Source: a virus. From it: a stretch of 64,000 bases of DNA. Positions within the stretch are counted from its first letter, which is position 1. Every line of letters starts with the position of its first letter. The notes under the pieces are model-generated. The model did no database searches. It was given only the letters and a program-made list of their open reading frames with translations, and was not told the origin of the DNA. The stretch spans positions 96,001 to 160,000 of IMG/VR virus record IMGVR_UViG_3300032401_000001; one strand, 5' to 3'. Positions 1-64,000 of the stretch are shown here, piece after piece. Both the position numbers and the translations under genes were made by a program.

Positions 1-1
1 C

Positions 2-154
2 AAGTTCGATGAGACTCAGTTCAACCCGGATCCCATCGACAGCCGCACCAGCGCGCGCAACCACGAGAGCTACGTGATCATGGTGGCGGCGAAGTCCGCC
101 AAGGCGCGGCCGAAGCTGTACTGGCCCGTCGTGTCGATGCTGCGCAAGGCGTAG
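2..154 (+). CDS. hypothetical protein, 3' end (truncated by window)
   Basis: Open GC3-rich frame KFDETQFNPD...SMLRKA* ending in TAG 152-154. Confidence 0.5.
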   Translation, partial: KFDETQFNPDPIDSRTSARNHESYVIMVAAKSAKARPKLYWPVVSMLRKA

Positions 155-156
155 TC

Positions 157-690
157 GTGGCCTACGATCATCAGAAGGTACAGGCGTGGTTGCAGGATGT
201 GCCACGTGGGGCGCCGGCGTTTCTGACGTTGCGGCTCTGGATGGCGTGCATCAATCCACGGAACTTCGGTCTGGAAGTGACGCGGTATCACGACCTCGTT
301 GATCAGTTCCATGCGGCGTCGCCCTGGGAGCAGGTCAACATGCTCTACGGGCTCAAGGATCTGCTCATCGTCGATCTGGATAGCAGTCTCCAGGTCTATG
401 GGCGTAAGACGCGGGCTGAAGACGAAGCCGCTGATCCAGAGCTGCAGCGCATCTTGCGCGAGCGCTACGAGAAGTCCAAGACGTCGACGCAGAACATCCC
501 CGACGGGAGCATGGGTTGCTTCGCGCCAGATCCGCTGTGCTCGATCTGTGGGCAGCCCTACGTGCATCATCAGCACCCCATGAAGCCACTCGGTGTTATC
601 ATCAGCTCAACCTGTGGTTGCACTGGGGAGACGGACAATGCCCAAGAAGCCGAACGGCGCCGACGTGGATCAGCTGGACCCCGACGCTGA
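157..690 (+). CDS. hypothetical phage protein
   Basis: 177 aa ORF, GC3-rich codons, follows the upstream stop by 2 nt. Confidence 0.65.
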   Translation: MAYDHQKVQAWLQDVPRGAPAFLTLRLWMACINPRNFGLEVTRYHDLVDQFHAASPWEQVNMLYGLKDLLIVDLDSSLQVYGRKTRAEDEAADPELQRILRERYEKSKTSTQNIPDGSMGCFAPDPLCSICGQPYVHHQHPMKPLGVIISSTCGCTGETDNAQEAERRRRGSAGPRR

Positions 691-937
691 GGAGTTCCCG
701 GATCCGGAGTTTGTGCCGCTGGAGACGCTCGACGAGGACACGGACCCCAACCATCCGCTTCCTGATGCCGACGCCGAGAAGTCTCCTGACGACTCCGAAG
801 AAGAAACGGACTACTGCACCGGGTGCAAAGAAGAGTTCCCGCTTTGTGACTTGTGCGATGAGTGCGGGGAGTGCTGCGACTGTTGCGTCTGTCACATCAA
901 TGACGCCGACAAGGTGCGGCCCGATCCCGAGGAGTGA
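638..937 (+). CDS. acidic, Cys-cluster small protein (putative metal binding)
   Basis: GGAG SD before ATG 638; D/E-rich N-terminus then CTGCKEEFPLCDLCDECGECCDCCVCH. Confidence 0.7.
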   Translation: MPKKPNGADVDQLDPDAEEFPDPEFVPLETLDEDTDPNHPLPDADAEKSPDDSEEETDYCTGCKEEFPLCDLCDECGECCDCCVCHINDADKVRPDPEE

Positions 938-939
938 CC

Positions 940-1326
940 ATGCTCGTGCTCGCTGAAGTCTTTCTGCCGCTCGGCCCCCAGGCCAAGATCTGCAAGGTGG
1001 CCCTGCCCGAAGGTACCAAGGTCCTCAAGTTCGGCGTGCAGGTCGAGAAGGGCATGATTCAGCAACCGGGACCGCAGAGCGGTCAGACCGTCGTCAATCT
1101 GAAGCCGGTGATGCTGTGCCTGTTCGACCCGCAAGCTCCGGTAGCGCCACGGCGGTTCATCATGGCGAACATCGGTGACCCGATTCCCGACGGTGCGACT
1201 TACCTCGATGGGTTGCAACTGCCGGACGGGAACCTGGTGCACCTGCTCGAAGTTCCGCTGTTGTCTGAGCTGCCGCAGAAGACTCAGCCGCAGCTGCGGC
1301 CGGTGGTACTGTCGGGAGACGCCTGA
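940..1326 (+). CDS. hypothetical phage protein
   Basis: GAGGAG SD before ATG 940; tightly coupled to the previous gene. Confidence 0.7.
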   Translation: MLVLAEVFLPLGPQAKICKVALPEGTKVLKFGVQVEKGMIQQPGPQSGQTVVNLKPVMLCLFDPQAPVAPRRFIMANIGDPIPDGATYLDGLQLPDGNLVHLLEVPLLSELPQKTQPQLRPVVLSGDA

Positions 1327-1360
1327 TGCGCTCGCTCGACTTGCCACAAGAAGCGGAGCT

Positions 1361-1567
1361 TTGACGGTACAAGCAGGCGTCACCGAACGGCTCTATCGCA
1401 TCACTGCTCCTCATTTCTGCGCTGGTTTCGTCGTGCATGGTCACTACGTGCGCGATACGGCGCCCATCCTTCATTGGCTGAAAGGCTGGCCACTCACGGC
1501 GGTGCTGGTCTACTGCCGGCGCAAGCGGTGGCAGCTTGAACGCATTTCTGACACGCCGGTTCAATAG
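1361..1567 (+). CDS. small phage hypothetical protein
   Basis: GGAG SD before TTG 1361; YRITAPHFCAGFVV...APILHWLKG resembles a recurrent small phage protein motif. Confidence 0.6.
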   Translation: MTVQAGVTERLYRITAPHFCAGFVVHGHYVRDTAPILHWLKGWPLTAVLVYCRRKRWQLERISDTPVQ

Positions 1568-1575
1568 AGGACGAC

Positions 1576-2055
1576 ATGAGCGTATGGCGTAGCTTGCTCA
1601 TGGGCATCACCTGGCCGACGCGTCGCTGGCGCGTCGCCGCCGGGCGTTGTCCGTGGTGCAACGAAGAGCTGCTCAAGGCCGTGCTGCAGGGCGGTCCGCT
1701 CGATCATCGGCTGGGTGAGGTTGCCTACTGCCAGCGCTACCACTACTTCTCGAGCGTCTGCAAGTATCGGCAGCGTATCTTCGATGCAGTCACCGCGCAG
1801 AGCACTGAAGACGCCTACACCGTGAAGGTGCAGCTGCAGGACCCCAAGGGGAACCTGCCGCGGGAGACCCGGGAAGTCATCGACGCGCTTGTCTACGCTC
1901 TGCATCGCGTCGTGCTGTACGAGCGCATCGACGAGATCGACATGCAGTACTACAAGGAGCAGGCGACCCAGGCGGCGCTGCGGTCCAGTGAGCGGCTTCT
2001 TGATCGGCTGCTCTGTTTGGACGGCGGGGCTAGGGTGGCAAAGGGGTCACGATGA
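1576..2055 (+). CDS. hypothetical protein with CxxC motifs
   Basis: GAGGA SD, 159 aa, CPWC motif. Confidence 0.7.
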   Translation: MSVWRSLLMGITWPTRRWRVAAGRCPWCNEELLKAVLQGGPLDHRLGEVAYCQRYHYFSSVCKYRQRIFDAVTAQSTEDAYTVKVQLQDPKGNLPRETREVIDALVYALHRVVLYERIDEIDMQYYKEQATQAALRSSERLLDRLLCLDGGARVAKGSR

Positions 2056-2461
2056 TGTCGGTGCCCGAGAGCGTGGCCAGCGGGAGGTAGTAGCAGTTCT
2101 CGCGGATGATTCGCGTGGTCGTGACACCTTGAATCGTCAGCGTCTGCGTGGTGGCGTCGTGGATGAGCACACCGGCCGGTGAACGCGCGATCGCACGGAC
2201 CACACGCTGCAAGCCACCGTCGGTGTTCTCGGTGAGCAGCGTGACGAAGCTGCCACTGAGTTCACTGCCTTGAACGCCGGCGATGAAGAGCTCGAGGTCC
2301 TGGGCACGCAGGGTACGGCTCTGCGAGAGCACCGTGGTCAACACGTTCAGGATGACGCCACCAACTCCGGTGCCACCATCGCTGCAGTTGTAGTAGCGGA
2401 ACGTCCGGGTGTAGTTGGTGGCGGGGGTCTCGGTGCGCAGTGTGGTGTAGGCGAAGCTCAC
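2030..2461 (-). CDS. hypothetical protein
   Basis: 143 aa ORF; TAGAAT -10-like hexamer just upstream on the minus strand. Confidence 0.6.
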   Translation of the reverse strand: MSFAYTTLRTETPATNYTRTFRYYNCSDGGTGVGGVILNVLTTVLSQSRTLRAQDLELFIAGVQGSELSGSFVTLLTENTDGGLQRVVRAIARSPAGVLIHDATTQTLTIQGVTTTRIIRENCYYLPLATLSGTDIIVTPLPP

Positions 2462-2538
2462 GGGGCCATTCTACTACGCTTCCCACCGTCGTAAACGCGC
2501 TCTTTCTTTCGGTACAAGGACTTGAAAGGAAGGTGTCC

Positions 2539-3018
2539 ATGCGCGACGAGAAGCAGGGAATCCCGGAGTATGGCCCGGCTCTGATGGCCATCCTCATGGC
2601 CTACGAGTGCATCGCCGAACTCCCTCTCCAGGCGATGGCTCGCGCGTGCGGGTGCGACCTCGACGCGCTCAACGCGCGCGTCAACATCGCGTTCGACGGC
2701 GCCGTCATCTACATCGCGGTCGACGGGGCGACGTGGAGGTCGGCGATGAAGGACGGCGACAGTGGTCGCTGGCTCCTGACGCAGGAGCACCCGATCCCGC
2801 CCTCTGCGCGGGTGTGGTGCGACGTCTTCGGCAACGCCGAGGCGGCGGTGCGCGACACCCTGCGGGCGCTTGCCAACCGGCTGGCCAAGCCGGTGCCCTC
2901 CTACGAGGCCCAGCGGGGGGCCAACGAGGAGTACTACGAGAACGGCTGCGTCTCCGACTTCGCGCACGACCGCGCATGTCAGGAGATTGCAGGCAACGAG
3001 AAGCTGTCCGCTGCTTAG
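2539..3018 (+). CDS. hypothetical phage protein
   Basis: GAAGG SD before ATG 2539, strong GC3 bias. Confidence 0.7.
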   Translation: MRDEKQGIPEYGPALMAILMAYECIAELPLQAMARACGCDLDALNARVNIAFDGAVIYIAVDGATWRSAMKDGDSGRWLLTQEHPIPPSARVWCDVFGNAEAAVRDTLRALANRLAKPVPSYEAQRGANEEYYENGCVSDFAHDRACQEIAGNEKLSAA

Positions 3019-3019
3019 C

Positions 3020-3520
3020 AGCGACTCCAGACAGTTAGCAGGAGGCTGGTACCGACTTCCCGCCCGGTGACCTCCAGTCCGTCGACGACGGCTCCTGGGG
3101 TGAGACCTGGTTATTCGGTGCGTGGAGTAGGATTTCCCGATTCGAGGAGGACGCCATGAACCCTGGGCAGTGTGCATCTACTACGGTCTGGCCGGGCGTT
3201 GCCCGCCAACTGGAGTAGATGGTCCTGGTCGCGGGCAAGGCCCGGTCAGACCTCGATGGCGTACCGCAGCCGCCAGCCGGTGTGAAGCTGGGAAGCGGGA
3301 GTTCCACCTGGAAGGATAGGTTGAGTCGTGGCGTCGCCCATCCGACGCCGTTTGTTGTGAGAACCGGGGACTCGAGTCCGGTTCTCTTTAGGCGCAAAAC
3401 GGGGGCCTCTCTGCGGTACAAGGAAGTGTCCCGGAACCATCGACCCTCTCTCCCAAGGGTAATCGGTGGTCGGCCGGGCACTCGTCGTGCGTCTCTCAGC
3501 TGAACGCATGACGGCACACG
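3020..3520 (+). ncRNA. candidate structured RNA / long structured leader
   Basis: ~500 nt without a convincing gene; perfect helices 3175-3182/3214-3221, 3330-3336/3343-3349, 3359-3367/3378-3386. Confidence 0.35.
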
Positions 3521-3535
3521 CATCAGGAGGCTCCC

Positions 3536-3889
3536 ATGAAAGCTGCTCGGCTGTTCGGCGTCACCGTTCTCTACGTCATCGTCGCGGCCATCTATGTGCC
3601 GGTGGTCGCCCTCCACATCGCCAGCTGGCCGGTCCGCATGGCCGCCTGGATCCTCGTCGGTCGGAATGCCCAGGGTGGGCTCGCCGGGGTGTGCGTCGGT
3701 CTGGCGAACCTCCTGCGGCGCCTGGCGCGCACGCAGACCGCGCTGGCCTACGGGTACAACAACCTGCAGGCGTACGACGAGCACGTCGCTGAGGAGGCCG
3801 CCCGCATGAAGGCGGAGTTCGAGGCGGGCCTCGCGGCGGGTCGGGCACACGCGGCTGCGGCCGCCGGTGCGGTGCCCAGCGCTACGTAA
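3536..3889 (+). CDS. putative membrane protein
   Basis: AGGAGG SD; hydrophobic N-terminal segments. Confidence 0.7.
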   Translation: MKAARLFGVTVLYVIVAAIYVPVVALHIASWPVRMAAWILVGRNAQGGLAGVCVGLANLLRRLARTQTALAYGYNNLQAYDEHVAEEAARMKAEFEAGLAAGRAHAAAAAGAVPSAT

Positions 3890-3919
3890 CACCTTCGTCC
3901 GTAGTACACTCCGGCTTCA

Positions 3920-3958
3920 AAGGGGCGCGCGTTGGGAGGCGTGCGCCCCTGCCTCTTT
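3920..3958 (+). terminator. putative intrinsic terminator
   Basis: AGGGGCGC...GCGCCCCT hairpin followed by CTCTTT. Confidence 0.45.
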
Positions 3959-3973
3959 AGCTAGGGAGCGCGC

Positions 3974-4270
3974 ATGGACATCGGTGACGAAGTTGAAGTC
4001 GTGACCGCTGACAAGCATCACGAATGTGCTCGCATTGGTCAACGAGCGCGGGTCATTGGGCGTCAGGGACCGCTGTTGCAACTGCACCTGCGCTGTGGGC
4101 ATGTCTGGCCGATGCCCGAAGCTTCACTGCGCCAGCTCGATGCCACCGAAGTTGAAACGCCGGTGCGCGGTGAAAGCAACGCGGACCGCAAGCGTCGTGA
4201 GCAGGAAGAGGTCGAAGAGCAGAAACGCCTCGCACGAGAAGACGACCTGAGTTCTTTCGACGACGAGTGA
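3974..4270 (+). CDS. hypothetical protein (SH3/KOW-like N-terminus possible)
   Basis: GGGAG SD; MDIGDEVEVVT start. Confidence 0.65.
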   Translation: MDIGDEVEVVTADKHHECARIGQRARVIGRQGPLLQLHLRCGHVWPMPEASLRQLDATEVETPVRGESNADRKRREQEEVEEQKRLAREDDLSSFDDE

Positions 4271-4301
4271 CCTGGCGGCGTGGTTGCGGTACCATGGGGA
4301 C

Positions 4302-4889
4302 ATGACACCTGACGACGAGAAGACTACGGATTCCCGGATCATCGAGAGCGCGGTGGCGGGTGCCGTAGCTGGATTGGCTGATGACGATGCGCCACTGGTG
4401 AAGGTCGAAGAGACGGCGTCACAGCGCTTCGCCAACTACTGCAAAGGCGTCGGGGGGCTCGTCAGCGGTATCACAGCGGTTGCGGCGGTGGTGCTCAGCA
4501 TCTTCGCATTGACGCGCGGTGAGCCGACAGCGAAGAAGGGCTACCAGGCCGTCGACGTGGTCGTCAAGCAACTCTCGACGGACATGCAGAAGGAACACGA
4601 CGACCGTATTCGAGTCGAGGCCCTGATGGGCAAAGACGTGACCTCAGTGCGCGAACAGCTGCAGTTGGTGGTGCAGCTGCTCTCGGTGCGCGCGACTCCG
4701 GCGGTGCGTCGACCCGTACGCTTGCCGCCGGTGACGAAGAGCAACCCGCCCACCGCCGCTCCTCCGGCACCGGCGTCACAGCCGGCGGAGATCCTGCAGA
4801 CCCTCACCTTGAAGTCGCAGGTGAAGATGACGAAGAAGGCACCGCCATCAGCGCGGCCACCGCTACGGAAGCTGCCGCCGCTTCCGTGA
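4302..4889 (+). CDS. membrane-anchored protein with coiled coil and Pro-rich tail
   Basis: One TM-like segment (GLVSGITAVAAVVLSIFAL) and a Pro-rich C-terminus. Confidence 0.65.
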   Translation: MTPDDEKTTDSRIIESAVAGAVAGLADDDAPLVKVEETASQRFANYCKGVGGLVSGITAVAAVVLSIFALTRGEPTAKKGYQAVDVVVKQLSTDMQKEHDDRIRVEALMGKDVTSVREQLQLVVQLLSVRATPAVRRPVRLPPVTKSNPPTAAPPAPASQPAEILQTLTLKSQVKMTKKAPPSARPPLRKLPPLP

Positions 4890-5099
4890 GTCGTGGTAGA
4901 GCGCGCGGACTCGGGCTACGGTCTCCTGGGGCTTGAGTTGCTTGCCCTGCGCTTGTGACCCTACGGACGTAGGGCCAGCGGTGCCTGGTGCCTTTGGTCG
5001 TGGCATAGTGGCCATGCTTTGATTCTGCCACAAGCTGAGATTCGCTGGTTTCCCTTTCCGTTCAGAACGTGCCAACGCGCGTCGTCGGTGCTACACCGA

Positions 5100-5996
5100 C
5101 AGAAGAGGCTACGGTAGAGGTGGTTGCGCCGCCGCAGTGAAACTCATCGCCCAGCTCGAGCCGGCTTCGCGGGCCTCCGGTGGTCTACCTCCTTCGTCCC
5201 AGCTCACCCGCCTCGAGCTGGGCGTATTCGCAACAACGAAGTGAACGGAATTTTGCTCGTCTGGTGTAGGGCTGTTCGTGAGTCGCGAATCACGAATCGC
5301 TGCCGCCGGCGTCACGCCGGCATTCTCGTGGGCACGAGAGTTCTCGGGTATGCGGTTGCTCGGACCAGGCCTGGTGCCGGTCCCCGCAACCAGCGATAGC
5401 AGACGAGGGTCGTCAGCCGGCTGCTGCGCCCGAAGAAGGGCTACGAATGCCCTTCTTCGCGCGCTGCCCCCCGGCTGTCGAACGTAGCAGACGAGAATGT
5501 TCTCTGCTGATGACCACCGCGTCCGGCGGTAAGTGCCCCCGGACGCCAGGTCATCAGCATGAAAACGTAGCAGACGAGAAGCGATGTGCGCGGCTGTCTA
5601 ACGTCCCGCCTCGGCTGCGCCGATCTGGGACGTCGACAGACCGTGCAACGAAGCAGACGAGCTTTGAGGCCTCAGTGCGCTGTCTGTCAGCGCTGGTAGT
5701 GCAACGCTACTCTGGTAGCTGCAGTGTGGCTCACCTCGTGATGTCGACCCGCCAGGCTGCGCTGCGCTTTCCTGGCGGTCGACATCCCTGCGGTGAAAGC
5801 CGAGCACCCACAGCCAACCGAGCTAAGTGAGGCTTCTACGAACCCTAGTACGCTGTCCCACAGCGTCGACGGCGTTACGGCCGTCTCTGGAGCTCCACTC
5901 GAGGTGACGAGGGCGCATGTCAGCTCCCAGTCGCCTCGACTGGGAACCGACATGCTTTCGGCGCCCGCCGAATGCCCAAGGCAACTGTAGGGTTCG
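5100..5996 (+). ncRNA. candidate large structured non-coding RNA (~900 nt)
   Basis: No credible gene; many long helices (5149-5160/5212-5223, 5431-5441/5449-5459, 5505-5515/5549-5559, 5740-5756/5771-5786, 5839-5847/5988-5996). Confidence 0.6.
5397..5661 (+). repeat. four copies of (T/A)AGCAGACGAG at 83-88 nt spacing
   Basis: Copies start at 5397, 5485, 5568 and 5651; the last three are preceded by AACG. Confidence 0.85.
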
Positions 5997-6032
5997 GGAG
6001 TATCATCGGCACAGCAGCGGAGGAGGTCGGCG

Positions 6033-6314
6033 ATGGCATACTTCGATCGCCGGGCGTGCCGGGACTACATGCACCTGGTGCTGTCACAGTTGGACGTGCC
6101 CCAGGTGCCGCTCCTATGGCACTATCTCGCGTACCGTGACGCGCGAATTCTCAGCTGCTTCGACGAAGATCAGCGCGCCAAGGTGCGTGGTCTCGTACAA
6201 GCCTGGGAGTGCCTCTTGCCGATGGAACAAGAGGACGTCATGGCGCATTTCGCTACTGTCCTCGAGGAGCTGGCGCGGCACCACGCCGCATTACCAAGTA
6301 AAGGACCTGGATGA
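6033..6314 (+). CDS. hypothetical protein
   Basis: GGAGGAGG SD; overlaps the next gene (ATGA). Confidence 0.7.
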   Translation: MAYFDRRACRDYMHLVLSQLDVPQVPLLWHYLAYRDARILSCFDEDQRAKVRGLVQAWECLLPMEQEDVMAHFATVLEELARHHAALPSKGPG

Positions 6315-6943
6315 GCGCCAAGAACCGCAAGCAGGCTGCCAAGGCCTTTGACCAGTACCCCACTGATCCGCGCTTGGCGCGTGCCGGCTTCGAGAAGCTC
6401 TGTCAGCGGTACGGCAGCCGCCTCACGGAGATGACGACGTTCCTGGAGCCCGGTGCGGGTCGTGGTCCCTTCTGCCAGGCGGCACGTCTCTACTTGCCCA
6501 ACGTGTGCCGCGTCGTGGGCGTCGAGCGGCATGCGCCGCCACCGGACCGCTTCAAGTACGAGCTCGTGACGCAGGACTTCCTGGCATGGCAGCCCAAGTT
6601 CCGGCCCGACCTCATCGCTACCAACCCGCCGTTCACGCCGGCGGCAGAGTTCATCCGGCACAGCCAGGAACTGCTCGCGCAGGGCGGGTTGATGTTCTAC
6701 CTCATGCGCGTCGGTATCCTCGGGTCCAAGAAGCGACGTGAGCTGTGGCAGCAGGTCAACTTGCTCGAGACCTGGATCATTCGACCGCGGCCGAGCTTCC
6801 AGTACGAGGGTGGCAGCGATGCTTCGGAGTACGCATTCTTCGTGATGGACGGGCGGCAACCCAAGGCGGGGTGCAGTCAGCAGGTGCGGCAGGACTGGGT
6901 GGACTGGGACGGGGATACAGATGAGTTGTTCGAGGAGGAGTGA
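6311..6943 (+). CDS. SAM-dependent N6-adenine-type DNA methyltransferase
   Basis: Motif I FLEPGAGRGPF and motif IV TNPPF. Confidence 0.8.
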   Translation: MSAKNRKQAAKAFDQYPTDPRLARAGFEKLCQRYGSRLTEMTTFLEPGAGRGPFCQAARLYLPNVCRVVGVERHAPPPDRFKYELVTQDFLAWQPKFRPDLIATNPPFTPAAEFIRHSQELLAQGGLMFYLMRVGILGSKKRRELWQQVNLLETWIIRPRPSFQYEGGSDASEYAFFVMDGRQPKAGCSQQVRQDWVDWDGDTDELFEEE

Positions 6944-7407
6944 TGGGACGCCTTCGCCACGGTCATACCCAGGGTGCGCGAATGACCGTTGAGTACCTGG
7001 CGTGGTGCAACATGATTCAGCGGTGTACGAACCCCAAGGTGCAGAGCTATGCTACGCACGGTGCTCGTGGGATCAAAGTTTGTGTGCGCTGGTTGACTGA
7101 TTTTCAGAACTTCCTGGCGGACATGGGACGGAAACCGCGTCCGAGTCATCGGTGGAGTCTTGAACGGAAGGACAACAACGGAGACTACGAACCTGGAAAT
7201 TGTTGCTGGGCAACTTCGAAAGCGCAGGGACGCAACAAGAGAGGTAATCGGCTATTCACCGTCTGGGGTCGAACTCAGTGCGCAGCTGCTTGGGCCGAAG
7301 AGTACGGAATGTCGAAGCAGACGCTGCGCGCACGCCTGCTCCGGGGTTGGTCGATGGAGCGGATTCTCACTACCCCAATTAAGTCGCCATTGCATCAAGC
7401 CTCTTGA
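6940..7407 (+). CDS. phage HNH-type homing endonuclease
   Basis: WCNMIQRC...YxxHGARGIKVC...SLERKDNNGDYEPGNCCWAT signature. Confidence 0.8.
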   Translation: MMGRLRHGHTQGARMTVEYLAWCNMIQRCTNPKVQSYATHGARGIKVCVRWLTDFQNFLADMGRKPRPSHRWSLERKDNNGDYEPGNCCWATSKAQGRNKRGNRLFTVWGRTQCAAAWAEEYGMSKQTLRARLLRGWSMERILTTPIKSPLHQAS

Positions 7408-7507
7408 CGACGCTTTGTAGGCCGATTATCTTACGTAAAGTTACAGGTTTGTTGTGGCCTCCCTTCAGCCTCGTGTTCTTCCTCCTCCAGGCGGAAGAAT
7501 TGCTTGC

Positions 7508-7548
7508 AAACCCCCGGCGGGTGGCGCCTTGCCGGGGGTTTTCCTTTC
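7508..7548 (+). terminator. putative intrinsic terminator
   Basis: AAACCCCCGGC/GCCGGGGGTTT hairpin plus a T-rich tail. Confidence 0.55.
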
Positions 7549-7589
7549 TGCGCCACTTTTCGCAGTACGACCAAGGAGTGACTGAGAAC

Positions 7590-7958
7590 ATGCCCGACAC
7601 GAACCTCTACGTGGGCAACCTGCCCTGGGACATCACCAAGGAAGAGCTGGCGGCGCGCTTTGCGCAGTTCGGCGAAGTCCGTGGGGTACGCATCATCACC
7701 GACAAGGAGACGAGCCGATCGCGCGGCTTCGGTTTCGTCGAGTTCGCGCAGGCGGCCGACGCCCAGGCGGCCCTGGTCGAAGATGGCCAGGACTTCGGGG
7801 GCCGGGCGTTGCGCGTGAATCTCGCCAACCGCCAGAGCGAAGATCGACCGCGCAGCGGTAACGGCAACGGGCAGCGGCCCAAGAGCAACAGTGGCGGCGG
7901 CAAGCCCCGCGGCCACGGCGGCGGGCGTCCGCGCACGGCGTACGGCGACGAGGGCTGA
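7590..7958 (+). CDS. RRM (RNP1/RNP2) RNA-binding protein with Gly/Arg-rich tail
   Basis: RNP2 LYVGNL and RNP1 RGFGFVEF. Confidence 0.92.
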   Translation: MPDTNLYVGNLPWDITKEELAARFAQFGEVRGVRIITDKETSRSRGFGFVEFAQAADAQAALVEDGQDFGGRALRVNLANRQSEDRPRSGNGNGQRPKSNSGGGKPRGHGGGRPRTAYGDEG

Positions 7959-8044
7959 TGCTACGCGTCGTTGGTTGGTGTATCGTAGGACCAGTGCTAC
8001 TGTTCTTCACCATGGTAGTTCACGTGATGGAGTTCTTCTGCTGA
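7958..8044 (+). CDS. possible 28 aa hydrophobic peptide
   Basis: TGATG coupling to the RRM gene; MLRVVGWCIVGPVLLFFTMVVHVMEFFC. Confidence 0.3.
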   Translation: MLRVVGWCIVGPVLLFFTMVVHVMEFFC

Positions 8045-8133
8045 TAGAGGCGCCCCACCGGGACCATCGGGGTATTCAACCGGACGTCGCCCACCGGCTA
8101 GTCACCGGCCGCTGCCTCGAAAGGGCGACACGA

Positions 8134-8469
8134 GGGCCTGAAACGGTTTCGACAGGGGTACAGAAGGCAGAGTAGCGTGCCGTGGTTGATCGGTGGGCCA
8201 CGTTAAAAGCCGATCAAAACCGAAAAGCGAACGACAACATCGTCCGCCAGCCCCTCCGCGCCGCGGCCTAGCCGAGGCGGGAGGAGCGGGGAAGCCCTCA
8301 GAGCTCCTGGCAACAGAAAGAGGGATGGTGGAGGCGCCGCAAGGCGCCCTGTAGCACCGGGTGAGGCTGGCCATACCGGTAACTACGCCAGCACGCCTCG
8401 CAAGAGGCTACGCACGTAGAAGCTCTACTGGAGTACTGCTGGACCCGGGTTCGACTCCCGGCAGGTCCA
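8134..8469 (+). ncRNA. ssrA: tmRNA, tag (A)ANDNIVRQPLRAAA
   Basis: GGGCCTG/CAGGTCC acceptor with G3.U70, GGTTTCGAC 5' motif, T-arm CCGGGTTCGACTCCCGG, tag frame 8227-8271. Confidence 0.95.
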
Positions 8470-8576
8470 ACTAAGCCCCGCCGGCGCGCGGTCAATCGTA
8501 TGGTAAACGCCCAGCGGCGCCGGCGGGGTGATACATTCGCTGGGCACCTCAAACTCAACATGACAGGAGCACGATC

Positions 8577-9314
8577 ATGAAGGCACAGCGGCTGAACCAG
8601 GTCATCTCCGTCGAGAAGGGCATCCGGAACAAGACCACGGAGCGCATCACGGAGCTGTATCACACCGTGCAGAAGCCGGCGCTCTTCGACGGCTTCAACA
8701 AGAAGTACCGCCCACTCGCCGAGGACGGCGAGCAGTTCCCGCCCGAGGACAAGCGGGTGCAGGTGAAGGGCATCGACGTCGTCAAGGAGCTGTTCGCGTG
8801 CATGCGCGAACTCTTCGACGTGACCCTCATCAAGGACAGCGCCAACTGCATGGCGAAGGCCGACGTGGTGGTAGGCGACAAGGTCGTCCTCAAGGACTGC
8901 CCGGCCACCTACCTGCTGTTCCTCGAGAAGCAGCTGACGGACCTCCACACCGCGATGTCGAAGATGCCGGTGCTCGACCCGGCCGAGGAGTGGGAGTTCG
9001 ACAAGAACGCGTCGCTGTACCGGACGCAGCCCGTCGAGACCGGCCGCACCAAGAAGGTGCAGAAGTCCCTGGTGCTGCTGGCGCCGACCGACAAGCACCC
9101 GGGACAGGCGCAGCTCATCACCGAGGACATGACGATCGGCTACTGGGGCACCGTGAAGTTCTCGGGGGCGATGGCACTGCCCGACAAGGAGCGGCTGCTC
9201 ATCCGCATCGAGAAGCTGCACCATGCGGTGAAGTTCGCCCGTGACGAAGCGAACACCGCCGGGGTGATCGACCGCAGCACCGAAGCGGTCTTCGACTACT
9301 TGACCAGCGCCTAG
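8577..9314 (+). CDS. conserved hypothetical protein (LNQVISVEKG...YLLFLEKQL...KFSGA family)
   Basis: 245 aa, AGGAG SD, very high GC3; resembles a widespread uncharacterised bacterial/phage family. Confidence 0.85.
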   Translation: MKAQRLNQVISVEKGIRNKTTERITELYHTVQKPALFDGFNKKYRPLAEDGEQFPPEDKRVQVKGIDVVKELFACMRELFDVTLIKDSANCMAKADVVVGDKVVLKDCPATYLLFLEKQLTDLHTAMSKMPVLDPAEEWEFDKNASLYRTQPVETGRTKKVQKSLVLLAPTDKHPGQAQLITEDMTIGYWGTVKFSGAMALPDKERLLIRIEKLHHAVKFARDEANTAGVIDRSTEAVFDYLTSA

Positions 9315-9329
9315 CGATAGGCGTACAAC

Positions 9330-9760
9330 GAGTTCAGGAGCACAAGCTCAAGCTCAAGCTCAAACTGAGAAGACCGGCGTCGGGGATACCCCCGTGGAGG
9401 TTCGAGTCCTCCGGCTCCCACTGCGTAGCGTTTTCGGGAGTCTGGCGAAATGGCAGACGCAGCCGCTGGTCGAACGTTCAAGCTCAACTTGTTGCTCCAA
9501 GCTCAAACTGGGAACGTCGACACCGAATCGAACGCGAAGCAAACCACGACGGAAACGCGGGTTCGAATCCCGCCGGGATCTCCAGGCAGTGCTGCACCCT
9601 TTGATCCTGTAGCCCAGCGGAAAGGCGCCGTCGCTCAGATCTTATCGCTTCGCTTAAATGCCGTCGGTGGCGTATGCGTTCCAGCGCAAGAGTCACCCTT
9701 GAAAGGTGAATATCTACGCACCCGGCCGGGGGAGAGGATACCTCCCTCGGCCACTTTTTT
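9330..9760 (+). ncRNA. chain of two circularly permuted tRNA-like modules with repeated linker segments
   Basis: Order is T-arm plus 3' acceptor strand, short linker, 5' acceptor strand plus D-arm, occurring twice (9372-9471 and 9547-9633). Confidence 0.7.
9724..9760 (+). terminator. intrinsic terminator
   Basis: GGCCGGGGGAG/CTCCCTCGGCC hairpin plus T-run. Confidence 0.7.
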
Positions 9761-9763
9761 AGC

Positions 9764-9795
9764 TTGACAGGCGTTTCAGATACGCTCATAGGTGG
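9764..9795 (+). promoter_or_regulatory. possible sigma70-like promoter for the tRNA array
   Basis: TTGACA at 9764-9769; the -10 element is weak. Confidence 0.3.
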
Positions 9796-10048
9796 AGAAG
9801 AGGCAGATCTTCCGTGACCAGAAAAGCCACAATGACGCAGTTGCTGTCCAGCCAGGCCATTCGGCCATGGTCGGACGCGTGCGTCTTTGTGCGCCCGACC
9901 TCACAAAAGCCCGAGGGTACCGCGTACGCCAATACCCTCGGGCACGAAAGGCCACCAGGCGGCTAAGCTCGAGGGGAACTGAAGAAGAGCGAGGCCGCCT
10001 GGGAAAGAACCCCGGCGGCCTTTTCGCATTTCAGGGGTACGAAGTCAC

Positions 10049-10136
10049 GCACGTGTAGGCCCGTAGGGCTCGGGGACCGGCTGTAAACCGGTTGGACACA
10101 GCGCCCAGGTTGGTTCGACTCCAGCCACGTGCACCA
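10049..10136 (+). tRNA. tRNA-Tyr(GUA)
   Basis: Cloverleaf, long variable arm, CCA encoded. Confidence 0.85.
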
Positions 10137-10178
10137 TGACCAGACGATTGAAACGCGAGGCGTGTCCTGTGTTCCCAC

Positions 10179-10251
10179 GCCTCCGTGACGCAACTGGTAG
10201 CGTAGCGGGCTTTTACCCCGAAAGTTGCAGGTTCGACTCCTGCCGGAGGCA
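10179..10251 (+). tRNA. tRNA-Lys(UUU)
   Basis: Cloverleaf, loop CTTTTAC. Confidence 0.9.
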
Positions 10252-10266
10252 CTGACGAGACGACAC

Positions 10267-10339
10267 ACGCGCCTAGCTCGACTGGCTGAGCACTCGGCTC
10301 TTACCCGAGAGGGTGTGGGTTCGACCCCCACGGCGCGTA
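10267..10339 (+). tRNA. tRNA-Lys(CUU)
   Basis: Cloverleaf, CTCGG-CTCTTAC-CCGAG. Confidence 0.85.
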
Positions 10340-10346
10340 CCGATGA

Positions 10347-10419
10347 TCGGGACTAGCACAACTGGTGGTGCACACGGCTCTGACCCGTGCGGCTTCAGGT
10401 TCGAATCCTGAGTCCCGAA
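10347..10419 (+). tRNA. tRNA-Gln(CUG)
   Basis: Cloverleaf, U1-A72. Confidence 0.9.
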
Positions 10420-10472
10420 CCGAGGGTGGTTGATCACCACCGTGACAACCGAATAGTCGTCGTGGTCAGTGT

Positions 10473-10543
10473 CCACCAGTGGCTCGAAGGTCGAGCGGCT
10501 GCCTTATGAGCGGCAGGTGAGGGTTCGATTCCTTCCTGGTGGA
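10473..10543 (+). tRNA. tRNA-Ile(UAU)
   Basis: CCACCAG/CTGGTGG acceptor; GCTGC-CTTATGA-GCGGC anticodon arm. Confidence 0.7.
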
Positions 10544-10549
10544 CTTCAT

Positions 10550-10621
10550 GCCTCGTGAGCTTGTAAGGTCGAGCGCTCGCCTGAAGAGCGAGAGGGCTCC
10601 GTTCGATTCGGAGACGAGGCA
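10550..10621 (+). tRNA. tRNA-Phe(GAA)
   Basis: Cloverleaf, CTCGC-CTGAAGA-GCGAG. Confidence 0.85.
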
Positions 10622-10628
10622 CCGACGA

Positions 10629-10700
10629 TCGGCCGTCGTCCAACGGTAGGACACTCGGCTTTGACCCGAGTAGTTGCACGTTCGAATCGTGCCGGCCGAA
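10629..10700 (+). tRNA. tRNA-Gln(UUG)
   Basis: Cloverleaf. Confidence 0.9.
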
Positions 10701-10704
10701 CTGA

Positions 10705-10781
10705 CGGGGTGTGGCTCAGCCTGGTAGAGCGCCTGCTTTGGGAGCAGGACGTCGCTGGTTCAAATCCAGTCACCCCGACCA
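10705..10781 (+). tRNA. tRNA-Pro(UGG)
   Basis: Canonical cloverleaf with CCA. Confidence 0.95.
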
Positions 10782-10782
10782 T

Positions 10783-10854
10783 TCTGGCGTCGCCTACTGG
10801 TAAGGCAGCCGGCTGTTAACCGGCCCTATGCAGGTTCGAATCCTGCCGCCAGAG
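10783..10854 (+). tRNA. tRNA-Asn(GUU)
   Basis: Cloverleaf, G73. Confidence 0.9.
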
Positions 10855-10860
10855 CAACAC

Positions 10861-10933
10861 GCAGCTCTAGCTCATTTGGTAGAGCACTCGCCCGATAAGC
10901 GAGAGGTGCCGAGTCCGAATCTCGGGAGCTGCA
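10861..10933 (+). tRNA. tRNA-Ile(GAU)
   Basis: Cloverleaf; C33 and an atypical T-loop. Confidence 0.8.
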
Positions 10934-10935
10934 CT

Positions 10936-11006
10936 GTGGCCGTGGCTCAATGGCTGAGCGCCGGGTTGTGGCCCCGGTTATGTGAGTTCGATTCTCACCG
11001 GTCACC
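10936..11006 (+). tRNA. tRNA-His(GUG)
   Basis: Cloverleaf, C73. Confidence 0.9.
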
Positions 11007-11010
11007 CCGC

Positions 11011-11081
11011 GGGTCGATCGTCCAATGGGAGGACAGTGCTCTCGCACGGCGCAGATCGGAGTTCAACTCTCCGTCGATCCA
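11011..11081 (+). tRNA. tRNA-Ala(CGC)
   Basis: Cloverleaf, G3.U70. Confidence 0.85.
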
Positions 11082-11085
11082 CAGA

Positions 11086-11156
11086 GGGGCCATCGTCCAA
11101 AGGGAAGATGCTGGTTCGGCAGACCAGAGATCGGGGTTCAATTCCCCGTGGCTCCA
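11086..11156 (+). tRNA. tRNA-Ala(GGC)
   Basis: Cloverleaf, G3.U70, C33. Confidence 0.85.
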
Positions 11157-11241
11157 CGAGAGGTAGGAGCGGGTTCGATTCCCGCCGAGGCATCGAGCGA
11201 TGGTGCTTCGTGGTGTAACCTGGCGAGCACAACCTCGTTAT
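11157..11241 (+). tRNA. circularly permuted tRNA-like element (3' half before 5' half)
   Basis: GAGGT, T-arm 11169-11185, CGAGGCA; 11 nt linker; TGCTTCG, D-arm, ACCTC; both stems pair. Confidence 0.65.
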
Positions 11242-11324
11242 GGAGAGTACTGGGGACGGTGACCCAACGCGGCTCGAACCCGCGGGCAGCCTCCGGGCTG
11301 GGCGTTCAACTCGTCTACTCTCCG
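11242..11324 (+). tRNA. tRNA-Ser(CGA), atypical Sec-like scaffold
   Basis: GGAGAGT(A)/(T)ACTCTCC, CGCGG-CTCGAAC-CCGCG, long variable arm, G73. Confidence 0.75.
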
Positions 11325-11330
11325 CAGCAT

Positions 11331-11403
11331 GCCGCTGAGCTCACCTGGTGGTGAGGCCCGCCTGTCACGCGGGAACCGGCGAGTTCGATCCTCGTCAGCG
11401 GCG
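11331..11403 (+). tRNA. tRNA-Asp(GUC)
   Basis: Cloverleaf, G73. Confidence 0.85.
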
Positions 11404-11462
11404 CCGAGCATCGGAGACCGGAACGCGTCCCGTGGGTACCCGGGCCGGAACGATGCTCATCT

Positions 11463-11549
11463 GGAAGCGCTGTGGGCATCGGTGCCCCACGCCGGTCCGC
11501 TACACCGGTGAGCCTCACGGCTCTGCTCGTTCAACTCGAGTCGCTTCCG
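11463..11549 (+). tRNA. tRNA-Ser(GCU), atypical Sec-like D-arm
   Basis: GGAAGCG/CGCTTCC, long D-stem with TCGG loop, long variable arm, G73. Confidence 0.7.
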
Positions 11550-11554
11550 CTCTC

Positions 11555-11630
11555 GCGGCCATAGTTCATTCAGTAGAACGCCGGCTTGCCAAGTCGGAGG
11601 TGCCGGGGGCAGAGCCCGGTGGCCGCTCCA
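11555..11630 (+). tRNA. tRNA-Gly(GCC)
   Basis: Cloverleaf with CCA; T-loop GGCAGAG is non-canonical. Confidence 0.85.
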
Positions 11631-11666
11631 ATTGCGAAAAGTCTCGGGTTAGAGTAGACTGTTTCC

Positions 11667-12062
11667 GTGCCCTACAAAGACCCTGACCAACAACGAGCAT
11701 ACATTCGAGCTTGGCGTCAGCAAAGACGGCGTACGTGGCTCACTGAACACGGACCGTGCATATACTGCAAGAGCACCCGACGTCTTGAAGTACACCACCG
11801 TGACCCAACAAAGAAGGTCACACACAACGTGTGGTCATGGTCAGAATCCCGTCGCGAAAGAGAACTCGCGAAGTGCGTCGTAGCGTGTCACCAGTGCCAT
11901 GAAAGAATCAGTACGACCGCACGAGAACCAAAGCACGGGACGAACAGTCGCTACACCAGTTACCGATACCGCTGTCGATGCACCGATTGTCACACTGCGC
12001 ACATCGCAGCAGATCGTGCATATCGACGAAAGAAACATGGAGAGGCCGACTCGCATCGGTGA
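11667..12062 (+). CDS. HNH endonuclease (with C-terminal HGT...CRC zinc motif)
   Basis: CIYC...LEVHHRDP...CVVACHQCH. Confidence 0.8.
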   Translation: MPYKDPDQQRAYIRAWRQQRRRTWLTEHGPCIYCKSTRRLEVHHRDPTKKVTHNVWSWSESRRERELAKCVVACHQCHERISTTAREPKHGTNSRYTSYRYRCRCTDCHTAHIAADRAYRRKKHGEADSHR

Positions 12063-12126
12063 CGAGCGCGTGTCTGGAAAGCACGTGTACCGAAAGGTAC
12101 TGAGCGTTCAACTCGCTTCCTCTCCG
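12039..12126 (+). tRNA. tRNA-Ser(GGA), atypical D-arm
   Basis: GGAGAGG/CCTCTCC, CGTGT-CTGGAAA-GCACG, long variable arm; overlaps the HNH 3' end. Confidence 0.75.
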
Positions 12127-12133
12127 CTACAAC

Positions 12134-12208
12134 GCGAGCTAAGTCACCGGGCGTGACGCCAGCCTTCCAAGCTGGACATGACGGGTTCGAGCCCCGTAGC
12201 TCGCTCCA
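12134..12208 (+). tRNA. tRNA-Gly(UCC)
   Basis: Cloverleaf with CCA. Confidence 0.85.
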
Positions 12209-12209
12209 T

Positions 12210-12282
12210 CCGGGTGTAGGGCAGTGGTTGTCCCGCCTGTTTCGGGAACAGGAGCACGCCAGTTCGATCCTGGCCGCCCGGA
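12210..12282 (+). tRNA. tRNA-Pro(CGG)
   Basis: Cloverleaf. Confidence 0.85.
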
Positions 12283-12286
12283 CAAC

Positions 12287-12375
12287 GCCAAGGTGGTTCG
12301 GAATTGGTAGACATCTCCGGCTGAGAACTGGAGGGGCGAAAGCCCGTGCGGGTTCGAGTCCCGCCCTTGGCACCA
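12287..12375 (+). tRNA. tRNA-Leu(GAG)
   Basis: Class II cloverleaf with CCA. Confidence 0.9.
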
Positions 12376-12376
12376 T

Positions 12377-12465
12377 GCACAGGTGGTTCGGAATTGGTAG
12401 ACATCCACGGCTCAGAACCGTGGGGGCGCAAGCCCGTGAGGGTTCGAGTCCCTCCCTGTGCACCA
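12377..12465 (+). tRNA. tRNA-Leu(CAG)
   Basis: Class II cloverleaf with CCA; near-duplicate of the previous gene. Confidence 0.9.
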
Positions 12466-12466
12466 C

Positions 12467-12542
12467 GCCGCTGAAGCTCACCAGGTAGAGCGCTCGGCTC
12501 GTATCCGAGAGGAAGCTGGTTCGAATCCAGTCAGCGGCTCCA
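12467..12542 (+). tRNA. tRNA-Thr(CGU)
   Basis: Cloverleaf with CCA. Confidence 0.9.
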
Positions 12543-12545
12543 TTC

Positions 12546-12618
12546 GCTGCGGTAGCACAATTGGCGGTGCATCTGATTTGTAATCAGAAGGTTCTCGGTT
12601 CGAAGCCGAGCCGCAGCT
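12546..12618 (+). tRNA. tRNA-Thr(UGU)
   Basis: Cloverleaf. Confidence 0.9.
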
Positions 12619-12641
12619 CCGCTCTTTACGCGGTAAAGAAC

Positions 12642-12712
12642 GGCCCCATCTGCTAACGGAAGGCAACTGGGTTCTCAACCCGGAAACGAGGGTTCAACTC
12701 CCTCTGGGGTCA
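12642..12712 (+). tRNA. tRNA-Glu(CUC)
   Basis: Cloverleaf. Confidence 0.85.
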
Positions 12713-12717
12713 CCGAC

Positions 12718-12792
12718 GCTCTCATGGTCTAACGGACAGGATACTGGACTTTCACTCCAGGGGCGGGAGTTCAACTCTCCCTGAGAGCACCA
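12718..12792 (+). tRNA. tRNA-Glu(UUC)
   Basis: Cloverleaf with CCA. Confidence 0.9.
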
Positions 12793-12793
12793 T

Positions 12794-12868
12794 CCGGGAT
12801 TGGTTCACTGGCGGAACGGCAGCCCTACAAGCTGCTCTAAGGGGGTTCGATTCCCTCATCCCGGACCA
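12794..12868 (+). tRNA. tRNA-Val(UAC)
   Basis: Cloverleaf with CCA, C33. Confidence 0.8.
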
Positions 12869-12869
12869 C

Positions 12870-12941
12870 ACGCGGTTGGCTCAGCGGCTGAGCACCTGCT
12901 CGACGCGCAGGTCTAGGCAGGTTCGACCCCTGCACCGCGTA
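12870..12941 (+). tRNA. tRNA-Val(GAC)
   Basis: Cloverleaf, C33. Confidence 0.8.
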
Positions 12942-12946
12942 CTGAT

Positions 12947-13019
12947 GGGTGCGTAGCTCACTTGGGAGAGCGCGAGCTTTGCAAGCTTGAGGCAGAGGGT
13001 TCGAATCCCTTCGCATCCA
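12947..13019 (+). tRNA. tRNA-Ala(UGC)
   Basis: Cloverleaf, G3.U70. Confidence 0.92.
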
Positions 13020-13025
13020 CTTCAT

Positions 13026-13101
13026 GCCGACGTAGCACATCTGGCAGTGCGCATCCTTGGTAAGGATGAGGTAGCCGGTTCGACTCCGGCCGTCGGCTCC
13101 A
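13026..13101 (+). tRNA. tRNA-Thr(GGU)
   Basis: Cloverleaf with CCA. Confidence 0.92.
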
Positions 13102-13102
13102 C

Positions 13103-13174
13103 GGGTCACGCTCTGGGTCAGCGCACTGGACTCCAAACCCGGTTGGCGGCGAGGTTCGATTCCTCGGTGACCCG
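13103..13174 (+). tRNA. tRNA-Trp(CCA)
   Basis: Cloverleaf, loop CTCCAAA, G73. Confidence 0.75.
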
Positions 13175-13178
13175 CTAC

Positions 13179-13252
13179 GGTACCGTCGCCAAGAGGCCAG
13201 GCTCCGGTCTGCAAAACCGGCAACGCGGGTTCAACTCCCGCCGGTACCTCCA
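13179..13252 (+). tRNA. tRNA-Cys(GCA)
   Basis: Cloverleaf, U73, CCA. Confidence 0.9.
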
Positions 13253-13253
13253 C

Positions 13254-13324
13254 GCTCCGCGGTGCGGCGCCAGCCGGGCCTTCTAATCCCAGCACTCCGG
13301 GTTCGACTCCCGGGCGGAGCTCCA
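13254..13324 (+). tRNA. tRNA-Arg(UCU), minimal D-arm
   Basis: GCTCCGC/GCGGAGC acceptor, loop CTTCTAA, shortened D-arm, imperfect anticodon stem. Confidence 0.6.
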
Positions 13325-13346
13325 GTTTCACCGTCTGCTGAAACCT

Positions 13347-13418
13347 GCCCCGCTAGTGAAACGGAGATCACAGCGCACTCCTAAGGCGCGAGTCCCAGTT
13401 CGACTCTGGGGCGGGGCG
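13347..13418 (+). tRNA. tRNA-Arg(CCU)
   Basis: Cloverleaf. Confidence 0.85.
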
Positions 13419-13422
13419 CTGC

Positions 13423-13494
13423 ACCGTCGTCCAAGCGGCTTGGCCTCGCCCTCCGAAGGCAAGTGTGAGGGTTCAACTCCCTCCGACGGTACCA
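13423..13494 (+). tRNA. tRNA-Arg(CCG)
   Basis: Cloverleaf with CCA, unusual D-arm. Confidence 0.7.
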
Positions 13495-13495
13495 T

Positions 13496-13567
13496 CTCCT
13501 CCTAGTGAAACGGACATCACTCTGGTCTACGGAACCAGCATTCCGAGTTCGAATCTCGGGGAGGAGG
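13496..13567 (+). tRNA. tRNA-Arg(ACG)
   Basis: Cloverleaf. Confidence 0.85.
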
Positions 13568-13571
13568 CTAC

Positions 13572-13653
13572 GCGAGCGTGGCGGAACTGGCAGACGCGCC
13601 GGACTTAGGCTCCGGTGTCGCAAGACGTGCAGGTTCAACTCCTGTCGCTCGCA
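13572..13653 (+). tRNA. tRNA-Leu(UAG)
   Basis: Class II cloverleaf. Confidence 0.92.
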
Positions 13654-13658
13654 CCGAC

Positions 13659-13746
13659 GCGTGAGTGGGTGGAACCGGCAGACCCGGCTGCCTTAAAAGC
13701 GGCTGCTCTTCGGAGCGTGCGAGTTCGAGTCTCGCCTCACGCACCA
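13659..13746 (+). tRNA. tRNA-Leu(UAA)
   Basis: Class II cloverleaf with CCA. Confidence 0.9.
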
Positions 13747-13747
13747 C

Positions 13748-13823
13748 TGCGGGGAGGACCGGCTGTCCGGCCCGGCCTCATAAGCCGGCTTGCACGAGGG
13801 TTCGACTCCCTCCTCCGCAACCA
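13748..13823 (+). tRNA. tRNA-Met(CAU)
   Basis: Loop CTCATAA, CCA; fMet/Met/Ile2 status not resolved. Confidence 0.75.
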
Positions 13824-13824
13824 A

Positions 13825-13897
13825 CAGGGTAGGGCTCGGATGGTTGAGCGCCAGTCTGGGGGACTGGAGGACGCGGGTTCGAGTCCCGCTGCCCTGA
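13825..13897 (+). tRNA. tRNA-Pro(GGG)
   Basis: Cloverleaf. Confidence 0.85.
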
Positions 13898-13901
13898 CTA
13901 C

Positions 13902-13986
13902 GCGAGCGTGCTTGGAATTGGCAGACAGCACCGGCTCAAACCCGGTGGCCCTTCGGGACATGAGGGTTCGACTCCCTCCGCTCGCA
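13902..13986 (+). tRNA. tRNA-Leu(CAA)
   Basis: Class II cloverleaf. Confidence 0.9.
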
Positions 13987-14053
13987 CTGACGATGACCAC
14001 GTCGGCTATTCTTAGGGAGTACCATGACCTGGAAGATACGCTTGAGGTGACCC

Positions 14054-14563
14054 GTGCAAACGACCTTAGTACTGGACCAATCGATGCAACCCATCAACAT
14101 CGTCTCCTGGCATCGTGCTGTCGGCATGATGCTGACGGGGTCAGCGGACGTGCTCGAAGAGTACGACCAGCTCGTGCATCCGTGGATTCAGATGCCGGCC
14201 GTCGTCCGCCTCAAGCACAACGTCAGCCGCGGCAAGCAGAAGGTGAAGTTCAGCCGCGCCAACGTGCTGATGCGGGATCGTTGCCGGTGCCAGTACTGTG
14301 GGCAGAAATTCTCGGCCCGGGAGTTGACGTTCGACCACGTCGTGCCCCGCTGCCGCGGCGGCAAGACCGAGTGGGAGAACATCGTCATGGCTTGCTGGCC
14401 GTGCAACGATGCCAAGGGTGGGCGGCTACCTCAACAGGCCGACATGCGGCTCCTCCGCGCGCCGGTACGGCCCTCGTGGGTGCCGCACTACAACCCTCGG
14501 CTGAAGACGTGCGATGTTCCACCCGAGTGGCGATGCTACTGGACGGTGGAGCTCGAGTCGTAG
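14054..14563 (+). CDS. HNH endonuclease (McrA-like)
   Basis: CQYCG...LTFDHVVPRCRGGKTEWENIVMACWPCNDAKG. Confidence 0.9.
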   Translation: MQTTLVLDQSMQPINIVSWHRAVGMMLTGSADVLEEYDQLVHPWIQMPAVVRLKHNVSRGKQKVKFSRANVLMRDRCRCQYCGQKFSARELTFDHVVPRCRGGKTEWENIVMACWPCNDAKGGRLPQQADMRLLRAPVRPSWVPHYNPRLKTCDVPPEWRCYWTVELES

Positions 14564-14639
14564 TAGGATGAAATCTCTGGTGATCGTCGTGCTGGTAGAC
14601 GGCGCTCCGTGTCGCTACACGGGGCGCCGTCGCTATTTT

Positions 14640-14723
14640 GGAGACGTCGCTCAGTTGGTCGAGCAGTCGCCTTGAAAGCGGCCAGGCCGAAAGGCTCTGC
14701 GAGTTCGAATCTCGCCGTCTCCG
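14640..14723 (+). tRNA. tRNA-Ser(UGA)
   Basis: Class II cloverleaf, G73. Confidence 0.9.
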
Positions 14724-14733
14724 CTTCTTTAGG

Positions 14734-15159
14734 TCAGACGTTGAACGGGGGGATCATCCGCGCTTCGATCGGCGCCAGGGCAGCGGCGAGCGTCTCTTGC
14801 GTCGGGGGCTTGAGCACCCAGCTATCGAGGATGGTCTCACGCAGCATCTCGCGCGCGAAGCCGACGCTGTTCATGTCGACGGCCATCAGGATGGCGATGA
14901 GCTTGATCTTGTAGTCGCTGCGGATGATGGACAGCAGCTCCTGGCCGTTCTTCTGCCCCTGGAGCACCCAGTCGAGGTAGACCAGCCCAGAGGCGCTGTT
15001 GCCGAAGCGGTCAGCGTTGTGAAGGCGCTGGATGGCCACGGGGGCGCTGTTGGCCATGTCGGTGTCAGTGTAGCCGATGGTGTGGAAGAGGTCGACGACG
15101 CGCATCATCTCGCGGTTGTCACCGCCCACCACCATCACTCGGGTCCGCAGGTCGAGCAT
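14734..15159 (-). CDS. stand-alone response-regulator receiver (CheY-like) domain
   Basis: RVMVVGGD...LVYLDWVL...NGQELL...VLKP pattern. Confidence 0.7.
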   Translation of the reverse strand: MLDLRTRVMVVGGDNREMMRVVDLFHTIGYTDTDMANSAPVAIQRLHNADRFGNSASGLVYLDWVLQGQKNGQELLSIIRSDYKIKLIAILMAVDMNSVGFAREMLRETILDSWVLKPPTQETLAAALAPIEARMIPPFNV

Positions 15160-15382
15160 CGTTCTCCTCGGGGACGCAGGCTTTGAAGAGCTCCCGTTCG
15201 CGGTCCGTCAGTTCCTCGAGCAACTTCACCAGCACGAACCGCTTGATGTAGCCCGTCGGGATTGTATCAAGGAACGCGCCCCGGTACTTGCCCCGCAGTA
15301 AGATGTGCCGTCCACCCACAGACTCCGAAAGGTAAGCCCCGAGAGTGGTGCTGGGCGTGAGTTCTTCGAAGCCCAGCTTCAT
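15119..15382 (-). CDS. hypothetical protein
   Basis: 87 aa, ATGA-coupled to the ATPase gene. Confidence 0.6.
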   Translation of the reverse strand: MKLGFEELTPSTTLGAYLSESVGGRHILLRGKYRGAFLDTIPTGYIKRFVLVKLLEELTDRERELFKACVPEENDARPADPSDGGGR

Positions 15383-17118
15383 GCGAAGACGTCCTGGTTG
15401 ATGCGCTGAGCCCCGCTCTGCTTGGTGATGAGTCCGTTGCTGTTGAGTCGGGCCAGGTAGCTGTTGAACGTACCGCTAGTCGCACTGAGTCCGACGGCGG
15501 TGGCGAGCTCATCACGGGTGTACCACTGATCCGGATGCTCAAAGAGGAAACGCAACATCTCGGCCGCTTTGCCGACGAGGTTGTTGCACCACATCGTGAC
15601 GACCTCTTCAGGCGTCTTGGGGGCGTCACAGCTGGCCGTCAGGTGCAGCCCGGTCTCGGTGAGTGCGATGAACTTGTCACCCTTGGTGATGGCGCCCATC
15701 ACGTTGATGCGGGCCATGTAGCTGTTGAACGTCCCGCTCTTGTGTGAGAAGCCAGCAAGGGTGGCGACCTGCACTTTCGTCAATGGCTGGGGGTGGCGGC
15801 TGCGCAGCGCGATGAGCAATGACAGCGGGCCGCGGCTGAGGCCCACTTCATCGGCGGTTTCGGTGCGTACCGGTGCTTGCGGCGTGTTGGGCTTCTCGAA
15901 CTGCGCCCACAGGTGCTTCGATGTCGGCATCAGTGGCGGCGGCGCAGCCTTGGGGCTCAGCACGACGGGGCGCGCGAGCCGGGCGTTGCAAGCCGCGAGC
16001 TCTTGCGTGAGTTTCTTGAGATCGTCCCCGAGCTCTTCGGCCCACTTGCTCAGCTTGGCGAGCCGGTTGCGGTCCCGCTTGCCCAGCACCGGGACCTCGA
16101 TGAACGTCTTCACGATGCGCTCGACGGTCTTCTCGACGGTCTGGGGACGCGGCGACGGCGCGCGCTGCGTCTTGGCCAGTTCTCCCTGCAGTCGCCGTAC
16201 TTCGGTGCGCAGATGCCCGGGGTCGTTGGCCTGGGCGCGTTCCACCGTCGCGGCCATGGCCTTCTTGATGCGGTTGAGATCGATGGCCTTCGGGTTGTGC
16301 GCCTTGTCGTGCTTGCCGAACGTCGGCGTGGCCGAGGCGTCGTAGGTGTGCTTGGAGGCGAAGGTGATCTCGCGCAGGAGCTTCAGCCACTGCGGGCTCC
16401 AGAAGAAGGCGTGGCCCACGGGTAGATGTGGCAGCGCTTCGAGCAGATTGTGGTCGAGTCCCTTGTCGGTGATCCAGTCGTCGATGGCGTCTCGGTCGCG
16501 TTTGCCAGTGAGCTGGAAGCAGACCAGGATCTCCGTCTGGCTGAGCACGTCTTTGTTGACGGCTTGCGGTCGCTGGCTGATCAGTGTCGTGCCGAGCCCG
16601 AAGTTGCGGCCCTGCTTGATGAGGGTCTCCATGGCACCGACCATCACCGAGTTGCTGTGGTCGACCCGCTGCGGCACGAACTCCTGGCATTCGTCCCAGA
16701 CGACCATCAGCGGTGAACGGGCCTGCTTCTTGCGCTGGAGCAGGCGCGCGGCGAAGTCGGCGACGAAGCGGCGCGTCTCCCCTTTGGTGAAATTGGAGAC
16801 GTCGATGACCAGCGATTGGTCATGTTCGACGACGATGTCGGCGACCAGCGTACCACCCGTCGCTTCCAGGGGGACGTCGCCACGGAAGCCGCCGAAGATG
16901 GGGATCTCGAGTCCCTGGTTCTTGCCGTCCTTGGCGAGTCGCAACCCCCACCAGACGCCCACCGGATCGACGATGACCACTTGGGCACGGTGCTTCAGCA
17001 TCTCTTCGACGAAGCGGCCGGCGCCGTAGGTCTTCCCGGAGCCGCTGCGACCCATGAAGCCGAACTTCTGGGTGACCGCGTCGGCGGGCAGTGAGAGATC
17101 CTTGCTGATGCGGTACAT
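15379..17118 (-). CDS. HerA/FtsK-superfamily ATPase with C-terminal winged-helix-like repeats
   Basis: Walker A GRSGSGKT, Walker B VVWDECQEF, QGRNFG and SQRP motifs; two SGTFNSY repeats at the C-terminus. Confidence 0.85.
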   Translation of the reverse strand: MYRISKDLSLPADAVTQKFGFMGRSGSGKTYGAGRFVEEMLKHRAQVVIVDPVGVWWGLRLAKDGKNQGLEIPIFGGFRGDVPLEATGGTLVADIVVEHDQSLVIDVSNFTKGETRRFVADFAARLLQRKKQARSPLMVVWDECQEFVPQRVDHSNSVMVGAMETLIKQGRNFGLGTTLISQRPQAVNKDVLSQTEILVCFQLTGKRDRDAIDDWITDKGLDHNLLEALPHLPVGHAFFWSPQWLKLLREITFASKHTYDASATPTFGKHDKAHNPKAIDLNRIKKAMAATVERAQANDPGHLRTEVRRLQGELAKTQRAPSPRPQTVEKTVERIVKTFIEVPVLGKRDRNRLAKLSKWAEELGDDLKKLTQELAACNARLARPVVLSPKAAPPPLMPTSKHLWAQFEKPNTPQAPVRTETADEVGLSRGPLSLLIALRSRHPQPLTKVQVATLAGFSHKSGTFNSYMARINVMGAITKGDKFIALTETGLHLTASCDAPKTPEEVVTMWCNNLVGKAAEMLRFLFEHPDQWYTRDELATAVGLSATSGTFNSYLARLNSNGLITKQSGAQRINQDVFA

Positions 17119-17119
17119 G

Positions 17120-17359
17120 TCATGCTCCTTGCGGTGCTACTTTCTTCTCTCGACGGTTGCAAACCTGGAAGTCAGGACACGCTGCGAAAGAACCGTAGCC
17201 GCGACACAAGCTGTGCCGGCGCACCGTCGGTGGCATTGTCACGAAGTAGAGGCAGTAGCGGCTCTTCTCCTCGAGTAGGATGTGCCCGTCGATAGGTTGA
17301 CGAAGCTTCGTCGGCTCCTTCTTGATGCGGGGGCCGTCTTGTACCTTGGGCGCGGGCAT
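17120..17359 (-). CDS. hypothetical protein
   Basis: ATGA overlap with the kinase stop; 79 aa. Confidence 0.55.
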   Translation of the reverse strand: MPAPKVQDGPRIKKEPTKLRQPIDGHILLEEKSRYCLYFVTMPPTVRRHSLCRGYGSFAACPDFQVCNRREKKVAPQGA

Positions 17360-18015
17360 CAGCTGAGACTGCGGCAAGCATCCTTGACTGTACTGGCGAC
17401 CGCGTCCCACTGCTCGGTGCTGATGGTGTCAGGGTCCCAGGGGATGCGACAGACGCGGATGGCGTGCGCCCAGGGCAGTAGGCCGCGCTCCGCCTCGTTG
17501 ATGAGGTCCTGGTAGCCCTGGCGTAGCGTGATGAGGTAGGCGAGGGGTACGCCGGCCTCAGCACCGCGGTTGCGCTTCTTCATGCGGGCGTAGGCGGTCT
17601 CGGGCTGGATGTCGAGAAACACCAGCAGCGTTGGTGGCAGCAGCGAACGGCACATGATGTTGTAGGCCATCTCGTAGGTCTGCCAGTCGAGTTGGTCGAT
17701 GTTCTCGGCGTCGCGGTGCAGCTTGGCGAAGACCCGGTCACCGGAGAGGGACCGATCGAGCAAGGCGCCGGCATAGCCACCGACACCGGTAGCTTCGTAG
17801 GATGCGAGTTGCTGCATGGCGTAGCGCTTGTGGAGCAGGAAGATCTGCATGCCGAAGGCGTAGCGCTTGGGGTCTTCGTAGAAGGGCTTGAGGTAGGGGT
17901 TGCTCTCGACCGGCTCTTCGATGCAGCGGAGGTTGAGGCGCTTGGCAACCTCACGGGAGAAGGTCGTCTTGCCAGCGCCGATGATCCCTTCGCACCAGAT
18001 GAGCACGCCCATCAC
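17359..18015 (-). CDS. deoxynucleoside kinase
   Basis: EGIIGAGKTT P-loop, EEP, DRS and RNRGAE lid motifs. Confidence 0.9.
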   Translation of the reverse strand: MMGVLIWCEGIIGAGKTTFSREVAKRLNLRCIEEPVESNPYLKPFYEDPKRYAFGMQIFLLHKRYAMQQLASYEATGVGGYAGALLDRSLSGDRVFAKLHRDAENIDQLDWQTYEMAYNIMCRSLLPPTLLVFLDIQPETAYARMKKRNRGAEAGVPLAYLITLRQGYQDLINEAERGLLPWAHAIRVCRIPWDPDTISTEQWDAVASTVKDACRSLS

Positions 18016-18287
18016 TTCCCTCCCTTGGGGTTCTCCGGTGATTGCCCGCCGCCGTAGCCGACCTGCGTCTTCGTGGCGGGTTGAGGCTTGCCGATGTGCT
18101 GGTAGCCGGCCTTGCGGGCTTTGGCGCCGGGGTAGGTCGGCACGATGACGGAGAAGACGTGCGGCGCTGAGTCGAGACGCGTCATAGCAGCACCGCAGGG
18201 GCAGACGACGGTGCTCTCCGCACTGTCAACCAGGACGTTCTCTTCTCGCTGATTGCACTCGGGGCACTGGTAGTCGAAGACCAGCAT
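18012..18287 (-). CDS. FmdB-like zinc-ribbon protein
   Basis: FDYQCPEC...CPCG. Confidence 0.75.
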   Translation of the reverse strand: MLVFDYQCPECNQREENVLVDSAESTVVCPCGAAMTRLDSAPHVFSVIVPTYPGAKARKAGYQHIGKPQPATKTQVGYGGGQSPENPKGGK

Positions 18288-18724
18288 CAGCGGACCTCGA
18301 CTTCGAAGACCACGCCCAGCTCTTCCAGCGCTTGGAGCAGCTCGAGCGGGGCGAAGCGCTTGTCAGCGAAGGTTATGAAGACGAAGCGCGGTTCGGTATG
18401 GTGCAATCGAACCTGGAGTGCCGTCAGTCCACCGAGAGGTCGACTGCCCAGCGTCACCATGGTTTCGTCAGGGTTGTGCGTCGTGCGGATGCGTAGCGGG
18501 TACGCGGTGTTGCTGTTGGCGTCATCGGGCGCCGGCCCAGGGATGGGGAAGCAGCCAGCGATGTTGAAATGCGTGGTCATCCCGGTAGGGCTGATCAGCA
18601 GTTCGAAGGATGTGATGCGCTTCAGTACCTGGCCGTTGTAGAGAACCAAGTCTTTGGGCGGGGTTTCTTGCTGGCGGGCGAGGTGGATGCTGAGCGGTAG
18701 CGGTGAGTCGAGGACTAAGGGCAT
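18287..18724 (-). CDS. hypothetical protein
   Basis: 145 aa, coupled to the next gene. Confidence 0.6.
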   Translation of the reverse strand: MPLVLDSPLPLSIHLARQQETPPKDLVLYNGQVLKRITSFELLISPTGMTTHFNIAGCFPIPGPAPDDANSNTAYPLRIRTTHNPDETMVTLGSRPLGGLTALQVRLHHTEPRFVFITFADKRFAPLELLQALEELGVVFEVEVR

Positions 18725-18780
18725 GCGAGCTCCTGAGCTATGCTAATGAGATAAGCACAGCTCAGGCGGGCTTGTCAACG

Positions 18781-19149
18781 CTACTTCGTCGGTGGCTGGG
18801 GGTTGCGGACGGCTTCGACGCCGCTGGCGATGACGTTGGGGATACTGCCGATGCCAGCACCGGCGACGAAGCCACGCAGGGCGCGGTAGGGGGCGCCGTG
18901 TCCGGTGTGCATCGAGAGCTCGAGAGGTACGCCGATGGCGGCGCCGGCGAGCGGGCCGAACTTGCGGATGAAGGGCAGGACATGCTGAGTGTCGCGTTGT
19001 TCTTCTGGCTCCGGTAGATACGGGATCCCGGCGGTCAGACCCACGTCTCCTGACGGTTGCATGCCGAGTTGCTCGAGGCTGCCGGCGGGCAACAGGCCCA
19101 TCGCTTGTAGCGCCTGAATCTGCCCGATGCCGCGGATGAACTCGTCCAT
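18781..19149 (-). CDS. putative internal virion protein (Gly-rich hydrophobic segments)
   Basis: Carries the shared G..ALxxxGL motif. Confidence 0.6.
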   Translation of the reverse strand: MDEFIRGIGQIQALQAMGLLPAGSLEQLGMQPSGDVGLTAGIPYLPEPEEQRDTQHVLPFIRKFGPLAGAAIGVPLELSMHTGHGAPYRALRGFVAGAGIGSIPNVIASGVEAVRNPQPPTK

Positions 19150-19219
19150 GGTACCCTCAGCAAACCGCCGTCAGGGCCGGTATAAGGATGTGATGGCCCC
19201 CCACTCGAAGGAGGAAACC

Positions 19220-19447
19220 ATGAAGGCGATCATGAAGGCCTTCGTCGTGTCTGGCATGTGCGGCGCAGTGCGTAAGCCGGTGGTCGGTCTCGACGGCGTC
19301 TCGGTCTCGTACGATGAGTCCCAGGTGGCTCCTCGTCGCCTCTACCTCACATTCCCGAACGGCAAGACGCAGACCTACGAGCTCCAGGGTGAGACGCTCG
19401 AGGCTTGTGCGCGCAACGCGGCTGACATCGTTGGTTTGCCGGCGTAG
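19220..19447 (+). CDS. small hypothetical protein inserted on the opposite strand
   Basis: GAGGA SD before ATG 19220; followed by a terminator-like hairpin. Confidence 0.6.
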   Translation: MKAIMKAFVVSGMCGAVRKPVVGLDGVSVSYDESQVAPRRLYLTFPNGKTQTYELQGETLEACARNAADIVGLPA

Positions 19448-19500
19448 CTGCTGTACGGCGCTGCCCCTCCGGGGGTGGCGCGCTTCTTTAGTCTGCAGCG

Positions 19501-20217
19501 TCACTTGGGGATTCCTCGGGCTACGAGTTTGCCAAGCGACTTGAGCCGACTGGTGGCAGGGGCTACGAATTCTTCAGCTTTGGTTGCTGCTGCTGCTCCA
19601 GTTCCTTCGAGGACGTTTCCGGTACCGATGTTGGTGAGGTGCTCGGCGGTGGTTCTTGGATCCAGTGGCATGAGACCGACGTGCCGAGGGTAGGGCTGCG
19701 GCTTGGAACTGGGGAGATCGGCACGGAACGGTGCAAGGCGCTCGACCGGTGGTGGCAACGGTTCACCGGGACCTTGTGTGAACCGCTGCAGGAATTCTCC
19801 GCGTTCGCTCAAACGTGACCTGAAAGGTTCTTCGGCGACGGGTCCGCCGCGTACTGATACTGGTGCTTCGCCGGTAGGACCACCGGACGCGTACCAGCCC
19901 ATCCGCGGTGCGCCTCGACTGGGTTCGACACCTATTGCACGGTGCTGTTGATTGATGGCGTCGAGAGCGCGCGAGAATTCTGGTCCCGGTGCTGCAGTGG
20001 CGCGAGCGCGCATAAGTGTCTGCATGCGGTCAGTGGGTGTCATCGCGCCCCAGTTCTCGGGCACGGTGACGCCGGCAGGTGGCCGGGCCGTGAAGACTTG
20101 AGGCCAGTGTTGCTGCATGGTCTCGAGCTGCCCGGCGCTGTAGTCAGCTTGCTTGAGCAGACCGAGCGCCTGCAGTGCGTGTTGCTGCCCCCAGCGCTGT
20201 GCTTGCGTGAGCATCAC
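19501..20217 (-). CDS. putative internal virion protein
   Basis: N-terminal WGQQHALQALGLLKQA motif. Confidence 0.65.
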   Translation of the reverse strand: MMLTQAQRWGQQHALQALGLLKQADYSAGQLETMQQHWPQVFTARPPAGVTVPENWGAMTPTDRMQTLMRARATAAPGPEFSRALDAINQQHRAIGVEPSRGAPRMGWYASGGPTGEAPVSVRGGPVAEEPFRSRLSERGEFLQRFTQGPGEPLPPPVERLAPFRADLPSSKPQPYPRHVGLMPLDPRTTAEHLTNIGTGNVLEGTGAAAATKAEEFVAPATSRLKSLGKLVARGIPK

Positions 20218-20669
20218 GCCTGTTCCGGTGCCATCCCCGCCATCGAGCCGTCGTCGGCGCCAGGCATGCCTGGTGCACCGGGCGCGCCGCTGGCCATCTG
20301 TTGCTGTTGGCCCTGGACGGCGACGTCGGGACCACCTTCCGGCGCTTGCATCTCGATCTTCGCGGTCGGGTCAGCCTGGAACATGGCTTGGAGCGCTGCG
20401 GGATCGATGAGCGCATCCGGCGACACCTTGACGCTGGTCGACTTCTCGCCTTCGGGCGTGATGCGGATGCTGGCGCCCTGGAAGGTGCCACCGGGCAGCA
20501 GACCGATGGCTTCTTCTGCGTCCTGGGGCTGCGGTGGCGCCTGTTCACTGCCGCCCTGCCAGTAGTTCGGATCGCCCAGCGACGGGTCGGCGCGCTTCGT
20601 GAAGATGGCCGCGGCGGCATGGGCGCCGAGCTTGTAGGCCAGAGAGACGTCGTTGAGACCCATGGTCAT
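20214..20669 (-). CDS. putative internal virion protein
   Basis: AYKLGAHAA...KRA motif; GGAGG SD. Confidence 0.65.
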   Translation of the reverse strand: MTMGLNDVSLAYKLGAHAAAAIFTKRADPSLGDPNYWQGGSEQAPPQPQDAEEAIGLLPGGTFQGASIRITPEGEKSTSVKVSPDALIDPAALQAMFQADPTAKIEMQAPEGGPDVAVQGQQQQMASGAPGAPGMPGADDGSMAGMAPEQA

Positions 20670-20673
20670 CCTC

Positions 20674-20937
20674 CTACTGCGTAGGCTTGCTGCTGGACTT
20701 GGCTGCGGTCAAGGGAGCGCCACCGGGCGGTGCGGCCAGTCGCGGCGCGCCTGCGGCTGCGGCAGGCGTCTGACGCCCATCGATGAGGCTGCCGGTGAAG
20801 GCGCCCGGGATGTCGCCGAACGTCGCACCGCCGGGCTTGGCCCCGGCGCTGGTGCTGGTGATGTTGTCCGCGGCTGCGCGCTTCATGAGCTGCGCGAGTG
20901 CGTGCTGAACGCCGAGCTGGTAGGCGGTGCTGGTCAT
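20674..20937 (-). CDS. putative internal virion protein
   Basis: AYQLGVQHALAQLMKRA motif. Confidence 0.65.
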   Translation of the reverse strand: MTSTAYQLGVQHALAQLMKRAAADNITSTSAGAKPGGATFGDIPGAFTGSLIDGRQTPAAAAGAPRLAAPPGGAPLTAAKSSSKPTQ

Positions 20938-22262
20938 CGGCCCGCTTGATTCCAGTCGGTGAAGGCCGCGCGCGACGCCGTCAGCTTCTGGTTCTGTGCG
21001 ACGGCGGGCGGCGGTTGTTGCGGTGGTGGTTGCGCTTGGGTCACGTTAACTGGCTTCTGGGGCCAGCGCATCGGTTGGGTCTTGTCGACGGGAACCGAAT
21101 AGCCGGCGGCGACTGCAGCGCCTCGCTGAGACTTCTGGGCTTCAGGACCCAGCGTGCCGAGGGTGGGCTTGCTCCACGGCCAGCCGAGCTTCTCGGCGGC
21201 GCGCTTGCAGCGGCGTTCGTAGATGGCCGCGTGAGCCGCTTTCGTCGGCAGGTCATCGAGCGTCTTCGAGGCCAGGTTGTGCGACGATTCGGTGCCCAGC
21301 ATGTCGGGGGTGCGCCGGGCGAAGCTGCGCAGCTGCCGGGAGATGGTGTCGGCCTCGTGCACGCTCTCAGAGAGCGTCTTGGGACGGGCCATGCTGGTCT
21401 TGAGCCCCAGTTGTTGTGCTGCGCCTTCAGCCCCATCAGCACGGCGTGCTGAACGACCACCGAGGTGAGCACCTATGGCTAGCCCACCAATGCCGAGAGC
21501 GCCCATCAAACCGCGGCGCATGCCCAACGATTCAGGAGCTACGCGGCGCAGGAGCGCAGCGAGACCTGCACCTGTGCCGAGACCAACAGCACCACCTGCG
21601 GCGCCACCACCCATGCCGCGCAGCGCGGGGCTGGTGTCGGGACGAGCACGACCGCCGGCCGCACGATGTCCGATGCCGGCGCTAAGACCCATCGCGGCCA
21701 TCGGGATGCCAGCGGCCAGCAGGGCGTGTCGCACGCCGGCAGCCCGGTAGGCTTCGCGGAGTGAGGCGCCAGCCGCACGGAGGGGCTCCATCGAAGGCAG
21801 CGGCGAAGGCATGTCGGGCGGCAGTGGCATCGCAATCTTCCTTGGACTCTCGAAGGTCGCGAGTACCTTCGTCTTGAATTTCTCGAATGGTAGCACGCTC
21901 ATCGAGCCGAAGAACCGGTCGTCGTTGTAGTGGTTCTTGTACGCGGTCTTGGCTTCGTCGGCGGTGTGGAAGCCGAGCATGCACTTGTCTTCGTCGAAGG
22001 ACTTGAAGTCGGGGGCCTTGCGCTGGTGGATGACGTAGACGTTCTCGGCGTCTTCGTGTGGGCCGACGAAGACGTCCACGTGATCGCCATCGACGCCTTC
22101 GGTACGGCGGATGTAGCCGTAGGGCACCGACATCTTCGTCTTGCCCGCTTCGCCGGTGCTGGCGTCGGTCCAGTGACGCAGTTCTCCTTCGTCCGTCTCG
22201 ATCGAGACGTCAAGGCCGCGAAACTTCAGGCGCCGGGAGAGGCGGTGTTGGGCGAGCTTCAT
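20934..22262 (-). CDS. protein with N-terminal phage inorganic-pyrophosphatase-like domain and Gly-rich membrane-like segments
   Basis: YGYIRRTEGVDGDHVDVFVGP...FDEDKCMLGF. Confidence 0.7.
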   Translation of the reverse strand: MKLAQHRLSRRLKFRGLDVSIETDEGELRHWTDASTGEAGKTKMSVPYGYIRRTEGVDGDHVDVFVGPHEDAENVYVIHQRKAPDFKSFDEDKCMLGFHTADEAKTAYKNHYNDDRFFGSMSVLPFEKFKTKVLATFESPRKIAMPLPPDMPSPLPSMEPLRAAGASLREAYRAAGVRHALLAAGIPMAAMGLSAGIGHRAAGGRARPDTSPALRGMGGGAAGGAVGLGTGAGLAALLRRVAPESLGMRRGLMGALGIGGLAIGAHLGGRSARRADGAEGAAQQLGLKTSMARPKTLSESVHEADTISRQLRSFARRTPDMLGTESSHNLASKTLDDLPTKAAHAAIYERRCKRAAEKLGWPWSKPTLGTLGPEAQKSQRGAAVAAGYSVPVDKTQPMRWPQKPVNVTQAQPPPQQPPPAVAQNQKLTASRAAFTDWNQAGR

Positions 22263-23062
22263 CGGTTGTACCAGGGTCGCTGAGTTCGGCCGCCGACGTA
22301 ACTACCTGCGAGTGTGCCAGCGGCGGTACCACCAAGGATAAGGGGTACCGCGGCTCTTCCTCTCGTCGCTAAGCTGGCGAGGGTACCTAGGGTGCCGCCG
22401 GCAAGACCGCCACCTAGACCACCAAGCATTCCATGCCCGATGACACGACCGACGTTCCACCGGGTGGGTGCGCTACCATAACCGCTGTAGGCAGCAGATG
22501 GTCCGCCAACAAGGCCAGCAGCGAGTGCCGTGGCTGCTACGGCAGGGACTAGGCCTGTGTAGTCATTTGAGAGACCTTCTCCAGGTTTGTAGTCAGACCG
22601 ATATTGGGGCGGTGCGTCTGCTGGTCCGTACGCGCCTGGATTTCGATTCCAGTGTTCTTCTGCGCGTTGTTGAGCCGTCTGTGAAGTACTCTGGTTGGTG
22701 CGCTGGCCACGTGCACGCTCGTAAGCGGCTCTGACCTGTTCTTTGCTGGCCGGATGGACCGGGTTTTGTTGCCGCCACTTTGTGTAGAGTTGATCGAAGT
22801 CGGAGGGCGCAGCGACGTTCTTCAATGCGGCTTCGAGACGCTGCGCGAGATCTGGCTGGGTCTTCCAGATGTCGGCGCGAATGCCGCCGGCGGCGCCGGA
22901 GGTGACGTAGTGGCGCAGTGCTTCGACTTCGTCCGGTGTCATTTTCGAGAGGATCTTGGGTAGATTTTCGACTCCTTCTTCGGTCACGGCGCGTAGGACT
23001 CCACCCACGGAGAGTCCGAGTTTCTCAAGGGCTGCAAGTTTGCCGAAGAGGTAGGGGGTCAT
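22259..23062 (-). CDS. putative internal virion protein with glycine-zipper-like C-terminus
   Basis: YLFGKLAALEKLGL motif; GGLGGGLAGG segments. Confidence 0.65.
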   Translation of the reverse strand: MTPYLFGKLAALEKLGLSVGGVLRAVTEEGVENLPKILSKMTPDEVEALRHYVTSGAAGGIRADIWKTQPDLAQRLEAALKNVAAPSDFDQLYTKWRQQNPVHPASKEQVRAAYERARGQRTNQSTSQTAQQRAEEHWNRNPGAYGPADAPPQYRSDYKPGEGLSNDYTGLVPAVAATALAAGLVGGPSAAYSGYGSAPTRWNVGRVIGHGMLGGLGGGLAGGTLGTLASLATRGRAAVPLILGGTAAGTLAGSYVGGRTQRPWYNR

Positions 23063-23066
23063 GGGG

Positions 23067-23324
23067 TCACAATCTGATCGGCGGCGACTTCCCTGCCAAC
23101 TGCTTGCCGATGATCCGGAATGGATTACGAAACAGTCGTTTGATCAGCTTCGAGAAGTCGAACTTTGGGAGCTTCAGCTTGAAGAGTCGCTTCATCCGTC
23201 GATGTAGCGAGGTGAGCGGGTCGGGACGCTGACGGGCGCGCAGCGGCGGTGCGTGCTTGGCTTCCTTGAGGAGGCCGAGTTCGCACAGTGCGTCGTGAAC
23301 ACCGCTGTCATAGAACTGCGTCAC
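23067..23324 (-). CDS. small basic putative internal virion protein
   Basis: FYDSGVHDALCELGLLKEA motif. Confidence 0.6.
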   Translation of the reverse strand: MTQFYDSGVHDALCELGLLKEAKHAPPLRARQRPDPLTSLHRRMKRLFKLKLPKFDFSKLIKRLFRNPFRIIGKQLAGKSPPIRL

Positions 23325-23327
23325 GGT

Positions 23328-24200
23328 TCACTGCAGGAAGGGCATTCCTGTGCCGGCCATCGATCCGCGCATCTTGGTCAGCCAATCACTGGCTTGCTGT
23401 GCGCGCGATGGTGGTTCACTGGGTGCAGCCATGGCGCCACCCGTGATGCCACCGATGAGACTTCCGCCAGCGACGCCAGCGCCACCGCGTGTGAAAGGTC
23501 GCTCGAGTTGTGGATGTCGCGCGAGGATTTGTTGAACGCGTGCAGTTCCTTCTTCTCCGGCACGGGCTGCGCGTACCGGACTGACGATGCCGCTGAGGGT
23601 TCGCTTTCCGGCGTCACTCAAGCCACGGCCAGCAAATCCTCCAGCAGCGCCGCCGAGCAGTGCACCTCCGGCAGCGCCGCCGAGAGCACCACGCGCAGCT
23701 CCGCTCCAACCCCTGCCTTCCGGTGCTGCGATGGCGCCGCTGATGGCGCCGGGGATGGCACCACCGAGGCCACCGGCCAGAGCACCGCGGCCGATGAGAC
23801 CGAGCAGAGGGCCGATGCCGAGCTTCTCGACGGCGGCGATCTTGCCCTGCAGGACGAAGCGATTCTCGTTCACGGCGGACTCCTTCTTGCGCGCAGGTGA
23901 CTTTGTGATTTCTTCGGGCTTGCGGAGTGCTTCGCGTGCGTTGTGCTTCGGCAAGTTCGCGATCATACGCGAGCGACGCGCGTCGATTGAACCAGGTCCT
24001 GGCGATGCCCAGGCGGTGTCGGGGCTGAAGAGCATACTGTTCACGCGTCCGCGCTGATGTTGTTTCAGCAGACCGAACAGTCGGTCGTCGATCGGACGAC
24101 GAGCAATCTCCGTGAGTTGGTGGCCACCGTAGTGATGGGACCCTCTGCGGAGCATGTCCTTGAGGTAACGCGGCACACCTGCGCGTTTCTCTTCGTTCAC
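23328..24200 (-). CDS. putative internal virion protein, glycine-zipper-like
   Basis: GKIAAVEKLGI motif; repeated GGA helices. Confidence 0.65.
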   Translation of the reverse strand: MNEEKRAGVPRYLKDMLRRGSHHYGGHQLTEIARRPIDDRLFGLLKQHQRGRVNSMLFSPDTAWASPGPGSIDARRSRMIANLPKHNAREALRKPEEITKSPARKKESAVNENRFVLQGKIAAVEKLGIGPLLGLIGRGALAGGLGGAIPGAISGAIAAPEGRGWSGAARGALGGAAGGALLGGAAGGFAGRGLSDAGKRTLSGIVSPVRAARAGEEGTARVQQILARHPQLERPFTRGGAGVAGGSLIGGITGGAMAAPSEPPSRAQQASDWLTKMRGSMAGTGMPFLQ

Positions 24201-24688
24201 GGCAGATTCCTTTGCGAGGCGGCGAGGATGGGCGCGGTGTTGTTGAAGCCCAGTTCCTGCAGCGCGGCGATCTTGCCGAAGTCGTAGGCGCTGCGCTTCT
24301 CGTGTGACATCGACCAGCGGCGACCGAGATGGGCACCGGTACCACCACCGACTGCGCCACCAAGGACTGCGCCGAGCAGCGCGGCGCGCATAGTGGTGTC
24401 CTTGTTCTTGTCACTGAAATGGTGACCAAGGGCACCACCGAGATAGGCGCCTCCGGTCATGCCCAGGATGCTCCCGAGCGCGGCGCCACCACCACTGGCG
24501 AGTCCGCGTTGGGCAGCGTGCCGATCTGGTCCGGTGAGGCCACCGGTGAGCATACCACCGGTGAATGCTGGAAGCGGCCCGAGAGCTCCACCAAGTGCAC
24601 CGACGACTGGCGTGGCAATGCTGCCCTGTTCGGCGTTGCGAGCGCTGGTCTTGACGAGCTGACGCACGACTTCACTGGCGTACGACAT
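24197..24688 (-). CDS. putative internal virion protein, glycine-zipper-like
   Basis: YDFGKIAALQELGF motif at the C-terminus. Confidence 0.65.
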   Translation of the reverse strand: MSYASEVVRQLVKTSARNAEQGSIATPVVGALGGALGPLPAFTGGMLTGGLTGPDRHAAQRGLASGGGAALGSILGMTGGAYLGGALGHHFSDKNKDTTMRAALLGAVLGGAVGGGTGAHLGRRWSMSHEKRSAYDFGKIAALQELGFNNTAPILAASQRNLP

Positions 24689-24697
24689 GGGTGGCTC

Positions 24698-25057
24698 CTA
24701 CGCGAAGACGTACATTTTCAGCGTCGCGGGCACCGTAGTGGTGCTGACCTTCACGCCGGTGATGGCGCCGTCGGGGTTGTGGATGAGGATGAAGCCAGCA
24801 CCGGTCTTCACGGTGAGCGCGATGGTGCTGTTGTTGAGCTTGATCTGCAGGTCGGCGCCGCTGGCTTCGATGAGCAGCAGCTTGGCGCTGGCAACTGGCA
24901 GGTCGATGACTTCGTCGACGGCGGTGACGCTGAACGGCTTCTCGACGTACAGCGCGGCGGTGTACGCCAGCGAGATGGCGAGGTTGTGCTTGGCGGCTTG
25001 TTTGCCATCTTCGAGGGGCCAGGTGAGTTCGCCGGCGAAGGTCAGGGTACGAGCCAT
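24698..25057 (-). CDS. putative structural beta-rich protein
   Basis: GGAG SD; 119 aa. Confidence 0.7.
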   Translation of the reverse strand: MARTLTFAGELTWPLEDGKQAAKHNLAISLAYTAALYVEKPFSVTAVDEVIDLPVASAKLLLIEASGADLQIKLNNSTIALTVKTGAGFILIHNPDGAITGVKVSTTTVPATLKMYVFA

Positions 25058-25072
25058 GGAAATCGCTCCTCT

Positions 25073-25771
25073 TTACGGCGTAAACTGGCTCATTACTTCG
25101 CCAGTGTTGACGTTGGTGACGCCCTGGGTCAGACGGTTGTTCTCACCCCGGTTGGCCTTGAACGGCGGCACCGTGGCGTAGAAGTGGGCGGCGATGTAGT
25201 TGGCCCCGTCGAGTGCGACCATTCCGGCGATCACGTCGTCAAGATGCTTCGCTAGTTGGCGGAGTTCGAAAGGCCCGAAGCGACCAAAGCGGTGGCCCTG
25301 CCCGAGAGTGCGAATCCACTGTTGAACGCCGGCCGTCGATCGATACGCGGCGCCCGCCTGGTTGACGGTGGTGAACAGCTTCTCCGCTGAGTTGAGTCCG
25401 AGCACGAAGACGATGCGAACGGCGGCCCAGAAATCCAGATCGGCGCGGGTCCACCAGGTAGCGTACTGCGCGTGGAGCTGACGACCGTAGTCGTTTGCGA
25501 GTTGGCACCAGAGGTAGAGATTCTGCTGTGGGTCACGCGCCGCAACTTCCGTCTGTCCCAGATGGGAGACCTCGGCGACGCGCAGGCGCATGATACCGAC
25601 GGTACGCTGGGTCGCGTCACGGGTGGGCGGGTCGGCGCTGCCGTTGGTCTCGGCGGCCATGTGCGCCAACCCCAGGCTGCGGGGTGCGGGTCCCCGCCAA
25701 CGGTCCAGTGTCGCATTCCACAGGACGCCGAGTTCGCGCAACCGGGTGGGGCTGGTGCCGTACAGGATCAC
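25073..25771 (-). CDS. possible lytic transglycosylase/lysozyme-like protein
   Basis: GAGGA SD before GTG; AETNG...VGIMRL...DPQQN loosely matches SLT motifs. Confidence 0.45.
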   Translation of the reverse strand: MILYGTSPTRLRELGVLWNATLDRWRGPAPRSLGLAHMAAETNGSADPPTRDATQRTVGIMRLRVAEVSHLGQTEVAARDPQQNLYLWCQLANDYGRQLHAQYATWWTRADLDFWAAVRIVFVLGLNSAEKLFTTVNQAGAAYRSTAGVQQWIRTLGQGHRFGRFGPFELRQLAKHLDDVIAGMVALDGANYIAAHFYATVPPFKANRGENNRLTQGVTNVNTGEVMSQFTP

Positions 25772-26157
25772 GCTGTCCTCAGTGCTGTGGCTAGTCCCCG
25801 TACGACCTGGGCGAGGTGGGGCGACATGGCGGACGCCGTCACGACTCGGGCGGCGGCGGTGGGCGCTGCGGCAGCGGCCGCAGGGGCTGCGGCAGCTGCG
25901 GCGGGGGCACCAGCGGCCGCTGCGGCGGCCCGGCGCGCCAGGTAGCCCTTGCCGAGGCCACGGAGCCCCAGCGCGGCCAGCAGGCCGCCAGCGATGAGCC
26001 CAGTGGGCAAGGCCCATTTTGGCCAGGCGTACGGATCCCACTGCGGCGGCGCGTAGAACTGCGGGGGCAGTTGTGTGGGGTCGTCGATGCCGGGATTGTA
26101 GCCCGACTCACCGTAGGTGCCGGCCGGCATCGCGGGCACGTCTTGGGCAGTCTTCAT
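25768..26157 (-). CDS. membrane-anchored Ala-rich protein
   Basis: One TM-like helix; late-promoter-like motif upstream. Confidence 0.6.
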   Translation of the reverse strand: MKTAQDVPAMPAGTYGESGYNPGIDDPTQLPPQFYAPPQWDPYAWPKWALPTGLIAGGLLAALGLRGLGKGYLARRAAAAAAGAPAAAAAAPAAAAAAPTAAARVVTASAMSPHLAQVVRGLATALRTA

Positions 26158-26215
26158 CTGGGATCCTCGACGGGTTCGCCCAATTATAGGCTCTCCGCGA
26201 CGTTCCCGGTAGCCG

Positions 26216-27997
26216 TCAAGGATCGAACGGCACGTTAGCGCTGTCGTCGGTAGCGGCGACGGGGGCCATGGTGTCGTCGAAGGTCTGCTGCGCTTCGGTC
26301 ACTTCGGGTGCCGGACCGGGCAACATGGCTTCGGTGAATGTCTTTTGCTCAACGACGGTCAGTACTTGGTCGATGCTGTCGACAGCTTGTTCGAACGCCG
26401 TTGGTCCCGAGGAGAGCCCGAGCAGCAGGCTGATGAGGGCTTGTACCGAAGCCAGGTTGGCTGGATTGGGCGCCCCCGCGAAGAGGACGACACCGGCGGT
26501 GACGCCGTGCCGGAAGTACGGGGGTGCGGTGATGTCGGACTCATCGCTGAGACGCTGGGTCAAAGCGCTGGCGAACGCCTGTGTGCCACCACGGCTGCCG
26601 GAGATGAGCGTCACGTAGATGCCACTCTGGGGCAACCGCATGAGCTCGATGAGCGATTTCACCCGCTCGTTGATCATGGTGGCGTAGGCGATGTAGCGGT
26701 CCACCTCGCTCTTCAGGAACGCCAGGTAGCTCTGCAGGGCGTTGGAGGCGCCGACTACCTGGCTCTTCAGCGTCTCGACGTAGTCACGGAGCAGGGCCAG
26801 GAAGTACTTGAGGTCGGGGAAGAGATCGAGGGCGCTGGGCGTGGCGTCCCAATCGGGCGGGGTGCCACCGTACGAGAAGGGGATCTTGTCGGCGTCGACG
26901 CGGACCTTCACGGTGTTGCTGATCTGCTGGTAGCGCTGCGAGACGAACGTCGTGTACTTGCCAGACCGATCGGCAACGGCGAGGCCATAACGGTACGCGA
27001 GCGCGTAGTAGTAGTCTTGGCCTTTGGCGAGCGTGGCGTCGTTATCGACGTAGCTATCCTGGGCACCGTCGAAGAGCTTGAGCTTCAGCAGCGTGGTCTG
27101 GCCTTTACCCGTGGTGAAGGTTTTGACGTTGCTACGCTCACGGTCTTCGCCGCCGAGCGGGGTGGGCTGATAGCCGAGCATGAAGCCGTCCCAGCCCTTG
27201 GCGGCGATGGTGCGTGGGTCAGTCGAACGCAGGATGGCGATTTCCTGGATGCTGACGCGGGTGTTCTCCCCGAAACCGGTGAGGACTTGGTCCGTCGGGG
27301 GATTCGTCCAGTTGAGGTGTACGCCGACGCGGGGTGTGCCGGGCGCGGCGATGGTGCGGGCACGCAGGTCTTGTGGTGTCCGCGCTACTACGGCGGGCAG
27401 CATCTTTCGACTCTTGAGGGCACCGTCGAAGACCGCCATCAGGCGGATGACGTAGTCGAAGAGCTCGAGGATGCTGGTGCCACCGGCGAGGATGACCACG
27501 GCGTAGTAAGCGTCTGTGTCGCTGTACTGAGGTCGATTCAGGTCGCGTTCGTCAGCGATGGATTCCATGACGGTGCGGCCGTAGGACGCATTGCCGCCTT
27601 CGACGTTGAAGACGGCGTTCAGCTTATCTTGGAAGCTCATGTCCGAGACATCGTTCGGACGCAGGTTCGTGGTGAGTCCGTCGTTGTACGGGGACAGGGA
27701 CAGCAGCTCCTGGGCGTCAGGCGGCAGGGCGACGCGCGGCGGCACTGTCAGAAGATGAATCTTGGCGGCGCCTTCGATGTACTGCGTGAGGACGTCTTCA
27801 ATGGCTTGCAGCGCGGTCTGGATGAGCAAGGCTTCGGCGCTGAGGATGTCGACGATCAGCTTGGCGACGATGTCCGTGGCGGTCTGGACGATGGTGAGCA
27901 CCAACGTCAGGGTGTCGGTGAGTCGTTGAACGCCTTCCGCGAGCGGCTTGATCGGTCCTAGATCGAAGCTCAGTGATTTCCACTGGCCGTCAGCCAT
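26216..27997 (-). CDS. putative baseplate/tail structural protein
   Basis: 593 aa, located in the virion module. Confidence 0.6.
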   Translation of the reverse strand: MADGQWKSLSFDLGPIKPLAEGVQRLTDTLTLVLTIVQTATDIVAKLIVDILSAEALLIQTALQAIEDVLTQYIEGAAKIHLLTVPPRVALPPDAQELLSLSPYNDGLTTNLRPNDVSDMSFQDKLNAVFNVEGGNASYGRTVMESIADERDLNRPQYSDTDAYYAVVILAGGTSILELFDYVIRLMAVFDGALKSRKMLPAVVARTPQDLRARTIAAPGTPRVGVHLNWTNPPTDQVLTGFGENTRVSIQEIAILRSTDPRTIAAKGWDGFMLGYQPTPLGGEDRERSNVKTFTTGKGQTTLLKLKLFDGAQDSYVDNDATLAKGQDYYYALAYRYGLAVADRSGKYTTFVSQRYQQISNTVKVRVDADKIPFSYGGTPPDWDATPSALDLFPDLKYFLALLRDYVETLKSQVVGASNALQSYLAFLKSEVDRYIAYATMINERVKSLIELMRLPQSGIYVTLISGSRGGTQAFASALTQRLSDESDITAPPYFRHGVTAGVVLFAGAPNPANLASVQALISLLLGLSSGPTAFEQAVDSIDQVLTVVEQKTFTEAMLPGPAPEVTEAQQTFDDTMAPVAATDDSANVPFDP

Positions 27998-28199
27998 GGG
28001 TCTTCTCGGGATCGGTCAGGTTGATTGGTTGGCGCAGCAGGGTGCGCGCGGCGGTTAGCTGCGCTTCAGCCTCAGCGATAGCCTTACCGCCACCAGGTAC
28101 GCGACGGAGTTCTGGGGCTTGACTGCGAATCAGCGCTTCGAGTTGATCGAAGCGGCGCAGGATGACCAGCCGCTGGGCACGCAACGCCAAGTTCGCCAT
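27990..28199 (-). CDS. small hypothetical protein
   Basis: Likely start MANLALRAQ; overlaps the next start codon. Confidence 0.45.
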   Translation of the reverse strand: MANLALRAQRLVILRRFDQLEALIRSQAPELRRVPGGGKAIAEAEAQLTAARTLLRQPINLTDPEKTHG

Positions 28200-28317
28200 C
28201 CGTGCAGCTAGTGGTGGTTTGCCCTGTGGGGATTGCCAGGCGCCGATCACAACGCGAATCGTAGCACGGTCGCCGGTATAAGAGATAGAGACCTCACTAC
28301 GACGAAAGGAGCTGACG

Positions 28318-28692
28318 ATGTGGGTAATTGGGATTGTCGTCTTCACGGTAGTGGCCCTCGCCATCATCGGCGGGGGTAAAGAGGCGAAGCCGGTCACGGA
28401 TCGGCTCGCGCAGATGGTGGCGTCACACGCACCAGTGCTGTTGGACTACGGGAAGGCTCTCTACGCAGTGCGCCTGGTGGGGCTCGAGGAGAAGATGGTG
28501 GGCGTGGTCGATGGCGCAGGTCGTTATGCGACTTTCGTGCTCGACAAGATCGTGCTCACGGAAGCGCCAGAAAGCGCCCTGGCGGAGGTTGGACTCCGTT
28601 TGCCGAATCTGGACAACGGAGTTCCGTCGACGTCGGCGGCGGCGGAGGGTGCAGTGGGCGCGACAGCTGCTGACGACATGGCGCCGGTGTAG
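28318..28692 (+). CDS. hypothetical membrane-anchored protein
   Basis: AAGGAG SD; N-terminal hydrophobic helix; terminator downstream. Confidence 0.7.
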   Translation: MWVIGIVVFTVVALAIIGGGKEAKPVTDRLAQMVASHAPVLLDYGKALYAVRLVGLEEKMVGVVDGAGRYATFVLDKIVLTEAPESALAEVGLRLPNLDNGVPSTSAAAEGAVGATAADDMAPV

Positions 28693-28707
28693 TCGATAAG
28701 CCGGTGG

Positions 28708-28740
28708 CGGCGGGGCATCACTGCCCGCCGCTTTTCTTTA
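28708..28740 (+). terminator. intrinsic terminator
   Basis: GCGGCGGG/CCCGCCGC hairpin plus TTTTCTTT. Confidence 0.6.
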
Positions 28741-28759
28741 GCTGTGATACCGTAAGGCC

Positions 28760-29194
28760 ATGACGGCCGAGATGGTGGTTGATCTACGTCCCCTCGCGGT
28801 GGATAAGTTGGTGACGCTGTCCGCTGAAGCCGTGGTGCAGCGTCGACAACGGGCTGAAGAGTTGGTGCTGCACTTCGAGCAGCGGTGCAGTGATCTCCGT
28901 ACTCGACTCGAAGATGCTCAGACCATGTACCGGTTCCTGGTTCAGGAGCGCGACAACGCGGTGCTGGCGTTGCGGCTGCAGGCGAACGAAGTTGTGCGGG
29001 TCATCTGTCCGACGTGCAAGGGCAGTGGGCTGAAACCCACCGATGTACTGGCAGGACAGATACACCGCAAGTCGGCCTTTGAGAGCGTGGGTGAACCGGT
29101 ACGGCGCATCGAGCCGAGTGAAGTGCCCGAGACAGAGCGCTGCAGTGCGTGCGGGGGGAAGCGTTGGGTGCTGATGGATCGGTTCTGCGGCTAG
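28760..29194 (+). CDS. coiled-coil protein with DnaJ-type CxxCxGxG zinc motifs
   Basis: CPTCKGSG and CSACGG. Confidence 0.65.
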   Translation: MTAEMVVDLRPLAVDKLVTLSAEAVVQRRQRAEELVLHFEQRCSDLRTRLEDAQTMYRFLVQERDNAVLALRLQANEVVRVICPTCKGSGLKPTDVLAGQIHRKSAFESVGEPVRRIEPSEVPETERCSACGGKRWVLMDRFCG

Positions 29195-30024
29195 GTGACG
29201 ACGGGGACGGAGAGCCGGGAGACGTGCGGGCCACAACGGTACTCGAGCGGCACGATGCGGCCGTTGGCGGAGACGCTGCCCGGGGGGTCGAAGGTGACCG
29301 AACCGGTGACCAGCTCGGTGATGGCACAGGCGGTGCCGCCGAGGGTGAGACTCACGCCCGGGCCGATTCCGCCGGTCAGGAAGGTCTCGGCGGCTGCGGC
29401 GTTGATGGTGCCGCCCACGCCCGTGGTGGCCTGCACCAGCAGCTTGGCGCCGGCGTAAGCGTTGATGGCGCTGACGATGTCGGCGACGGTTGAGCCACCG
29501 ACGGCGGGACGCACGATGACCTTGCTGCCAGAGATGCTCACGTCCAGTGTGCTGGACGGCGTGATGATCTGGCAGGAGATTCCGTTGCCAGGTGCGCCCG
29601 GGACGACGGCTTCGAGATCGAGACGCGCTGCGCCGATCAGGATCTGAGTGGTGGCCTTCACCTGGTTGCCGAGCAGGTTGGTACCGGTGACGACCTTGCC
29701 GGTGCCCGGGGTGCCGGTGCTGTAGTTCGCGGCCTGGAACTCGTTCAGCGTGGGCAGGCCCTGCACGCCTTCCGGCTGGGCACGGTCGTCGGCGCCATCG
29801 GCGATGACGGACCAGCGCAGGCCGATGAGGACGTTCCCGAGGGCGTCCTTGACGGGCTGCTGTTCCAGCGCGCGCAGTTGGGGCGCCAGGCGTTGCATGA
29901 GGTCGACGGAGACATCGAAGTCGCTGGTGTGGCCACCTTCCACCTCGGCGACGAAGTAGGTGTAGCCCTGGGGGTCCTTGACGACGACGCGGGCCAGGCC
30001 AACGTTCTGCAGGCGGAGTTTCAT
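29191..30024 (-). CDS. putative virion structural protein
   Basis: 277 aa; N-terminus paralogous to 31131-31523. Confidence 0.7.
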   Translation of the reverse strand: MKLRLQNVGLARVVVKDPQGYTYFVAEVEGGHTSDFDVSVDLMQRLAPQLRALEQQPVKDALGNVLIGLRWSVIADGADDRAQPEGVQGLPTLNEFQAANYSTGTPGTGKVVTGTNLLGNQVKATTQILIGAARLDLEAVVPGAPGNGISCQIITPSSTLDVSISGSKVIVRPAVGGSTVADIVSAINAYAGAKLLVQATTGVGGTINAAAAETFLTGGIGPGVSLTLGGTACAITELVTGSVTFDPPGSVSANGRIVPLEYRCGPHVSRLSVPVVT

Positions 30025-30086
30025 CGCGCGCTCCTCTCGAAGGAATCGTCGGAATTATAGGGTGATAGGAGACGGCTCACAAGCGG

Positions 30087-31115
30087 CTAGGTGACGTTGT
30101 GAGCGTGGCTGCCGCTGCTGACGCTGTGGGTGTGGGTAGCTTCGCCACCGGTGGCAGCGCCGTGGTCGTGCGCGGCTTGTGCAGCCGTGGGCAGCACCCG
30201 GTACTGCACGTTGTAGACGTGCGTGCCGTTGGGGGTGGTGCCCGGGATCACGGTGCCGGAGGCAGTGTGGATCGAGCTGTAGCCCTCCGCGCCGCCGTTC
30301 AGACCGACCCTGTCGACGTCGGAAACGGCGACCCCCAGGCCGAAGCCGTTGCCGGTCTGGACGTCGGTGGTGCCCACCGGGTCTACGTTGCTGCGGACCC
30401 GCGTGATTGAGGCGAACGCCTTGATGCCCTGGAACGTACCAGCGCCCGAAGCGTTGATGATGTCCTGCAGTGCGACGCCGTCCTGGTCGAGCCCGTCGAT
30501 GGTGTAGACCGTGGCTACGCCACCGACACCGACGACGATCCGTACTGTACGGCTGGGGCTGTACACGTAGAAGGGACCGACGGCGTCGTCGATGATGGCG
30601 CCACCGGCGTAGGGGCTGGCGATGTAGGCCTCGCCGGGAGCTTCGACTGCTCCCATGAACTGCTGCATCCGAATCTTGTCGGCGGTGATCCCCGGTGTGG
30701 CCGAGGCCACTGAGTGGGCGTGAGAGGCTCCGGCACCGGTGGCGGTGACGCCCGTGCCGGCACTGGCTACGGCCAGCACGTCGGTGCCGCCGGCGGTCTT
30801 GTGCGTCGTGGCGTGTGCACCGGGCGCCGGGCCAGTGACGACGAGCGTACCAAGACTGAACTCCGGCTGGTGCGTCCAGGCGTACTCGACAGTGCCGGCG
30901 GCGACCTGAACTTGCAGCGCGGTGAAAGCACTCGCGGCGAGTCCGCCGGTTCGACCATGGGCCGGATCGACCGTCAGGTTGGGCCACAGTTCGGCGGTGA
31001 CGTCGAAAGCCTTGCCGCGGGCGCCGGGGATGAGACTGGCGGGCAGCGTGACTACGGGGGATCCAGCGGCGAGCGCCACTGGCGAAGTCGTCTTGTTGTA
31101 CGCGAGCAGTGGCAT
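30087..31115 (-). CDS. putative virion structural/fibre protein
   Basis: 342 aa; SHAHS/THTHS phage-fibre-like repeats. Confidence 0.65.
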   Translation of the reverse strand: MPLLAYNKTTSPVALAAGSPVVTLPASLIPGARGKAFDVTAELWPNLTVDPAHGRTGGLAASAFTALQVQVAAGTVEYAWTHQPEFSLGTLVVTGPAPGAHATTHKTAGGTDVLAVASAGTGVTATGAGASHAHSVASATPGITADKIRMQQFMGAVEAPGEAYIASPYAGGAIIDDAVGPFYVYSPSRTVRIVVGVGGVATVYTIDGLDQDGVALQDIINASGAGTFQGIKAFASITRVRSNVDPVGTTDVQTGNGFGLGVAVSDVDRVGLNGGAEGYSSIHTASGTVIPGTTPNGTHVYNVQYRVLPTAAQAAHDHGAATGGEATHTHSVSSGSHAHNVT

Positions 31116-31130
31116 TGTCGTCTCCTTCGT

Positions 31131-31523
31131 CTACGAAAGGTTGCCGTCAGCGTCGACCCAGGCAGTGCCGTTCGACCACTGCGGCGCGCCGTTCGCACCT
31201 TCGTCGGTGACGAAGACAGCCGTGCCGGCTGGTACGGTGTTGGCCAGCGGCCGGTTGATGGTGGTGCAGGCGAACTCGAACATGTCCTGCGCGCTGGTGA
31301 TCGCTTTGTAGGCGATCTTGAGGTAGTAGTCGCTGAGATTGGGCGCCAGCACTGGATGCGCCACCGCGTCTTGCAGGGCGGGTCCGAGGCGGTACACGAC
31401 ATCGGGAGAGATCTCGAAGACCTTGGTCGAGAGCGGGGCGACCTCGCCGACGAAGGGCGAGTAGCCCTGGGGATCCTTGAAGACGAAGGGCGCGATGCCC
31501 AGGTTCTGAACGGACAGTTGCAT
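31131..31523 (-). CDS. putative virion structural protein
   Basis: AAGGAG SD before ATG 31523. Confidence 0.7.
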   Translation of the reverse strand: MQLSVQNLGIAPFVFKDPQGYSPFVGEVAPLSTKVFEISPDVVYRLGPALQDAVAHPVLAPNLSDYYLKIAYKAITSAQDMFEFACTTINRPLANTVPAGTAVFVTDEGANGAPQWSNGTAWVDADGNLS

Positions 31524-31639
31524 GCGCGTTCTCCTTGCCCCGCAAGTATAGGGCATTGCGTCAGAGCGCGAAAGACGCTAGTCTAAAGGCAGTCGGAACT
31601 ACCGGGTCCGACGGTGCGGGCTGAGGGTGTTACACTCCA

Positions 31640-31850
31640 GCGTTGGCGTACGAAAGCCGTGGGGATGTCCTGAGACGCTCGTCGTCAACGGCTCCTGCAG
31701 CTGCCCGGCCCCGAAGGACGGCGTAAGCCGTTCGACCCAGGTTCGGTTGCGTGGTTCGGGGACGTGAGAACCTGGTCAAGCCCCTCGAGGGCAGGGCGCA
31801 AGCCCGACGAGCCTCGCCGCACTTCGGTGCTCGCGGGGCTCGTCACTTTA
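31640..31850 (+). ncRNA. candidate structured small RNA antisense to the late region
   Basis: TACACT -10 upstream; GNRA/UUCG-capped hairpins; terminator 31805-31850. Confidence 0.4.
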
Positions 31851-31860
31851 CGGGGTAAAG

Positions 31861-33498
31861 TCAGGCAGTGAACACCTTCGCGGAGAGGGTGGTGGGCAGC
31901 GCCGCTTGCAGCGTCGAGAGCGCCGAGCTGAGCGTCGAGAAAGCTCCCATCAAGGTACTGACGAAGGCGAGCAGGACGCTGCCATCGACGGGGATTCCCG
32001 GCATGGCGGCGGCCGTGGCGGCAGTGCAGGCCATCATGGCGGTGGTGCAGGCGCCGATGGCGGTGGCGCAGTAGGTGCTGAAGACCGTCGAATAGATGGT
32101 GCCTTTCACGACGGGGTTGGCGAGCGCTGCGGCACTGGGACCCAGTGTCACCTGGGTGCCATCGACGTTGGCGATGCCGAGCAACGTCTTCAGAGTGGCG
32201 AGTCCGGCCGTGGTTTGCAACGTGGCATTGCCGAGGATCGTGCTGAAGAGAACGTTGCCGCGGATCTTCGCGGCCATCGTGATGTCGCCGGTGAATGTGC
32301 TCAGGTTGTAGCCGGCGAGCAGAAGGGGGTTGAGGGCACCGTCGAGCGGGTTGCCGATCGCAATCTCCCAGGTGCCGTTGACGACCTTGGTCTTGCGGAT
32401 GACCTGCTTGGGGATGCCGGTTGCAGGGTTGCCACCGGTGGTGGTTTCGAGGATGTTGCCGCCAACGCTGTCGGTACGGTGACGGACGACCGTTTCGGTG
32501 AGGTCGTTGCCGACCATGCGCGTTTCGCTGCTGGAGACGGTGGCCAGTCGATTGCCTTCCACGCGACAGGTTTCGCGGCCGCCCACGGATTCGTTGTTGT
32601 CGCCGCTGGTGATCGTCGCGCGATTGCTGTGGGTCATGTCGCGATGGTCTTTGTAGCTGGTGACGTCGATGGCGTCGGCGCTGTAGATCTCGAGTTTGCC
32701 TTCACCGTCGACCTTGAACGTGAAGAGCGGCGTGCCGTCGGGCATCGTCAGTGCGAAACGAAACATGTCGCCTTCGGCACCAAGGTCGACGCGAATCGAC
32801 CAGTTCTCCTGGTCGGCACCGGCTTCAGTGGCTTGATGGGCACCACCACGGAAACGCCAGTTTGTTCTTCCGTTCTCGCTCGTGATTTCGCTGATGCCCA
32901 TGTCTGAGATTTGGCGAAAGTTGCGGCAGATGACTTCGACGAGGTCTTTGACCTGGTGAGTGCGTACCTCGGCGAACCCCGACTTCATCGTGTTCAAGCC
33001 GCCGGACAAGGCGCCGATCATGTTGCCGTCAGGACCAAGGATGGCCTTGTCGCCTGGTAGCAGGTTGGTGGGCATGTGGGGCAGGCGGTAGACGCCGGCA
33101 CTACCTGCAACAGCGGGCTCGGTGGTTTCGTCAGAGCTGGTGGCGGTGGGCGGTGGCAGCGTACCGCGGCCGGCAGTGAAAGGGACGACGCCGATGATCA
33201 GGGGCAGGTCGTAGTCATGGGTGAGCGCGACGTGGGTACCTACGGGTAGCAGCGTTGCGTCACCAGGGTCTTGCAGCATACGTCCCGCAGTGATCGGGCG
33301 AGTCGCGTTGCTTTCTTGCACTTGGTAGCTGTGGTCTTGGCTATTGACGCCGATGATGACTCCGCGCGCCGGTTTCTTGGTGGGGATCTTCCCCGAGAAC
33401 AACGAGGTGTGCTTGCGCTCCTGTGCGCGCTGGTAGCCGTCGGCGTCTGAGATGCGGATGGGGTCGAGATTGGGCGGGAAACTACCGGGGCGGTTCAT
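31861..33498 (-). CDS. baseplate central spike (gp5/gpV-like)
   Basis: N-terminal OB-fold-like region and ~8-residue beta-helix repeats (SVGG, RVEG, RMVG). Confidence 0.6.
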   Translation of the reverse strand: MNRPGSFPPNLDPIRISDADGYQRAQERKHTSLFSGKIPTKKPARGVIIGVNSQDHSYQVQESNATRPITAGRMLQDPGDATLLPVGTHVALTHDYDLPLIIGVVPFTAGRGTLPPPTATSSDETTEPAVAGSAGVYRLPHMPTNLLPGDKAILGPDGNMIGALSGGLNTMKSGFAEVRTHQVKDLVEVICRNFRQISDMGISEITSENGRTNWRFRGGAHQATEAGADQENWSIRVDLGAEGDMFRFALTMPDGTPLFTFKVDGEGKLEIYSADAIDVTSYKDHRDMTHSNRATITSGDNNESVGGRETCRVEGNRLATVSSSETRMVGNDLTETVVRHRTDSVGGNILETTTGGNPATGIPKQVIRKTKVVNGTWEIAIGNPLDGALNPLLLAGYNLSTFTGDITMAAKIRGNVLFSTILGNATLQTTAGLATLKTLLGIANVDGTQVTLGPSAAALANPVVKGTIYSTVFSTYCATAIGACTTAMMACTAATAAAMPGIPVDGSVLLAFVSTLMGAFSTLSSALSTLQAALPTTLSAKVFTA

Positions 33499-33510
33499 GC
33501 CCCTAGGATA

Positions 33511-34284
33511 CTACGAGCTGGAGACGGGGGGCATCGCGTTCGGCAGCAGGTCGTTCGTGTTGGTCATCTCGAGGGCCGTCTGGTCGACCCAGCCCATGAC
33601 CTTGTTGAGCGAGGTGGCGCCGACTTTGGCCCAGGGGGCCATGACGCTGGATTCGAAGAAGGGCAGGAGTCGGTCGAAGACGCAGTTGACCTGCTCCATG
33701 ACCATGTTCTGGCCGGCGGTGACACCGATGGCGTAGGTGGTGATCATCATCAGCTCGGCGTAGACGCCGCCGATGTTGTGGTGAACCTTGTCGCGGAACA
33801 GCGCGCCGAGGCCGAACGGGATCAGGTAGAGCTCGGAGTCCAGGTTGACGTAGTACTGGTTGGCAGCATCACGGGCGGGCTTGTCATCGAAGTCGCCGAC
33901 CTTCAGACCGGATCGGCGCACGTTGTGCGCCAGCACGCGCAGCAGGTTGCGGCCGTTGAGGAACAGGCGGCTGAGCGTCACCTGACCCTGGGCCTTGCCG
34001 CTGACGAAGAAGGCGCGGCCGGAGCCGATGGCCATGACTGGCTGGGTGGGCTTCTGCTGGGTCACCTGGAACTGCTGCAGGTGGCCGATGGCCAGCATCT
34101 TGCTGTCGATGGTCTTGTCCGAGGCAGGACCGGACAGCGTGTCGGGAGACCGTGGCGTACCCGCCATCACCAGCGTGTCATCCGGATGCGCGGCGGTGTA
34201 GGCCGAGTTGTCCATGACGCGCTCGACGTAGTGGTCCTGGAATTCCCAGGTGGTCAGTCCGCGAGTGATCCCGATCTGGGGCAT
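33511..34284 (-). CDS. tail tube-like protein
   Basis: IGHLQQFQVTQQK...IGSGR...VSG...LSRL pattern and position downstream of the sheath gene. Confidence 0.55.
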   Translation of the reverse strand: MPQIGITRGLTTWEFQDHYVERVMDNSAYTAAHPDDTLVMAGTPRSPDTLSGPASDKTIDSKMLAIGHLQQFQVTQQKPTQPVMAIGSGRAFFVSGKAQGQVTLSRLFLNGRNLLRVLAHNVRRSGLKVGDFDDKPARDAANQYYVNLDSELYLIPFGLGALFRDKVHHNIGGVYAELMMITTYAIGVTAGQNMVMEQVNCVFDRLLPFFESSVMAPWAKVGATSLNKVMGWVDQTALEMTNTNDLLPNAMPPVSSS

Positions 34285-34294
34285 CGTCCTACTC

Positions 34295-35068
34295 CTATCC
34301 GTAACCCTGATTGTACTCCCACTGTGAAGCCGGGGGGAGACTTGTTGGGTTGCCGTAGTACTGCTGCGGGTCGAGCGGTAGGCCCTGCATCATCGGGCCG
34401 TAGACTTGCGGCATGGCGTAGCTGGGCTTGTTCGCAGTTCCGCGCACGAGGTCGATCATGCCTGGTTGGCCGATCGCCTTCATGGCGAGATCGGAACCGA
34501 CCATACCGCCGGCGAACGGCACGGCCTTGGCTCCAAGAATCTTGGCGCGTTCACCGAGGGTGCCGCTGCGAGTGAAGATCGCGCGTCCTTTGGTGAGTTC
34601 TTCGAGTCGATTGGCGCCGCCCGGTAGCACGCGACCCAGACCACGGGTGGCTAGACGTTCACCGGCCCCCCAACCCATACCGCTCAAGGCACCCAGACCG
34701 AAGCCGCGACCGAAGCCTTTGAGGCGGTCTCCAGGTTCAGAGAGCGCGGCTTCGATGCCACCGCCCAAGAGACCCCAGCTGCCCATCTGCCCGGCAAGAC
34801 CCTTGCCGAGTTCTTGGGCCTTCGGTGCGAGGCCAGCGATCCACGGAGTCTTGGCGCGACCCAGCAGGCCAACCAGCTTGTTGCCAGCCCAGGCGAAGGG
34901 TGCACCGGTGACGCTGCCGATGATTCCTGCTGTCTTAGAAGTGGTGGGTTTGGCTGCGAGACCGAGTTCTGCGAGGGCACCGTGGATGCCCTCTTTGCGC
35001 GCAGTGTTGGCCAGCTGGGCCAATGCAACTGTACCCAGGAGCGCTGCGGCGATGTCGTGCCCCGCCAT
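34295..35068 (-). CDS. Gly-rich putative virion/membrane protein
   Basis: EGIHGALAELGLAAK motif. Confidence 0.6.
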   Translation of the reverse strand: MAGHDIAAALLGTVALAQLANTARKEGIHGALAELGLAAKPTTSKTAGIIGSVTGAPFAWAGNKLVGLLGRAKTPWIAGLAPKAQELGKGLAGQMGSWGLLGGGIEAALSEPGDRLKGFGRGFGLGALSGMGWGAGERLATRGLGRVLPGGANRLEELTKGRAIFTRSGTLGERAKILGAKAVPFAGGMVGSDLAMKAIGQPGMIDLVRGTANKPSYAMPQVYGPMMQGLPLDPQQYYGNPTSLPPASQWEYNQGYG

Positions 35069-35087
35069 CGTGTGCTGCAGCCTTGGG

Positions 35088-37793
35088 CTAGGAGCTGATG
35101 AGGTGCAGGCCGATGCGGTTGAGGGGCTTCGGCATCTGCACTTCCATGTAGAGCTCGGCGCGATCCGCCGCGGCGGTGCTCTGGACCACGGAGGTGACGC
35201 TGGCTGAGAGCAGGGGGGCGCCGATCTTGGCGTACTTGCGCAGCTTCAGCAGGTCGATGCCGGTGTCCAGCGATTGGTTGAGCAGCCCGAGCGTCTCCTC
35301 GCTGATGTTGTACTGGCCGAGGAAGTCCTCGAGGATGTCCTGGAAGAACACTGAGATGAAGTCGAAGTTCTTGACGATGCTGTACTCACCGGTCTCGAGC
35401 GTGCTCGGGTCGGTGGTGAGCTGGTGGAGGCAGTAGGGCAGCGCCGAGGGCGTGTCTTGTACGAAGAGGAACCAGCCACCGTCCGACAGCGTGGTCAGCT
35501 GCGTGTCGCTGAAGTAGCGCGTCGAGTTGTAGATCTGGTCGACGCCCGCGATGCCGAGGTTGGTGAAGCCCTGATGCGACGGCAGGCCCGAGGTCAGGCC
35601 GCCGACGACGGCGGCCAGGTAGTAGCCCGGCTGGGCGTCGGCGGCTTCGGGGGTCGAGGGCACCGTACGGGACTTCGAACCGTCGACGAGCCCGTTGACC
35701 ATCACCGAGTCTGGCCACACCAGCACGGTACGCCGGCTCTTGAAGCTCTGCGCGATCGTGACCAGTTCGGTGACCTGGTCATCCTTGGTCAGCGCGCGGT
35801 TGACGCGGAAGCGCAGGGTGCTGTCGCCGACATCTGGCGCAGTGGCTTCGGCATCCTCATCGGCCGCCAGCACGATTGCGTTCTCGTTGGGGATGTAGGC
35901 GACGGGGTGGCTGAAGACCGTCGTGAACACCGTGGCGCTGATGGGGTTCGGGATCTCCAGTGCGTCACCAGCGATCACCATGTCGGTGAGGAAGGTCGCC
36001 GTGGGGCTCTGGATCATGCGGAAGACGCGCCGCGTGACGATGGCGGTGCCCGCCGGCACGGAGACGAGCGGCGCGTAGAGGCTGCCGATCAGAGCGGTCG
36101 TTGCGGTCCAGGCGCCGACCGGGGGGTTCTGCGTGGAGGCGATGGGCGTCCACTGGGCGGGCGTGACTACGGGCGACGTCGTGACCAGCCAGTCACCGTT
36201 GTCGGCGGCGCTGAGACCACCAGTGATGCGCAGGACCTTGCCGACGTGGGCGGCGAGTCCGACGATGCCGGCGTCGGCGGTGAAGAGGTTCGGTCCGGTG
36301 GTGGCGACACCGGCGATACAGGTGGTGCCGGAGACCGGCGTGCCGGTGCCGCGGATGATGTAGTACTTCGTCGTGCCGGACTGCTTGTTGGTGCTGGCGA
36401 ACGCGGTCGTGGTGCGCAGGCGCTTGTTGTCGTACACCTGAGCGACGGTGTAGGTGCCCTTCCGGGTGGCGACCGTGTCATCGACGATGACCAGCGTGTC
36501 GCCGGCGCGTACGCCGGCGGTGACGAAGGTGCCGGTGGCGTCGTAGAAGACGTTGATGGCGTCGGCAGCGACGATCGGCGTACCGGTGATGGCACCGTCC
36601 ACGGTGGCGTGGGCACCGTTGGCGAAGCTGGCGGCGTTGCTGGGACTGACGACCTTCGTGGTCGGCAGGGTCTGGGCGCCGAGAACGACGCGGAACTTCT
36701 GTGGGATGCCGGTGGTCTCGGAGTAGCTGACGCTGGCCAGCTGTTCGTACTGCGCCTTGTAGGTGGCGAGGATGCTCTTGTCCACGGTGAGGGGCACCGT
36801 GGCGTAGACGTCCTTGCGACCTTCGATGACTTCGAGGCACTCGCCGTGGCCGGTGGCGTCGTCCGACTTGACGCCGAAGAACTGGATGGGCGTAGTCGTG
36901 TTCTTGAGTGCGGCGATACAGCACCCGGCGAGCGGGTTGCGCGCGTCGTTCTTGCCGATCTTGGTGGTGACATCCGTCTCCGAGGAGACCGTGTCGAGTG
37001 CACGCAGATCCTGTCGCAGGGATCGGTACTCGACGTAGACCTCGGCGTAGCACACCGTGCGGACACTGGTCTCACTGGGGAGGACAATCACCGGGACGCC
37101 GGTTTCGGTGCTGATCAGGGCGGGCGTGGTGACGACGGTGGTCACGCCGCCCTGGACGATGATCTGGTTGTTGGTGATGACCACGAAGTTCGAGTCGACG
37201 GCGACGTCGTGGATTTCGCGTTCGACGCGGATCTTCAGCTTGCTGGCGCTACCCGCGGCGAAGTTGGTCGTCGTGTAGATGAAGTAGTTGGTGGCGTCGA
37301 CCGACAGCACCTGCTTGACGAGTCCCGTGCCCCCGGCGGGGTTCTCGATGATGACGTAGTCCCCGGCCCGCATGTTGGTCACTTGGGCCTTGAAGACGGT
37401 GCTGCAGCTACTGCAGTCGATCTTGTTGTGCGGGATGAAAGGTGAAGCCGTGGCTACCACGGCGCCGGTGGTGGGCGTGTTGTTGTCCTCGGCCATACGC
37501 ACGCGGCAGGCGTCGAAGTAGATCTGGACGCTGCTGGCATCGAGCAGCGCGCCGATCTTGTTGCCCGGTGGTTCCGCGATGGTGATGGCGTCGGTGGCCG
37601 CGGCCGGCGGCACGTACGGGTTGGCGGTGTCCTTCGTCCCGTAGTTGGAGGCGGCTTGGATGTCGCCCTTGTCGTCGAGGTAGTCCTTGACCCAGTACGC
37701 GGGGCCAGCGACCAGGCAGTTCAGATCGGGCGTGGCCGGCGTGACGGTGACGGACGCGTATTCTTGATAGACGAGAACAACTGGTCGTGCCAT
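35088..37793 (-). CDS. contractile tail sheath protein
   Basis: 901 aa; sheath-type C-terminus (HQLTTD...EYSIVKNFDF...VQMPKPLNRIGLHL). Confidence 0.75.
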   Translation of the reverse strand: MARPVVLVYQEYASVTVTPATPDLNCLVAGPAYWVKDYLDDKGDIQAASNYGTKDTANPYVPPAAATDAITIAEPPGNKIGALLDASSVQIYFDACRVRMAEDNNTPTTGAVVATASPFIPHNKIDCSSCSTVFKAQVTNMRAGDYVIIENPAGGTGLVKQVLSVDATNYFIYTTTNFAAGSASKLKIRVEREIHDVAVDSNFVVITNNQIIVQGGVTTVVTTPALISTETGVPVIVLPSETSVRTVCYAEVYVEYRSLRQDLRALDTVSSETDVTTKIGKNDARNPLAGCCIAALKNTTTPIQFFGVKSDDATGHGECLEVIEGRKDVYATVPLTVDKSILATYKAQYEQLASVSYSETTGIPQKFRVVLGAQTLPTTKVVSPSNAASFANGAHATVDGAITGTPIVAADAINVFYDATGTFVTAGVRAGDTLVIVDDTVATRKGTYTVAQVYDNKRLRTTTAFASTNKQSGTTKYYIIRGTGTPVSGTTCIAGVATTGPNLFTADAGIVGLAAHVGKVLRITGGLSAADNGDWLVTTSPVVTPAQWTPIASTQNPPVGAWTATTALIGSLYAPLVSVPAGTAIVTRRVFRMIQSPTATFLTDMVIAGDALEIPNPISATVFTTVFSHPVAYIPNENAIVLAADEDAEATAPDVGDSTLRFRVNRALTKDDQVTELVTIAQSFKSRRTVLVWPDSVMVNGLVDGSKSRTVPSTPEAADAQPGYYLAAVVGGLTSGLPSHQGFTNLGIAGVDQIYNSTRYFSDTQLTTLSDGGWFLFVQDTPSALPYCLHQLTTDPSTLETGEYSIVKNFDFISVFFQDILEDFLGQYNISEETLGLLNQSLDTGIDLLKLRKYAKIGAPLLSASVTSVVQSTAAADRAELYMEVQMPKPLNRIGLHLISS

Positions 37794-37890
37794 CTCGGTT
37801 TTCTCCTGCGTCAGTGTCCGCGCCGACGCGGCGCAGCGCCTGGTCCGGTCGAATTATAGGTCGCGGCTGGGGGTTCCACAACGTGACCGG

Positions 37891-38574
37891 TCAGGGCTTG
37901 CGCCGCATGACGACTTCGGTGAAGTAGTCGTTCGCGGTGGTGCCGGCAGCTTTGATGCGAACGGCGATCTGCTGGAGCAGGGGCTTGATGGGGACATAGG
38001 TCCAGACGACGTTGTACTGGACCTGGAAGTTGATCGGCGTGTTCCAGCACTCGGAGTCCATCTCGTAGGGAATGGTGCGGCCCAGGGTCGGGGGGCTCAT
38101 ATCATGCAGCCCGAAGGTCTTCTGGATGATGTCTGACGAGGCGTGCAGAGTCCACTGTACGATGTCGCCGAGGATGGCACTTTCGCCGCGCCGGGTGGCG
38201 ACGCATTCGATGATCACGGGCACTGTGGACAAGGCCCACTGCACGTCTTGACTGTTGCGCATCTGGTGGTGCGCGCGATCTCCGACGACCGACTTGCCGT
38301 AGACGCTCTGGTCCTTGTCGACGAAGATGGCGGGTTGCTTGTTGCGCAGCGTGGAGTTGTCGTCGAGCGCGGATTCGATCGTGATGGTGCTGGCCGTCGG
38401 ATCTTCTTGCCAGATCCAAGTGTCACGGCGGGGGCTGTCAGTTTCCGAGAACCGTTCGCGCAACACGCTGACGTACATGCCAATGATGGCCAGCGGCGAG
38501 CCGTCAACGATGTACTGTTGCTGTCCGCTGACGCGGACTGGCGGATACCCGGGGGGAGCGACGGCGCGTCTCAT
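37891..38574 (-). CDS. putative tail completion/terminator protein
   Basis: Position between neck and sheath genes; 227 aa. Confidence 0.5.
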   Translation of the reverse strand: MRRAVAPPGYPPVRVSGQQQYIVDGSPLAIIGMYVSVLRERFSETDSPRRDTWIWQEDPTASTITIESALDDNSTLRNKQPAIFVDKDQSVYGKSVVGDRAHHQMRNSQDVQWALSTVPVIIECVATRRGESAILGDIVQWTLHASSDIIQKTFGLHDMSPPTLGRTIPYEMDSECWNTPINFQVQYNVVWTYVPIKPLLQQIAVRIKAAGTTANDYFTEVVMRRKP

Positions 38575-38575
38575 G

Positions 38576-39424
38576 TCAGAACAGCGGCGGAATCGTCCGC
38601 GGGTCTACAGGGATAGTGTACTCGACGGCGCCCCGGGCGAGCAACGATGTCGTGACCACTTGGTGTACAGGTTTACGTACGATTTCCGTCTGGGTTTGGC
38701 GCTCGACGGTGTAACGGTTGTCGGTAGCGATCTCGACCAGGAGATCGTCATCCTGCAACAGCGGTACGTCGAGCAACTGGATGTTGTGCTTGGTCGATTC
38801 AACTTTGCCGGGGGTTCCGGTGGCGGCGGTGACGGCCTGCGGCGGGTAAACCCGGCCCACGGTCAAGACGGGGTTCCAGTAACCGCCCTTGAAGCTGGTA
38901 CCGTAGCAGATGGGACAGGCTTCACGCGTGACGGCCCGTGTGAGTTTGTCGTAGCAGACATCGCAGCGTTCGCCCCAGCGGCGGCGTTTGAGGACAGCGA
39001 GCTGGACGCCGTTGATGCGGGTCAGCGTGATGCGTTCGTCATAGAGCAGGCGACGACGCAAACCGCGCTGGTGGGGAAGCAGGGTCGCGTCGGTGCGGTA
39101 AAGACCGTGGGGTTCGGTCTGCGCACTGTTGGCACATCCCGAAGGTGGGATGACCGTCACCTGGTAGTAGATCTGGCGCTGCAGGGAGTAGAGGTGAGCT
39201 TTACCGTCGCTGGGCAACGCGGGTTGCACAGTCAGGTCGTCGATGTAGTTGTAGCCGTTCTGCAGACTGGCGGTGAGGATTTCCCACGGTCCTGCGGATG
39301 ACCCCGAACGTTCGACTTTGAAGAGGTAACTGCCGCGTTCGGTCGGTTGCAGCAGGTCCCACTGCAGGTAGACGCGTCGTGGATGCAGGGGCACTAGCTG
39401 GGAGATGCAGATGCCGAGGGCCAC
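38576..39424 (-). CDS. putative neck/head-closure protein
   Basis: RCDVC...CPICYGT motif seen in myovirus neck proteins; position. Confidence 0.55.
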   Translation of the reverse strand: MALGICISQLVPLHPRRVYLQWDLLQPTERGSYLFKVERSGSSAGPWEILTASLQNGYNYIDDLTVQPALPSDGKAHLYSLQRQIYYQVTVIPPSGCANSAQTEPHGLYRTDATLLPHQRGLRRRLLYDERITLTRINGVQLAVLKRRRWGERCDVCYDKLTRAVTREACPICYGTSFKGGYWNPVLTVGRVYPPQAVTAATGTPGKVESTKHNIQLLDVPLLQDDDLLVEIATDNRYTVERQTQTEIVRKPVHQVVTTSLLARGAVEYTIPVDPRTIPPLF

Positions 39425-39428
39425 CGGA

Positions 39429-40085
39429 TCACTCCGAGACGAAGCGGACGATGGAGTTCGTGGCGGGGTTCTGCAACCGGCGGTCGTAGTGCTCCCAGAT
39501 ATTGCCGACGTCGGAGCTGGGGACGTCGTAGAGGGTCATCGCTTGTCGTTGGGGAGTCTGGTCGGGTACCGAGACCTCGGCGCCAGCGTGCGACAGTGAG
39601 CCACCGCCACCACTGCCAGCGCCGACTTGAGGCTCGTTGTCGCCCGGAATCTGTTCGTGCCGGGTGACTTCGCCGTTCTCACTCGACTGCAGGTTCCCCT
39701 CGAGCAAGCCACGACGGCGGCGTGAAGAGTGCGGCGCCGGGGGTAGACGCCACTCCGGGGCTTCACGCTGGAGGTCCTCCGGGGGACCGCTCATGGCACT
39801 CTGCTTCGAGAGTACCGGGGTAGCGGGACCAACGGGCGGCGCGCCTTGTTCAGCCGTTGGCGTTGCTGGTAGTTGGTCACGGCGGACGAGGTCCGGAAAG
39901 TCAGCGAGTCCGAGATGTTTGAGCAGGGCTTGGCCAGGATCGACGGGCTGGCCAGTGAGATCGACGTACTTGTCGGCCAGATTCGTGGCGGAGTCACTTA
40001 CGGCTAGGCCGGCGATGCCGGCCTGTTTGAGGAGACCCACCGCATGCAGTGCACAGCGGTAGCCGATCGCGTGGAAGTTGCTCAC
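39429..40085 (-). CDS. putative internal virion protein
   Basis: GTGA overlap; FHAIGYRCALHAVGLLKQA motif. Confidence 0.6.
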   Translation of the reverse strand: MSNFHAIGYRCALHAVGLLKQAGIAGLAVSDSATNLADKYVDLTGQPVDPGQALLKHLGLADFPDLVRRDQLPATPTAEQGAPPVGPATPVLSKQSAMSGPPEDLQREAPEWRLPPAPHSSRRRRGLLEGNLQSSENGEVTRHEQIPGDNEPQVGAGSGGGGSLSHAGAEVSVPDQTPQRQAMTLYDVPSSDVGNIWEHYDRRLQNPATNSIVRFVSE

Positions 40086-40579
40086 AGGTACCTCCCGCGC
40101 CGGCCGATGTACGAGTAGCCGCTGCCGACGAAGCCGTACGCGCTCTCCATGTTCATCTGGTTCTTGATGGCGCGGGCCATCTGCTGCCACTCGTCACGCA
40201 GCGCCTGGGCCAGCGCGACATAGGCGTTGGCCTTCTCGTAGATGCCGCTCGGTGAGACGTCACCGTCCTGGGCGCTGATCTGGTTGCGCAGCTGATGGAA
40301 GCCTTCGCTCATCATCAGGAAGCGCGACGCACCGATGAGTAGCAGATATTCGTTGGGGAAGTTCTCACGGGTGTAGCTACCGATGGGCGTCATGCCATTG
40401 AAGGCGGAGACGGCCATTTCGATGGAGTTGTCCAGCTCTTCGTCGGTGAACTGGACGGTGTCGAGGATGATGTTGCCCTGCCCGCCGGGCAGTACGTCCA
40501 GCGCGTAGTCGCGCAGGAACATGCGGATCTTCTGTTCCGTGACGACGAACGGCGTAGCGGGAGTCAGGACGACGGGCAT
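40082..40579 (-). CDS. putative head-tail adaptor
   Basis: 165 aa helical protein; position in the neck module. Confidence 0.55.
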   Translation of the reverse strand: MPVVLTPATPFVVTEQKIRMFLRDYALDVLPGGQGNIILDTVQFTDEELDNSIEMAVSAFNGMTPIGSYTRENFPNEYLLLIGASRFLMMSEGFHQLRNQISAQDGDVSPSGIYEKANAYVALAQALRDEWQQMARAIKNQMNMESAYGFVGSGYSYIGRRGRYL

Positions 40580-40598
40580 GACTTTACCTCGTAAAGCG

Positions 40599-41066
40599 CT
40601 AGGTGATGCCCGAGTCGAGGCTGAGAATGATGCGTGCTACCATGGCGAGAGTACCGCCGCTGGTGACGATCTTGAGCTTGTCGCCGCGGAACAGGTAGAA
40701 GCGTTCGTACTCCGTTCGCATGATGTACTGGCTGCTGCTGCCCGTGGCGACTTGAATTACATCGCCGGTACGGGTGACGATGGAGACGGTCCAGGTCACG
40801 GCGCTGCCGAAGTTGGCTGCGATGCCTTCGACGCAGACGGGGAAGGTCTGCTGCCACTCGAAGAGACCGCCCTTGTCGCCGGCGATCTTCGTGACGTCGT
40901 TCGCTTGTTTGTAGCGGGCGACGCAGTCTTCGGTATCGAAGTAGGGTGCGAATGCGACGCCAGCCAGTGACGGGGCTTCGCCGGTGAACTGGGAGCCCGC
41001 CTTGATGCGCTGTTCGAGGCAGGTGGCGACAGTCTGGATCTCGACAGCGTCTTTCTTGAACTCCAT
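40599..41066 (-). CDS. putative structural protein
   Basis: GGAG SD; 155 aa. Confidence 0.65.
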   Translation of the reverse strand: MEFKKDAVEIQTVATCLEQRIKAGSQFTGEAPSLAGVAFAPYFDTEDCVARYKQANDVTKIAGDKGGLFEWQQTFPVCVEGIAANFGSAVTWTVSIVTRTGDVIQVATGSSSQYIMRTEYERFYLFRGDKLKIVTSGGTLAMVARIILSLDSGIT

Positions 41067-41080
41067 GAGTCTTCTCCGTC

Positions 41081-41647
41081 CTAGGGGACGATCACCTGCT
41101 GCGTGTTGGGACCGAAGGCCCCCGGTTTGAAAAACTGGATCACGTAGGTGAAGCCCGCTTCGACTGTGATGGGTTGATTCCAGCGTCCGTCAGTACCGGT
41201 CGACGTGGTACCGACGGCGGCTGCGTAGTTGCCGAGGTCGAAGTCGATTTTCTTCCAGATGCGGATCTGAACTCCGACCAGTGGGTGATTGTCGGGGTCG
41301 ATCGGCTGCAGTTCGTTTACCCCGCCGTAGTCCTGGTTGAGGACGACGGTGTTGGGAAATGGCGGTGGCGTGGTCGACTCGGAAGGTTGAAACGGATCTG
41401 ACCAGCCGCTCGGATTGCCGTCGGTGTCGACGGCGCGTTCGCGATACCACAGCGTGGTGCTGCCGGTGGCATCGACGTAGAAGAAGCGGTTCGAGGTTGG
41501 GTCGTAGTCCGGTCCTGGAATGACGTGCGCAATGCTGACCAGGTCGGTCCAGGTGCCGGGTACACCAGCAACGTCCGGTGCCCGCTGCCAGTCGTAGCGG
41601 GAGATGTCCGACTCGGTGTTCGGCAGCCAGGTCAGTCGGATGCTCAC
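41081..41647 (-). CDS. Fn3/Ig-like virion protein
   Basis: IRLTW...YDWQR...WYRERAVD..GN.SGWS pattern. Confidence 0.65.
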   Translation of the reverse strand: MSIRLTWLPNTESDISRYDWQRAPDVAGVPGTWTDLVSIAHVIPGPDYDPTSNRFFYVDATGSTTLWYRERAVDTDGNPSGWSDPFQPSESTTPPPFPNTVVLNQDYGGVNELQPIDPDNHPLVGVQIRIWKKIDFDLGNYAAAVGTTSTGTDGRWNQPITVEAGFTYVIQFFKPGAFGPNTQQVIVP

Positions 41648-41964
41648 GACGCATCACCTCGAGGATCACGCGGGGTTGCCGGCGGTTCGGTGCCGACGAC
41701 TTCGCTTCCTTCTGTACCATGCGGCACAGTCGGCGGTTCAATTGTAGTGTCGATCCCCGTCGGACCACAAGGTACGTGCGGAGGTCCGGCGCCGCTGGCT
41801 TCCATGCCAATGGGGACGTGCGGCGGCACCGGTTCGGCGATGCCTTCTGGGGCGCAGGGGCGGTGCGGCAGAGGTCCGTAGTGCCCTTCAGGGTCGTCTG
41901 GGGCGCGGATTTCTTGGAGGTTGATGTACCCCAGCATGCCATCGGTGATGAGGGAGATGGTCAT
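41644..41964 (-). CDS. Pro-rich low-complexity protein
   Basis: PPHVPIG/PPHVPCG/PPTVPHG repeats; coupled on both sides. Confidence 0.55.
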   Translation of the reverse strand: MTISLITDGMLGYINLQEIRAPDDPEGHYGPLPHRPCAPEGIAEPVPPHVPIGMEASGAGPPHVPCGPTGIDTTIEPPTVPHGTEGSEVVGTEPPATPRDPRGDAS

Positions 41965-42686
41965 GCGTCACGTACCGAACGCGCGGTGGCTGCACGTTCG
42001 ATGTGACCGGGGATCTCAGTGGTCATGAATGCGTAGACGGCTAGTTCGCCTTCACCGGTACCGCCGGCTGTGGCGGCCAACGCGGTGGCTTTGTCGGGGA
42101 AGATGCGGACGCGGCCGCTGATCATGAGGCCGCGGGTGTTGTAGGTCATCTCGTCGATGAAGTAGTTCTCTTTCTGCAAGGCCAGAATGCGCCGCACCGC
42201 ATCACCAAAAGATCCGGCGATGACGTGCGCGAGTTGCGTTTCATCCCAGACAGCGGCGGCGACGCTACCGGGCAAGGCCTTGATCTTGTCGGCGAGCCAG
42301 CCGAGGCGAATTTCAAAGCCGACGGGCAAACCGGGAGCGTCGCTCTCGACGTCTTGCAGAACCACGACTTCGTAGATGTCGGTGGCGACGGCGTTGACGA
42401 TGGCGCCGGTGTTGAGCCCCTTCACGTGAGGTGCTGTGTTGAGCTCATAGATGCCGGGGCTGTAGATCGGGTCGACTTCGATCAGCGGCAGTAGCAACTG
42501 GCCGACGGCGCCACCCGCCTTGAAGCTGTTGTCAGCCCAGTCGAGATAGAGGTCGTCATTGATGCGGCGAACACGGAGCTTGATACTGGTCTTGCCGATC
42601 AGGGGTAGTCCATCGAGGCCGAAGATCTGTACCTCGACGGGTTCGGTCTCGCCAAACGGCAGATTGACGGACTCACCGCCGTACAT
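41961..42686 (-). CDS. putative structural protein
   Basis: 241 aa. Confidence 0.65.
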   Translation of the reverse strand: MYGGESVNLPFGETEPVEVQIFGLDGLPLIGKTSIKLRVRRINDDLYLDWADNSFKAGGAVGQLLLPLIEVDPIYSPGIYELNTAPHVKGLNTGAIVNAVATDIYEVVVLQDVESDAPGLPVGFEIRLGWLADKIKALPGSVAAAVWDETQLAHVIAGSFGDAVRRILALQKENYFIDEMTYNTRGLMISGRVRIFPDKATALAATAGGTGEGELAVYAFMTTEIPGHIERAATARSVRDA

Positions 42687-42698
42687 GCGCCCATTCTA

Positions 42699-43046
42699 CT
42701 ACTTCCCGGCAGTGTTCGCGCCGTTGTTGCCGTGACGATGACGGATCCGGTCGTAGACGCGGGCGGCAGCGGCCGTAGCCGTCTTGACGGCGGCGCTGGC
42801 GATTTCAGCTTGGGCCAGTGCGCGGGCGGTCTTGCCGTTGCCCCGCAACTGCTTCTGTGTCAACAGGGCTTGCTTCAGGACTTCAGGATCGAGGATTTGC
42901 TTGCCCACCATGAAGAGGCCCAGTAGTTCGTCAGGTGAGACTTGTTGACGTTCCTGGATGGCGGCCTTGAGTTGTTGCGCGGTGATCACACCAGTGGTGA
43001 CGAGGATGCAACCGATCGAAGTGGGGTCGTCTGCTGGGTCTATCAC
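42699..43046 (-). CDS. MshEN-like domain protein
   Basis: AGGAGG SD before GTG; tandem IGxILVxxGVI...L..AI and LGxxxV...IL...L..AL.TQ motifs. Confidence 0.6.
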   Translation of the reverse strand: MIDPADDPTSIGCILVTTGVITAQQLKAAIQERQQVSPDELLGLFMVGKQILDPEVLKQALLTQKQLRGNGKTARALAQAEIASAAVKTATAAAARVYDRIRHRHGNNGANTAGK

Positions 43047-43056
43047 GCAGCACCTC

Positions 43057-43314
43057 CTACCCCTCTTTTCGTTTGATGCCAGCCAGGTCGCGTTCGACAT
43101 CGTCGAGGTTGTGTTCGATGCCTTCGAGGGTACGGTTGAACTCGGTCATCGCCTTGGTCATGTCGGTGAAGAGATCGAAAGCTCGATCCGTGAGTTTCTC
43201 GCGGGCCTTGCGTTCGAAGTAGTAGAGCACCAGGAGGAGCGCCGCGATGAGTCCACCGACGGGACCAATCTTGTCGGCGAACTGCTTTACCAGGTAAAGG
43301 AAGAAGGATTCCAT
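43057..43314 (-). CDS. holin-like small membrane protein
   Basis: TM helix followed by a coiled coil and a basic C-terminus. Confidence 0.5.
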   Translation of the reverse strand: MESFFLYLVKQFADKIGPVGGLIAALLLVLYYFERKAREKLTDRAFDLFTDMTKAMTEFNRTLEGIEHNLDDVERDLAGIKRKEG

Positions 43315-43410
43315 AGCGCAGCACTCGCACGTGGGTAGGGGTGGTGCAGCACATGCCTCTCCCTTCAGTATAGGCTGCGCGGGTGCATCTATGGAAGGTG
43401 GAAGCTGGAA

Positions 43411-43788
43411 CTACGTGGTGGGTGGTGTAGGTTCCTTGTCGCTGGCTTCCATGATGGCGTCGAGGAACGGCAGCAGCTGGGGCATGACCGCGGCGTGGTA
43501 GCCATACTGGCCGCTGGGGTTCTCGACCAGGTCGTGCAGCCGCTTCCAGTCTTCTTCGGCGAGCTGGACCACGGCTCCGGGTTGCGTCTTCTCGAAGGCC
43601 CGGTCGATGGCCTTGGCCGCTTTGATGGCCTTGTAGTTCTCGGCCCACTTCGGGTTGAAGAGGAGCTTGCCGATGAAGTCGTAGAAGACGACGGGCTTGA
43701 CGATGCCCTTCTCGTCTTTCAGCGGGTCCTTGGTGGTGGGCTCGAGCAGGGTGATGGCGGCGGGGATGGTGATGTACTTGAGCGGCAT
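43411..43788 (-). CDS. hypothetical protein
   Basis: GGAGG SD before MPLKYIT. Confidence 0.7.
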   Translation of the reverse strand: MPLKYITIPAAITLLEPTTKDPLKDEKGIVKPVVFYDFIGKLLFNPKWAENYKAIKAAKAIDRAFEKTQPGAVVQLAEEDWKRLHDLVENPSGQYGYHAAVMPQLLPFLDAIMEASDKEPTPPTT

Positions 43789-43878
43789 GAGTCGGCCTCC
43801 TCTGTGCATGTGATTGCTAAGTCGTTTGGTGAACGTCACGGAAGGAGTTTATCTGACCGACAACGTGGAATGCAAGCG

Positions 43879-44571
43879 TTACGACGCGAGGCCGTAGCCC
43901 TGCTCGTCGTCGATGAGGGCGTTGACGACTTGCTTCACGTTCTCGAGGTCAGCCCGCAGCGCGTTGACCTGGGCGCCGAGGGATGCCACGGCGTCCTTGG
44001 TCGCGTTCTCGCAGCCGGACCCGCCACCCGTGATCGCCGCCAGCGTGGTTCCCGGCGTGCCCCCGGAGCTGTCCGTGAGTGTGGCCGAGGTCAGGTTGCT
44101 CTGCGTCCGGGCCGCCGTGGAGTAGGTCTGGGTGTAGGCACCCGCCTGCACGACAGCGGTGGCTCCCAAGAAGCCGAGCTTGCCGCCCGACTTGCCCAGG
44201 TTCACCTCGGCCGCCGCTGCCCCGATGTTGACCTTGCCGTAGACCCCGGCTCCATCTTTGGCGCCGACGTCGAGGTTGAGATCCCCTGAACCCAGCCCCG
44301 AAGATCCCGAGGCGTCTCCGGTCTTGATGGTCAGGCTCCGGAGGCTGTCGTTGTTCTCGATCTTGAGAACCCGATTGGCGCCCGAGACCAGTGTGACGTC
44401 GGCTACGTCGATGAGCTTCTGATCATTGACGGAGATGTCCCCCGACGCCGCAGCCAGGATGTCCTTGGGGAGCACCTGCTCCCAGTCGGTGTTCCCGCTG
44501 TTGCGCTTGAGCACCCCGTTGCCGATGTCGGTCCCGAGCTCGGTGATGACTCCAAGAAGGACGGTCTTCAT
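43879..44571 (-). CDS. putative head/tail fibre protein
   Basis: Beta-rich body plus a C-terminal coiled coil. Confidence 0.6.
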   Translation of the reverse strand: MKTVLLGVITELGTDIGNGVLKRNSGNTDWEQVLPKDILAAASGDISVNDQKLIDVADVTLVSGANRVLKIENNDSLRSLTIKTGDASGSSGLGSGDLNLDVGAKDGAGVYGKVNIGAAAAEVNLGKSGGKLGFLGATAVVQAGAYTQTYSTAARTQSNLTSATLTDSSGGTPGTTLAAITGGGSGCENATKDAVASLGAQVNALRADLENVKQVVNALIDDEQGYGLAS

Positions 44572-44582
44572 GGTGATCTCCT

Positions 44583-47219
44583 CTAGGCGTTGCCTGAGAC
44601 GGCCTGCATCGTGACGGTGCCGGCCCAGTTGATGGTGACGCTGCTCTTGCCGGTGACCTTGACCTCGACGTCGTTGGTGTTGACGTTGACGCCCACGTCC
44701 CAGTCGGCGTCGGTCTCTTCCGAGAACAGCTCGATGACGTTGCCGAGTACGGCACCACCCGGATTCTGCCGGTAGACGTAGAACGTCCGTCCGTAGTAGG
44801 CCCGCTCGACGCCGGCGGTGTCACGGCCGATGACGCGGACCTCGACCCAGTACAGGGTATCGTCGGCCAGGGTCTTGGACCAGAGCACCGCCGGAGTGAC
44901 CGTCGTGGTCTGGATGGCCCGAGTCTCGGGGATGAAGCCGCTGCCGGCGAAGGCCGAGTGGTTCTTGAAGGTGACGCCGCCGGTGAAGGTGTGGGCGCCG
45001 GTCCAGGTCGGGATGACGGCCTGGTCGAGCGTGAGGGTGCGATTGGCCGAGAGATCACCGCCACCCGAGAGCCCGGTGCCGGTCGAGACCGAGCGCGTCT
45101 CGAAGACGAAGGCGCTGCGGACGGTGCCCGTGGTGATGGTCCCGTAGAACTTGTCGGAGAGGAACTCGATGGCTCCCGCTTCGGGCGCGGTCATCAGGTC
45201 GCCGGAGGTGAGCTTCAGCGGCGCGGTGCTGGCAGCGGTGGTGCCGGCCTTGAGGTGCAGGACGGCAGTGGGGCTGGTGAGGCCGATGCCGACCTTGCCC
45301 GCGTTGTCGATGGTCACCAGCGGATCTACGCTAGACCCGTTCCACTTCGAGAACACCGCCACGTTGGGGCCAGAAGGCCAGGCCGCTGGGGTGTCCATCG
45401 TACCGCCGTGGGCGCGATACTCGAAGGCCGAGGAGCCACTAGAGGGATTGTAGCTGCTGAACTGAGTGCCGTTCCCACCCGAGCCGGTGCGCGTACCCGA
45501 GAACAACAGTCCGCCGGCTCCTGCGGTACTTGGCTCGGAGATACGAGCTACCTCGATCCGCGTGCCCCCCGAGGCGTAGTTGAAGCCCTGGAAGAAGATG
45601 TTGTCGGTATTCGAGATGGCGGAAGAGCGAATGGTGCCAAGAACCTCAAGCTCCTGGTTGGGACTATTCGTGCCGATGCCGACCAAGCCCGTAGACTTGA
45701 TCCACATCTTCGTAATTTCACTCCCTGCCGTGCAGGTGGAGAAGGTCAAGTCGCCGGTGTTGTCTGCTCCGGCACGGAGAGCCTGGATACTCGCGATGAG
45801 GTTCAGGTCTCCGGCCGAGTCTCGGATTGCGAACCCGAGGCCCGCGCCGAATCCATCCACCATGTCGGCGGTGGTTCGGTGCACCGCGTGGAGCCCGGTG
45901 AGGCAGAGATTGGTCGAAGAACTGGTCCGTGTCCCTTGGATCACAGGGACGCCAGAGCTACGAACTTCCAGCGCGGCTCCTGGGTCGATACAGCCGATGC
46001 CGACCTTGCCATCGGAGGTGACCCGCATCTTCTCCGTGCCGACACCCGCAGCAATCGTGTGGACTGCGAAGTCGCCGGTGTCGTCAGTACTGGTACGAAT
46101 ACCCTGGAGTGAGACCACTGCGTTGGACACTCCGGCGCTGTCCCGGACGAGGAACGTCAGGCTGGAGCCGAATCCGCTGACCATGTCCCCGGAGGTGCGG
46201 TGTTCAATCCCGATGCCAGTGGCTACTGAGTTCGTCACGGCACTGGTGCGGGTGCCTTGGATGGCGGGGTAGCTGTCGTTGCGCACTTCCAGGGTGCGGA
46301 CGGGGTCGATGCAGCCGATGCCGACCTTGCTCGTCGTGAGGATAGTCATGGCAGGCACAGCATCGGCCGGTATTCCATCGCTCACGAGGAAGTACAACGG
46401 GAGTGCCGTAGCTGATCCGTTCTTCACGGAGCCGATGAACGCCCCCGGCAGCGTGTTGTGAACCCAACCTATCGTCGGGGCTATGCCGCAGGAGAACATC
46501 GGGCTGTTGCCACTATCGTTGTTGGCGAAGAAGTCGAAGATCCGGTTCTTGTTGGAACCAGTCAACGGCTTCATTGCAAACGACACGTTGGCGATGTCGC
46601 TACGGAAAGAGAACACGCCGGTTGACGACACCAGCGCAAGGAGGTTTCCGCTGGCGTCGATCCACTGCTGCACATCATCGGTGCTGACACCTTTGACTGA
46701 CAACCGGGCTGCGGGGCTGGCCGTGCCGATGCCGACCTTGCCGTCAGAGGTGATCCGCATCCTCTCAGTGAGCACCGTCGGTGCCGCATCGGTCCCCGTC
46801 CAGAAGGTGAGGCGCCCTGGTACGCGGGTCGTGGCCACAGTGCCTTCTGAGGTCGCCTTGATGGCCGCGCCCACCACGTAGCCACCCGCCCCCGAGTAGC
46901 CGGCGAAGCTGATCATGCCCAGGTCATCAGCGGTCGTGATGACGGTCGGCGCGGCGAGGGTGCCCCGAGCCTTCTTGATGGTCAGGTCGGGCGCATCGGT
47001 GTCACCGTACGCTTGCTCCAGCGTCAGGATGGTGCCGCCCGTGGCTCCCGAGGCGAAGTGGCCCAGCGTAGCTGGCGTGAGCGTCCCTACCCCCAGCTTG
47101 CCGCCGACGTAGGCGTCGCCGACCGTCTGGAGGATGCCGACCTTGCAGGTGTCGGCGTCGAGGAACTGCGCCAGGCCCGGAGCCGAAGCGGGGGAGTAGA
47201 CTGGATATGCGGTCGCCAT
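44583..47219 (-). CDS. long tail fibre protein
   Basis: 878 aa with multiple EKMRITSDGKVGIG-type repeats. Confidence 0.75.
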   Translation of the reverse strand: MATAYPVYSPASAPGLAQFLDADTCKVGILQTVGDAYVGGKLGVGTLTPATLGHFASGATGGTILTLEQAYGDTDAPDLTIKKARGTLAAPTVITTADDLGMISFAGYSGAGGYVVGAAIKATSEGTVATTRVPGRLTFWTGTDAAPTVLTERMRITSDGKVGIGTASPAARLSVKGVSTDDVQQWIDASGNLLALVSSTGVFSFRSDIANVSFAMKPLTGSNKNRIFDFFANNDSGNSPMFSCGIAPTIGWVHNTLPGAFIGSVKNGSATALPLYFLVSDGIPADAVPAMTILTTSKVGIGCIDPVRTLEVRNDSYPAIQGTRTSAVTNSVATGIGIEHRTSGDMVSGFGSSLTFLVRDSAGVSNAVVSLQGIRTSTDDTGDFAVHTIAAGVGTEKMRVTSDGKVGIGCIDPGAALEVRSSGVPVIQGTRTSSSTNLCLTGLHAVHRTTADMVDGFGAGLGFAIRDSAGDLNLIASIQALRAGADNTGDLTFSTCTAGSEITKMWIKSTGLVGIGTNSPNQELEVLGTIRSSAISNTDNIFFQGFNYASGGTRIEVARISEPSTAGAGGLLFSGTRTGSGGNGTQFSSYNPSSGSSAFEYRAHGGTMDTPAAWPSGPNVAVFSKWNGSSVDPLVTIDNAGKVGIGLTSPTAVLHLKAGTTAASTAPLKLTSGDLMTAPEAGAIEFLSDKFYGTITTGTVRSAFVFETRSVSTGTGLSGGGDLSANRTLTLDQAVIPTWTGAHTFTGGVTFKNHSAFAGSGFIPETRAIQTTTVTPAVLWSKTLADDTLYWVEVRVIGRDTAGVERAYYGRTFYVYRQNPGGAVLGNVIELFSEETDADWDVGVNVNTNDVEVKVTGKSSVTINWAGTVTMQAVSGNA

Positions 47220-47263
47220 CAGTTCACCTCTCTGGAAGCACGCCGGTTCGCCATGTCAGTGTC

Positions 47264-48643
47264 CTACCAATCGCCTGGCATCACGATGTTGGTGAAGGCA
47301 GGCAACCACGCACCTCCGCCACTCTGATCCGCACCAGGGTAGTCCCCAATAGTGGCACCTCCGGTGGTCATCTTGCGAAAGCGAGTACTCCACTTGAGCC
47401 ACAGGTTAGTGCCGTCAAAGAACACACCAGACGAACTGTCTGGCACGGTGTATCGGTCTACACGAACCATGTCGGAGAGTCGGATCTTGTCGAGCCGAAC
47501 CCAACCAGAGTGGTCTGTGTCCATATTAGCAGTGAGCCACAGGTACGTCCCATCCCAGGCGGCTTGTCCTTGTTGGGGTCCGCCTTGGTAGGAACCATAC
47601 GTGGTGACGGCGAAGTCGGAGATGCGTACCTTGCGAACGTAGTAGCTGACGTTGACCCCGCCCCCATTCCAGTTGTACTTGACGACCCAGATGTTGGTCT
47701 TGTCGGACACCAGGGGGTAGGAGCCATAGCTATAATCAGGTTCAACACTACCCAAAACGGCGCCATCAGAAACGCGAACCTTGACCAAGTATGTGTACGA
47801 GCTAACCCAGATGTTTCCTACGCCGTCGTAGATTATGTTTGAGGCCCCGTGGGGCAATGAGACACTCCGCACTGGACTCAGGTTGATGTCGATGCAACGT
47901 AGTTGAGAATCGGTGACGTTTGTCGAGTACCAGTAGTTGATTCCGTCGAAAGCGATTTGACCTGCTTGACCGCCAGCAGAAGCGCCTCGATCCATTCCCC
48001 CGAGGCGGGCTCCAGTAACGGCATCGAGCTTGATGATGGTGTCCGTACCCTGAGCGTAGTAGGATCCCCAGACGTTGCCCTTGCCGTCGTTGAGGAGACT
48101 ACACCCGTAGTCGTTGTAGTTCAGTCCCGGCTGTACTTGGCGAGTGAGCGCACCACTGCTCACCAAGAGTTGAGAGAAACCGTGGTTGCTGGTGGGGCTG
48201 TTCGTCATCCACAAGTACGGAGGCGGTGTCGCCGGCAACGCGATGACTGGCTTCTGCTGCAACAGCACCTTCCGGTTGGCGAAGTCCACTACCACACCGA
48301 CCTCGTGCACCATGTCCATCGTCGGCTTCGTAGTCGTGAGTTGGCCGGCGGTGCTGGAGAGATAGACGGCATCACCGTTCGCCGTCGGCGCAATCTTGAA
48401 CGTTGCAACGACCACGCCTTCGCGCACCACAGATCCGGTCTCCGCGAAGACCCCCACGATGGGGCTGGTGCTGGTGTTCACCGCCTTGGAGAGGGTCAGG
48501 TTCGCCGTGACCTGAACCACATCGCCAGCGGCCAGGCCCGTGGTCGTCAGGCCGGCATGGGCGATCACATCGGCCCGGAGCGTGTCGGTGCCGAGGACTC
48601 CCGCGAGGCCGGACTTGATGACGAGTGGGTCGTACTGAGCCAT
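47264..48643 (-). CDS. fibre-tip/receptor-binding paralog 3 (beta-propeller)
   Basis: Conserved N-module plus repeated FDGxxxW blades. Confidence 0.7.
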   Translation of the reverse strand: MAQYDPLVIKSGLAGVLGTDTLRADVIAHAGLTTTGLAAGDVVQVTANLTLSKAVNTSTSPIVGVFAETGSVVREGVVVATFKIAPTANGDAVYLSSTAGQLTTTKPTMDMVHEVGVVVDFANRKVLLQQKPVIALPATPPPYLWMTNSPTSNHGFSQLLVSSGALTRQVQPGLNYNDYGCSLLNDGKGNVWGSYYAQGTDTIIKLDAVTGARLGGMDRGASAGGQAGQIAFDGINYWYSTNVTDSQLRCIDINLSPVRSVSLPHGASNIIYDGVGNIWVSSYTYLVKVRVSDGAVLGSVEPDYSYGSYPLVSDKTNIWVVKYNWNGGGVNVSYYVRKVRISDFAVTTYGSYQGGPQQGQAAWDGTYLWLTANMDTDHSGWVRLDKIRLSDMVRVDRYTVPDSSSGVFFDGTNLWLKWSTRFRKMTTGGATIGDYPGADQSGGGAWLPAFTNIVMPGDW

Positions 48644-50001
48644 TAGGTCCCTGGTAGATTGGGCAAGATGTTGGCCGTGGAGCAACCGTGCTTGTGGCCG
48701 TTGGCGGAAGCGTCCTGAATGTACGTGCCAATGTAGCTACGATCAGACGCGAGCCACTTGTGCCAGCCGTAGTTTGGCCCCAGACTGAATGCGTGTTGCA
48801 TCCAGAGCCAGGTGCCATCGAACACGACTGATACGTTGCCGCTAGTGGCACTGCCAGCCTCTACATCAGCGACGAAAGAACCATCAGCTTCATTCCAGAC
48901 GCGCATGTAGTCGACGCCCACAGCTTGGTAGATGCGGGTGCCGTCATAGGCTGGCGTACCTCCCCAGGTCCAACCGTTGGTGTACGTCCCCACTACCGCA
49001 GCGGTGGACAAGAGAATCTTCTTGACGCCGCCATCGTAGCCTCCCCAGAGATGGGTCTTGGTGGAGCACATGCCGGTAAGCTCTACGCCAAGGCCAACAC
49101 TGGCCGTGATTACACCGTCTGAGATGCGCATCTTGTAGAGGGTGTAGGAGTAGGTGGATTGCATCCACACGCTGCCGACACCGTCGTAGCAGAGGATGCC
49201 GCCAACGTAGTGGTCACCACCGTAGGAGTACGTGGCTGCGACGGTACCGTCGGCGATGTTGACCTTGTAGACGTTGTGGTTGTTGACGAAACTGCTCGCC
49301 GTCCAGATGTACGTGCCGTCGAAGGTACAGCCGCCGTACCTGAAGTTGCCGTAGTAGGGGCCGGAGTACGCCAACGTGGTGGCGTTGATCTTCCATAGGA
49401 AGCCCGGGTCAGAGGTCGATGAGAGCCAGATGGAGGTGCCGTCGTACGTCGGCCACACGAGGGACTCGCCAAAACCTTGACTGGGAAGAGTGACCTGATC
49501 GATGTAGACGGCGTCGATGACACGCCGCTTGTGCAGCGTTCGACCAGAACCTGCCGTAAAGAGGTAGACCGGAGGTGTTACGGGTAGCGCTAGGACTGGC
49601 TTCTGCTGGAGCAGAATCTTGGCCGATGCTGCATCAACCACCACGCCCACCTCGTGGAGCATGTCCATGGTCGGCTTGACGTTCGTCAGGGCACCGGCCG
49701 TTGAAGACAGCCACACCGTGTCCCCATTGGCGAGGGTCACGCCGGCCTTCATGGTGGCGACGACGACCCCCTTCCGCACCACCGAGTTCGTCTCCCCGTC
49801 GAAGATGCCGACGATGGGCGAGGTCGAGGTGTTCACCGCCTTGCCTAGCGTCAGCGCTCCCGACACCTGGCAGGCATCACCGGAGGCCGGGCCGGTGATG
49901 GTCAAGCCAGCGGCGGCCAGACGGTCGGCCCGTAGGGAGTCGGTGCCGAGGACCGTCAAGATGCCGGACTTGATCGCGATGGGGTCGTACTGGTTCGCCA
50001 T
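48643..50001 (-). CDS. fibre-tip/receptor-binding paralog 2 (beta-propeller)
   Basis: MANQYDPIAIKSG start; TAATG/TGATG coupling. Confidence 0.7.
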   Translation of the reverse strand: MANQYDPIAIKSGILTVLGTDSLRADRLAAAGLTITGPASGDACQVSGALTLGKAVNTSTSPIVGIFDGETNSVVRKGVVVATMKAGVTLANGDTVWLSSTAGALTNVKPTMDMLHEVGVVVDAASAKILLQQKPVLALPVTPPVYLFTAGSGRTLHKRRVIDAVYIDQVTLPSQGFGESLVWPTYDGTSIWLSSTSDPGFLWKINATTLAYSGPYYGNFRYGGCTFDGTYIWTASSFVNNHNVYKVNIADGTVAATYSYGGDHYVGGILCYDGVGSVWMQSTYSYTLYKMRISDGVITASVGLGVELTGMCSTKTHLWGGYDGGVKKILLSTAAVVGTYTNGWTWGGTPAYDGTRIYQAVGVDYMRVWNEADGSFVADVEAGSATSGNVSVVFDGTWLWMQHAFSLGPNYGWHKWLASDRSYIGTYIQDASANGHKHGCSTANILPNLPGT

Positions 50002-51326
50002 CAGATCACCAAAGGCTTGTTGGCACAGGTCCAGTAGGCTTGGCTGGACCCATTGTAGCCCCCGACGTAGGCACCGCCGAGCGTGTAGTACAGCGTCGCG
50101 TAGGGGTTGTGGGCGCTGTTGCCGACGTAGAACCAGAGGTACGGATCGACGTAGGCTACGCTCTTGGGGCCGTAGTCCCACGACGAGACCCCGATCTCGC
50201 CGAGGTCGGTGCCGTCTGCCTCGGTCCAGCGGTGCAGGAACCCACGGGTGCTGGGCTGCCAGATGCGCGTGCCGTCGAACGTAGGCCAGTAACCTCGGTT
50301 GCGACCATTCGACCAGTTGCCTAGCTGTGTTCCGTCGGAGACGCGCACCTTGTAGACGTGCGAGTCACACCCGATCCACAGGTTCGCTCCAGCCAAGCAG
50401 AACCCTGCGGGTGCCGAGAGCAGCGGCTCCCAGGTGCTCATCACTGCGTGATCGGAGATGCGGATGCGCTGCACCTTCTGGTAACCGTAGCTCGTGACCG
50501 CGACCCACAGGTAGCCGGTACGGTCGGAGAAGATCGCGGTCATGCCGGGGTGGCCCGAACCCCAGGAGTCCAGTACGTTGCCGTTGAGGTCCCACTTCTG
50601 AATCTCTCCAGCGTTCAACTCGTTGGCGACCCAGATGTACGTTCCGTCGAAGCTGATGGTGGGAAGGCCGAGCGAGGTGCTGTACTCGGTGATCGCTCCC
50701 GTTTCGCAGTTGATCTTGCAGACCTTACTACCCGTCGAAAAATCACCATAGGCGAACCAGATGTACGTGCCATCAAACCAACCCGGACTATAGTCGTTGC
50801 CACCGCTACCCGAGGCGGGGATGGTGTACCAAGTCGGGGTGCCATCGGAGAGCTTGGTCTTGAGTACTGTCCTTGAGAAACCGGACTGGTAGATTGACGC
50901 TGGCGGAGATGCCGGCAGCGCGATCACGGGCTTCTGTTGCAGCAGCACTTTCTTCGAAGGAACATCGACGACGACACCGACTTCGTGGATCATGTCCTTC
51001 GTCGGCTTCACGTTGGTCAACTGCCCTGCCGTGCTCGACAAGTAGACGGCCTCGCCAGCGGTGGTTGGGCCGCTCTTGAACGTCGCAACGACCACACCCT
51101 CTCGCACCACCGAGCCCGTCACCCCGTCGTAGATGCCGATGACCGGACTCGTGCTGGTGTTCACCGCCTTCTGGAGCGTGAGCGCCCCGGAGACCTGGCA
51201 GGCATCGCCCGAGGCCAGGCCGGTAGTCGTCAGCCCGGCCGGCGCCCCCCGATCAGCACGCAAGGTGTCCACCCCGATGATGGTCGGGATGCCGGACTTG
51301 ATGACGAGGCCGTCGTACTGACCCAT
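50001..51326 (-). CDS. fibre-tip/receptor-binding paralog 1 (beta-propeller)
   Basis: MGQYDGLVIKSG start; FDGTYIW repeats. Confidence 0.7.
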   Translation of the reverse strand: MGQYDGLVIKSGIPTIIGVDTLRADRGAPAGLTTTGLASGDACQVSGALTLQKAVNTSTSPVIGIYDGVTGSVVREGVVVATFKSGPTTAGEAVYLSSTAGQLTNVKPTKDMIHEVGVVVDVPSKKVLLQQKPVIALPASPPASIYQSGFSRTVLKTKLSDGTPTWYTIPASGSGGNDYSPGWFDGTYIWFAYGDFSTGSKVCKINCETGAITEYSTSLGLPTISFDGTYIWVANELNAGEIQKWDLNGNVLDSWGSGHPGMTAIFSDRTGYLWVAVTSYGYQKVQRIRISDHAVMSTWEPLLSAPAGFCLAGANLWIGCDSHVYKVRVSDGTQLGNWSNGRNRGYWPTFDGTRIWQPSTRGFLHRWTEADGTDLGEIGVSSWDYGPKSVAYVDPYLWFYVGNSAHNPYATLYYTLGGAYVGGYNGSSQAYWTCANKPLVI

Positions 51327-51332
51327 GGCGTC

Positions 51333-53627
51333 CTACTGCTGGAACTCGTCGCCGACGTGGATGCTGACCTCGGCCGTGGCGCCGATGCCCACCAGATAGC
51401 CCACCCGCAGTAGGACCGTGCCGGCTCCTGGCGCCGTCAGGGTCACGGCTCCGGCCGTCGCACTCAGGTACACCGGCTTGCCGAAGTCGGCGATGGCCGG
51501 GGCGGTGCCGGTGAAGGTCATCTTGTAGACCCCCGCCATGACGATGGTGGCTGCATTGCCGGCGGTGTTGCCGGTGACGACGACGCCGACCACACGAGAC
51601 GTACTCTCGGCGGCGTTGGTGGCCTTCTTGAGCCGGCCCGAGGTGCCGCCCTCGCAGTAGGCGTAGACGACGTCGTACTGGGCCAGGGTCTCGCCAGCGG
51701 TGTAGGAGTAGTAGCCCAGTGCTCCTGTGATGTTAAGGTCACCGTTGAGGATGATCTTGCCATCGTGTTGAATGGTTAGACGGGACACTGGGCCGGTGAC
51801 GTCACGAATGGTGAATTTGTCGTTGCCGCTCAGATCGACATTGGTGCCAAAGTCCCAACCTACCTCTGTTCCAGAGTTACGGAGTAGCTGAAGCAAGGCA
51901 CGCCCGGTCGAGCCGTTCCCGGTAGAGGTGAGGACCATGTTGGAGATCGTGGTGGTCTTGATTTGGACATCGCCACGTACATCTAGCAAGGTATCCGGCG
52001 CATCAGTGCCCAGTCCGAATCTACTCGTACTGCCTTTGAAGATGCCGATCAGTGACGCCACACCAGCGGTGCTTTTCGCGATGACGAAGTCCTTGGTGTT
52101 TGTGGTGATGATGAACCCGCGATTCTGGAGCACAGTATCAGCCGAGTAGCCGCTGTTGCCGATCCCGAAAGAGCAGCCAGCAAGGCCATCATGCTGAAGG
52201 CAAACCACAGAAGAAGAACCGGTGGAGTTCGTATTCTTGGTAACAATGCCGTTGGTGGCTCCGGCGGTTGCGCTGACCACGTCAAGCTGGCAGCTGGGAG
52301 TCGCAGTGCCGATGCCCAACCGCTTGTTGCTGTTGTCCCAGAAGAAGTTGCTGGCATCGGTCGCCAGCACTCCCGTCGCGCTGGCGAAGGTCACCCCACC
52401 CGTGGCGATGTTGTGCAGCCCTACATGCTCTGCCGACGTCAGATGGTAGTACTGCCCGCTCGTCCCGCCATCCAGCCCGGTGAGCGCGTTGTGCATCGAG
52501 ATGGTGTTGGAGAAGACCTGGAAGTCGATGGCGTCGGTGCCGACGATGTCGAGGGGCTTGTCGGTGTAGCAGAACCAGGAAGTGTCCTGGTTGAGCGTGC
52601 CGAGGTCGACGAAGCAGGCAGTGGTGGCCGCGTCCGCGCCAGCCGGCAGGTCAATGGCGCGGGTCCAGGCGGCGCCGGTGTGCGCCACCCAGATGCCGTT
52701 CTCGACGTGGTTCGTCTGGTTCTTGAGGAGGACGCGGTCCAGCTCGGTGGTAGTGAAGCCGTCGATGGCCTGGTCCCCACTCAGCGTGACGTTGCCGCCG
52801 GCGACGGTGGAGGCGTACTTCACCATCGCCTTCCAGCTGAGGCCGGTGAGCAGCCCGTCGACGTAGCCCTTGGTGGTGAGGTGCGTCGAGAGCGTGGGCG
52901 TGGCGCCGATGACGACCCCCGTCACCGTGAGCGCGCCGGCCATGGTGACCGTGCCATCGCTGTTGACGGCGAAGTGGGACGTGATCCCGGTGCTGTTCTG
53001 CACCGCGAAGAGGGCCTCACCAAGGCCAGCCAGCGTGTCGCGGATCAGGATGCCCTTGCCCGAGGCACTGAGGGCGATGACCTGCGGGCCGGCACCACCA
53101 TCGGTGTAGGCGCCCTGCAGCGTCTTGACGGTAGTCGGGGGTGCAATCCACTCGAGGCCCGTAGTTGTGGAGAGGTTGACCGACAGCAACTGTCCGGCGG
53201 TGCCGACGGGGAAACGGGCGTCGACAGTGGCGGTGCGGGTGTAGAGGTCACCCTTGGCGGTCAGGGGGCTGATGCTGGCGTGCGTGTCGACGTAGTTGCG
53301 AGTGGCGAGGTGCGTGGAGAGCGTGGGTTCAGCCGCGGTGATGGTGCCGCCGAAGTGAAACGCGGTCGGTCCAACCAGGCGCATGACGCCGGTGTTCTGC
53401 AGCCACCAGTAGGCGTCAGCATCGCTGGGCGCCGGGTCACTAGCCTGTTCGGCGAGTCCTTGAAAGACGCCAGTGCGCAGCGCGGCACGTACGTCGTACG
53501 AGGCTTGGATGTGTTCGTTCCAGTGGGCCGCGGGGAGGTACTTGCTGAGGTCGGCGCCCGGCGGCGTTGGAACGAGGTCGGTCTTGCTGCCGGGAAGCGT
53601 CGTGAGATCGTAAACGAAGTTCGACAT
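51333..53627 (-). CDS. tail/head fibre protein
   Basis: TLSTHLxTxxYVD repeats, GIGT repeats, C-terminal decoration-like module. Confidence 0.7.
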   Translation of the reverse strand: MSNFVYDLTTLPGSKTDLVPTPPGADLSKYLPAAHWNEHIQASYDVRAALRTGVFQGLAEQASDPAPSDADAYWWLQNTGVMRLVGPTAFHFGGTITAAEPTLSTHLATRNYVDTHASISPLTAKGDLYTRTATVDARFPVGTAGQLLSVNLSTTTGLEWIAPPTTVKTLQGAYTDGGAGPQVIALSASGKGILIRDTLAGLGEALFAVQNSTGITSHFAVNSDGTVTMAGALTVTGVVIGATPTLSTHLTTKGYVDGLLTGLSWKAMVKYASTVAGGNVTLSGDQAIDGFTTTELDRVLLKNQTNHVENGIWVAHTGAAWTRAIDLPAGADAATTACFVDLGTLNQDTSWFCYTDKPLDIVGTDAIDFQVFSNTISMHNALTGLDGGTSGQYYHLTSAEHVGLHNIATGGVTFASATGVLATDASNFFWDNSNKRLGIGTATPSCQLDVVSATAGATNGIVTKNTNSTGSSSVVCLQHDGLAGCSFGIGNSGYSADTVLQNRGFIITTNTKDFVIAKSTAGVASLIGIFKGSTSRFGLGTDAPDTLLDVRGDVQIKTTTISNMVLTSTGNGSTGRALLQLLRNSGTEVGWDFGTNVDLSGNDKFTIRDVTGPVSRLTIQHDGKIILNGDLNITGALGYYSYTAGETLAQYDVVYAYCEGGTSGRLKKATNAAESTSRVVGVVVTGNTAGNAATIVMAGVYKMTFTGTAPAIADFGKPVYLSATAGAVTLTAPGAGTVLLRVGYLVGIGATAEVSIHVGDEFQQ

Positions 53628-53714
53628 CAGCGGCTCCTCGCGCGGCGACTGCCTACTATTCTAGGCTTGTTGGGAGACGAGCGAAAGCTCGACGGTTTAC
53701 CGCGTAAAGATGCG

Positions 53715-54209
53715 TCACCGAGGGCGACTATCTTCGCGCAGCAGGAACGTGTACAGGTCGGCCGGCGTCATGTTCTCCGGCACCCAGTACTCCGTCCCCG
53801 GGTAGTAGGACCAGCGCAACACTTGGGCGACGAACTCGGAACAGAACATGGCCTGAGCCTTGTTCCACGGGTTCTTGAGCTTCTGCCGGCACCAGCGGCC
53901 GAGCAGGACCCACAACATGCCGAAGAGGCCCCCGAAGTCGTAGGTGGACCCGAGCGTCTCGCCGACCTTGGCGAAGCCTTGCTTGAGGCTGTGACTGGGG
54001 ATGAAGACGCGCACGACACTGTTGTGCTGCTTGAAGACCTCGTAGGGGACGATGCGGACACCTTCGAGCGTGGCCTCGAGCACCATCTCCTGGGCAAAGT
54101 CCAGGTCGTAGTACAAGATCCAGGCGTGGCTTACCGGAGCCTTCGTGAACCAGCGGATGATTCGCGAGAGCCAGGCCTTGGTAGTGGAGAAGCCAATGCG
54201 GTCGTTCAC
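53715..54209 (-). CDS. permuted papain-like amidase (YiiX/YebB-like NlpC/P60)
   Basis: SHAWI near the N-terminus; YDFGG and FCSEFV near the C-terminus. Confidence 0.75.
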   Translation of the reverse strand: MNDRIGFSTTKAWLSRIIRWFTKAPVSHAWILYYDLDFAQEMVLEATLEGVRIVPYEVFKQHNSVVRVFIPSHSLKQGFAKVGETLGSTYDFGGLFGMLWVLLGRWCRQKLKNPWNKAQAMFCSEFVAQVLRWSYYPGTEYWVPENMTPADLYTFLLREDSRPR

Positions 54210-54520
54210 TGCTGCCTCACCAACCACAGGCCAAGTGCCACACCGGCGAGACCGATGAGTGGGTCGCTGAGCCATCGATTGAACCAGACCTCTGGATGGC
54301 GGACCACCCCGAGCTTCTCTAGCACCTGCCATTCGAAGACCTCCCACAGTAGGGCGCCGGCGAGCACCACCACATAGGGCAGCCACCAGGAGTGCATGGC
54401 CTTGTTCTTTAGCGCCAGCGCGCCCCAGTTGAAGCCGATCACCACCCAGAAGCAGAGGTGGCAGAGCGTCCAGGTGTCGAAGAACGTCTGCCCGGTTTTG
54501 ATTGGCCAGAGCCAGCTCAT
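54206..54520 (-). CDS. multi-pass membrane protein
   Basis: DxWTxxH...WEVFE...SD motif; three hydrophobic segments. Confidence 0.65.
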   Translation of the reverse strand: MSWLWPIKTGQTFFDTWTLCHLCFWVVIGFNWGALALKNKAMHSWWLPYVVVLAGALLWEVFEWQVLEKLGVVRHPEVWFNRWLSDPLIGLAGVALGLWLVRQQ

Positions 54521-54786
54521 GGGTGTTCTCCGAAGTGGCCGTTGACGGCGACCGTGAGTTCACCTAACTGCTTGCCATGCTGCTGGTAGCCGGCCCGTAG
54601 CAGGCTCACGTCGGTCTTGATCTCTTGCAACTCGTCACGGATCTCCCGGTGCTCCTTCTCGTTCTTCTTGAGTAGATCGATGATCTGGTCCAACTTCTCA
54701 TCGAGAGTTGGACCGACCAGAATCTCCGGATCGGACTGCTCCTCCACGTCCGAGAACAGATCCTCGGGCTTCTCGTCTTTGGCCAT
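54517..54786 (-). CDS. small coiled-coil protein
   Basis: Heptad pattern; coupled to the next gene. Confidence 0.6.
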   Translation of the reverse strand: MAKDEKPEDLFSDVEEQSDPEILVGPTLDEKLDQIIDLLKKNEKEHREIRDELQEIKTDVSLLRAGYQQHGKQLGELTVAVNGHFGEHP

Positions 54787-55039
54787 TCGTTCCTACCTTC
54801 TCTGGGGGTTGGATCTTGGTCTGCAAGACCACCTTTTGCTGCGGAAGGGGGGCGGGAGGCGCCGGTCGCACCAGCAGGCTCGGGGAGCAGTGAATCTCCC
54901 GGTCGGCCTCGGCTGCCCGCAGCTCAGTCAGCTCGTTCTCGGTGAGCAGCTTCTCGTCCAGCTCCAGGGAAGTCGAGCGGGGCAAGGACTTGCCCAGCAA
55001 GCGAACCGGACCTCGGGTGCGGTTGTAGACCTGCATCAT
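54698..55039 (-). CDS. hypothetical protein
   Basis: GAGGA SD; 3' end overlaps the next gene. Confidence 0.5.
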   Translation of the reverse strand: MMQVYNRTRGPVRLLGKSLPRSTSLELDEKLLTENELTELRAAEADREIHCSPSLLVRPAPPAPLPQQKVVLQTKIQPPEKVGTNGQRREARGSVLGRGGAVRSGDSGRSNSR

Positions 55040-55043
55040 GTCC

Positions 55044-56027
55044 TCAGACCGTCTGCATCCGGGCGGTGGTCATGTACCACGCCCCGTGCAGGCCAGAGTG
55101 CCCGGAGTTGTGCAGGGTGACCTTGCCCTTCCAGTGGGGCATGATGGTCTTGGGCTCGACCGCCGGGATGTTGAAGTCGAGCACCCCATCTCCGAGGAGT
55201 GGGAGCTTGTTGGCGAACCGGATGAGCGGGATGTCGATGGCGAACAGGTTGAAGTGCGACGCCTGCGGTGTGCCGATTGAGATCGTGCCCTTCCCGGTGT
55301 TGGGCTTGTTCCACTCGAAGAAGCCTGAGCAGGCGCCGGTCACCGGGTTCCAGGCCGGCACGGGGATGGCTGTGGCCAGGTCCACATCGAAGGCGCCGTT
55401 GCCGGCGGCCGGGACGATGAGGATGGCCGCGCCGATGCCGGGGTCCACAAGGTTGCAGTTCCCGGTCCCGCCGGCGTTGGGGACCACCGGGGTGGCCGGA
55501 GCGTAGACCTCCATCGTGGCGTAGTCCCCCGCCTCGGCCCCCTTGCAGCTCATGCCGCCGCCGGCGATGAGCACCCAATCCAGGTAGGACCACTCCATCG
55601 TCGTGTCACCAGCGACGTCGCTGCTGAGTGCGAAGGGCGTCCCCGCACCACGCACCGTGGCGCTGTCTCCAGAGCCTGCCAGGTACAGGTAGACGCCGTT
55701 GGGGAACAAGCAGGGCAGCGAAGCGGGCGTCCCGTCTGTACCCTTGGGGGTCACCGACCAGTTGCAGAGGTCTTCGTAGTGGTCCTCGAAGTCGGCCTTG
55801 TCCGTGTCGTTCTGCTCCTGGGTATATCCTGCTGCAACGACGGTCCAGGGAACCTCGCCGGTCCAGAGGGTAGTCTCGTAGCACAGGTTGGGACCATCGA
55901 AGCCGAACACCTTGATGGCGTCAGCCTCCCGATCGCACTGCATGACCATGCGCTTGAGGTTCCAGACCGCCTTGAGGTCAGCCCAGCGGATCGAGACGAC
56001 CGTGGTGTTCGCGCCGAAGTTGATCAT
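55044..56027 (-). CDS. putative virion protein
   Basis: TGATG coupling at 56027. Confidence 0.65.
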   Translation of the reverse strand: MINFGANTTVVSIRWADLKAVWNLKRMVMQCDREADAIKVFGFDGPNLCYETTLWTGEVPWTVVAAGYTQEQNDTDKADFEDHYEDLCNWSVTPKGTDGTPASLPCLFPNGVYLYLAGSGDSATVRGAGTPFALSSDVAGDTTMEWSYLDWVLIAGGGMSCKGAEAGDYATMEVYAPATPVVPNAGGTGNCNLVDPGIGAAILIVPAAGNGAFDVDLATAIPVPAWNPVTGACSGFFEWNKPNTGKGTISIGTPQASHFNLFAIDIPLIRFANKLPLLGDGVLDFNIPAVEPKTIMPHWKGKVTLHNSGHSGLHGAWYMTTARMQTV

Positions 56028-56767
56028 CAGAACTCCACGTACTCGAAGAAACCGTAGGCAGTTGAGGCGGTCGCCGCGAAGGGGCGCTCCACCAGCCACA
56101 CGAAGTCGGGACCAGGGAGCGCCAGCGGGATCTTGAACTCGTGGTCGCAGTAGTTGGCAGCGGAATGTACGAACGTCGCTCCCAAGCCCTTCTGTGGCGA
56201 GTGGGTATCCAGTGGGTCGCCCGAGTGGTTGAAGGTGGCGGCGCCGCCTACGACTGAGCCCCCCGAAGTGATGCACAGCAGGTAGCAGGTCTTGCCCGAC
56301 GGGACGTAGTGGTGTGCCCAATACGTCATGTTGTCGGAGGTGGCGATGCTACCCCACACCGAGCCCCCGCCACCGGTCTGGGTGTAGATGGAGATCGTAC
56401 CCGCGTTGCCACCACCCTGGTTGCCGGTGACGATGACCTCCATCTTCTCCAGGAAGGCGATGTCGGTGGCTACGGTGTTGACGGCCGTGGTGCCGTTGAG
56501 GGTGATGTCTTCGGTCTTCAGCTCGTAGCTGGTGTTGAGGTAGGTGATCCGTACCTGCCGCGCTCCAGTTCCAGCGGCCGTGTCGTTGACGTTGCTGGAC
56601 TTGATGGACCGCTGGGCGTTGGTCCCCTGGGGTGTGTAGGCAGTCGCTCTGATGGCGACGCCGCCTGTGCCAGAAGTACCGACGTAGCCGCCCCGCTGGT
56701 TGGCGATGTGATCCTGCATCATGCCCAGCGCTGCGGCCCACTCGAAGCTGTAGGTTGTGCCCGGCAT
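56027..56767 (-). CDS. putative virion beta-sandwich protein
   Basis: 246 aa; coupled on both sides. Confidence 0.65.
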   Translation of the reverse strand: MPGTTYSFEWAAALGMMQDHIANQRGGYVGTSGTGGVAIRATAYTPQGTNAQRSIKSSNVNDTAAGTGARQVRITYLNTSYELKTEDITLNGTTAVNTVATDIAFLEKMEVIVTGNQGGGNAGTISIYTQTGGGGSVWGSIATSDNMTYWAHHYVPSGKTCYLLCITSGGSVVGGAATFNHSGDPLDTHSPQKGLGATFVHSAANYCDHEFKIPLALPGPDFVWLVERPFAATASTAYGFFEYVEF

Positions 56768-58068
56768 CAGATCGCCTTGTCCCCGAAGAAGGTGGCGGCC
56801 AGATAGTTCACGCCCATCGCACCTAGTGTAAGGTCATCACGAATGGTGACCTTCACGAAGTCTGTGGTCCCAGTCTTGAGATAGAGCGAGCCCGGTGCGA
56901 AGCGGTATGAGGACACCATGACCACTGTGCTACCCGCCGAGTCTACGACCGGGACTTCACCAAACGTCCGCAGGAAGTCCTCGTTGATCTTGATGTTGTT
57001 CAGCGTGATGTTCGTACCGTTGTTGATCCGCATCTCGACCAAGATGCCCGTGGTAAGTCCGGCAGCGGCATTCTTGCCAAAGCCGATGCCCGACCAGTTG
57101 AAGCTGCCCGCCGAGAACACGAAGCGCAGCTCGTAGACCTCAATGTCCTTGGAAGCGTCGGCGTTGTAGGAGAAGACGACCGGCGTGACTGAGCCGTTCA
57201 CCTTCATGTTGTAGGAGCCTCCGGAGGTCTTCAGGTAGTCGGTGGCCAGGTTGGCGACGTCCGATGAACCAACGATGTTGACCGGGATGGCAGTCTGGTC
57301 GTTGGCCATGGTCACGGGGATGGACGAGGCCATCCCCTTCTGGCCCACCGTCGGAGCGGTGCTCCCGATCCACTGGGCGATGTTCTCCTGTGGCCGACCT
57401 GCCGTGTCCAGCAGGATGATCCGCTTGAGCCCGCCCCCATCAACGCCCGAGATCGAAACCGGGTTGGAGCTTGGCGCTACCCCGGTCGCTGACTTGCCCG
57501 CCACATACTGGTGGTTCTGTGCGTCCACTCCCGCAACGTTGGTGTCGTCAGTGATCTTGACCCGGCCGATGCGGTTGTCGCCCGTCGGCAGCGCGTCAGT
57601 GATCTTCTTGACGCCATCCGTGTTCTTGATGAGGGCGAGCGTGTCTTCGGTCGCCGGGTTGATGTAGCTCCCACTGGCGTTGATGAGCTTCGCCTGCTCC
57701 TGGAGCCGGTAGACCGAGCCGTCGAGGACTACGCTAACCGGGTTCCCACTAGCATCGTAGAGGACCGCCTTGACCTTCTGGTTGCCGTCGGCCTGGCGGG
57801 TGTAGATGGTGTCCAGTACCGAGTCGATGTCGGTGAGTTTGCCACTCTCCTTGGCCGGGTCGCTGGGGATGTTGTCCGTCTTGGTCTTGATGTCGGCCAG
57901 GTTGCCGCCGGTCTCCTTGGCCCCGGTGTAGAACGCCGAGCCGTCGTGGAGGCGGGTGGCAACCTTGAGCAGCTTGCTGCCCGCGTCGTCGATGACGCCT
58001 ATGATGTTGCCGCCCTCGTCGCAGAGGGCGAGCTGGCCACCTTGGACCTGTGTGATCGTCAGCGGCAT
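56767..58068 (-). CDS. putative virion fibre protein
   Basis: 433 aa; ATEDTL/KESG fibre-like repeats. Confidence 0.65.
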   Translation of the reverse strand: MPLTITQVQGGQLALCDEGGNIIGVIDDAGSKLLKVATRLHDGSAFYTGAKETGGNLADIKTKTDNIPSDPAKESGKLTDIDSVLDTIYTRQADGNQKVKAVLYDASGNPVSVVLDGSVYRLQEQAKLINASGSYINPATEDTLALIKNTDGVKKITDALPTGDNRIGRVKITDDTNVAGVDAQNHQYVAGKSATGVAPSSNPVSISGVDGGGLKRIILLDTAGRPQENIAQWIGSTAPTVGQKGMASSIPVTMANDQTAIPVNIVGSSDVANLATDYLKTSGGSYNMKVNGSVTPVVFSYNADASKDIEVYELRFVFSAGSFNWSGIGFGKNAAAGLTTGILVEMRINNGTNITLNNIKINEDFLRTFGEVPVVDSAGSTVVMVSSYRFAPGSLYLKTGTTDFVKVTIRDDLTLGAMGVNYLAATFFGDKAI

Positions 58069-58069
58069 G

Positions 58070-58591
58070 CTACACGTCCCTCGTGATGGCTTCGCCCGTC
58101 AGGTGCTGGCCGGTGTAGCTGTAGACGATGGTGATCTGCCCCAGCACCGTGACTCCGTTGGCCGCGAAGACCTTGCGGACTTCCTGCGTGACGCGAGCCC
58201 CAGTGTACGTGTAGTCCACTTGCTTGAGCAAGGAAGCGTCGCTGTGCCGCTTCCACTGTTCCTGGTCGACCCGGTTGCCGGTGTAGGTGTTGGTGTAGTC
58301 CGTCGAGGGTGTTGGCGGTTCGCACTCCAGGTACAGGTTGATGAGGTCGCCAACGGCCGCGAGCTGGGTGAGGGTGTAGCCGCTCGGGTTGTTGGCGTCC
58401 TTGAACATCATGTCGTTGATGTCGCGCCAGATGACCGTGGACTCGTCGATGAGCCCAGGGTCATCCAGCACGATACCAGCGCACTCGATGTGGTCTTCTT
58501 CGGGGTTGAGCCCGGTGGGGACCTCGTCGTCTTCATCGCCACCGGACTCGATGGATTCGAGCTTCAGCGGCTTGACTCGGTCGAGGGCCAC
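58070..58591 (-). CDS. putative virion protein
   Basis: AGGAGG SD; 173 aa. Confidence 0.65.
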   Translation of the reverse strand: MALDRVKPLKLESIESGGDEDDEVPTGLNPEEDHIECAGIVLDDPGLIDESTVIWRDINDMMFKDANNPSGYTLTQLAAVGDLINLYLECEPPTPSTDYTNTYTGNRVDQEQWKRHSDASLLKQVDYTYTGARVTQEVRKVFAANGVTVLGQITIVYSYTGQHLTGEAITRDV

Positions 58592-58601
58592 ACCAGCCTC
58601 C

Positions 58602-58645
58602 TAAGAAAACGGGCGAGGCGAGTGCGAACCCGCCCCGCCCGTTGG
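58602..58645 (-). terminator. intrinsic terminator
   Basis: ACGGGCG...CGCCCGT hairpin with a TTTTC tail on the minus strand. Confidence 0.5.
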
Positions 58646-58664
58646 GCTTCAGACTACTGCTGGA

Positions 58665-60614
58665 CTACGCGGCCTTCTTGCCGTAGTCCACGATGCGGAC
58701 GAAGAGATCGTCGGCGCTGAGGCAGATGCCGACCTGGATGATGCGCTTGCCGCCGTACCCTGTGGTGACGTCGGTGGTCAGGCCGCCACCGTTCTTGAGG
58801 TAGACCGGGACGCCAGGGCCGGCGCCGGTGACGCCCGTGACGGCGCCGATGATGACGCCGGTCACGACCACCGGGATGGCCGTGATCGTGGTCACACTGC
58901 GAGCCACGCCGATGACCCGGCTCTGGGCATCGGGCGTGGTGTTGGCCTTGTCGATCCGGTTGGCGGTGCTGGTGATGTAGACCGGATCGAAGGCGGCAAC
59001 GGTGCCGCCCGTGCCGTTCAGCGGCAGCTCGACCTTGGGCGCCGAGGTGGCGATCAGGCTGCTGTGGGTGTGGAGGGTGTCGCAGTTGCTGGCCGCACCG
59101 TTCGTCAGGAGGTTGAGGTTGGCTGCCGTGACGGCGCCGCCTCCGAGACCACCAGGGGTCTGGCTGGTGGCCGAACCACCGATCTCGAACAGGTTGGGCA
59201 CGCCCTTGACGCTGAGGCCCGCGCCGGTACCGTCGAGCTGAAGGGTCGTGCCCTGGAGCTTGATCTCCAGACCGAAGGTGCTGGACTGCTTGCGCTGGAG
59301 ACCGCCGTTGGGGGCCACCGCCACGCGGAGCTTGCCACCGGCGGCGTTGGCGTCGAACTCCAGGCCCGAGATGCGCGAAGCCGTCGGAGCGCCGGCGCCC
59401 TGGGCGTCTGCGCCGTCGTCCAGGTGGACCTGGATCGAGGTGACCAGCTTGATGAGGCCCTGGTCGTAGGTGTAGGACGGGCTGCCCGAGAACTGCGCCC
59501 AGGCGTTGGGCGTGGTGTCGGGGTTGATCGGGTCGGCCGTGATGCAGCTCCAGCCGGTGTCCTTGAACTTGGTGCCGTCCACGACGAAGACGTAGACGCC
59601 GGTGTGGAACTCGGTGGCGCTCTGGATGTCGCAGTCGGTGGCGCGGGTCAGCTTGAACTTCGCTCCGGCACCGTCACCCAGGGTGGTGACGGTGTAGATG
59701 CCGTTGTAGGGGGCGGGGGTGACCTCGTCACCGTACTCGGAGGCCACCAGCACGCGCTGGCCCACACCCGTCGCCGCGAAGGTGTGGCCGTCGATGGTGT
59801 TGTAGGCGACGCTGTCGGTCGGGGCTTCGAGGGTCGAGTTCGTCCCACCCGGACCGCCACCACTGGTGAAGGCGAAGCCGGTGCCCGTGGCCGGAGCCGC
59901 GACCGCGATGCCCGTCTTGCCCACGAGATCGCCGGGAGTGGTCTCGACGACGTTGGCCACGAGGACCCGCGACTTGGCGCCGGTCCACTTGTCGTAGAGG
60001 TCGATGTTGGTGCCGGCGAGGTTGACCCGGGCGTAGAGGAAGGTGTCGCCGGGACCGTATGCCGCCTGCATCGCGTTGTTGATGGTGGTCGCGACCGCCG
60101 CCAGGCTGGCCTCGGCGACGAACGTCACGGTGACGATGGTGGTGCTGTAGGGGTCGTGGACCTTGAAGTCGAACTTCTCACCAGCCATCGGCAGGGCGAC
60201 ACCACCGGCGCCCGCCCCAGCCAGCTTGGCGTTGGTGCCGAGGCCGCTGACGACCTTGGCGTAGACCCCGGCGTGGGGGTCGAGGCCCTGGGCGAGGGCA
60301 TCGACGTAGGACTTGGTGACCGCATCATCGGGCTCGGTCGGGGTCGCCAGGTTGTTGATCTGGTTGTGCCCCATGTCCACGTCGCCAGAGAACTCGGTCG
60401 TCCCCAGGAGCACGTTGTTCTGGCCATAGGCCAGTGCGTCCCCGGTGGTCGTACCGGGCGACAGCTCCGTGATCTTGTGGGAGTTCATGTCGATTCCGGT
60501 ACCGCCGACGGAATCGATCGAGAGCTTACCGAGAGTCATCTCGTCGGTATGCCCCATCTCCTCGTGGAAGCCTTCAGCTGAATCCATGAACAGGGGCTTG
60601 CGTGGTTGACCCAT
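58665..60614 (-). CDS. head/tail fibre protein with C-terminal decoration-like module
   Basis: DAVTKSYVD fibre motif; 649 aa. Confidence 0.7.
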   Translation of the reverse strand: MGQPRKPLFMDSAEGFHEEMGHTDEMTLGKLSIDSVGGTGIDMNSHKITELSPGTTTGDALAYGQNNVLLGTTEFSGDVDMGHNQINNLATPTEPDDAVTKSYVDALAQGLDPHAGVYAKVVSGLGTNAKLAGAGAGGVALPMAGEKFDFKVHDPYSTTIVTVTFVAEASLAAVATTINNAMQAAYGPGDTFLYARVNLAGTNIDLYDKWTGAKSRVLVANVVETTPGDLVGKTGIAVAAPATGTGFAFTSGGGPGGTNSTLEAPTDSVAYNTIDGHTFAATGVGQRVLVASEYGDEVTPAPYNGIYTVTTLGDGAGAKFKLTRATDCDIQSATEFHTGVYVFVVDGTKFKDTGWSCITADPINPDTTPNAWAQFSGSPSYTYDQGLIKLVTSIQVHLDDGADAQGAGAPTASRISGLEFDANAAGGKLRVAVAPNGGLQRKQSSTFGLEIKLQGTTLQLDGTGAGLSVKGVPNLFEIGGSATSQTPGGLGGGAVTAANLNLLTNGAASNCDTLHTHSSLIATSAPKVELPLNGTGGTVAAFDPVYITSTANRIDKANTTPDAQSRVIGVARSVTTITAIPVVVTGVIIGAVTGVTGAGPGVPVYLKNGGGLTTDVTTGYGGKRIIQVGICLSADDLFVRIVDYGKKAA

Positions 60615-60669
60615 CTTCTATCTCCTCTCGTTGGTCATGAGCTTTGCCCCTGTCCTTGCTCGGGGGAGG

Positions 60670-61128
60670 CTAGCTCGGGGAATCCTTCCGAAGATCCCGG
60701 ATCGTCCGGGACTCAGGTTCGATGGACATCTGCGTCGGGTCGAGTCCGTACTTCTTGCCCAGGCTCTGCACGAAGTCCTGGTACTCGGCCTTCTTGACCG
60801 TGACCAGGTCCTGGTAGTACTTCCGCTGACCCGAGCGCTGCGTCTGCTCGTGCTGGAACTTGGTGACGTACTCCTTCATGTCCTGCTCGGCCTTGCCGAA
60901 CTCCAGCTCGATGATGCGGATGCTCTGGAGGTGGTTCCGCAGCTCGGCATCGAGGGCGGCGAAGCGAGCCGCCTCGAGCTCGTCTACCTTCAATACGCCA
61001 TCTTGAGGGTTGACCGGCCCGTCAGGGGTGGTGGTGGCCTCCTGTGCATGCTTTTCGCACCATCCGTCACGAATGGCGGGCTTGCGACACTTCGGAGCGC
61101 TGCACTTCGGGGTCTTCATTCTGGCCAT
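60670..61128 (-). CDS. protein with N-terminal Cys/His zinc motif and coiled coil
   Basis: CSAPKC...WCEKH; GAGGA SD. Confidence 0.7.
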   Translation of the reverse strand: MARMKTPKCSAPKCRKPAIRDGWCEKHAQEATTTPDGPVNPQDGVLKVDELEAARFAALDAELRNHLQSIRIIELEFGKAEQDMKEYVTKFQHEQTQRSGQRKYYQDLVTVKKAEYQDFVQSLGKKYGLDPTQMSIEPESRTIRDLRKDSPS

Positions 61129-61218
61129 GGTGTCCTCTGTGGTGTTAGGTGGTCAGTGCTGGGTCTGTGATTTCTCTGCGCTTTAAGTATAGGAGATCCG
61201 CGTCGACTTTCGTAGTCG

Positions 61219-61632
61219 CTAGAACGTGCGTACGCCTATTTGTAGGCAGGGAAGCAGATCGAGTACTGTAGGGCTTAGCGGTGTGCCGATCTGCTGTACG
61301 TAGCGAATTTCACCCGGCGCACTTGGCGTAGGGATCGGATTCACGGGACGACCGTTGTCACCGACGGTATAGGTTCTCTGCGGCACCAGCCCGGTATAGA
61401 CGCCCAACACTGGACCCGAGAGCTGTACGATGCAGTCGGTGGTGCCCCACTTCTTGATGATGATGCCGATGGCGGGCATTCGACTACGTAGCGCGGGGTC
61501 AGCACGCCAGACACGGTAGACATCGCTGGAAGTGCTGCGGACTGCCACCAGGTCGCCGACTTGGTCAGTGAGCATGCAGAAGGCTCTGATTGCTGCGGAC
61601 GCTGTGTTTGACTTGGAGGCCTGCAGCCGCAT
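61219..61632 (-). CDS. decoration-module-only virion protein
   Basis: Matches the internal module shared with the fibre proteins. Confidence 0.55.
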   Translation of the reverse strand: MRLQASKSNTASAAIRAFCMLTDQVGDLVAVRSTSSDVYRVWRADPALRSRMPAIGIIIKKWGTTDCIVQLSGPVLGVYTGLVPQRTYTVGDNGRPVNPIPTPSAPGEIRYVQQIGTPLSPTVLDLLPCLQIGVRTF

Positions 61633-61654
61633 CGTCCGTCTCCGTCACAGCGTA

Positions 61655-61873
61655 TCACTTCCCGCGCTTGAGCAGGCGGACGAGGTTCCGTTTCGTAGCG
61701 TCGTAGTCGGCGTACGTCGAGTTCATGTACTCGCGTTCGTACAGCTTCAGATTCTCGGCGTCGATTTCGAACTGGAGGCACAACTGGTGGCCGTTGAAGC
61801 GATGCCCGGCGAGCGGGATGCCTTTCACGACCTTGATGAAGGTGGCCAGGTTGATGTCCGTGATTTCTTGCAT
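61655..61873 (-). CDS. small hypothetical protein
   Basis: Likely start MQEITDINLATF. Confidence 0.6.
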   Translation of the reverse strand: MQEITDINLATFIKVVKGIPLAGHRFNGHQLCLQFEIDAENLKLYEREYMNSTYADYDATKRNLVRLLKRGK

Positions 61874-61911
61874 GTCGTGTCCATGTTGATGGTCATGCTT
61901 TACGGCGTAAA

Positions 61912-61950
61912 GAAAAAGGCGCGTGGAGCTCAATGGCCCGCACGCGCCCT
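61912..61950 (-). terminator. intrinsic terminator after the capsid operon
   Basis: GGCGCGTG/CACGCGCC hairpin with a T-run on the minus strand. Confidence 0.6.
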
Positions 61951-61973
61951 CGGTGGCGACTGGCGACAAAGCC

Positions 61974-62456
61974 TCAGCGGGCGCGTCCACGTGGAACGCG
62001 GCCACCGCGTCCTCTCGTCGGTTCCTCACTGACTTCGGCGGATGGCACCGCGGCTTCGGACTCTGGCGCCGGTGCTTCGAGCTCTGGTGTCGAGACTTCG
62101 GACTCCGGTGTCGCGGCTTTGGGTTCCGGTGTTGGTACAGCGACCTCAGTCGGAGGAGCTGGGGGCGCGACCAGCAGCGGTTCCGGCGGTGGTGGCAGCG
62201 GTGGCGGCAGCGGTGGCGGAGGCGGCGGCGCGGTGACCATGGGGCTGACTGGGCTCGCGTCGACTACGGCTCCGAGACGTTCAGCACCGAGGCCATTGCC
62301 GATGTAGTTCTGCACCAAGGGGTGCTGGAACGTCCCGGCGGTGACGATGACGCTGTCGCCGGGCCGGGTGAAGAGCACCGGCATGCCGATCTCATCCGCG
62401 ACCTGGGATAGGTCGAGGGCACCAGTGCCCTGCCACGTCAGGCGGTACTTGACCAT
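61974..62456 (-). CDS. Pro/Glu-rich protein downstream of the major capsid gene
   Basis: GGAGG SD; low-complexity C-terminus. Confidence 0.7.
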   Translation of the reverse strand: MVKYRLTWQGTGALDLSQVADEIGMPVLFTRPGDSVIVTAGTFQHPLVQNYIGNGLGAERLGAVVDASPVSPMVTAPPPPPPLPPPLPPPPEPLLVAPPAPPTEVAVPTPEPKAATPESEVSTPELEAPAPESEAAVPSAEVSEEPTRGRGGRVPRGRAR

Positions 62457-62531
62457 GTCGGCCTCCGGTACGCGACGACAGCCCGGTGCCGAGGCGCAGG
62501 GCTGCGTCGGGTACGTGATGCTCGCGCTGGT

Positions 62532-63449
62532 CTACGCGCCGGGGAGCGCGCCGACCTGGAACGCGATCGTGTTGCCGATGCCGATGCCCGGGGCCGCGTA
62601 CGACCAGAACTCGATGACGTCGGCTTCCTGCTTGATGTACAGCGTGGCGTCCTGCAGCAGGAAGAAGTTCCCCAGGAAGTTCTCCGGCGCGAAGACGTAG
62701 AACTTCTTCGGGTTGAGGATGTCCGACTTCATCGTCGAGACGACCGGCATGCCCCAGAGCTTCTCTTCGGCCTCGATGCCCTGGTCGTAGTGGCGCGACG
62801 CGATGTCGTCGCCGACCATGGTCGCCGGCAGGTCGAGGGACTCGTAGTAGAGCTGCTTGGTCATCAGGATCTTGCCGACCGGCTGCCGCCGCGCGAGCAT
62901 CGCCTGGAAGCAGGTGCGGAAGGCGGTGCTGTTGAAGGCGGGGGCCGCGGTCAGCTGGACCGCCGCGTTCAGCGCGACCAGGGCGTCGATCGTCTCGACG
63001 AACTTCTTGTCCTCCTGGTCCGCCATATCCTTCACCGAGTTGTCGGAGAGGATCTTGCGGATGTCGTTCTGGTACGTCATCAGCTCCCACTTGTTCTTGG
63101 TGAACCGCTGGCTCTCCGTCTTGCCGAACTTCACGGCGTAGCGGGGGCCGCGGAACCAGGTGCGGGGGCCGGCGCCCTGGAAGGTCACGAAGGTGGCCAC
63201 GGAATCGGGCTCCTTCTCGACGATCTTCTTGGGCTGGTCCGTGTTCTCGTCACGGTCGATCTCGTCGTCCGCGAGGAGAATCGGGTTGATGATCTCGCGG
63301 GCGAAGGACTCCTGACGGACCTTCGTGCGGATGAAGGCCGACCCCTCATCCTGTGCTTCCTTGACCCGGCCCTCTTCGAGCTTCCGGACGAAGTTCGAGT
63401 TGATGAGCTGGGCCGCGACCTCTTTGGTCTCGGTCATGTAAGCGGGCAT
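62532..63449 (-). CDS. major capsid protein (probable HK97 fold)
   Basis: 305 aa, extreme GC3 bias, GGAGG SD, follows the decoration gene; FIRTKVRQESFAREII motif. Confidence 0.8.
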   Translation of the reverse strand: MPAYMTETKEVAAQLINSNFVRKLEEGRVKEAQDEGSAFIRTKVRQESFAREIINPILLADDEIDRDENTDQPKKIVEKEPDSVATFVTFQGAGPRTWFRGPRYAVKFGKTESQRFTKNKWELMTYQNDIRKILSDNSVKDMADQEDKKFVETIDALVALNAAVQLTAAPAFNSTAFRTCFQAMLARRQPVGKILMTKQLYYESLDLPATMVGDDIASRHYDQGIEAEEKLWGMPVVSTMKSDILNPKKFYVFAPENFLGNFFLLQDATLYIKQEADVIEFWSYAAPGIGIGNTIAFQVGALPGA

Positions 63450-63534
63450 GGTTTCCTCCGAAGCCTTAGCACCGGTTCCCCGGCGCCTTCTTGTGGTTCA
63501 GCGTACAACACGAATTGGGTCGCCCTCGCGTCCG

Positions 63535-63999
63535 CTAGGCGGACACCACTACGGTGCCCTTGGTCGCCGTGCGGTCCTCGAGCACGAAGCCGATGATCTG
63601 CTTCGTGGCGTCGGGGGTGGCCAGCGAGGCGATCTTGCCAGCGTTCATCGTGACCGGCACGCCGGGCGTGTAGGTGCCCGTGTCGTACTGATCGGTCTCG
63701 AAGATGATGCCGGTGCCCAGCTTGGCGGCGGCGCACTTCCCGACGAACTGGCCGGAGAAGTCGTCGTTGCCCTCGACCACCAGCCACGGCTCCTTCGGGT
63801 TCGCCGAGGTGATGTTCGGGCTGGTGGCCTTGTCGACCACCGTCTGCCCGGCTTGCAGCTCCTGGGTGACGATGGTGCCCCCGGGCAGGGCCACCGGAAC
63901 GGGCGGCGAGCCGCCGGTCTTGATGGGGAACGGCCACGTCAGAGCACTGCCGTTCGGGTAGCCGCGGAGGATGTCGAACTTCGAGTTGAGCAGCGACAT
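63535..63999 (-). CDS. capsid decoration/cement protein
   Basis: 154 aa directly upstream of the MCP gene; start lies at the window edge. Confidence 0.6.
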   Translation of the reverse strand: MSLLNSKFDILRGYPNGSALTWPFPIKTGGSPPVPVALPGGTIVTQELQAGQTVVDKATSPNITSANPKEPWLVVEGNDDFSGQFVGKCAAAKLGTGIIFETDQYDTGTYTPGVPVTMNAGKIASLATPDATKQIIGFVLEDRTATKGTVVVSA

Positions 64000-64000
64000 G

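Follow-up and report, generated by a model that had tools for sequence, protein, structure and literature searches.

We identified a structured element at positions 9337–9760 on the plus strand of the window, the 64,000-nucleotide stretch of phage DNA analyzed here, and interpret it as a single noncoding RNA of ~425 nt. According to this reading, to which we assign a probability of roughly 0.6, the RNA represents a widespread and uncatalogued family encoded directly 3′ of DUF7873 genes and presumably forms a ribonucleoprotein with DUF7873 that presents two tRNA mimics. The structure, including its conservation and covariation, and the linkage of gene and RNA are shown by the sequence data; binding to DUF7873, processing, and function are proposals. 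The two ends of the RNA are predicted, the 5′ end from a helix that we call P1 and the 3′ end from a terminal hairpin followed by a U run. The whole-RNA architecture is common to the relatives included in our family comparison. The family is absent from Rfam, a literature search found no paper on the RNA, and a megablast search of phage records gave no match.

In the phage, the RNA lies between a tmRNA gene and an array of 38 tRNA genes. The tmRNA gene (8134–8472) is of the canonical one-piece type and is located ~1.2 kb upstream of the RNA. The features of the DUF7873 gene and the RNA are listed below; the variable hairpin, the T and D arms, and the anticodon-like stem of module 2 were placed by reading the sequence, and module 2 as a whole is additionally supported by the predicted fold and by covariation.

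8577–9314 (+): DUF7873 gene, 245 aa (Pfam PF25283, E 3e-91)
9337–9342 with 9493–9498 (+): helix P1, GGAGCA paired with UGCUCC, enclosing repeats and module 1
9347–9368 (+): four single-stranded YUNA units (CUCA, CUCA, CUCA, CUGA) with an exact 6-nt period
9372–9471 (+): module 1, permuted tRNA-like; D arm of Leu type, variable hairpin, 7-bp acceptor stem
9372–9379 with 9464–9471 (+): anticodon-like stem of module 1, eight pairs, one of them G–U
9381–9394 (+): variable hairpin of module 1
9396–9412 (+): T arm of module 1
9413–9419 with 9436–9442 (+): acceptor stem of module 1, 7/7 pairs, with a 16-nt closing loop at 9420–9435
9445–9460 (+): D arm of module 1
9483–9505 (+): downstream repeat segment, with YUNA units CUCA at 9483–9486 and 9502–9505 on either side of the 3′ strand of P1
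9511–9519 with 9671–9682 (+): helix P2, predicted from the fold and from one U–G to C–G change in a relative
9521–9526 with 9664–9669 (+): helix P3, 95% paired, 5/5 pairs covarying
9527–9533 (+): internal-loop motif AUCGAAC, its UCGA nearly invariant in the family
9534–9540 with 9647–9653 (+): helix P4, 5′ strand GCGAAGC, with covariation in the family
9547–9633 (+): module 2, permuted tRNA-like
9547–9552 with 9628–9633 (+): anticodon-like stem of module 2
9557–9573 (+): T arm of module 2
9574–9580 with 9603–9609 (+): acceptor stem of module 2, 7/7 pairs, with a 22-nt closing loop at 9581–9602 that begins UCCA
9612–9626 (+): D arm of module 2
9641–9660 (+): 3′ side of domain 2, nearly invariant columns comprising YUNA unit CUUA (9641–9644), the 3′ strand of P4 (9647–9653), and the conserved loop UUAAAUG (9654–9660)
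9724–9752 and U run 9755–9760 (+): terminal hairpin of 11 pairs with a GGAUAC loop, from a terminator scan

Two Permuted tRNA-Like Modules

The first-pass annotation had described two circularly permuted, anticodon-less tRNA bodies in this region, and direct reading of the sequence recovers both of them at the same positions. Each module consists of a tRNA elbow and a 7-bp acceptor stem and is entered through the anticodon stem; module 2 is recovered completely in the minimum-free-energy fold, together with its enclosing helices. The proposal that the stems find their partners only when the order is permuted holds as well. Chance does not account for the modules, as they recur in identical order after DUF7873 in unrelated bacteria and phages and have covarying stems.

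The sequence at the acceptor ends is conserved across the family. Position 73 is predominantly A in module 1 (67 of 78 copies) and U in module 2 (71 of 78), and C predominates at position 74 (144 of the 156 copies of the two modules together). The loop closing the acceptor stem ranges from 4 nt to ~150 nt among the members and measures 6–8 nt in most. At acceptor position 3:70, module 1 has G–C and module 2 has U–A, and G3:U70 is found in neither.

Outer Helices, Repeats, and Conserved Loops

The tRNA-like modules are embedded in helices and single-stranded segments that are themselves conserved. P1 occurs in the family as GAGCG:CGCUC, GGAGA:UCUCC, GGAGUA:UACUCC, and GAAGCG:CGCUUC, with changes on both sides at all six pairs. 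In the family alignment, P4 comprises nine pairs, each changed on both sides, and the paired fraction of alignment cells is 88%. P1, P3, and P4 were not used in selecting the sequences for the covariation sets.

Between P1 and module 1, the YUNA units are highly constrained: for three of the units, the U and the A are invariant in 41/41 sequences, and for the remaining unit, the third, U is found in 37 and A in 39. Repeated single-stranded segments had been described for this region, and the conserved YUNA units across the family bear this out. The more specific description of the repeats stands in part: an exact 13-mer is present at 9355–9367 and 9498–9510, but what recurs elsewhere is a family-wide YUNA motif with 6-nt spacing and not a set of loose copies of the 13-mer. 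Two additional pairings that would involve the repeats were rejected. An extension of P1 pairing 9343–9346 with 9488–9491 is contradicted by a close relative in which the changes at 9488–9489 break the pairing and restore the AAGCU repeat motif. Pairing of the 5′ with the 3′ repeat segments was discarded as these are direct repeats and not complementary, both in the window and in a second locus (L149).

The terminal hairpin is also a recurrent part of the RNA. Of 132 loci, 72 carry, 3′ of module 2, a GGA(U/C)A-loop hairpin of at least five pairs; among 132 control regions, 2 do. Together, the elements make up a single transcription-unit-like stretch with a terminator hairpin at its end, in agreement with the initial description of a multipart unit closed by a terminator.

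Covariation and a Family Model

The pairing proposed for the RNA is strongly favored over displaced alternatives. Across domain 2, 92.6% of the alignment cells are paired, in comparison with 39–46% when the partners are slid, and changes on both sides are seen at 35 of 37 pairs; across domain 1, the corresponding proportion is 89.4%, in comparison with 39–51% for slid partners. Compensatory changes were found in all of the T, acceptor, and D stems of module 1 when only sequences with perfect stems were retained. In the acceptor stems, covariation is free, and no conserved identity set is seen.

We built a covariance model, R1, of domain 2 (P3, P4, module 2, and the conserved loops) from 36 seed sequences. 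The window is itself a seed member, and its match lies at 9511–9677 (97.6 bits, E 1e-23, model positions 1–157). A covariance model applied to the regions downstream of homologs of 8577–9314 had been suggested as a check of the initial description, and its outcome was strongly positive both for stem covariation and for R1 matches.

Co-occurrence of the RNA with DUF7873

The RNA follows DUF7873 across a wide range of genomes. A search with a single protein query found no loci on viral contigs, and an alignment query was used for the locus search instead. Full-length R1 matches were obtained for 79 of 80 bacterial and ~60 of 64 viral DUF7873 loci (~140/144 together), and in a scan of 146 loci with a strict pattern the modules were downstream of DUF7873 in most and upstream in three only. 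Both modules follow DUF7873 in Arthrobacter phage Racecar, in Gordonia phage GodonK, and in a Streptomyces chromosome. To quantify the linkage, we considered 101 sampled genomes of one actinobacterial order, 63 of which contain DUF7873. A full-length R1 match on the same strand, 150–1,200 nt downstream of the gene, was present in 61 of these 63 genomes, and none of the 38 DUF7873-negative genomes had a full-length match. The gene–RNA pair is found in ~60% of the genomes sampled from this order, and it also occurs in other phyla and in phages infecting several groups of hosts.

Partial R1 matches of 91–95 nt were seen in most genomes of the sampled order. These were rejected as extra copies of the RNA and look like tandem tRNA gene junctions or true YrlA genes beside Rsr. 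Partial matches of tandem tRNA gene junctions to YrlA-type models have been described earlier (PMC4201824), and the same is seen here.

The arrangement of the locus could also be explained by a mainly cis-acting element in the 3′ untranslated region of the DUF7873 mRNA, such as a stabilizer or a processing or autoregulatory binding site, instead of a free-standing RNA. In the window, P1 starts just 22 nt past the stop codon of the DUF7873 gene, as read from the sequence, and no promoter-like site was found between the two; the RNA is nearly always downstream of and codirectional with DUF7873, and one RNA-library contig of a relative spans the gene end and the RNA. On the other hand, known stabilizers need far less than an RNA of ~425 nt that contains two full tRNA mimics as well as invariant repeats and a conserved terminal loop. 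In a few loci (L027, L069, and L151), the RNA is on the opposite strand, ~1 kb off, or upstream of DUF7873, and such arrangements are incompatible with a 3′ untranslated element. We regard a mainly cis-acting role as unlikely.

Resemblance to YrlA Y RNAs

The architecture had initially been thought to fall outside any known RNA class, and this does not hold. The modules have the topology of the YrlA Y RNAs, in which a T arm is followed by an acceptor stem closed by a loop and then by a D arm, the ends lying at the anticodon stem, and YrlA was the only Rfam family giving a full-length alignment. YrlA RNAs are partners of Ro60/Rsr in bacteria and mycobacteriophages and Chen et al. (2014) used as a criterion that they be encoded within ~4 kb of a Ro60/Rsr (TROVE) gene (PMC4201824). 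The likeness includes the entry into the tRNA-like domain via the anticodon stem and the order of its parts, seen in both modules; a conserved motif, resembling the CGAA type, in the helix that precedes the tRNA-like domain; and the occurrence in phages and actinobacteria. There are also differences. YrlA RNAs have one tRNA-like domain and are ~110–150 nt long, whereas the DUF7873-linked RNA has two domains and is ~425 nt long; P1, the YUNA repeats spaced by 6 nt, and the GGAUAC terminal loop are extra conserved parts; and YrlA neighbors Ro60, whereas the RNA described here adjoins DUF7873 in a phage with no TROVE match.

The Rfam model of YrlA (RF02553) scored 31.6 bits over 9525–9654 of the window, in comparison with a gathering score of 69, and left module 1 unmatched; the scores in relatives were between 27.6 and 38.2 bits. 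No match to TROVE was found in the complete 197.8-kb phage record, nor in Racecar or GodonK. With a score below the gathering threshold, no TROVE gene found in the phage, and DUF7873 as the neighbor, the RNA is not a member of YrlA.

It could nevertheless act as an ordinary YrlA-type Y RNA if the phage host supplied Ro60/Rsr, as it might, with DUF7873 being an unrelated neighbor or an accessory factor. The full-length alignment to YrlA and the presence of YrlA in mycobacteriophages (PMC4201824) are consistent with this, as is the internal loop AUCGAAC. The Rsr-binding helix of YrlA has the motif GNCGAAN0–1G (PMC4201824), and the window has AUCGAACG at 9527–9534, in which A replaces the first G; most relatives have AUCGACC. 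Within the sampled order, 37 of the 63 genomes with DUF7873 contain TROVE as well, and cooperation with Ro60 is thus possible where both exist. A first small sample, with TROVE in 0 of 5 genomes, had overstated the absence of Ro60 in comparison with this larger one. Against this explanation, every score is far under the gathering score, and TROVE was not found in the phage, the two related phages, or 26 of the 63 carrier genomes. In the ten genomes in which both loci could be placed, TROVE is 70–100 kb from DUF7873 and has its own, separate YrlA-like match within ~1.3 kb. The RNA, by comparison, tracks DUF7873 almost one to one. A Ro60-dependent Y RNA of the ordinary type thus appears quite improbable.

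tmRNA, Permuted tRNA Genes, and Processing

The closing loops of the acceptor stems raise the question of processing. The YrlA of Mycobacterium smegmatis, whose acceptor stem likewise measures 7 bp, is a substrate of RNase P and acquires CA in vivo, which completes the CCA end (PMC4201824). By analogy with that RNA, RNase P may plausibly cut here too, in one acceptor loop or in both, with CCA completion as the next step, although we would place this somewhat short of an even chance. The conserved N73–C74 and the 7-bp stems fit cleavage into CCA-ended pieces, but the shortness of the acceptor loops in most members may disfavor it. Contigs from a sediment metatranscriptome, representing a relative with 91–96% identity, cover 9120–9668, 9409–9807, and parts of the gene and the tmRNA (two runs of one study, with DNA carry-over possible), and one RNA-library contig, for which the same reservation applies, passes uncut through both acceptor loops. 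As assembled contigs from a single study, they are not proof of transcription or of the RNA ends, and stretches that they leave uncovered carry no information.

A more far-reaching proposal was that RNase P and 3′ processing would give a three-piece RNA with two aminoacylated ends, the linkers of which would serve as tmRNA-like templates or tags. In addition to the acceptor features above and the processing known for the M. smegmatis YrlA, this proposal draws on the UCCA encoded in module 2 and on the range of loop lengths, as would be expected of a removed or unconstrained segment. The RNA also resembles the two-piece tmRNAs of alphaproteobacteria and some cyanobacteria (RF04321) in its permuted order, in which the acceptor 3′ strand and the T arm precede the acceptor 5′ strand, and in its encoded CCA followed by an intervening segment. 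Unlike two-piece tmRNAs, it lacks G3:U70 and a tag reading frame and has proper D arms and two such units. The tmRNA model (RF00023) matched only an 18-nt fragment of the T arm (17.7 bits; gathering score, 47), and the permuted tmRNA model (RF04321, tmRNA_permuted) gave no match. The repeats with their 6-nt period and fixed U and A flank module 1 on both sides, and no conserved stop or resume codon was seen in the linkers. With free covariation of the acceptor stems and a standard one-piece tmRNA already encoded by the phage, tmRNA-like tagging finds no confirmation, and we consider the proposal of an aminoacylated three-piece RNA with template-like linkers very unlikely as a whole.

Permuted tRNA genes, known from the red alga Cyanidioschyzon and the archaeon Thermofilum, have the 3′ half before the 5′ half and a linker at the acceptor ends, and they mature to complete tRNAs with an anticodon loop. 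The modules share the reversed order of the halves and the position of the linker. They differ in that their anticodon-like stems open into P1 and the repeats, or into P4, all of them conserved and covarying, which precludes the formation of an anticodon loop.

The position beside the 38 tRNA genes and the partial matches of tandem tRNA gene junctions to YrlA-type models could suggest that the region is a functionless remnant of tRNA genes that were rearranged or duplicated in tandem at the margin of an array. This explanation is already contradicted by the covariation and the genome survey, and we see practically no chance of it being correct: the RNA is conserved with compensatory changes over several bacterial phyla and phages, contains the non-tRNA helices P1, P3, and P4 and invariant motifs, and keeps its one-to-one linkage to DUF7873 even in chromosomes without a nearby tRNA array.

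The DUF7873 Protein and a Possible Ribonucleoprotein

DUF7873 is the constant neighbor of the RNA and its presumed protein partner. More than 3,500 relatives of the protein were found. Its AlphaFold2 model (pLDDT 88) had no match in the Protein Data Bank at E ≤ 0.001 in a Foldseek search, and the weak top rows, Cas7 included, have TM scores of ~0.1 and are meaningless. VIA-align returned generic helical matches only (Z ≤ 8.7), there was no match in PADLOC or PHROGs and no named Atlas cluster, and the structure and profile comparisons thus identified no recognizable solved or RNA-binding fold. The protein is not mentioned in any paper found in our literature search.

Returning to the interpretation of the locus as a noncoding RNA with a dedicated protein, the RNA would be transcribed together with DUF7873 or just after it, and we infer that the two assemble into a ribonucleoprotein, with the invariant YUNA repeats and the internal loops as the likely protein sites. 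The two tRNA mimics would then be displayed to enzymes recognizing the elbow and acceptor end of tRNAs, among them RNase P, the CCA-adding enzyme, and enzymes for modification or repair. If the acceptor loops were cleaved, the pieces would stay joined via the acceptor and outer helices. Given the position between the tmRNA gene and the 38-tRNA array, a role in the maintenance of tRNAs or translation during infection seems the most likely.

A more specific version of this model can be offered tentatively. The ribonucleoprotein would be new and independent of Ro60; DUF7873, possibly in oligomeric form, would recognize the YUNA units with their 6-nt spacing, and both loops would be opened by RNase P and the CCA-adding enzyme, giving a multipiece particle with two CCA ends that engages the tRNA-handling machinery. 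Large phages would carry such a ribonucleoprotein in their tRNA and tmRNA islands to sustain translation or to divert host factors. We consider this combination of properties possible and well short of probable.

Implications

To our knowledge, Y RNAs have so far been understood solely as partners of Ro60. The RNA described here uses the inside-out tRNA design twice within one molecule, with conserved parts of its own and together with a different, uncharacterized protein. If the ribonucleoprotein is real, tRNA mimicry would have been put to use a second time, independently, in RNA surveillance or the manipulation of translation, and DUF7873 would gain its first function. The location of the gene–RNA pair in the tRNA and tmRNA islands of phages makes these ideas directly testable in cultured systems, including GodonK, Racecar, and Streptomyces strains.

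The RNA island of the phage

The window represents bases 96001-160000 of a complete phage record of 197.8 kb, and the public runs containing its DNA are sediment metagenomes. The RNA under study lies within an island of RNA-related genes in the following order:

7404-7955 (+): RRM-domain gene (RRM_1; Pfam E 7e-23), directly upstream of the tmRNA gene
8134-8472: normal one-piece tmRNA (112.8 bits)
8577-9314: DUF7873 gene (Pfam E 3e-91)
9337-9760, approximately (+): the RNA under study
10049-14724: tRNA array of 38 genes

The closest relative, locus L157 (81% protein identity), shows the identical order of RRM gene (2018-2368), tmRNA, DUF7873, RNA and tRNA array. As RRM proteins are uncommon in phages, the RRM protein could be a further RNA-binding player of the island. 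The AlphaFold model of DUF7873 is confident (pLDDT 88) and consists of long beta hairpins against which long helices pack; solved folds, defence families, phage families and Atlas clusters gave no lead. Between the RNA and tRNA-Tyr lies a spacer of 290 nt. It has a TTGACA box just past the U run of the RNA (9764-9795, +) and a strong hairpin of 14 pairs with a T tail (9909-9943), terminator-like on the minus strand.

Two permuted tRNA-like modules

Direct reading of the sequence confirmed that all stems proposed in the first-pass annotation pair as claimed, and in the permuted order only. The elements of the two anticodon-less bodies, modules 1 and 2, and of the helices around them (P1, P3 and P4) are:

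9337-9342 with 9493-9498: P1, GGAGCA with UGCUCC
9347-9368: four single-stranded YUNA units with an exact 6-nt period, inside P1 before module 1
9372-9379 with 9464-9471: module 1 anticodon-like stem, from sequence pairing
9396-9412: module 1 T arm
9413-9419 with 9436-9442: module 1 acceptor stem, 16-nt closing loop
9521-9526 with 9664-9669: P3
9534-9540 with 9647-9653: P4, leading to module 2
9547-9552 with 9628-9633: module 2 stem, from sequence pairing
9557-9573: module 2 T arm
9574-9580 with 9603-9609: module 2 acceptor stem, 22-nt closing loop starting UCCA
9612-9626: module 2 D arm

Module 1 also has a variable hairpin and a D arm of the Leu type. A further helix, P2, is present, as is an internal loop whose 5' strand is AUCGAAC and whose 3' strand is UUAAAUG. 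An unconstrained thermodynamic fold reproduced module 2 and three helices enclosing it, and the terminator proposed to close the unit was found as an 11-pair hairpin followed by a U run. The terminal hairpin loop is GGAUAC; hairpins with a GGA(U/C)A loop were found 3' of module 2 at 72 of 132 loci, in comparison with 2 of 132 control regions.

The interior of P1 holds the four YUNA units, module 1 and then more YUNA units. The exact 13-mer reported earlier is present and is better described as two YUNA units, an architecture shared with relatives. Of the four units preceding module 1, three had an invariant U and A across 41 diverse sequences, and the remaining one, the third in order, came close (U in 37, A in 39). 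The 5' and 3' segments repeat one another directly and are not complementary, so they are most simply read as putative recognition sites.

Covariation and linkage with DUF7873

The structure is supported by compensatory changes in both RNA domains, the parts bearing modules 1 and 2. In domain 2 (36 sequences aligned with MAFFT, 37 pairs), 92.6% of the cells were paired, in comparison with 39-46% when the partners were slid; 35 pairs had changed on both sides, and the covariation score was 0.68 against 0.13-0.15. For domain 1 (41 sequences, 25 pairs), the corresponding numbers were 89.4% against 39-51%, 23 pairs and 0.46 against 0.07-0.16. The perfect pairing of the T, acceptor and D stems is partly by construction, as those stems served to choose the sequences. 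Pairing reached 75% in P1, 95% in P3 and 88% in P4, none of which had a part in the choice, and every position in them showed compensatory changes; P1 appears in relatives as GAGCG:CGCUC, GGAGA:UCUCC, GGAGUA:UACUCC or GAAGCG:CGCUUC.

More than 3,500 relatives of DUF7873 were found in bacteria and phages. Both modules, in the same order, come after the gene in Arthrobacter phage Racecar and Gordonia phage GodonK (again inside tRNA arrays), in a Streptomyces chromosome and in two closer metagenomic phages. When 146 loci were scanned with a strict pattern, permuted modules lay 3' of DUF7873 in most and upstream in only three. The covariance model suggested for the regions downstream of homologues of 8577-9314 was built on domain 2; this model, R1, matched at full length at 79 of the 80 bacterial loci (the exception was a truncated contig) and at about 60 of the 64 viral ones. 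The matches were nearly always downstream and on the strand of the gene, the few exceptions being on the opposite strand, about 1 kb off or upstream. Among 101 genomes sampled without conditioning from one actinobacterial order, 63 had DUF7873; a full-length R1 match lay beside it in 61 of these, and none was found in the 38 genomes lacking the gene. The tallies include one unpublished genome (G046), without which the results are unchanged.

Two sediment metatranscriptome runs of one study contained contigs of a 91-96% identical relative covering the gene end, the RNA and the tmRNA. These are only a hint of transcription, as they are contigs, DNA carry-over is uncontrolled and one contig passes through both acceptor loops without a cut. 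The differences of this relative are concentrated in the acceptor and D loops, and a U-G pair of P2 has become C-G, which fits the structure.

Two further elements were seen within the tRNA array. A minimal permuted tRNA-like unit (11160-11236, +) occupies the 84-nt gap that separates tRNA-Ala(ggc) from tRNA-Ser(cga). It has an outer stem (GAGG/CCUC), a T arm, an acceptor stem of 7 bp whose loop is 11 nt long, and a D arm; the unit scored 29.1 bits with R1, and its fold z-score was unremarkable. Its L157 counterpart, in the same gap (5795-5868), scored 45.8 bits and has one mismatch in the acceptor stem. The gap between tRNA-Cys and tRNA-Arg (13253-13346, +), where neither ARAGORN nor the Rfam tRNA model called a tRNA, has a well-formed T arm (13297-13313) with GCGGAGC-UCCA after it and may contain a degenerate or unusual tRNA.

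Relation to YrlA and tmRNA

The first-pass annotation could place the RNA in no known class. At the level of design this is answered by YrlA, the Ro60-associated bacterial Y RNA (RF02553), which has exactly this inside-out tRNA topology and occurs in mycobacteriophages (PMC4201824); the present family doubles the design. YrlA was the sole Rfam family to align at full length at relaxed thresholds. Membership was nevertheless rejected: module 2 scored 31.6 bits, well under the gathering score of 69, searches of this phage, Racecar and GodonK yielded no Ro60 (TROVE) gene, and whereas YrlA is the partner of bacterial Ro60, the constant neighbour here is DUF7873. In the 101-genome sample, TROVE was found in 37 of 63 DUF7873 carriers, leaving 26 without a match, and in 14 of 38 non-carriers. 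Where both could be placed, the two loci were about 70-100 kb apart, fairly constantly in several genomes, and placeable TROVE genes had a short YrlA-like match of their own no more than about 1.3 kb away; the Ro60 and DUF7873 systems thus coexist as separate loci. The short R1 matches near TROVE (model positions of about 44-108 or 40-114; 44-54 bits), seen in G057, G105, G093, G065 and other genomes, probably represent the actual YrlA RNAs of these actinobacteria.

The proposed multi-piece tmRNA-like function is unsupported, as G3:U70 is absent, the acceptor stems vary freely, the sole tmRNA-model match is an 18-nt T-arm fragment, the supposedly mRNA-like linkers have no conserved reading frame and a canonical tmRNA lies next door.

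Acceptor loops and possible cleavage

At the 78 loci where both modules were found, position 73 was A in 67 for module 1 and U in 71 for module 2, and position 74 was C in 68 and 76, respectively. The full CCA was encoded in 29 for module 1 and 24 for module 2 (19 of 30 among viral loci). The median loop was 12 nt for viral module 2 and 7-8 nt in the other three gene-module groups, with lengths ranging between 4 nt and about 150 nt. L157 (RNA at 3742-4230) has the longest: its module 2 acceptor loop contains an insertion of about 150 nt, and its module 1 loop a small extra hairpin, indicating that the acceptor loops tolerate, or attract, insertions. Among YrlA RNAs, only that of M. smegmatis has an acceptor stem of 7 bp; RNase P cleaves this RNA both in vivo and in vitro, CA is added to complete the CCA, and both halves remain with Rsr after cleavage (PMC4201824). 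As all members of the present family share the 7-bp acceptor stems, cleavage into base-paired pieces would be a reasonable, if tentative, prediction.

The RNA is thus a real member of a widespread, uncatalogued RNA family tied to DUF7873, of which we found no description in Rfam 15 or in the literature open to searching. Its mode of action is most likely that of a predicted RNP presenting tRNA mimics.

What the first reader, a model, noticed from the sequence alone, without database searches (positions are those of the whole stretch)
11157..11241. Circularly permuted tRNA gene embedded in the phage tRNA array
Seen: between tRNA-Ala(GGC) and tRNA-Ser(CGA) the order is GAGGT (11160-11164), a 4 nt variable loop, T-arm 11169-11185, CGAGGCA (11186-11192), an 11 nt linker, TGCTTCG (11204-11210), D-arm GTGTAACCTGGCGAGCAC, then ACCTC (11232-11236). 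The acceptor (7 bp) and anticodon (5 bp) stems both pair, and the break falls in the anticodon loop. Processing the neighbouring tRNAs would release it with GUUAU and CGA ends. Inference: ligation could make a GUUAUGA loop (UAU). Alternatively, the upstream UCCACGA would read as Val(CAC), which is missing from the array, but it overlaps the Ala acceptor. As far as I know permuted tRNAs are described from algae and archaea, not phages. An anticodon-less tRNA could also be a decoy for tRNA-targeting defences.
Basis: partly seen in the sequence, partly recalled or inferred. Interest (0 to 1): 0.8.

Follow-up and report, generated by a model that had tools for sequence, protein, structure and literature searches.

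The report
Anticodon-less tRNA mimic in phage array
Between two ordinary tRNA genes of a 198-kb uncultured phage lies a small conserved RNA with all four tRNA arms in rotated order, a capped acceptor end and no anticodon loop. It is best read as a free-standing tRNA look-alike of the kind seen in bacterial Y RNAs, not as a split tRNA gene that has to be re-joined.

Summary
At 11157-11241, between tRNA-Ala(GGC) and tRNA-Ser(CGA), the order is anticodon-stem 3' strand, variable loop, T-arm, acceptor, D-arm, anticodon-stem 5' strand. Rotated, ARAGORN calls a cloverleaf; 2000 shuffles and about 5000 random genomic 85-mers gave none.

It is not debris. A related phage contig (L003; tRNAs median 74% identical) holds a 78-nt element of the same layout in the same slot. 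It is 63% identical, with 8 of 23 pairs changed on both sides and 98% of cells still paired.

The re-joined decoding tRNA is not supported:
- The acceptor is a continuous 9-bp capped hairpin in both copies.
- The would-be anticodon loop differs in length (8 nt here; 4 or 7 nt in L003) and gives no sensible anticodon.
- The complete phage genome has no Rnl1, Rnl2-type or RtcB ligase.

The layout matches the tRNA-like domain of YrlA Y RNAs, but there is no Ro-binding stem and no Ro60 gene. I read it as a stand-alone, acceptor-closed, anticodon-less tRNA mimic released by processing of its neighbours. Its partner is unknown.

This scan has noted the same kind of element before on other phage DNA (e1-3433005), and two larger ones 1.5 kb upstream in this genome.

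The parts
11086..11156 (+). Upstream neighbour, tRNA-Ala(GGC) with G3:U70. Its 3' maturation would set the 5' end of the element.
   Evidence: ARAGORN; Rfam tRNA 50 bits. It is 96% identical to the L003 copy.
11157..11159 (+). 3-nt spacer CGA. L003 has CCA here, the encoded 3' end of its tRNA-Ala.
11160..11164 (+). Terminal stem, 5' strand (equivalent to anticodon-stem positions 39-43).
   Evidence: Pairs with 11232-36 in the minimum-energy fold. Two of its 5 pairs are changed on both sides in L003.
11165..11168 (+). 4-nt variable loop AGGA.
11169..11185 (+). Canonical T-arm: 5-bp stem and a TTCGATT loop.
   Evidence: matched by the T-arm positions of the YrlA and tmRNA Rfam models
11186..11210 (+). 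Acceptor-like hairpin closed by a cap: 9 bp (11186-94 with 11202-10) and a 7-nt loop (11195-11201).
   Evidence: Minimum-energy fold. In L003, 4 pairs are changed on both sides, 1 on one side and 1 is mismatched.
11211..11212 (+). TG, equivalent to U8 and N9.
11213..11230 (+). D-arm: 4-bp stem and a 10-nt loop with A14, G18-G19 and A21 equivalents.
   Evidence: 2 pairs changed on both sides and 1 on one side in L003
11231..11236 (+). A26 equivalent, then the terminal stem 3' strand ACCTC (equivalent to anticodon-stem positions 27-31).
11237..11241 (+). 3' tail GTTAT, ending at the RNase P site of tRNA-Ser. L003 has (C)GTAT.
11242..11325 (+). Downstream neighbour, tRNA-Ser(CGA). Its 5' maturation would set the 3' end of the element.
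   Evidence: ARAGORN. It shares an exact 87-mer with L003.
9545..9637 (+). A larger tRNA-like head of the same arm order in the RNA downstream of the DUF7873 gene. It is a paralogue in kind, not part of the element.
   Evidence: Model R1 gives 27.1 bits, E 7e-5; sequence read.

Best explanation
The element is a small non-coding RNA gene for a free-standing tRNA-body mimic. It has a T-arm, a D-arm and a variable loop. The acceptor helix is sealed by a cap, and a short terminal stem stands where the anticodon arm would be.

Proposed steps:
1. It is transcribed as part of the polycistronic tRNA precursor (inferred).
2. It is released as an RNA of about 80 nt by the cuts that mature its neighbours: 3' maturation of tRNA-Ala upstream and RNase P at the 5' end of tRNA-Ser downstream (inferred).
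3. It folds into a four-way junction with the nucleotides that build the tRNA elbow (the secondary structure is shown by sequence, fold and covariation; the L-shape is inferred from the conserved elbow nucleotides).
4. With no free CCA end and no anticodon loop it can be neither charged nor used in decoding. It would act as a non-consumable ligand (tether, competitor or decoy) for a protein that recognises tRNA shape. The likeliest partner is whatever binds the tRNA-like heads of the DUF7873-linked RNA 1.5 kb upstream (inferred; partner unknown).

Its likely origin is the inner halves of a tandem tRNA duplicate. It has since been kept by selection on shape rather than on sequence.
For: - The layout and all pairings are present.
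- Independent minimum-energy folds of the window copy and the L003 copy give the same four-way junction. The L003 fold has z = -3.7.
- L003 has the same tRNA order and an element in the same Ala|Ser slot.
- On the structural alignment A4, 23 pairs are 97.8% paired, with 8 changed on both sides and 2 on one side. Controls with the 3' partner slid by 1-3 columns give 0-2 double changes and 35-54% pairing.
- The acceptor is a 9-bp closed hairpin in both copies, with a 7-nt loop here and a GCGA tetraloop in L003.
- Elbow nucleotides (U8, A14, G18-G19, A21, the T-loop TTCGA and G53-C61) are kept in both copies.
- The Rfam YrlA model aligns only its tRNA-like domain (positions 26-82) to the element, in the same order: 15.9 bits here and 27.2 bits in L003.
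- Model R1, built from the element, picks out tRNA-like heads next to Ro60 genes (L007, L008), next to DUF7873 genes (L002, L006, window 9545-9637), and next to the Ro60 gene of Gordonia phage GMA2. A BLAST match of the L003 module lies just upstream of the Ro-like gene of Gordonia phage Cashline.
- There is no strong + strand terminator-like site between 9752 and 14598, and only two short weak ones at 13987-14005, beyond the element.
- No RNA ligase family was found in the complete genome.
Against: - Only two diverged orthologous copies and one polymorphic paralogue were found, so covariation rests on one pairwise comparison.
- The window copy's fold is not more stable than its shuffles (z = -0.9).
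- No expression data exist, because the phage is uncultured.
- No binding partner is identified. The genome has no Ro60 and the element has no Ro-binding stem.
- The first 7 bp of the hairpin are exactly an acceptor stem. M. smegmatis RNase P opens such a closed 7-bp stem in YrlA in vivo (PMC4201824), so the cap may not stay closed.
Confidence: 0.68

Rival explanations
1. Two-piece tRNA-like RNA. After release, RNase P cuts at the 5' side of the 7-bp acceptor (11203/11204), the cap is trimmed and CCA is added, as happens to M. smegmatis YrlA. The two halves stay base-paired, with a free acceptor end and an open anticodon stem, and might be charged.
For: The first 7 pairs of the hairpin are a regular acceptor stem. 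In the extra module of L011 the stem is exactly 7 bp with a tetraloop. Chen et al. [quoted passage not shown]
Against: Pairing continues past bp 7 in the window and L003 copies (9 bp). L003 has a G.G mismatch at bp 4. The acceptor sequence and the base at the discriminator position are not conserved between copies, so no amino-acid identity is kept.
Confidence: 0.12
2. True circularly permuted tRNA gene. The released RNA's ends are ligated to form an anticodon loop, then the linker is removed, giving a decoding tRNA (UAU or similar).
For: The arm order is the one known from permuted tRNA genes. The ends left by RNase P and RNase Z (3'-OH, 5'-P) would suit an ATP-dependent RNA ligase. ARAGORN calls Ile(tat) if one base is dropped.
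Against: The joined loop is 8 nt here and 4 nt (7 with the neighbour's CCA) in L003, with no common anticodon. tRNA-Ile(TAT) already exists at 10473-10544. The linker is base-paired and capped. No Rnl1, Rnl2-type or RtcB gene, and no homologue of the Racecar ligase, is in the complete genome. I know of no splicing endonuclease in bacteria, and no bulge-helix-bulge motif can form, because the flanks are whole tRNAs.
Confidence: 0.04
3. Non-functional relic: the inner halves of a former tandem tRNA duplicate, left by deletions in a recombination-prone array.
For: Junctions of tandem isoacceptors in this same array already give a cloverleaf when rotated. Modules come and go: L011 is identical to the window over 10908-12422 except for an extra 78-nt module where the window has 4 nt.
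Against: Eight compensatory pair changes and a kept position across a divergence in which tRNAs are only 74% identical. No parent tRNA is recognisable. The acceptor has been extended and capped.
Confidence: 0.06
4. Cis-acting processing element. The tRNA-shaped spacer exists to recruit or position RNase P or RNase Z, or to keep two unusual neighbours (Ala with C33; Ser on an 8/4 scaffold) from misfolding in the precursor. It has no role once released.
For: It sits exactly between two atypical tRNAs that are the two most conserved of 36 between the window and L003 (96% and 99%). The spacers on both sides are as short as between ordinary tRNAs.
Against: The extra module in L011 sits in another slot (Ser|Asp), and the window does without it. 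Similar modules elsewhere belong to free RNAs beside Ro60 or DUF7873 genes.
Confidence: 0.1

Closest known systems
tRNA-like domain of YrlA Y RNAs (Rfam RF02553; Chen et al. 2014, PMC4201824), including those of actinobacteriophages beside Ro60 genes
   Same: The arm order is identical: variable region, T-arm, loop-closed acceptor-like stem, D-arm, then a stem in place of the anticodon arm. Elbow nucleotides are conserved. The Rfam model aligns its positions 26-82 to the element. Model R1 finds a module beside the Ro60 gene of Gordonia phage GMA2, and a BLAST match of the L003 module lies beside the Ro-like gene of Cashline.
   Different: There is no Ro-binding stem and no GNCGAA motif, only a 5-6 bp terminal stem. 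No Ro60/TROVE gene is in the complete genome. The element is embedded tRNA-to-tRNA inside the array and is about 80 nt instead of 110-150 nt. Scores are far below the family threshold (16-27 against 69 bits).
The two tRNA-like heads of the DUF7873-linked RNA in the same genome (window about 9330-9760; scan notes e1-5811065 and e1-5811066)
   Same: Same rotated tRNA layout with a closed 7-bp acceptor, same genome and same strand, 1.5 kb upstream. R1 matches head 2 at 27 bits.
   Different: Those heads sit on long stems within one RNA of about 425 nt that follows a protein gene, and they carry 15-22 nt acceptor loops. The element here is minimal and separate. Beyond generic T-arm bases there is no sequence similarity.
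Circularly permuted tRNA genes of Cyanidioschyzon merolae and other algae, and of Thermofilum pendens (Soma et al. 2007; Chan et al. 2011; from my own knowledge, mentioned in review PMC3400036)
   Same: The 3' half lies upstream of the 5' half, joined by a short linker at the acceptor, with the break in the anticodon-loop region.
   Different: Those genes give a complete, conserved 7-nt anticodon loop after processing at a bulge-helix-bulge motif by the splicing endonuclease and a ligase, and their linker is removed by RNase P and tRNase Z. Here the loop is not conserved, no such motif or enzymes are present, and the linker is a paired cap.
Two-piece (permuted) tmRNA (Rfam RF04321)
   Same: A permuted gene order in a bacterial or phage tRNA-like RNA, with the acceptor 3' strand encoded before the 5' strand.
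   Different: From my own knowledge, two-piece tmRNA is cut into two chains, is charged with alanine and carries an mRNA module. Only the 17-nt T-arm of the element matches that model (10.8 bits).
Stable non-tRNA RNAs of the phage T4 tRNA cluster (species 1 and 2, rnaC and rnaD; from my own knowledge)
   Same: Small stable RNAs co-transcribed and co-processed with phage tRNAs, function unknown.
   Different: Not compared here. I know of no report that they have a rotated tRNA layout.

Membership tests
Circularly permuted tRNA gene (Soma 2007 type) | 3' half encoded upstream of the 5' half, with acceptor strands joined by a short intervening sequence | tested here: met
Circularly permuted tRNA gene (Soma 2007 type) | Joining the termini gives a standard 7-nt anticodon loop with a conserved, sensible anticodon | tested here: not met
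   The loop is 8 nt here and 4 nt (7 with the neighbour's CCA) in the L003 copy. There is no shared anticodon, and Ile(TAT) is already present in the array.
Circularly permuted tRNA gene (Soma 2007 type) | Leader and trailer form a bulge-helix-bulge motif for the splicing endonuclease, and a ligase is available | tested here: not met
   The flanks are complete tRNAs 3 and 5 nt away. PF09511, PF09414 and PF01139 are absent from the complete genome. Host enzymes are unknown.
Circularly permuted tRNA gene (Soma 2007 type) | Single-stranded linker after the discriminator that RNase P and RNase Z can remove | tested here: inconclusive
   The linker is paired into a 9-bp capped helix in both copies. 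RNase P nevertheless opens a closed 7-bp stem in M. smegmatis YrlA.
YrlA / bacterial Y RNA (RF02553) | tRNA-like domain with the order T-arm, closed acceptor-like stem, D-arm | tested here: met
   The model's positions 26-82 align in that order; folds.
YrlA / bacterial Y RNA (RF02553) | Ro60-binding terminal helix and the conserved GNCGAA motif | tested here: not met
   Model positions 1-25 and 83-114 are unmatched. The terminal stem is only 5-6 bp and is bounded by tRNAs.
YrlA / bacterial Y RNA (RF02553) | Encoded beside, or together with, an rsr/Ro60 (TROVE) gene | tested here: not met
   PF05731 is absent from the complete 197.8-kb genome, while the control genomes were detected.
YrlA / bacterial Y RNA (RF02553) | Reaches the Rfam gathering score (69 bits) | tested here: not met
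   15.9 bits (window) and 27.2 bits (L003).
Ordinary tRNA gene | Recognised in the genomic order by ARAGORN or by Rfam RF00005 | tested here: not met
   No call on either strand at 11157-11241.

The most novel reading that the evidence does not exclude
Free-standing, anticodon-less, capped tRNA bodies are fast-evolving, cassette-like counter-defence RNAs of phage tRNA arrays. They occupy a host tRNA-recognising effector (for example a tRNA-directed nuclease or sensor that docks on the tRNA body) without being consumable. That would explain why they diverge in sequence between almost identical neighbouring tRNAs, and why they are gained and lost between strain-level variants.
Probability: 0.15. 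Interest if true: 0.8.

Novelty: new variant of a known kind. Interest (0 to 1): 0.5.

Why it matters
Phage tRNA arrays are usually annotated as lists of tRNAs, and the short gaps between them are ignored. Here a gap holds a structured RNA kept by selection. It has the shape of a tRNA but can neither be charged nor decode.

It shows that the tRNA-like head known from Ro60-bound Y RNAs can exist on its own, in a phage without Ro60. This suggests the head has a partner or function of its own. That partner might be a tRNA-processing or tRNA-modifying enzyme, a ribosome-associated factor, or a host defence protein that senses or cuts tRNAs.

The pattern of fast sequence change between near-identical neighbours, and the presence or absence of a second module between near-identical strains, suggests that these modules turn over quickly, as expected for parts of a host-phage conflict. 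The element also warns against annotating such intervals as permuted or split tRNA genes.

Tried and rejected
- **Exact DNA patterns in IMG/VR.** A 21-mer of the 3' half, the Ala-gap-Ser anchor pattern and a Ser(CGA) 24-mer all gave no hit. The single metagenome scan gave only L011, whose element is identical.
- **The search for related loci with single proteins.** The DUF7873 protein and the 579-aa ATPase found nothing. With an alignment of the ATPase it found 12 loci at 34-61% identity, but these have no tRNA arrays and no R1 match, and neither do five of their full records.
- **Contigs of more distant DUF7873 or ATPase homologues.** L006-L010, L012-L016, L036 and L037 lack the big array. 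L036 has only three tRNAs at that place. The slot could therefore be compared in one diverged relative only.
- **blastn against cultured phages.** The 700-nt region hit only a tRNA-His stretch of Myrna and Phabba.
- **Parent tRNA.** No tRNA of either array resembles both halves beyond generic arm consensus.
- **MAFFT alignment of the two copies.** It was not structure-consistent, so I used a covariance-model alignment.
- **L011's second module.** I tried to bring it into the structural alignment, but it scores too low (19 bits) and was not recovered at the threshold used. It is described by hand only.
- **Literature.** Searches for permuted tRNA in phages, YrlA in phages, and tRNA-like decoys found no description of a stand-alone element of this kind.

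Full report
**Context**

The window is bases 96001-160000 of a 197,792-bp IMG/VR virus record rated 100% complete, with 63% G+C. From 10049 to 14724 it carries a dense + strand array. ARAGORN finds 38 tRNAs there. Four more are missed by default settings: Asp(GTC), Gly(GCC), Trp(CCA) and a D-arm-poor Arg(TCT). Upstream lie an RRM protein gene, a tmRNA and a DUF7873 gene. The nearest cultured relatives are only distant: the Arthrobacter phages Racecar, Mimi and Talia1610, about 47% identical in DUF7873.

- The interval 11157-11241 lies between tRNA-Ala(GGC), whose discriminator is at 11156, and tRNA-Ser(CGA), which starts at 11242.
- No tRNA is called there in the genomic order by ARAGORN or Rfam.
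- Joining 11204-11241 to 11157-11192 gives a clean cloverleaf with a 7-bp acceptor, 4-bp D stem, 5-bp anticodon stem and 5-bp T stem. Its loop is 8 nt.
- The same rotation gave no ARAGORN call in 2000 shuffles of the element or in about 5000 random 85-mers of the genome.
- Three of 27 junctions between adjacent tRNAs pass the rotation test, all between tandem isoacceptors. This shows how such an element can arise: from the inner halves of a tandem duplicate.

**A diverged relative keeps the fold in the same slot**

Through the DUF7873 protein I reached L003, a 30-kb JGI metagenome contig. Its DUF7873 is 81% identical and its neighbouring ATPase 73%. It has the same tRNA order, and orthologous tRNAs are 59-99% identical, median 74%.

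Between its Ala(GGC) and Ser(CGA) lies a 78-nt interval with the same layout: terminal stem strand, 4-nt variable loop, canonical T-arm, hairpin, TA, D-arm, A, complementary terminal stem strand, 4-5 nt tail.

- It is 63% identical to the window element.
- Independent minimum-energy folds of both give the same four-way junction.
- On the covariance-model alignment A4, 23 pairs are 97.8% paired. Eight are changed on both sides (2 in the terminal stem, 4 in the hairpin, 2 in the D stem), two on one side, and one is mismatched.
- Controls with the 3' partner slid by 1-3 columns give 0-2 double changes and 35-54% pairing.
- With two sequences this is a count, not a statistical test.
- The elbow-building nucleotides (U8, A14, G18-G19, A21, the T-loop TTCGA, G53-C61) are kept in both copies.

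**Why it is not a tRNA gene waiting for a ligase**

1. In both copies the acceptor pairing runs on through the linker. It forms 9 bp with a 7-nt loop here, and 9 bp (one G.G mismatch) with a GCGA tetraloop in L003. The acceptor end is sealed by structure, not joined by a disposable single strand.
2. The loop that ligation would create is not conserved. It is 8 nt here. In L003 it is 4 nt, or 7 nt if the CCA encoded at the end of the neighbouring tRNA-Ala were included. There is no common or sensible anticodon. Ile(TAT) already exists in the array.
3. The complete genome has no match to Rnl1 (PF09511), the Rnl2/DNA-ligase-like RNA ligase family (PF09414) or RtcB (PF01139), nor to the RNA ligase that Racecar encodes among its tRNAs. 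The host's enzymes are unknown.

**What it resembles**

The arm order (variable region, T-arm, loop-closed acceptor-like stem, D-arm, then a stem in place of the anticodon arm) is that of the tRNA-like domain of YrlA Y RNAs (Chen et al. 2014, PMC4201824).

- The Rfam YrlA model aligns exactly that domain (positions 26-82 of 114) to the element: 15.9 bits here and 27.2 bits in L003. The Ro-binding parts are unmatched, and the scores are far below the 69-bit threshold.
- Model R1, built from the window element, finds the L003 copy at 45 bits.
- At 20-32 bits, R1 also finds tRNA-like heads after Ro60 genes (L007, L008), after DUF7873 genes (Racecar L002, L006, L036) and at window 9545-9637.
- A blastn search with the L003 copy found unannotated modules of this order in cultured actinophages. 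Gordonia phage GMA2 has two, between a Ro60 gene and its tRNA array. Cashline has one just upstream of its Ro-like gene. Microbacterium phage A3Wally has two.
- The element therefore belongs structurally with these heads. But it has no Ro-binding stem, the genome has no TROVE gene, and it stands alone inside the array. It works like the head of a Y RNA without being a YrlA.

**How I think it works**

Shown:
- the sequence layout;
- the shared fold of two diverged copies;
- compensatory changes;
- the capped acceptor;
- the absence of ligase and Ro60 genes from the phage genome.

Inferred:
- Co-transcription with the array. No strong + strand terminator-like site lies between 9752 and 14598, and only two short weak ones are at 13987-14005, beyond the element.
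- Release by 3' maturation of tRNA-Ala and by RNase P at tRNA-Ser.
- Folding into an L-shape.
- Action as a non-chargeable, non-decoding ligand for a protein that recognises tRNA shape. The likeliest partner is the same one as for the tRNA-like heads of the neighbouring DUF7873-linked RNA.

The main rival is opening of the cap by RNase P followed by CCA addition. This was demonstrated for M. smegmatis YrlA, which has a closed 7-bp acceptor. The first 7 bp here are a regular acceptor stem, so this cannot be excluded without an assay.

**Turnover and unexplained features**

- L011 is a 1.6-kb metagenome contig identical to the window over 10908-12422. It carries an additional 78-nt module of the same order between Ser(CGA) and the next tRNA, where the window has only 4 nt.
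- That module has a 7-bp hairpin with a tetraloop, a canonical D-arm, a degenerate T-loop, and a terminal stem that uses the CCA of tRNA-Ser.
- Between the window and L003, the two tRNAs flanking the element are the most conserved of all 36 (96% and 99%, with exact 63- and 87-mers), while the element between them is 63% identical.
- Either the element evolves fast between constrained or recently converted neighbours, or modules are exchanged at exact tRNA borders. I cannot tell which.

**Relation to earlier notes of this scan**

- Two larger heads upstream were followed up (e1-5811065, e1-5811066). I confirmed head 2 with my own model and read both.
- A minimal module of the same kind, without Ro60, was reported from another giant phage (e1-3433005), and Ro60-linked ones from Felix O1-type phages (e1-4047108 and others). 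I did not test those.
- The kind of element has therefore been found by this scan before, on other DNA.
- I found no published description of a stand-alone version.

**Verdict**

The interpretation as a permuted order under selection is right, but the re-joined decoding tRNA is not supported. The best reading is a stand-alone, acceptor-closed, anticodon-less tRNA mimic. It is a new variant of the YrlA-type tRNA-like domain. Its function is unknown.

Noticed in passing
L011:419-496 (window has only AGCA at 11326-11329): A contig otherwise identical to the window carries an extra 78-nt permuted tRNA-like module between tRNA-Ser(CGA) and the next tRNA. It has a 7-bp hairpin with a TGCA loop, a canonical D-arm and a degenerate 8-nt T-loop, and its terminal stem pairs with the CCA of tRNA-Ser.
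   Followed up: partly
window 11086-11156 and 11242-11325 against L003 10305-10378 and 10457-10541: The two tRNAs flanking the element are 96% and 99% identical between the two phages. The other 34 orthologous tRNAs are 59-95% identical (median of all 36: 74%). The conserved flanks surround a 63%-identical element.
   Followed up: partly
window 11331-11405: A tRNA missed by default ARAGORN and by Rfam. Its anticodon loop CTGTCAC reads Asp(GTC), like the ARAGORN-called Asp in the same place in L003. ARAGORN at a relaxed threshold calls it Val(cac) in another register. It has A instead of U at position 8.
   Followed up: partly
window 11555-11627, 13102-13174, 13254-13324: Three further tRNAs missed by default ARAGORN: Gly(GCC) with an odd T-loop GGCAGAG and an encoded CCA; Trp(CCA); and Arg(TCT) with a poor D-arm and an encoded CCA. 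The Arg resembles the rewired Arg tRNA of scan note e1-228477.
   Followed up: partly
window 11406-11462: A 57-nt hairpin with an 8-bp closing stem sits between the Asp tRNA and tRNA-Ser(GCT) (z = -2.7). It is also present in L011. It is not tRNA-like.
   Followed up: no
window 11667-12062 and 14054-14563: One HNH-family gene (Pfam HNH/HNH_5) lies just after the main tRNA run. Inside the array there is also an ORF of weak coding signal with an HNH-like His/Cys motif, which is absent from L003 at that place.
   Followed up: no
L034:2411-2565 (Gordonia phage GMA2), L033:2354-2553 (Microbacterium phage A3Wally), L035 about 2001-2053 (Gordonia phage Cashline): Cultured actinophages carry unannotated T-arm / closed-hairpin / D-arm modules. 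In GMA2 and Cashline they lie next to Ro60 genes. In A3Wally no Ro60 gene is within the 5 kb I looked at.
   Followed up: partly
L036:12427-13473: A relative with the same gene order (ATPase 67% identical, DUF7873 57%) has only three tRNAs where the window has about 42. The large array is therefore a recent expansion in the window/L003 lineage.
   Followed up: no
L007, L008, L015 and the contig of P0038: In other large phages the DUF7873 gene lies within a few kb of genes for Ro60, RtcB, a Pnkp-like kinase-phosphatase or an RNA ligase (an RNA-repair neighbourhood). Of these, Ro60, RtcB and RNA ligase were searched for and not found in the window's genome; a Pnkp-like gene was not searched for.
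   Followed up: no
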